Shown here: positions 1 to 14,942 of the stretch, one piece after another | Layout of the letters: every line of letters begins with the position of its first letter | Numbering within the stretch: position 1 is the first letter of the stretch | Origin: an uncultured Thermococci archaeon | Lineage (GTDB): Archaea; Methanobacteriota_B; Thermococci; Thermococcales; Thermococcaceae | Direction of reading: 5' to 3' | Length of the DNA: 14,942 nt | Assembly (NCBI GenBank): GCA_964615185.1 | Contig: CAZTOS010000035.1 | Coordinates: 1 to 14,942, forward strand | Position numbers and translations under genes: made by a program | The notes under the pieces: generated by a model | What the model saw: the letters and a program-made list of their open reading frames with translations, nothing else | Databases searched by the model: none | What the model was told of the DNA's origin: nothing

Positions 1-92
1 GAGCAAGATTTCCTCCTGAAAGTTCATAACAACCACCAATCAACCAAAAATTTAAGAACTTATAACCCTAACGACCCGATGGGAACTAGGGT
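1..92 (-). mobile_element. Left end of an IS982-family insertion sequence (continues beyond the window start), with the transposase N-terminus
   Basis: The minus strand from 36 reads (V/M)VVMNFQEEILL, which I recall as the N-terminus of Thermococcales IS982 transposases (MVVMNFQQEIL...). The minus strand from 92 begins ACCCTAGTTCCC, and IS982 terminal repeats start with ACCC. Only 12 codons are visible. Confidence 0.65.
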
Positions 93-101
93 AGGTATTT
101 A

Positions 102-153
102 TATTTTTGACATTATCTCAAAAATACATTTCAATTGAACCAAGCTTTATAAG
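102..153 (+). promoter_or_regulatory. Promoter of the flavin oxidoreductase gene, with upstream palindromes
   Basis: BRE/TATA-like AAGCTTTATAAG at 142-153. Perfect inverted repeat TATTTTTGA-N7-TCAAAAATA at 102-126 and palindrome TTCAATTGAA at 130-139. Confidence 0.55.
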
Positions 154-185
154 AAAGCATTGAGACACTATTTTAGGTGAGCCTA

Positions 186-2015
186 ATGAAAGAAGATTAC
201 CCTAAGCTATTCGAGCCGATAACCATAGGCAACGTTGAGCTCATGAACAGAGTAGTATTTGCGCCGATATCAACGAACTTTGCCCTGGAGAACGGAAGGC
301 TGACGGAGAGATTCGTCAAACACTACGAGAGACGCGCAAGGGGCGGCATAGGCTTGATAATAGTGGAGAACACATCCATAGATTTTCCAGAAGGAAAACA
401 CATGCCTTTCCAGCCAAGAATTGACTCAAAAGCCGTCCTCAAGGACTGGGAATGGCTGACGTTCGAGGTTCACAAGCACGAGGGAGTTAAACTCTCAATA
501 GAGCTCGCCCATGAGGGCTGGAAAAAGATAGGCGTGGACTATCTCTCGCCCGAAAAGATAGAGGAGCTGGTGGAGAAGTTTGCATACTCAGCGAGACTCG
601 CAATGGATGCGGGCTTCGACATGATTGAGATACAAGGTGCCCACGGACTGCTCGTTAACCAGTTTCTCTCCCCCTTAACCAACCACCGCGACGACAAGTG
701 GGGTGAACCGACGAGGTTCGCAGTGGAGGTGAGGAAGCGTATAGCGGAGAAATGCGGCTGGGATTTTCCGGTAACGATAAGGCTGGCCGTAGATGACTTC
801 CTTGAAGGGGGCATAACCCTAAGTACCGGACGGGAAATAGCTCTAACTCTTGCCAAGGCAGGTTACGACATGATACAGGCGGATATAGGCCTCGGGCCAA
901 AGGAGAAGCGTCTCGAGCCGATGCACTATCCCCAGGCCTGGCGTGCTTACCTGGCAGAAAAGATAAGACCTCTACCCGTTCCGGTGGCGGCGGTTGGTAT
1001 GATAAGAGAGCCTGCGGTCGCGGAGAAAGTCCTTGAGACCCAAGCAGACCTCGTTGTCCTCGGAAGGCCCCTGATAGCGGACCCCGATTGGGTAAAGAAG
1101 GTTGTGGAGGGAAAGGAGCATCTGATAAGGCGTTGCATAGGGTGCAGTGAGTGCATCAAGGCAGTCCACGACGAAAAGGGGCCGATAAGATGCGGTGTCA
1201 ATGCCAACGTAGGAAACGAGGAAGAAATCCCAAAGGCCCCGAGAAAACGCGTCGTGGCAATAATTGGAGCGGGGCCGGCGGGTCTTGAGGCCGCAAGGGT
1301 TGCGGCCATGAGGGGGCATGAGGTTCATTTATTCTATGAGGTCTTCGGCGGTCAGCTCACCCTGGCTATGGTTCCACCCGGAAAGGAGAAGATCGGCTGG
1401 CTCATCGAGTACTACCGCAACGTCCTATCCGAGATGCCCAACGTACACTTCCATGAAGGTGAGGCGAGGAAAGAAGATGTACTAAAGCTAAACCCAGAGG
1501 CGGTTGTCATAGCCACGGGGGCAAAGCCGTTCCTGCCCTGCAGCGGGAAACGCGGTTTGATAACGCCCTTCGATAAGATTCTACGTGGAGAGGTCAGGGT
1601 CGAGAACAAAGACGTCCTAATCGGTGGAGGAGGCCTTGTGGGGATTGAAACCGCCCTGTACCTTGCCCAGTTCAACAACAGGATTAAGATAATCAAGCGC
1701 AGTCCGGCAATCCTTCCAAACATTGAGAGGATAACGCGCGGATACCTCCTGCGAGAGCTTGAGGAGAAGGGAATACCCATCCTAACCGGCAGGCGCTTTG
1801 TGAGCGCCGGTGAAGGGTACGCAATAGTGGAGAACACCGAAACAGGTGAGAAGGAAATGATAAAGTGTGATGTAATCGTTGGAGCGTTTGGAATGAGGCC
1901 TTATGTACCGTTCATCATAGAGGACATCGAGTACTACATCATCGGCGACGCGAAATCGGTGAGAAACATAGCCAGCGCAGTAAGGGAAGGCTACGAGGTT
2001 GGAAGAAAGCTCTGA
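186..2015 (+). CDS. NADH:flavin oxidoreductase, Old Yellow Enzyme / 2,4-dienoyl-CoA reductase-like (FMN barrel, 4Fe-4S, FAD/NAD(P) domains)
   Basis: LFEPITIG..LMNRVVFAP start; AGFDMIEIQGAHG..NQFLSP.TN.R.D.WG; GRPLIADPDW; Fe-S motif CIGCSEC...RCGVN; Rossmann motifs IIGAGPAGLEAA and IGGGLVGIE; IGDA near the C-terminus. RBS AGGTGA at 175-180 favours ATG 186 over GTG 177. Confidence 0.93.
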   Translation: MKEDYPKLFEPITIGNVELMNRVVFAPISTNFALENGRLTERFVKHYERRARGGIGLIIVENTSIDFPEGKHMPFQPRIDSKAVLKDWEWLTFEVHKHEGVKLSIELAHEGWKKIGVDYLSPEKIEELVEKFAYSARLAMDAGFDMIEIQGAHGLLVNQFLSPLTNHRDDKWGEPTRFAVEVRKRIAEKCGWDFPVTIRLAVDDFLEGGITLSTGREIALTLAKAGYDMIQADIGLGPKEKRLEPMHYPQAWRAYLAEKIRPLPVPVAAVGMIREPAVAEKVLETQADLVVLGRPLIADPDWVKKVVEGKEHLIRRCIGCSECIKAVHDEKGPIRCGVNANVGNEEEIPKAPRKRVVAIIGAGPAGLEAARVAAMRGHEVHLFYEVFGGQLTLAMVPPGKEKIGWLIEYYRNVLSEMPNVHFHEGEARKEDVLKLNPEAVVIATGAKPFLPCSGKRGLITPFDKILRGEVRVENKDVLIGGGGLVGIETALYLAQFNNRIKIIKRSPAILPNIERITRGYLLRELEEKGIPILTGRRFVSAGEGYAIVENTETGEKEMIKCDVIVGAFGMRPYVPFIIEDIEYYIIGDAKSVRNIASAVREGYEVGRKL

Positions 2016-2202
2016 GGATGTAGATATGAAATCGCATATGGAAATCCCTTTACTCTCTTCTTTCTCTTTTTGTTCTTCATGGCAAAGGAACAGGAAAGCT
2101 TGAGCTGCTCGGTGAGGCAGAGCTCTAAAAAGGCGTCGCCTATGAGATACAACTCCTTCGTGTTTCATTTCGCTTTGAAAACCTGAAGCCACTTCTTGCA
2201 TA

Positions 2203-2754
2203 TTAGATCAGGTCATATTTTTTAAACTCAGAGGTAAGCTCCTCAACGGCCCTCTTGATGTCCTCCTCCGTTCTGGCCCCAGAAACTACTACCTTCCCGC
2301 TGTTGAATATAAGGACTGTCATCCTGGAGTTTTTGACCCTGTAGATCACACCAGGAAAGATTTCAGGCTCGTACTCCACGTTTGGGAGAGTTAGTGCAAC
2401 GATGTCAAGGTCGAGCGTCCCAAACCCCAAGTCGCCGGCAGCCACGATGTTCTGAACCTGTATCTCAGGCTCTCCCTTGAACTTCATACCCATAGCTTCA
2501 AGCGTCCGTTTGAGCTTTTCGGTGGCCTTCTTAATCGTTTCAACGCTCTTTGCTCCTGTGCAGACGAGCTTCCCGGAGTAGAATATCAAAAACGTCACAC
2601 CAAGGGACTCCATCTTGTAAACGGCTCCCGGGAACACTGAGGGGTTATAGTGCACGGAGTCCAGTTCACTTGCCACTCTCTCAACATCTATCTCACCGTG
2701 TAAGTCAATGGAAGCCACCACGTTTTCAACCTTAAGGGACATTTCCTCCACCAT
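2203..2754 (-). CDS. tbp: TATA-box-binding protein, divergent paralogue
   Basis: Two TBP repeats: ENVVAS...YNPSVFPGAVY...LIFYSGKLVCTGAKS and QNIVAA...YEPEIFPGVIY...LIFNSGKVVVSGART. All four intercalating Phe are retained. Confidence 0.95.
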   Translation of the reverse strand: MVEEMSLKVENVVASIDLHGEIDVERVASELDSVHYNPSVFPGAVYKMESLGVTFLIFYSGKLVCTGAKSVETIKKATEKLKRTLEAMGMKFKGEPEIQVQNIVAAGDLGFGTLDLDIVALTLPNVEYEPEIFPGVIYRVKNSRMTVLIFNSGKVVVSGARTEEDIKRAVEELTSEFKKYDLI

Positions 2755-2773
2755 ATTAAACTTCGCAATGAAA

Positions 2774-2786
2774 CCTTAACTTTAAC
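2774..2786 (-). promoter_or_regulatory. Possible BRE/TATA for a leaderless tbp transcript
   Basis: Minus-strand TTAAAGTTAAGG lies about 20-30 nt upstream of ATG 2754, and there is no RBS. The match to consensus is weak. Confidence 0.35.
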
Positions 2787-2804
2787 GGAAGCTCACCTGC
2801 TATT

Positions 2805-3301
2805 TTAGTTTACGCTCATGTATGTATTCTGGTTGATGTTGGTTCTGAAGGTCGCCCTAACGCTAAAAAGTCCAAATAATCCCGCAACTACCTGAAACTG
2901 ACACCACGATACTTCCCCAGAAAACTGTGCCCCTTTTCACGAGTGTTAACATGAACCTCGCCACGTGCAAACTCTCTCCCAGAATGATTAACCCGCTCGT
3001 GAGAAATGATAATACTCCCCAATCCCTCCTTCAGAGAATTATAAATGGAGTACTCGTCAGTGAAAACCTTTAGTCCCCCCACAATCAAATTCCCAACCCG
3101 CTGCCTGAACTTCTGAGGAGGTTCTCTGGTGCTTTTATGTGGCATTGACCACTTTACTGCCACAATATAGGGCAGGTTACTCCTCCTGGCCAGCATGTTT
3201 GCCTGATTATTCTGTAGCATCCTTCGGGGCCAGACAGGATTTTAGTGGCGATTCTAGCAGTTAATCTTAATAGATTGTACATCACAGGTGGCGGGAACTA
3301 A
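2805..3301 (-). mobile_element. Decayed, internally deleted IS1595-family element (transposase pseudogene ~3282 to ~2855)
   Basis: From ATG 3282: MYNLLRLTARIATKILSGPEGCYRIIRQTCWPGGVTCP, then a frameshift to YCGSK (Zn-ribbon N-terminus). This joins VFTDEYSIYNSL...HERVNHS..EFARGEVHVNT.E...YRGVSFR*LRDYLDFLAL (ISXO2/IS1595 C-terminal half with an in-frame stop). Imperfect inverted ends TTAGTTTACGCTCATGTATGTA / TTAGTTCCCGCCACCTGTGATGTA. Confidence 0.85.
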
Positions 3302-3302
3302 G

Positions 3303-3316
3303 GTAAAATTTATATA
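3303..3316 (+). promoter_or_regulatory. BRE/TATA promoter of the metal ABC importer operon
   Basis: GTAAAATTTATATA, about 33 nt upstream of ATG 3349. Confidence 0.6.
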
Positions 3317-3348
3317 TCAGTATTACATTTTTTTGTCTGGGTGTTACC

Positions 3349-4287
3349 ATGAAAGTAAAAATAGTCTTCGGCATAATACTGGTGGCCCTAGTTCTCATGA
3401 GCCAAAATGTAGCATTGGCCTCCTCTAATGATGAGAAACCTCTAGTAGTTGTGTCTACAACTGTTTTAGAGAGTATAGTCAAGGACTTGGCCGGAGATAA
3501 AGTTGACGTTTTAGTTCTAGTTAGTCCAGCTGTATGTCCAGGACATTATGATGTAAGACCAAGTGATGTTTGGGCAGTAAGTAATGCAAAATTAATTCTT
3601 TACCATGGATTTGAGCCCTGGGTAGAAAAACTGGTTAAGGCTTCAAAGTCTAAAGCTGATGTTGTTAAAGTTCCTGGACCTTGGAACACTCCAGATGCCC
3701 TCAAGGAGAGATACAGGGATGTAGCTAAGATTTTAGAAGAAAAGCTTGGTATTTCAGTTCAAGAAAGACTTAGTGAAAAATTGAATGAAATCAACGAAGT
3801 TTCCAATGAACTTAAAGCTAAGGCAGAGGCCTACAATTTTAATGAGGTAAATGTAATTGTCATGGAATGGCAAAAGTCTTTTGTTGAATGGCTTGGTTTT
3901 AATATTGTTGCTACTTATCCCTCTCCAGAAAAGCTTTCTACCAAGGATATTGTTGAATTGGAGAAAAAAGCAAGGGAAGAAAATGTTCTTTTAGTGATAG
4001 ATAATCTTCAAAGCGGAGTTTCCTTTGGACAAAATTTGGCATCTCGCATTGGAGCAGTTCATGTTACATTGACTAACTTTCCTGGAAATGCCCCTAATGT
4101 CAACACAGTATTGGATGTTATGAAATATAATACAGAAAACCTAATCATTGCAGTAAAAACCGCAAAAGAGATACAAGAAAAGAATGCGCTTAAAGAAAAG
4201 CTTTCAACTTACAAGACTCTCGCAATCGTTGGAATATCCTTAGTGATTATTGAGGCTTTAGTGATAATCTTTATTAGGAGGAGATGA
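3349..4287 (+). CDS. Metal ABC transporter substrate-binding protein (ZnuA/TroA-like), with signal peptide and C-terminal membrane anchor
   Basis: Signal peptide; VVVSTTVLESIVKDLAGDKVDV..LV.P..CPGHYDVRPSD....AKLILYHGFEPW is the cluster A-I N-terminus; hydrophobic C-terminal helix followed by RRR. Confidence 0.88.
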   Translation: MKVKIVFGIILVALVLMSQNVALASSNDEKPLVVVSTTVLESIVKDLAGDKVDVLVLVSPAVCPGHYDVRPSDVWAVSNAKLILYHGFEPWVEKLVKASKSKADVVKVPGPWNTPDALKERYRDVAKILEEKLGISVQERLSEKLNEINEVSNELKAKAEAYNFNEVNVIVMEWQKSFVEWLGFNIVATYPSPEKLSTKDIVELEKKAREENVLLVIDNLQSGVSFGQNLASRIGAVHVTLTNFPGNAPNVNTVLDVMKYNTENLIIAVKTAKEIQEKNALKEKLSTYKTLAIVGISLVIIEALVIIFIRRR

Positions 4288-4691
4288 GAGAGATGCTCTC
4301 TTTGAAAGATGCTGGGACTTTTCATGGGCATCTTGGCCCTTATTTAACAATAGGCTACATGGCTGGAGTATTTGCATCAGAAAAGTTAGAGCAAAAGACT
4401 GAATTTGACCTAGAAGCATGGGTGATGGTGCCAGGAAAAACCCCATACACTTGCATAGTTGATGGAGTTCAGTGCTCCTCTAAGTGTACCCTTGGGAAGG
4501 GGAACATTCATGTAATAGACAGTCCAAAATTCGAAATCAAGTTCAAAAACAAGAAAACAGGTAAAGAGATCAGATTAAGGATAAAAAGAGAAGTTCTTGA
4601 AACAATAGATGAATATGGAGAGGATATGGAGGGAGCAGTGAAGTGGATAAGGTCAAAAGCTTTGCAGGAGATATTCGAGATAGTAGAATAG
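4284..4691 (+). CDS. FmdE/FwdE-family protein
   Basis: FHGHLGPYLTIGY and TCIVDGVQCSSKCTLGKGN motifs. ATGA overlap with the upstream stop; alternative start at ATG 4293. Confidence 0.88.
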   Translation: MREMLSLKDAGTFHGHLGPYLTIGYMAGVFASEKLEQKTEFDLEAWVMVPGKTPYTCIVDGVQCSSKCTLGKGNIHVIDSPKFEIKFKNKKTGKEIRLRIKREVLETIDEYGEDMEGAVKWIRSKALQEIFEIVE

Positions 4692-5359
4692 CCCTCTACA
4701 TGGAAAATGTTTCAACCCTTTATGCAGGAGAGAAAAAGCCCTCCATCTTTAATATTTCTCTAAAAGTCAGATATGGCGATTTTTTGCTCCTAACTGGTCC
4801 GAACGGTGCTGGAAAAACAACGCTAATTGAGACAGCATTGGGATTATTGAAAATCATTTCTGGAAGAGTCCTCTTGTTTGGTTATCATATTCCAGGAGAA
4901 AAGTATAAAGCATTACATTTTGTAAGTTATGTTCCTCAAGACTTCATGAAAAGCCCCTTGGAACCTTACACTGTAAAGGATGTTGTTGCAATGGGCCTTG
5001 CATCGAGAAAGGAGCCTTTTGAGAAATTGAGCAGGGAAGAAAGGAAAAAAGTGAAAGAAGTCCTTGACATTGTCGGAGTAGGTGAGCTTATCAATAAACC
5101 AATAGGGAAACTAAGCGGTGGACAACAACAAAGAGTAATAATTGCGAGGGCTCTGGTAAGAGATCCTTTGCTCTTATTTTTAGATGAACCATTCAGCAGT
5201 TTAGATCCTGAAGGAAGAGAATACATGAGTAAACTCTTTTCTGAAATCAACAAACATGGAACCACAATAGTAATGGTTTCTCACGACAAGAATTACATTC
5301 CTCATAGATGCAACAGGATAGTGGAGATGATGAATGGGAAGATTATGAGGGAGAGTTAG
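4643..5359 (+). CDS. Metal ABC transporter ATP-binding protein (ZnuC-like)
   Basis: Walker A GPNGAGKTT, YVPQ Q-loop, LSGGQQQRV signature, LLFLDEPF Walker B, SHD. Start is GTG 4643 (GGAGG upstream) or ATG 4700. Confidence 0.92.
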   Translation: MDKVKSFAGDIRDSRIALYMENVSTLYAGEKKPSIFNISLKVRYGDFLLLTGPNGAGKTTLIETALGLLKIISGRVLLFGYHIPGEKYKALHFVSYVPQDFMKSPLEPYTVKDVVAMGLASRKEPFEKLSREERKKVKEVLDIVGVGELINKPIGKLSGGQQQRVIIARALVRDPLLLFLDEPFSSLDPEGREYMSKLFSEINKHGTTIVMVSHDKNYIPHRCNRIVEMMNGKIMRES

Positions 5360-6148
5360 ATGTATGGAATTATAATACAAGCGATAATAGGAGGTACAAT
5401 AGCTGGGATTCTCTGCGGTGTCTTGGGAATTCTAATGACAAGATTAAAGCTCAATACTATTGTATTCTCAAGTGCACACTCCGCCTTGGCTGGTGCTGCT
5501 CTCTCCTTAATAATTCCACTTGATCAAATTATTTTAAGTACAGGATTTGTGCTTTTTACAGCCTTAATTTTAGGCCCTCTCAGTGATGCTCTTCTTTTAC
5601 CTCTTGATCAAATTTCAATGGTGCTTCTATCAATATACACGGCACTGGCGTTGATATTTGTATACCTTGCCCCCGGAGGAGTTACTTCCTCTGAAGTTCT
5701 AGCCAAAGTCTTTTGGGGGAGTGTTTTTGCTGTAAATATTCAATATGTTATCCTTCTTTTTGGACTTCTTGCCGTTTTGCTTTTATACCTCTCCTTCTCC
5801 TGGACAAAGTTAAAGGCAATACTCTACGATAGAAGGCTGGCTGAAGCTGAGGGAATAAATACAAAACCCTATGTTTATTCGCTAATCTTACTAACTGGAA
5901 TTACAATAGTTTTTGTTTTAAAAATCGTGGGAGGACTATTAGTTTATGCTATTCTCTTCAATCCAGCAACTGCGGCATCAAAGCTGGCACATAACATAGA
6001 GAAAAGGATAGTACTTTCAGCGCTCTTTGGAGTGCTTTCAGTGCTCTTAGGAATTCTACTAAGTTTATGCTTTAATCTTCCAGTTGGAGCGTGTATAGCA
6101 TTGGCTTCAGCCATAGTTATGTTGATAGCTAGAATATTACCAAGATAA
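5360..6148 (+). CDS. Metal ABC transporter permease (ZnuB/ABC-3 family)
   Basis: Multi-TM protein with SAHSALAGAAL, FWGSVFAV, YDRRLAEAEGIN, KIVGGLLV..L..PATAA and NLPVGACIAL motifs. Confidence 0.92.
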   Translation: MYGIIIQAIIGGTIAGILCGVLGILMTRLKLNTIVFSSAHSALAGAALSLIIPLDQIILSTGFVLFTALILGPLSDALLLPLDQISMVLLSIYTALALIFVYLAPGGVTSSEVLAKVFWGSVFAVNIQYVILLFGLLAVLLLYLSFSWTKLKAILYDRRLAEAEGINTKPYVYSLILLTGITIVFVLKIVGGLLVYAILFNPATAASKLAHNIEKRIVLSALFGVLSVLLGILLSLCFNLPVGACIALASAIVMLIARILPR

Positions 6149-6350
6149 GCTGAAACAGTCCAGAAAAGGCCTTAAATTTCGTACTTTGAAAATCCGTCGG
6201 AGTTCACGTTCTTAGATACCGTTAGGGTTGCAGTATCCCCCAATGCACGCAGACGAGAAACAACAAGAACCGCTATCAGGATCACATTTACATTTTTCTT
6301 TTGAAAGCCTTGGGGCGGGGATGCAGTGATTCTAAAATTGGCATTCAAGC

Positions 6351-6365
6351 AGAAACCCTTTTAAA
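6351..6365 (+). promoter_or_regulatory. BRE/TATA promoter upstream of the structured RNA and the CruF-like gene
   Basis: AGAAACCCTTTTAAA, about 20 nt before the first hairpin. Confidence 0.6.
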
Positions 6366-6383
6366 TTTTGCCGGTGTAATAAG

Positions 6384-6540
6384 GCCTCGAAGAGGCACCG
6401 TCAGAACCCTCAAGGGGGTTTCATGCTATCCTCCGCTCTCGGAGGGTTGACGCTGTAAAGCATCCTTTCAAAACCGCCTTTAAGTGGTTAAAACTCTTGG
6501 AGTGGTCTCTGGGCGGGGTGCATATGAATGAATCAATCAC
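6384..6540 (+). ncRNA. Putative structured non-coding RNA (TnpB omega-RNA/sotRNA-like scaffold)
   Basis: Stems: GCCTC/GAGGC (6384-6396). CGTCA/TGACG (6399-6403 / 6448-6452) encloses AACCCT/GGGGTT (6405-6420) and ATCCTCCG/CGGAGGGT (6428-6447). GCATCCT/GGGGTGC (6460-6466 / 6515-6521) encloses AACCGC/GTGGTT (6472-6489) and ACTC/GAGT (6493-6503). Confidence 0.5.
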
Positions 6541-6563
6541 GCAATGGTAGCCAGGTAGTTGAC

Positions 6564-7289
6564 ATGGCTATCATCACGCCGCTAATAGTAGCGCACGTGG
6601 CGGTGTTCCTGCTGTCCCCCAGTCTTACCACAGAAATCATCTATATGCTTGGCTACGTCGCTTCACTTGCGATAGCGTCGAGATATAGAGAGTATAGGCA
6701 TGTACTCATAATACCCGTTGCTGGCTTCGCCATAGGTTTAGCGTCAGAGGTGGCTGGAGTTAATGCTGGAATCCCCTTCGGTAGGTACGAGTATGTCTCG
6801 CTGGTAACTCCACGAGTCCTTGGTGTACCTCTTTCAGTCCCACTCATGTGGGGCTTCTACGCCTACCTAACGTACCTCATAGCGTCCTCCATCATAACAC
6901 GTAAGGACACTGCGGGGGTCATCCTAAGGGTTACATACGCCTCCCTCCTCATGGTCGCCTTAGACTTGGCAATGGATCCCTTCATGGTCAGCAAAATACA
7001 TGCATGGGTCTGGTTAGGCGGGTGGGGGCCTGCATGGTTCGGTATTCCAGCAAGCAACTTCGTTGGGTGGTTCATAGTGTCGTTCGCAATACTCCTCACC
7101 CATGAGGTTATGGCGAGGAACTCATCAACACCTAAAACAATAGCACTCGCAATCCCCTATGCATGCCTCCTAATGTACTTTGCCTCCTTCATAGGTCCCG
7201 AACTAGCGGCTCCAATAGCCGCACTACTCGTAACCCTGTTAACGGTGCCTGTAATAATAAAAAACCTGGTGACGTTACGCAATGATTGA
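6564..7289 (+). CDS. CruF/DUF422-like membrane protein (carotenoid biosynthesis / 1,2-hydratase family)
   Basis: SEVAGVNAGIPFGRYEY, GVPLSVPLMW, LDLAMDP...AWVW and WFGIPASNFVGWF are the family motifs. ATG 6564 is preferred; ATG 6528 lies inside the IS-derived segment. Confidence 0.85.
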   Translation: MAIITPLIVAHVAVFLLSPSLTTEIIYMLGYVASLAIASRYREYRHVLIIPVAGFAIGLASEVAGVNAGIPFGRYEYVSLVTPRVLGVPLSVPLMWGFYAYLTYLIASSIITRKDTAGVILRVTYASLLMVALDLAMDPFMVSKIHAWVWLGGWGPAWFGIPASNFVGWFIVSFAILLTHEVMARNSSTPKTIALAIPYACLLMYFASFIGPELAAPIAALLVTLLTVPVIIKNLVTLRND

Positions 7290-7592
7290 AGTGGTCTTTA
7301 GGGAGCTCACAAACCAAATGAATTATTCTTTATTTCTGGAAGTTTTACGCGTGAGATTAAAAAGGTTGGAGATTCTTGAGCTTTATCACAGCTCTTTTTG
7401 AGAGGGCTAACAATCCTGCCAAGAAAATAAGGCCTTCCAAAACTGTCCATCTCTCATAAAAGATAGCTTGAAGTGGAGGAATTCAGGTAAAACAGTTTGG
7501 GCGATAACCTCATTTATAATACCCAGTCATGATAAACACTCAGGGAAGAAAACTTAAATCCCTTCAGTTGTAAGATGACCCTTTAGTTATAG

Positions 7593-8480
7593 TCATTTCC
7601 CGGTGCAGATGATGTTCTTGCCGCTACACCTGTCCACTTCGAGCTGGACGGTGACGTGGGTTATTCCAAACTTTCTCAGCCTCTTTTCGGCCTCGTCGAT
7701 AATCTTCTGCGCCTCGCTCAGGGGCATATCTTTAACCTCAACGTGGCACTCGAAGTGAACCTCATCCTCTCCAACGCGCCAGGCATGGAAGTGGTGTGCG
7801 TTTTTAACGCCTGAGATTGCTTCGAGCTCTGCCTTTATCGCCCTAAGGTCGAGTTCGGGGGATGCCTCCATGAGCACTTCGATGCTTTCCCTGAGGATTT
7901 CGTACGCCTCGCGGAGGATGTAGAGCGCTATGAGAACCGTGATGAGAGGGTCAATCCAGAGGATGTCCCTTTTTATTATCGCTATTCCACCTGCGACGAC
8001 GGCCACAGAGGAGAGGGTATCACTCAACAGATGCAGATATGCAGAGCGGACGTTGAGGCCGTGTGCGTGACTGTGCAGGAGAAGGACTGAGAGAAGGTTG
8101 GCGAAGAGGCCGATTAAAGCCACGCCCAGCATAAGCGGGCCGTCTATTGGTTCGGGGTTCTTATAGCGCCTGTAGGCTTCGACGAGAAGGAGCAACGAAA
8201 CTCCCACGAGAACTGCTGAGTTGATGAATGCCACGAGGATTTCGGCCCTCTTGTAGCCGAAGGTGTACTTTTCGTTGGCCTTTCGCTCGCCGATTTTTAT
8301 GGCGAAGTAGCTCGCGAGCAGGCCCATGCTGTCGCCCAAGTTGTGGATTGAGTCGCTGAGAAGGGCTAGACTGCCAGAGAGAAGCCCGCCCACTATCTCG
8401 GCGAGAGCTATACCCATGTTGAGGGCGAAGGAAAGGAGCATCCTTCCCTTAACTTCGCCAGTGTGATGCTGGTGGCCCAT
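7593..8480 (-). CDS. czcD: Cation diffusion facilitator (CzcD/ZitB-like Zn/Co/Cd efflux)
   Basis: SGSLALLSDSIHNLGD, YTFGYKRAEIL, NVRSAYLHLLSD, AHHFHAW and GITHVTVQLE. His-rich N-terminus MGHQHH. RBS GGAGGT before ATG 8480. Confidence 0.92.
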   Translation of the reverse strand: MGHQHHTGEVKGRMLLSFALNMGIALAEIVGGLLSGSLALLSDSIHNLGDSMGLLASYFAIKIGERKANEKYTFGYKRAEILVAFINSAVLVGVSLLLLVEAYRRYKNPEPIDGPLMLGVALIGLFANLLSVLLLHSHAHGLNVRSAYLHLLSDTLSSVAVVAGGIAIIKRDILWIDPLITVLIALYILREAYEILRESIEVLMEASPELDLRAIKAELEAISGVKNAHHFHAWRVGEDEVHFECHVEVKDMPLSEAQKIIDEAEKRLRKFGITHVTVQLEVDRCSGKNIICTGK

Positions 8481-8512
8481 TTTTAACCTCCGTGGGGTTT
8501 CTTTATCCGGCA

Positions 8513-8527
8513 TATAAAAGGCTTTCG
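8513..8527 (-). promoter_or_regulatory. BRE/TATA promoter of the CDF gene
   Basis: Minus-strand CGAAAGCCTTTTATA, about 33 nt upstream of ATG 8480. Confidence 0.6.
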
Positions 8528-8717
8528 AACGCTAAGACACCCATGGAAAAGGATTTTATTTGAATTGTCAAGTGGGATGGCTCTTTCAAGATTAACATGA
8601 ACACAGACGGTCACAACGCCGGGAAAGATACCGAGAAGTACGGGACGGTCTTCAACACGGTGGAGAGGAGAAGATGAGGGAGAGACCATAAGAGATGAGA
8701 AAAGGCTTCTCCGGATA

Positions 8718-9458
8718 TCATGTGAACCTCCTCTCCAGAACTTTTCTGTGGATTGCACTGCCCGTGAGGAAGAATGCAGAGCCAAACAGGGCCAGCATTA
8801 AAAGGTCAAGCCACACGGGAAGGTAGCCCTTCCCAAGTGAATGCCTCAGGGCGTCAACATAGTAGGTGAGCGGAGAGATGAAGGAAATCCACCTGCCGTA
8901 GGCTGGCAGGTTTTCGATGGGGACGAAGATGCCGCTGATGAAGAGGAGCGAGAACTTAACGACTGATGACAGCATCATTACATCAGCCGGAACATCAGTA
9001 GGAGGATAAGAGGACATGAGGACTGTCATTGCGGAGAAGCATCCGATCGCTAAGAGGGTGGAGAGGACGAAGAGCCAGATGGAAGGGTGGATTGAGAGGT
9101 AGAGTATTGCGGGAACGGCTATGGTGAATGTTATCGCCAACCCGAAGTATAGGGAAGCCTGAAAGTCGCCGAGGAGTACCGTTGTTAGTGAAACTGGAGC
9201 AGTTATGAGTCTCTCGAATGTCCTTCCCCTGCACTCCCATGGGATTATCGTGGGGCCAACGGCCGTTGATGTGAAGAAGGCGGTCATGGCCGTTAGACTA
9301 ACGAGGAGATGACCACCCGAGAGGTTGCGTCCTATCATGAAAGCTAAGAATAGGAAGAAGGGGAAGAGGAGGCCCATTATCACGACGGGCCCCTTGAGGT
9401 AGAAGATGCGCATGTCCTTCTTCGCTATGGCAAATGAGCGCTTTAAGGTCTCAATCAT
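8718..9458 (-). CDS. ABC-2 type exporter permease
   Basis: About 6 TM segments; WEC.GRTFERLITAPVS; FISGIFVPIENLP...ISFISPLTYYVDALR. RBS GGTGAG before ATG 9458, overlapping the ATPase stop. Confidence 0.9.
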   Translation of the reverse strand: MIETLKRSFAIAKKDMRIFYLKGPVVIMGLLFPFFLFLAFMIGRNLSGGHLLVSLTAMTAFFTSTAVGPTIIPWECRGRTFERLITAPVSLTTVLLGDFQASLYFGLAITFTIAVPAILYLSIHPSIWLFVLSTLLAIGCFSAMTVLMSSYPPTDVPADVMMLSSVVKFSLLFISGIFVPIENLPAYGRWISFISPLTYYVDALRHSLGKGYLPVWLDLLMLALFGSAFFLTGSAIHRKVLERRFT

Positions 9459-10377
9459 TTTCCTCACCTACCAGAGCCAGAAATACGTCCTCCAGTGAGG
9501 GGGAGAGAGTTCTCAGGCTCACTATCCTCAGCCCCTTCCTTTCGGCGTAGTGAACAAGCTCCTTAACCGTTGCATCGGGGTCGTTCGTAAAAACCCTCGC
9601 CTTATCCCCCATCAGCTCGACCTTCGTCGCGGAGGCTATCTCCGAGGGCTCAAGCTTCATCGGCTCAAAGCTGACCTCCACGGAAACACTTCCCCTGACC
9701 AGTTGCTTGAGCTTCTCGGGCGTGTCAATCGCTATGAGCCGCCCTTTCCTTATGATTCCAATCCTCTCGCACAGCTCGTTTGCGTCAACCATGTTGTGGG
9801 TCGTCATGAATATAGTCTTCCCCTTCCTCTTCTCCTCGCGGATTACGTCCTTTATCAGGCGTGCGCTTATGACGTCGAGCCCGCTCGTCGGTTCATCAAG
9901 GATTAAAAGCTCGGGGTCGCTTATCATGGCCATTGCGAGGATGAGACGTTGCCTCATACCTTTGGAAAAGGCCCTTACCTTCACGTTCCTCTTCTCATAG
10001 AGGCCAAACAGCTTGAGGAGTTCAATTGAGCGCTTCTCTATCTCCCTCTTTTCCATCCCGTAGAGCTCGCCCATGAGCTTGAGGTTCTGCATCGCCGTTA
10101 AATCCACGTAAGGGTTTGCCATCTCTGGAACTATGCCCATCCTTTCCCTCGCCTTTATCTTTTCCCTCTCGTCGAGCATGTCATAGCCGAGAACCCTTAT
10201 CTCTCCGGAGCTTGGCCTCAAAACGCCGGTAATAGTTCTGACGGTGGTTGTTTTTCCTGCCCCATTCGGGCCGAGGAAACCAAAAATCTCACCCTTTTCA
10301 ACTTCAAAGCTCACGTTATCAACGGCGAGAAAGGAACCGTAGTACTTGGTAAGCTCAACGACTTCTATGGCATTCAC
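9451..10377 (-). CDS. ABC exporter ATP-binding protein (DrrA/NodI-like)
   Basis: GFLGPNGAGKTT, FSKGMRQRL, LILDEPTSGLD, TTHNM and C-terminal PSLEDVFL. GTG start with GGAGGT RBS. Confidence 0.93.
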   Translation of the reverse strand: MNAIEVVELTKYYGSFLAVDNVSFEVEKGEIFGFLGPNGAGKTTTVRTITGVLRPSSGEIRVLGYDMLDEREKIKARERMGIVPEMANPYVDLTAMQNLKLMGELYGMEKREIEKRSIELLKLFGLYEKRNVKVRAFSKGMRQRLILAMAMISDPELLILDEPTSGLDVISARLIKDVIREEKRKGKTIFMTTHNMVDANELCERIGIIRKGRLIAIDTPEKLKQLVRGSVSVEVSFEPMKLEPSEIASATKVELMGDKARVFTNDPDATVKELVHYAERKGLRIVSLRTLSPSLEDVFLALVGEEND

Positions 10378-10392
10378 ATCGGCAACCTCCAG

Positions 10393-10426
10393 ATGAACTA
10401 AAGTTCATGGGTTTAAAACCCTTTCC
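10393..10426 (-). promoter_or_regulatory. TATA promoter with adjacent palindromic operator for the ABC exporter
   Basis: Minus-strand GAAAGGGTTTTAAA followed by the perfect inverted repeat ATGAACT-AA-AGTTCAT at 10393-10408. Confidence 0.7.
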
Positions 10427-10491
10427 CGGTTTGCCACTGAGGAATTCATCCAACAGAAGCCCGAAATGAGAGTAAATCTAAAAAGTTAAAA

Positions 10492-11520
10492 TCAGGAAGC
10501 TCCAGGAACAGCTTCCTCCTCTAAAACCCTGCACTTCCACAGACCTGCTATCTTCCTCCAAGCCTTGACGTAGCTAATCAGGAACGGTATCTGGAGGATT
10601 GGGGCCACCGCGGGCGCTATGGCCATGAGTCCCGTTCCTGCGGCAAGGGCTATGGCCATCGCCGTCCCCTCGTTCTTTCCAACGGAGGTAAACGTTATTG
10701 CCATGTGATCTCTGTAGGGAATTCCAACAGCTTTGTCCACGAGGGTCATGAAGAGCAGGGCGGTTGTGTAGTAGATGACCAGAGGAATCAGGGCGATGCC
10801 GGCGATGCTTGGTTTGCTGGCTATGAGCCTTGCCTTCTCCATGAATATCAGGAAGACTATGGTGTACATGCCCATGAGCGAGACTGCCGGGAAGGCAGCT
10901 TTTATCCTCAGGAAGCCCTCTGGGCCGAGTTTTCTCATGAGGTAAGACCTCGTGAGAATGCCAAGTATCATGGGCGTTATGACGACTATTAGGATTGTCT
11001 TGACGAGGAGCCAGGCCGAGATTGAGACGTGATAGCTCGATGCGAAGAGCTTGAGCCATGCCGGAACCGTCACGATTGCCAGCGTGAAGCTTAATGCAAC
11101 TACTATGGTCGCCAGCTCGATGTTGCCCTTGGTGAAGCCGGTGTAGGCTATGCTCATCGAGGAGCATGGCACGACAACGGCTAAGAGAAGCCCGAGGGCG
11201 AGCGTGTGGTTTATGGGGTGGATAAGGCTGGTCAGCCATATTGCCCCGTACATTATGAGCGGGGAAATAACAAGTCCCATTGTGAGGGCTATGGCCAGCT
11301 GCTTTCCGAGCTTGGCACTGTTCTTGAGCTCTCCAAGGCGGAGGTTAATCATCATTGGGTATATCATGCTAATGACAACGAGCATGTTTAGAGTTTTGAG
11401 CGTGTCATGGTAGGGCTTGAGGTTCGTGTGCGTTCCGACGTAAAAGCCCGTTATCATGGCGAGCGTGACGTAAACGGGAAGGTACTTATCGAGGTGGTTC
11501 TTGAGCTTCAGCCAGTTCAT
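10492..11520 (-). CDS. Acr3/BASS-family transporter (arsenite-efflux-like, TM4 Cys retained)
   Basis: About 10 TM segments; MIYPMM, GLLLAVVVPCSSMS.AYT.FTKGN, P.ILG...R and KNEGTAMAIA. Confidence 0.85.
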   Translation of the reverse strand: MNWLKLKNHLDKYLPVYVTLAMITGFYVGTHTNLKPYHDTLKTLNMLVVISMIYPMMINLRLGELKNSAKLGKQLAIALTMGLVISPLIMYGAIWLTSLIHPINHTLALGLLLAVVVPCSSMSIAYTGFTKGNIELATIVVALSFTLAIVTVPAWLKLFASSYHVSISAWLLVKTILIVVITPMILGILTRSYLMRKLGPEGFLRIKAAFPAVSLMGMYTIVFLIFMEKARLIASKPSIAGIALIPLVIYYTTALLFMTLVDKAVGIPYRDHMAITFTSVGKNEGTAMAIALAAGTGLMAIAPAVAPILQIPFLISYVKAWRKIAGLWKCRVLEEEAVPGAS

Positions 11521-12005
11521 TCTTCATCACCCCCGCACTCGGGGTGCGTTTTTATCACAAGAACGGGCTTCTTCGTTTTTCTCAGCACGCGGATGGTCGT
11601 GGAGCCAAGAAGCTCATGCGAAAAGCCGAGCTTTCCGTGGCTGGGCAAGAGTATGAGCGACACGTCCTCCTCATCGGCGACCTTAACAATCTCCTCCCAT
11701 GGGAGGCCGAACCTAACCATAGGTTTCACGTTTTCAGTGCCAAAGATTTTCTTGCATTCCTCCACCTTAGCCTGAAGCTTTTCCATGGTTTTCTTAAGCA
11801 GTTCCTCTTTGATGGCCTCGATTTCCAGCTCCTCATCGTTATAGAGGAGTGAGTAGCCGTTGAGGAGGTCCTCAAGGGTTCCCTCGTCTATCACGTGAAG
11901 GAGAACCACCTCTCCAACTGGCACGTTGTTAGCCTTCTCGAAGCGCTTTGCCGCCCTGTACGCTCCCTCGCTAAAATCCGTTGGAAAAAGTATTTTCCTA
12001 AACAT
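11517..12005 (-). CDS. Universal stress protein (UspA family)
   Basis: MFRKILFPTDFS, VVLLHVID and G.PWEEIVKVA...LILLPSHGK.......LGSTT.RVLR.TKKPVLVIK. RBS AGGTGA before ATG 12005; ATGA coupling to the Acr3 gene. Confidence 0.95.
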   Translation of the reverse strand: MFRKILFPTDFSEGAYRAAKRFEKANNVPVGEVVLLHVIDEGTLEDLLNGYSLLYNDEELEIEAIKEELLKKTMEKLQAKVEECKKIFGTENVKPMVRFGLPWEEIVKVADEEDVSLILLPSHGKLGFSHELLGSTTIRVLRKTKKPVLVIKTHPECGGDEE

Positions 12006-12048
12006 CAATTTCACCTGTTATATTTTTCATTTCAAATATTTTTCATAT

Positions 12049-12079
12049 ATTAGGTTACCCTAATTGCTTTTAAGGTTTG
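12049..12079 (-). promoter_or_regulatory. Promoter of the usp-acr3 operon with a DtxR/MntR-like operator
   Basis: Minus-strand AAACCTTAAAA TATA at about 12068-12078. Near-palindrome ATTAGGTTACCCTAAT at 12049-12064 lies just downstream of it. Confidence 0.65.
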
Positions 12080-12260
12080 CTGGTCAGAGGTGGGTATTAG
12101 AAGGTATACACTGGTCATTCCCAAAGGTTTGCCCGGCCACATTATAGGTTCACCAATAAAAAGATAGCCTCAGGGTGTTGGGGGAAAGCTTTATGGATTT
12201 CGCTGTAAAGGTTTAAAAAAGCAAAAACCCGATGACCTAAAATGGATAATAACCCCCCGC

Positions 12261-12632
12261 TCAGACCTCCTTAAGAGCCTCTTCAATTCTTTCTATCAGA
12301 TGTGTTGCTGCTAAGCCAATGTCGTCCACGACCTCAACAGAAGAAGTCTCATAGCAGGGGGTTCTCATGTTAAGTTCCTCTTCAAGGTTGATGTACTTAT
12401 CATAGCGGATTCCCAGCTCGTCGGCAGTTTTCTTTGCACACTTCAGAGAGCAGGAATCCAAGAGTATAACGTATTTGGCGTTTTTTATTCTTTCAACTAC
12501 CTCCGGAACCCCTCTTGTAATTGCCATGAGCGGGCACAGCACAACATTATCCCCGAGCTTCTTTAGGGCTTCCAGTGCAATCAGCTCGGAAAGGGACTCC
12601 CCGCACGTTACGAGACAAACCAGTGGGGGCAC
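12261..12632 (-). CDS. DGC-domain-like putative zinc-binding protein
   Basis: Cys pattern CLVTCG...VLCPL...ILLDSCSLKCAKK (DGC motif variant). The start codon is uncertain (see findings). Confidence 0.78.
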   Translation of the reverse strand: MPPLVCLVTCGESLSELIALEALKKLGDNVVLCPLMAITRGVPEVVERIKNAKYVILLDSCSLKCAKKTADELGIRYDKYINLEEELNMRTPCYETSSVEVVDDIGLAATHLIERIEEALKEV

Positions 12633-13649
12633 TCATCTCTCATCACCTATGGGGATATTGGTTTCAACGTATATACGCCTTGCCCTCAGAATGGCGAAGA
12701 GCCTTACGAAGAGTATCATGAGTATCATGTCGCTGAAAGGTCCTCCCAAAGCTGTCCCAACTGCCGCGAGGGGACCAAACGTCCCTATTGCCATTGCCGT
12801 TGCAAGTGTCATGTTGGAGCCAGTTGAATACACGAGTGATATGTTATGCTCCAGAGGAAAGCCAAGCGCTTTTCCAGTGAAGTAAGCTATGGCCGCACGT
12901 GTTAGGAAGTAGGCATTCATCATGAGCGCTCCTGCAATTATAATCTCCGGTCTCTCGGCTATCATCTTCCCGTTTATGCCGAAGACCACGGTTATCATCC
13001 AGTACATGCCGAGGAGTGAGAGGCCCACAAGGGGCTCCTTGAGCTTCATGAGGGTCTCTTCGCCTTTCCACCTCAGAACCGCGTACTTCGTCAGCTGGCC
13101 CGCCACGAGGGGCACTATGATATAGAGGACGAGCGACTTGAGGAGTAGCCACGTGGGGACTTTTATGAGCGTGTGGAGGAGCAACTTAGCGTAGACGGGC
13201 ATGACGAAGAGCGAGAGGATGAATGTCCACACGACGCCCACAAGTGTCAGCTGGAACCTTCCGCCCGCGAGGTTCGTGAATGCTGGAGCCGAGCTGGGGA
13301 GGGGGGCGAGGCTTATCAGCACAACCCCGGCGAGCAGTCTCGGGTCAGTGTTCGGCATTACCGCAAGCCAGAACTTGATGAGGAGCCACGTTAAAGCTGG
13401 GAAGAGAATGACATAGAACGCTGTCACGGCCACGAGATACTTCGTCTTTATCTCAGTTCTCGTCGTGAACGCCTTTCTTATGTCCATGAACACCATTGGC
13501 TGGAAGAGCATCATAAAGAGCGCAATCGGTAGCGTCCATTTAAGAGATAGGAACATATCCCTGTGATGAATGCCAGCATAACTCGATAAGAGGATGAGCG
13601 TGAAGACGATGTAGGTCATCTTCTCCTTCAGGAACTTTACAATCTTCAT
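12633..13649 (-). CDS. Second, divergent Acr3/BASS-family transporter (no cysteine)
   Basis: LFMMLFQPM, AGVVLISLAPLPSSAPAFTNLAGG, IIVPLVAGQLT and GSNMTLATAMAI. RBS GGAGGTG before ATG 13649. Confidence 0.82.
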   Translation of the reverse strand: MKIVKFLKEKMTYIVFTLILLSSYAGIHHRDMFLSLKWTLPIALFMMLFQPMVFMDIRKAFTTRTEIKTKYLVAVTAFYVILFPALTWLLIKFWLAVMPNTDPRLLAGVVLISLAPLPSSAPAFTNLAGGRFQLTLVGVVWTFILSLFVMPVYAKLLLHTLIKVPTWLLLKSLVLYIIVPLVAGQLTKYAVLRWKGEETLMKLKEPLVGLSLLGMYWMITVVFGINGKMIAERPEIIIAGALMMNAYFLTRAAIAYFTGKALGFPLEHNISLVYSTGSNMTLATAMAIGTFGPLAAVGTALGGPFSDMILMILFVRLFAILRARRIYVETNIPIGDER

Positions 13650-13688
13650 CCTAACCACCTCCTAATTCATCGTTTGGAAAAATAAAGC

Positions 13689-14003
13689 TCAGGCGAGCCA
13701 GAGAAAGCCCACCACCCTTCCGTCCTTCACGAGCTGGACTTTCGTTCCCCATTTTCCGTGCCAGTAGGCACCAACTTCGAGTTCTCTTGGCTCAACATTC
13801 TCCCAGAGCTCTCCGATTATCTTCCCGTCAATGACCAAGGGGATGTGAATGGTTCCACACCGACCCCTCCATACGGCGCCCTTTGTGGCTTTCTCAAGCA
13901 GTGCCTTCGCTTTTGCCCTAATCTCCTCGTAGCTTGGCTCTTTCTCCATCACGTAGCCAAACCTTCCAACCTTCCACTTCCATCCGGGAACACCAAACGG
14001 CAT
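13689..14003 (-). CDS. Hypothetical protein with an internal Trp/Gly-rich duplication
   Basis: Strong RBS GGAGGTGG before ATG 14003. First gene of the minus-strand operon. Two copies of GA.W.G..GT....LV.DG...G.LW. Confidence 0.8.
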   Translation of the reverse strand: MPFGVPGWKWKVGRFGYVMEKEPSYEEIRAKAKALLEKATKGAVWRGRCGTIHIPLVIDGKIIGELWENVEPRELEVGAYWHGKWGTKVQLVKDGRVVGFLWLA

Positions 14004-14029
14004 CTCAACCACCTCCATCTTTTCTGTTT

Positions 14030-14110
14030 TATAATATTACAAAAGTATTTATAAAGTTTTCTATAATATTCGAGCTAAGCTCACACAAAAACGGTAATTT
14101 TATAAAGTTT
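14030..14110. promoter_or_regulatory. Divergent promoter region between the operon and the regulator
   Basis: Two TTTATAAA boxes (14048-14055, 14099-14106). TATAATATT is repeated at 14030-14038 and 14062-14070. Palindrome GAGCT-A-AGCTC at 14072-14082. Confidence 0.65.
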
Positions 14111-14137
14111 GCCAGTTAACAATTAACGGTGATAGAA

Positions 14138-14467
14138 ATGCCAAAGTGGATGATGGGCGATATGGCCAATTTGAAGAGCCTGATGATGATGCTCAAACCC
14201 CTGATGGCCGAGCCAAGGCGGAGCATCATAAAAATCCTGAGCGAGGGCGTCAAGGGGACGAACGAGATCTACCGGGCACTATGGGAGAGAGGTCTCAACA
14301 TGCCCCGTTCAACCCTTTACTACCACCTCTCGGCCCTTGAGGACATGGGGATAATCGAGATGGTGGGCTATCGAGAAGAAGGTGGGGGAGCACCTGAGAA
14401 GCTCTGGAAGCTCAGGGTCAGGAAGGTTGGGATAGACCTCGTCACTGGAGAGATATTCAAGGAATAA
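14138..14467 (+). CDS. ArsR-like winged-helix transcriptional regulator
   Basis: L.AEPRRSIIKIL...GTNEIY..L......PRSTLYYHLSALEDMGIIE...GGGAPEKLWKL. RBS GGTGA before ATG 14138. Confidence 0.88.
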   Translation: MPKWMMGDMANLKSLMMMLKPLMAEPRRSIIKILSEGVKGTNEIYRALWERGLNMPRSTLYYHLSALEDMGIIEMVGYREEGGGAPEKLWKLRVRKVGIDLVTGEIFKE

Positions 14468-14545
14468 CGCTGAAAAAGAAAACTCAGAGCACCCTATCTC
14501 TCAAAGAGTATTACGGAGAGAATGAGGCATGTCAAGTAGACGGCT

Positions 14546-14739
14546 ATGATCTTAAAAGTCGCAGGTGTTGTGGTGAACTGGAGTCCGGTTTAGGCTTTGC
14601 AAGGGCAAATAACCTTTGTTGATCCAATGCTTCTGCAGTCTTTGGACTTCCAAGAATGAGACCAACCTTTGGAGGAATGCTCTTAAGCGGAAAGAGAGTT
14701 GCTGAAGTGGCTTTAGAGAAGCTCAAAGAACTGGAGTGA
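14546..14739 (+). pseudogene. thi4: Thi4 thiazole synthase remnant (5'-truncated, nonsense codon, internal deletion)
   Basis: [23 protein letters not shown] (14555-14626), then in another frame [35 protein letters not shown] (to 14739). Both are recognisable Thi4 motifs. Not in the ORF track. Confidence 0.88.
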
Positions 14740-14761
14740 TCCCGATGGAGATTCACATTGA

Positions 14762-14792
14762 GGATTCCCTTTGGGGCTCCTTTTCATTTTTT
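14762..14792 (+). terminator. Hairpin plus oligo-T terminator after the thi4 remnant
   Basis: GGATTCCC-TTT-GGGGCTCC imperfect stem followed by TTTTCATTTTTT. Confidence 0.5.
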
Positions 14793-14915
14793 AAGGAGAT
14801 TAGGAAGGTTTTCAATTACTAGAGCAAAAACCCCGCCCAGAGGTGCGGGCAGTTCATCAGAAAAATCTTCCAAATTTTAATATGGTTAGATGCAAAATTT
14901 AATGAGGTGATTTTC

Positions 14916-14942
14916 ATGCAAAGAGCCCTTGTAACTCTAACC
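14916..14942 (+). CDS. 5' end of a gene running off the window (MQRALVTLT...)
   Basis: RBS GAGGTGA at 14904-14910, 5 nt before ATG, with an open frame to the window end. Confidence 0.6.

Follow-up and report, generated by a model that had tools for sequence, protein, structure and literature searches.

An accessory TATA-binding protein clade of Thermococcaceae, probably old and passed between genera with its predicted promoter

The window, by which we mean the whole stretch of 14,942 nucleotides analysed here, encodes an accessory TATA-binding protein (TBP), termed TbpA. The gene represents an old, conserved second TBP of Thermococcaceae, likely passed from one genus to another in metal/redox stress islands as a compact unit of promoter and gene. 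Tentatively, and with slightly less than even confidence, we regard it as a working low-dose auxiliary TBP reading the same class of boxes with a different grip. We take the clade to be a genuine variation on the known theme of multiple archaeal TBPs, annotated earlier yet uncharacterised. The features referred to below are as follows.

177..2015, plus strand: OYE-like flavin oxidoreductase, GC3 0.62
2203..2742, minus strand: accessory TBP gene tbpA (subclade A1), 179 aa, within the longest open reading frame, to 2754; assigned by Pfam, alignment, tree and model
2745..2752, minus strand: Shine-Dalgarno-like GGTGGAGG 5′ of ATG 2742; its GGTG core precedes the start in the relatives compared
2773..2787, minus strand: predicted promoter CGTTAAAGTTAAGGT; conserved, function assigned from position
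2912-3097, minus strand: IS1595-family transposase fragment (relic), bystander; E about 3e-4, below the Pfam cut-off
3349..6148, plus strand: ZnuA / FmdE / ABC ATPase / ABC-3 permease block, low GC; separate insert
7593..8513, minus strand: CDF cation-efflux gene
8718..10377, minus strand: ABC-2 ATPase and permease
10492..14467, no strand assigned: two Acr3-like (SBF) transporters, Usp, DGC protein and ArsR-type regulator; high-GC3 island genes, the Acr3 match being under the model's cut-off

Identity of the accessory TBP

The open reading frame at 2203-2754 (minus strand) encodes an intact two-repeat TBP (PF00352, E 2e-55). Its AlphaFold model (mean pLDDT 94.4) has the saddle fold, with a TM score of 0.93 to P. 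woesei TBP (1ais). All four DNA-kinking phenylalanines (F37, F54, F129 and F146 in the 179-residue numbering) are present; they correspond to alignment positions 43, 60, 134 and 151, invariant in 15/15 subclade A1 and 33/33 canonical rows. Pfam, model and alignment bear out the first-pass annotation, which had described an intact TBP with these four residues. The translation, which contains YEPEIF, also confirmed the YNPSVF motif and the KKYDLI end given there. Translation more likely starts at ATG 2742, giving 179 residues, because the Shine-Dalgarno-like GGTGGAGG lies just 5′ of it and most close relatives start there.

Two other details of that description had to be revised. YEPEIF had been called retained, but the canonical copies read YEPEQF in 33/33 rows, so that Q133I is a fixed difference, with E130 and E132 kept. 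The missing acidic tail, also pointed out there, is not a trait of the clade: G114, G117, G108, G125 and G101 have a tail, and with the tail present in several clade members its loss was ruled out as the key change in tbpA. The window protein scores below every NCBIfam TBP cut-off, lies outside the canonical clade and has neither YNPEEF nor YEPEQF. The pI of accessory TBPs ranges from 4.7 to 6.0, as against 4.8-5.1 in canonical ones; overall, their charge is not clearly less acidic.

Three TBPs were found in the host genome (G000; 95.6% complete, 1.6% contamination): a canonical copy on contig C103, the window copy on C35, and another accessory copy on C50, which are 49% (C103) and 61% (C50) identical to the window copy. 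With a canonical tbp present on another contig, the window copy is not the sole TBP of the genome, which would have refuted the first-pass reading, but an extra, non-housekeeping one, and at 49% identity it is, as had been claimed, clearly diverged from the housekeeping protein. The third TBP (G000:C50:3101-3658, minus strand; L002) belongs to subclade A2 and has a host-like GC3 of 0.33, the same AAAGTTAAGGT box and an S159A replacement in the second repeat. Two high-GC3 radical SAM genes follow it; such genes also lie near the A1 copies in G101, G117 and G125.

Distribution and phylogeny

Accessory TBPs (matches of at least 62% identity) occur in 17 of 99 Thermococcales genomes and in 11 of the 80 high-quality ones, whereas 75/99 have a single canonical TBP only. 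A1 is present in 15 genomes, A2 in G000 and G004 and as a contig-end fragment in G019. Five single-contig genomes carry both an accessory and a canonical TBP. Named members, found in the closest-homologue clusters, are T. gammatolerans (Tg0829), T. guaymasensis, T. sp. 4557 and T. sp. AM4. Among the matches listed in database searches there was an identity gap below 60%, and none of them placed the accessory clade outside Thermococcaceae. A viral origin of tbpA was rejected, the best matches in 11 viral loci being 30-40% identical. So was a plasmid origin: identity was below 60% in all 87 plasmid records with TBP matches, of which the listed ones were haloarchaeal and 41-45% identical to the window TBP.

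In a careful tree of 49 of the 89 TBP rows, from which long branches and near-duplicates were left out, A1 and A2 form one clade (100/98), the canonical copies another (99/98), and the two clades are sisters (99/94). A quick tree of all 89 rows agrees. Given the outgroup sampling used, this topology points to a duplication that predates the radiation of the canonical Thermococcaceae TBPs.

Further extra TBPs, separate from this clade, were seen in Thermococcales. G007:C1:1645790-1646296 (L099) and G028:C1:1446870-1447361 (L101) encode a very divergent one (about 35% identical, pI 7.8), in which E130 is changed to D or N. It directly adjoins an EVE-domain gene and is possibly tied to defence against modified DNA. 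Another extra TBP (G035:C40:4602-5159, L097; G038:C37, L098; G004:C16, L094) derives independently from the canonical clade; these duplicates show a parallel Q133I change, and two have a nine-residue insert before the first stirrup. G004 also contains two C-terminal pieces of TBP, both located where contigs end.

Selection and probable transfer between genera

Within A1 the median dN/dS was 0.087 (range 0.03-0.18; 33 usable of 105 pairs), compared with 0.040 for canonical TBP genes (138 usable of 528 pairs), as calculated by the Nei-Gojobori method with pairs of dS outside 0.05-1.5 dropped. tbpA is under purifying selection, and neutral evolution, a possibility raised in the first-pass annotation, is refuted.

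Between the window and four genomes of another genus (G085, G086, G094, G120) the accessory genes are 88-89% identical (dS 0.46-0.57), whereas the canonical TBP genes in the same comparison are 74-78% identical, with saturated dS. Because the accessory genes are closer than the saturated canonical ones, transfer between genera is suggested, and a recent event would be the simplest reading; no donor is named. Island genes match at 83-93% between the window and other-genus genomes. The codon bias of tbpA is foreign to the host: its GC3 of 0.62-0.63 exceeds that of 99% of 773 host genes, and most island neighbours are similar.

The DNA-binding surface

By lists of DNA-contact and base-reading positions that we took, as an assumption, from TBP structures, the window TBP equals the canonical protein at 16/16 base-reading positions. 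It differs at 7 of 31 DNA-facing positions (E41S, E42V, I47V, R49K, A56T, Q133I and V147T), all outside the base-reading core. The stirrup changes fixed among accessory TBPs are E41S, E42V/I and Q133I. E41 is replaced in 17/17 accessory rows and present in 33/33 canonical rows. At position 42, Q or V occurs in 24/28 outgroup rows, which argues that E42 is a trait of the canonical lineage and not an accessory loss. Q133I recurs in the independent canonical duplicate (G035, G038, G004) and in 9/28 outgroup rows, a set chosen in part for this motif. The N-terminal lobe, which we take to cover the downstream half of the box, is more diverged (40/88 residues identical to canonical) than the other lobe (50/89).

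E41 and E42 presumably govern salt-dependent DNA binding, roles that we take from mutagenesis of P. woesei TBP. Glutamate mutants of this protein lose halophilic binding according to the excerpted text of PMC3310334, in which residue numbers are not given. E130 and E132, identified as the C-lobe glutamates that bind TFB in an excerpt of PMC7221094, are kept in 15/15 A1 and 2/2 A2 rows and equal the canonical residues. C33 and C48 are missing from the accessory TBP; the idea of a cysteine-poor, metal-proof TBP was weakened by their absence from all 28 outgroup rows and by the lack of cadmium regulation of tg0829. Taken from sequence, TbpA would likely be an auxiliary TBP with remodelled stirrups and altered affinity.

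A conserved, off-consensus predicted promoter element

The predicted promoter CGTTAAAGTTAAGGT consists of a BRE-like GTTAAA (2786-2781) and an off-consensus TATA-like GTTAAGGT (2780-2773), and starts 44 nt 5′ of the ATG. CGTTAARKTTAAGGT precedes 15/15 A1 genes at promoter distance, once per carrier genome, while the flanking genes change; A2 genes have AA[GT]TTAAGGT at the same distance. The element was also present in 11/11 metagenome loci (at least 62% identity, upstream sequence present), several of which duplicate genome contigs; a twelfth locus was without upstream sequence. Its position, -44, falls within the main BRE-TATA peak of the genome (292 of 441 sites at -49 to -44) and is compatible with the T. 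kodakarensis start-site distances in the excerpted part of PMC4247193. The gene immediately upstream of tbpA varies, and upstream similarity within the subclade stops just 5′ of the element, as would be expected of a self-contained promoter-gene unit. The canonical tbp promoter, used as a control, is highly conserved too but has a consensus box. Promoter conservation is thus ordinary; what is unusual is that an off-consensus predicted box is conserved.

In most canonical tbp leaders shown (e.g. G000:C103:4643-4758), the conserved AT boxes TTTAAAAA, TTTATAAA and TTTTTAAA follow one another, possibly as tandem or divergent promoters or a sign of autoregulation. A group of YEPEIF-type TBPs (L075-L079, L082, L083, L200-L202, L206, L209), the titled ones from Thermoplasmatales, Thermoplasmata and Hadarchaeota assemblies, is preceded by AAACV-TTTAT and then G/C-rich bases; these boxes are TATA-like, with what would be an off-consensus 3′ end.

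The odd box raises the possibility, which we consider unlikely, that TbpA works like a sigma factor: it would read KTTAAGGT-type boxes that canonical TBP reads poorly, and so activate its own gene along with a few targets reserved to it. Of 924 promoter-like regions in the host genome, two have AA[GT]TTAAGGT at promoter position, and both belong to accessory tbp genes that are only 61% alike; TTAAGG occurs 11 times in this set. Ranked against 400 strong promoters, the TATA part of the tbpA box scores under the first percentile, though by a matrix that had the canonical consensus as its seed. That the more diverged lobe is the N-terminal one, assigned above to the downstream half of the box, would fit such a factor, whereas the 16 unchanged base-reading residues speak against it.

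Searches for further target genes also argue against a sigma-like role. The exact 15-mer matched in 22/99 genomes, 15 times at tbpA and 7 times elsewhere (reversed control, 20 matches); the five inspected of the seven other matches all lie within open reading frames, and each A1 carrier has the 15-mer once, at tbpA only. Sites of the looser TTAAGG-SD-start type were not enriched in carriers: at genes other than tbpA there were 14 in the 17 carriers and 84 in the 82 non-carriers (0.82 and 1.02 per genome). The pattern was designed such that the promoters of tbpA fall outside it. Motif searches of the 99 genomes found no distinct motif in a target-gene set enriched in carriers. The best-scoring island promoters (OYE, ZnuA, ABC-2, ArsR) have ordinary TATA boxes, and the excerpted text of a review reports that a distinct consensus for archaeal paralogues has not yet been demonstrated (PMC5501381). 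The proposal that the protein serves island stress or metal promoters is thus unsupported: the best-scoring island boxes are canonical, carriers have no extra TTAAGG promoters, cadmium regulation was not found for the T. gammatolerans copy and the base-reading residues are unchanged.

A narrower version, which we rate as distinctly unlikely, is a transferable TBP-plus-promoter pair, in which TbpA would prefer the GG-containing KTTAAGGT and activate its own gene, forming a self-sustaining island-borne switch that passes between hyperthermophile genera. Such a pair, if real, would show that stirrup changes can give an archaeal TBP paralogue another TATA preference, with no part played by the base-reading residues.

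The island and its neighbouring genes

The gene had been described as carried in an accessory island, and this is upheld: the island is an acquired metal/redox one with foreign GC3. Across the 17 accessory loci, several of which are cut by contig ends, the commonest neighbours are an ABC-2 permease (10 loci, directly upstream of tbp in 6) and a CDF exporter (7 loci, directly upstream in 3). Acr3-like transporter, OsmC and SLAC1-type genes occur in 5/17 loci each, OYE, ArsR and radical SAM genes in 4/17 each.

The IS1595 relic reported beside tbpA is real but a weak match (E about 3e-4), and the only such match in the host genome. Among the loci compared, DNA matching the relic stretch adjoins tbpA only in the window and in G121. 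IS1595 was rejected as the vehicle of tbpA, the relic stretch being common to this one other locus only.

Several further observations were made in the window. The metal-uptake block at 3349-6148 lies as a low-GC insert (GC3 0.29-0.40, three genes measured) inside the high-GC island; it is shared with G121 only, at 95% identity, and its ZnuA-like protein has a hydrophobic stretch at the C terminus. A non-coding, MITE-like repeat of about 230 bp (6288-6520) recurs on 12 other contigs and is deeply covered in runs X1 and X2; a second repeat family occurs at C35:20635-20813. A CruF-like (carotenoid hydratase family) membrane protein, under NCBIfam cut-offs, is encoded at 6528-7289.

Expression and interaction partners

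The first-pass annotation had allowed that the gene might be unexpressed; a close relative, Tg0829, has been detected as protein. The excerpted T. gammatolerans proteome lists it in 4 peptide rows with three sequences and counts 7 spectra, where the canonical Tg0446 has 96 (PMC2718504); the detected peptides carry motifs of the accessory clade. RNA runs X19 and X20, from one sample and possibly DNA, gave partial contigs of the gene from a relative of the host and do not count as evidence of expression. In the excerpts of PMC3407056, tg0829 is absent from the 116-row table of cadmium-regulated genes of T. gammatolerans, the adjoining czcD is unaffected by cadmium, and induction is seen for tg0841, an ArsR gene close by.

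Low abundance would also suit a functionally equivalent spare, a low-dose TBP with a weak promoter that provides extra capacity or backup and is carried along by useful island genes. Such a spare would be compatible with the conserved core and TFB surface and with the patchy presence in 17/99 genomes; since the canonical tbp promoter is strongly conserved too, promoter conservation alone is not special. We nevertheless find a spare improbable, because two subclades separated by long branches have the same stirrup changes and the same odd box, and because an exact off-consensus sequence kept past synonymous saturation is unexpected of a mere spare.

The presence of two TFB genes and one TIP26-family gene in the host genome (the latter family is found in 94/99 Thermococcales genomes), together with the position of Q133I next to the TFB-binding glutamates, could suggest a decoy or antagonist. 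TbpA would then soak up the inhibitor TIP26 or shift use between the two TFBs, altering canonical TBP activity indirectly. This is very unlikely: the whole DNA-reading surface is conserved, which a pure decoy does not need, and at an abundance so low relative to canonical TBP titration would be weak.

Assignment of the contig to the host

Among the 138 host contigs C35 is the richest in GC, and its part outside the window shows no core synteny with the genus, so that the presence of three TBPs in one cell rests on binning. The far end of C35 overlaps by 55/55 bases with C44, a core contig whose long matches to genus relatives are 77-95% identical, and two repeat families on C35 are common to many host contigs; overlap and repeats support correct binning, short of proof. 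That tbpA is an artefact, a decaying pseudogene or the product of a mis-binned contig, is barely credible given these links, the zero differences over 2038-2830 in a run from a second study, the low dN/dS and the five single-contig genomes with both copies, and for the clade it is largely refuted.

Discussion

The auxiliary reading, which we prefer, is weakened by the 75/99 genomes that manage with one TBP, by a charge that is not clearly less acidic, by the outgroup residues at position 42, which make E42 a canonical-lineage trait, and by the lack of cadmium regulation in T. gammatolerans. TbpA is likely made at a low level, as shown for the protein of a relative. On ordinary TATA boxes we would predict the usual TBP-TFB-TATA complexes, but with a different grip; the loss of acidic residues in the first stirrup may make DNA binding tighter or less salt-dependent. 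The protein would then help weak promoters to fire, foremost the one with the GTTAAGGT box of its own gene, and expression would thus be tuned under some stress or low-energy state, by analogy with Methanosarcina TBP2/TBP3. TbpA likely acts as such a low-level helper in tuning transcription rather than by switching to a separate gene set.

Compared with canonical Thermococcales TBP (P. woesei, PDB 1PCZ/1AIS/1D3U), the accessory proteins, a sister clade, have the same fold (TM 0.93-0.94), the four Phe, the base-reading residues and E130/E132. They differ in being only about 50% identical, in E41S, E42V/I, Q133I and V147T, in lacking C33/C48, and in their patchy and mobile occurrence, off-consensus predicted promoter and low abundance.

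Multiple TBPs are known in haloarchaea and Methanosarcina (excerpts of PMC5501381, PMC3960522 and PMC7289017). TBP2 and TBP3 of M. acetivorans are dispensable beside the main TBP and tune about 123 genes, according to the excerpted text of PMC3960522. The arrangement of an accessory TBP beside one main TBP is alike, but the Thermococcus clade sits in stress islands, bears signs of passage between genera and has a fixed promoter element; the likeness does not imply orthology, as the trees took in no M. acetivorans TBP. Haloarchaeal genomes, with TbpA-F, likewise have multiple TBPs, and specific TBP-TFB pairs are described in the excerpted review (PMC5501381); unlike in these expansions, the host genome has two TFBs and carriers usually have a single extra TBP. 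According to Table 3 of PMC3597702, both T. gammatolerans and T. barophilus have two TBPs, Tg0829 being the second annotated one of the former. Tg0829 of T. gammatolerans belongs to the same clade as the window TBP and is annotated just as 'TBP'. In the full-text literature, a coverage that leaves out most subscription journals, we found no paper on the origin, transfer, promoter or function of the clade.

For archaeal TBP paralogues, no distinct promoter consensus had been established according to the excerpted review (PMC5501381). A natural second TBP in cultured strains and one conserved candidate promoter make the division of work among archaeal TBPs testable with two proteins and two promoters. 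Thermococcales offer clean in vitro transcription and genetics. The accessory clade indicates that a basal transcription factor can pass between genera on stress islands.

Follow-up and report, generated by a model that had tools for sequence, protein, structure and literature searches.

Element segment and family copies

The segment between a metal ABC permease gene (5360-6148, + strand) and a gene for a cruF-like carotenoid-biosynthesis membrane protein (6528-7289, also + strand; PF04240, Pfam E 3e-33) is, fairly probably, a gene-less mini-element of the IS200/IS605 type that is truncated at its 3' side, is decaying and has been fused through a GGTG to the cruF-like gene; its promoter likely drives that gene, and its fold would be a passive leader. 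The window, i.e. the whole stretch of DNA analysed (14,942 nt), comes from an uncultured Thermococci archaeon (source genome G000, whose contigs carry C numbers, other G numbers being other genomes), and sequences related to the element segment derive from Thermococci records. Observed directly were how many copies the family has, how its full copies are laid out, the absence of the 3' module from the window copy, the junction, and that this copy folds more weakly.

In IS608 and ISDra2, the target is TTAC and an AAAG guide sits at the base of the left hairpin. The window copy fits this scheme: a TTTAC target or left cleavage motif lies on the host side of the insertion (6287-6291, + strand), and the left end (6292-6326, + strand) holds the AAAG guide (6304-6307) and a subterminal GC hairpin (6308-6320) that is 7 nt shorter than the long form, just as the initial annotation had read TTTAC, AAAG and a damaged GC hairpin. 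This hairpin matches the left end of a tnpA+tnpB element on another contig (G000:C16:12125; E 4.6e-10). Among 107 copies the short hairpin form occurs in 14 and the long form in 90, TTAC precedes GAAAG by no more than 20 nt in 78 (4/107 in a control window), and loose ends of other copies begin at 6287-6298. No tnpA or tnpB ORF was found in the window segment. A small ORF within 6292-6530 was considered and rejected: stops interrupt four of the six frames, + frame 0 has one stop, - frame 2 is open but start-less in the domain, and indels among copies argue against coding.

BLAST of the element segment against the genome it comes from returned 29 matches. With a covariance model built on the folded part, G000 yielded 19 copies, and 97 Thermococcaceae genomes together yielded 225 matches, spread over 51 of them. 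Similarity between copies begins at ~6292, flanking DNA is unrelated from copy to copy, and conservation drops off at both ends into the flanks, as in dispersed copies with sharp boundaries. The annotated protein-free IS200/IS605-type cassette, counted across Thermococcaceae, proved to be multi-copy, free of tnpA and tnpB ORFs and equipped with a left end shared with a tnpA+tnpB element. The domain was found in none of 36 genomes from other families of the phylum searched with the covariance model. A GTDB pattern scan returned 36 loci, and none of the 12 bacterial loci tested was better than E 0.043; viral contigs gave no match to the domain, and plasmid matches were confined to the right-end hairpin. 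Of 67 loci returned by a metagenome scan, 14 proved real; the seven listed have the same layout.

Several variants were recorded within the family. In two genomes (loci L051, G016:C8, and L059, G020:C1) the element and the displayed flanks are letter-identical. Minimal elements of ~50 nt, in which both ends share a single hairpin, occur at G000:C32:14404-14453 (the one examined in full) and on G000:C6, ending at 35798. In a sub-lineage of four copies (G000:C38:18162, C106:1237, C2:79888 and C6:21301) a 40-nt deletion removed the BRE/TATA, and part of the omega module is gone, the 5' domain being kept.

Layout of full copies and the missing 3' module

Full copies span ~360-420 nt and consist, in order, of the left end, a BRE/TATA, a ~120-nt multibranch domain, a TnpB omega-RNA and a right end (TCAG); their 3' module is ~165 nt long and ends in GGAGGAGGTCAG. 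Among 144 distinct copies, drawn from the 225 matches plus weaker ones, 120 carry both the omega module and the right end, 11 carry one of them, three are cut by a contig end and ten carry neither; the left end is detectable in 130. The window copy is one of the ten, several of which carry decayed remnants. The 3' module of the copy on contig C112 is 78-90% identical to five tnpB 3' ends of G000 over 92-150 nt, and it matches the Rfam families HgcC (E 1.4e-5) and sot0042 (E 2.7e-5), in both cases below the gathering score. An intact tnpA+tnpB element with the same ends lies at G000 C16:12125-14021. Four further contigs (C1, C27, C42 and C56) hold tnpB-only elements with an ORF of ~50 codons between promoter and tnpB, whose product we take to resemble a ribbon-helix-helix repressor. 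Guides of 31 right ends in G000 gave only loose 14-nt matches and no clear TTAC-adjacent target, in an informal comparison covering the first eight flanks per guide.

The window copy has neither the omega-RNA module nor the right end (hairpin and terminal tetranucleotide). Rfam had no family at gathering score in the window and no credible one in 6100-6700 at E 10; RF00062 and RF02656 had no match in the window even at E 10, and a tRNA scan of the window was empty. The initial annotation had taken the fold itself for an omega-RNA, i.e. an orphan TnpB guide-RNA scaffold able to load TnpB in trans. This identification failed: the scaffold lies 3' of the domain in full copies (120/144), where the C112 module matches both Rfam families, and it has been lost from the window copy together with the right end. 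Therefore the window copy cannot supply a TnpB guide in trans, a role that might fall to full copies at other sites of the genome. As far as its sequence tells, the window copy is a real element copy and not a guide scaffold.

The domain tends to occur together with TnpB. A cognate TnpB was found in 44 of the 51 genomes with the domain and in 21 of the 46 without it (Spearman 0.67), counts in which related genomes are not independent; the remaining 7/51 domain-bearing genomes have no cognate TnpB match.

Junction with the cruF-like gene

Three other copies of G000 (C38, C106 and C2) have in common an internal deletion by which the domain now abuts GGTGA and the terminal part of the omega module. 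Copies of this kind in four metagenome runs align to the window through 6519-6520 and then continue into their right end. Where the gene occurs without the element, its match to the window begins at 6517 or 6522, and the DNA before it is AT-rich and unrelated. The GGTG at 6517-6520 (+ strand) is therefore common to the element and to the likely ribosome-binding site of the gene, and we infer a microhomology fusion at that site. An element-free allele of the insertion site itself was not seen in five sequencing runs.

The segment had been annotated as ending near TCAATCAC (6533-6540). The start of the cruF-like gene at 6528 (MNQS) is common to close homologues, so these letters are its codons 2-5, i.e. 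coding sequence, and the right end of the family is GGAGGAGGTCAG. A decayed right end at 6521-6555, where MAFFT places CAATGG, was rejected: element-free genes match from 6517 or 6522, the first listed difference is at 6547, and the N-terminus is conserved.

The same truncated copy stands at the orthologous site of G106. The two alleles differ at 13 of 132 positions in the fold, 6 of 34 in the left end, 5 of 41 in the promoter region and 25 of 143 in the spacer, and by 2-4% in the genes, so that fold and promoter region are only somewhat better conserved than the spacer. The left-end hairpin, P1 and P4 (see below) are damaged in the window copy and damaged in other ways in G106.

Several features of the surrounding genes were also noted. 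The cruF-like protein scores below the CruF equivalog cut-offs; its homologues within Thermococcaceae are 31-38% identical, except that of G106 (96%), and its nearest named homologue is a Bathyarchaeota record (82%), so the gene looks horizontally shared. The metal ABC operon and an FmdE gene (window 3349-6148) have 35-42% GC, against ~50-55% in the adjoining blocks. Window 5013-7278 is 95% identical in G106, which is filed under another genus; given this identity across genera, the block 3349-6148 may have been transferred, or G106 may be mis-binned. About 290 bp (window 7279-7568) are missing from the G106 allele; in the window they alter the C-terminal residues of the cruF-like protein relative to P0001, and they are possibly another insertion. 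A fragment that weakly resembles transposases of the IS1595 family (PF12762, E 2.5e-4, below cut-off) adjoins a TATA-binding protein gene, the two occupying 2888-3220 and 2203-2754 (both - strand).

Folded 5' domain

The uncatalogued 5' multibranch domain occupies 6391-6510 (+ strand) and has no Rfam match. In the family fold, P1 (6391-6399/6502-6510) encloses the hairpins P3 (6429-6446), P4 (6449-6464) and P5 (6473-6488) as well as P2, which is either a local hairpin (6404-6421) or a long-range pairing (6417-6421/6491-6495). The window copy has a 1-nt deletion in P1 and one A-C mismatch in P4. A palindrome, P0 (6383-6397), straddles the predicted transcription start.

When 94 distinct copies are fitted to the model, base pairing is present in 95% of the cells of 31 pairs, compared with 41-50% in slid controls. 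Double changes occur at 18 of the 31 pairs in an alignment that, being model-fitted, leans toward structure, and part of the P3 covariation resembles a register shift. Folding energies of 112 copies have a median z of -4.9, and 95% lie below -2; the window copy is among the weakest, with just four of the 112 weaker. Tree-aware covariation on an unguided, sequence-only alignment ranked stem pairs at the top but was marginal, with E values of 0.05-0.15, the best pair of the domain reaching E 0.15. The structure appears to be kept across the family and is decayed in the window copy. At the family level we regard the ~120-nt domain as real.

The fold that had been described for the window copy itself fared less well. 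Its dense folding over 6385-6540 is no better than that of shuffled sequence (z -1.23; 21 of 200 shuffles fold as well), and better spans of the same copy reach z -2.22 (6376-6520; 7/200 shuffles) and z -1.7. The proposed CGTCA/TGACG stem is paired in just 207 of 465 cells (45%) over the 94 distinct copies. The proposed ATGCT/AGCAT pseudoknot, paired in 375/470 cells, is unsupported because it competes for the same bases as P4 (555/564) and is mostly interrupted at its first and last pairs.

Counted along the tree, G-U changes outnumber A-C changes in the domain (107 vs 66; p 0.002), with no general bias of C>T over G>A. P0 is paired in 524/564 cells and shows no strand preference (34 changes to G-U vs 29 to A-C), and the excess of the domain does not exceed that of P0 significantly (Fisher p 0.30). 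With the predicted +1 at G6389, P0 would be half untranscribed, and it probably forms no RNA hairpin within the transcript of the element itself. P2 is capped by a K-loop-type word in 30/94 copies; the word is absent from the window copy.

A highly improbable reading is that the domain works as single-stranded DNA, compacting the excised top strand for TnpA peel-and-paste, its RNA being incidental. The strand selected is indeed the top strand, and the G-U excess equally fits RNA or single-stranded DNA. Against it, i) the conserved promoter is placed so as to put +1 at the start of P1, and BRE and P1 lie 37-38 nt apart in 58 of the 64 copies scored; ii) P2 carries the K-loop-type cap in 30/94 copies; and iii) G000 contains the ~50-nt elements that have no domain. 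That IS200/IS605 elements move as single strands, as described in PMC10055086, is in keeping with this reading.

Origin and role of the domain

Neither BLAST nor profile nor covariance model detected homology linking the domain with tnpB 3' ends or with any other portion of the autonomous elements. BLAST of the domain against ten tnpB loci gave no match. With filters off, the covariance model found only short, weak matches in 11 loci (best E 0.0036, 50 nt on one omega-RNA), and the domain profile scored just three of 101 omega modules, at 6 bits or less. Across 126 loci, TnpB coding sequence turned up only as three C-terminal fragments, which overlap the omega part, and as one neighbouring gene that stands apart. 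The literature found holds no description of the domain, most subscription papers and the supplement of PMC4247193 (for the extent of TK HgcC4/HgcC5) lying outside its coverage.

These results speak against a second reading, in which the idea of the initial annotation is carried over to the family and the domain is itself a protein scaffold: a diverged second omega-RNA for another TnpB or a TnpB-derived regulator, or a scaffold for an unknown partner. To the eye, P2 looks like the first hairpin of the omega-RNA, its K-loop word also occurs in the HgcC consensus, and the weak 50-nt match just mentioned falls on an omega-RNA. The domain, on the other hand, is not followed by a right-end hairpin or guide of its own, the profile and TnpB coding searches speak against a derivation from tnpB, and outside Thermococcaceae there is no real match in phylum genomes, bacteria, viruses or plasmids. 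We therefore consider a scaffold very unlikely.

Our best guess is that the domain acts as a 5' leader that would stabilise the omega-RNA precursor. Full copies would move via TnpA supplied in trans, and a cognate tnpA for such mobilisation is present at C16. Each full copy would yield one transcript of ~300 nt, starting at about the equivalent of G6389, with the 5' domain ahead of the omega-RNA; under the leader model, the primary transcript would begin at the G that precedes AGAGGCCAC, and processing would leave an end close to GATAACCCC. In place of the tnpB mRNA, the domain would provide a closed 5' leader that shields the precursor; closure of the 5' end by P1 would plausibly stabilise it, and TnpB produced elsewhere would then trim and load the precursor. 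Trimming of 5' sequence from its precursor by TnpB is described in PMC10278001, and a dependence of PATEs on TnpB in trans is proposed in PMC10055086.

A stronger version of this model, which we hold to be possible yet rather doubtful, makes the promoter and the closed, often K-loop-capped domain a purpose-built module with which gene-less elements of Thermococcaceae outcompete autonomous ones for TnpB loading in trans, and treats the window copy as being domesticated, through a microhomology fusion, into promoter and regulatory 5' leader of the horizontally shared cruF-like gene.

Predicted promoter and likely transcription of the cruF-like gene

The good BRE/TATA of the initial annotation held up: a BRE (AGAAA, 6351-6355) and a TATA (6359-6366), both on the + strand, are present in 111 of 143 copies and are letter-identical in the G106 allele. 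The P. furiosus promoter consensus, as given in PMC6640164, places the TATA at -30 to -23 and a YR at -1/+1; applied to 6359-6366, it predicts +1 at G6389, two bases before P1. A second BRE/TATA-like site lies at 6163, the pattern having a frequency of 0.08 per kb per strand in the genome.

At the window locus, a microhomology deletion or recombination would have taken the right end and left the copy immobile, and the gene's own upstream DNA would also have been lost. The element promoter is now the promoter-like site nearest to the cruF-like gene, and the annotated structured leader for the downstream gene is plausible; this promoter likely drives the gene now, through a leader of ~140 nt. 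Read-through into the cruF-like gene from the co-oriented ABC operon is possible.

Such read-through, or the site at 6163, would account for cruF-like expression if the window copy were inert debris with a silent or irrelevant promoter, a reading that we judge unlikely. Decay is evident, since the left-end hairpin, P1 and P4 are damaged in the window copy and differently in G106, and the fold ranks near the bottom of the 112 copies; the other promoter-like site also suits debris. Yet the BRE/TATA has stayed letter-identical in both alleles, no promoter-like site is closer to the gene, and the upstream DNA of element-free gene versions is gone at the window locus. The reading as a decaying mini-element whose promoter likely drives the gene, with the fold as passive leader, is the one we prefer.

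Comparison with known systems and significance

The right end of the family, TCAG with GAAC, fits the same IS608/ISDra2 scheme, whereas the window copy has no right end. In a preprint by Meers et al. (PMC10055086), PATEs resemble the full copies in sharing tnpA/tnpB ends, lacking ORFs, being multi-copy and carrying an omega-RNA that needs TnpB in trans. Compared with PATEs so described, the full copies add a dedicated promoter and the ~120-nt conserved domain, for which no source in a parent element was detected, whereas the window copy has neither omega-RNA nor right end. Both HgcC (RF00062) and sot0042 (RF02656) are matched at E ~1e-5, below gathering score, by the 3' module of a full copy and by that of cognate tnpB genes; the window copy in contrast has no match, and the 5' domain lies outside both models. 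PMC4615843 and PMC4247193 document transposase-free HgcC transcripts in T. kodakarensis and link HgcC to tnpB 3' ends.

The nearest experimental precedent for promoter-driven, processed orphan RNAs is provided by sRk48/sRk52 and sRkB/sRkC of P. abyssi, which Phok et al. 2011 (PMC3124441) describe as promoter-driven, repeated, orfB-derived, 5'-processed and K-turn binders of L7Ae. Judged by eye from the sequences given there, however, the RNAs and their right ends fall into other TnpB families. Unlike the domain described here, their 5' parts align to the orfB 3' end.

The domain is a testable candidate for how gene-less IS200/IS605 elements load guide RNA onto TnpB made elsewhere. A conserved 5' domain, predicted to be promoter-driven, occurs in about half of Thermococcaceae genomes and could serve as a heat-stable leader for guide expression. 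The window copy, itself decayed, is a natural truncation in which domain and scaffold have come apart, and it clearly illustrates how the promoter of a transposon can become joined to a foreign gene.
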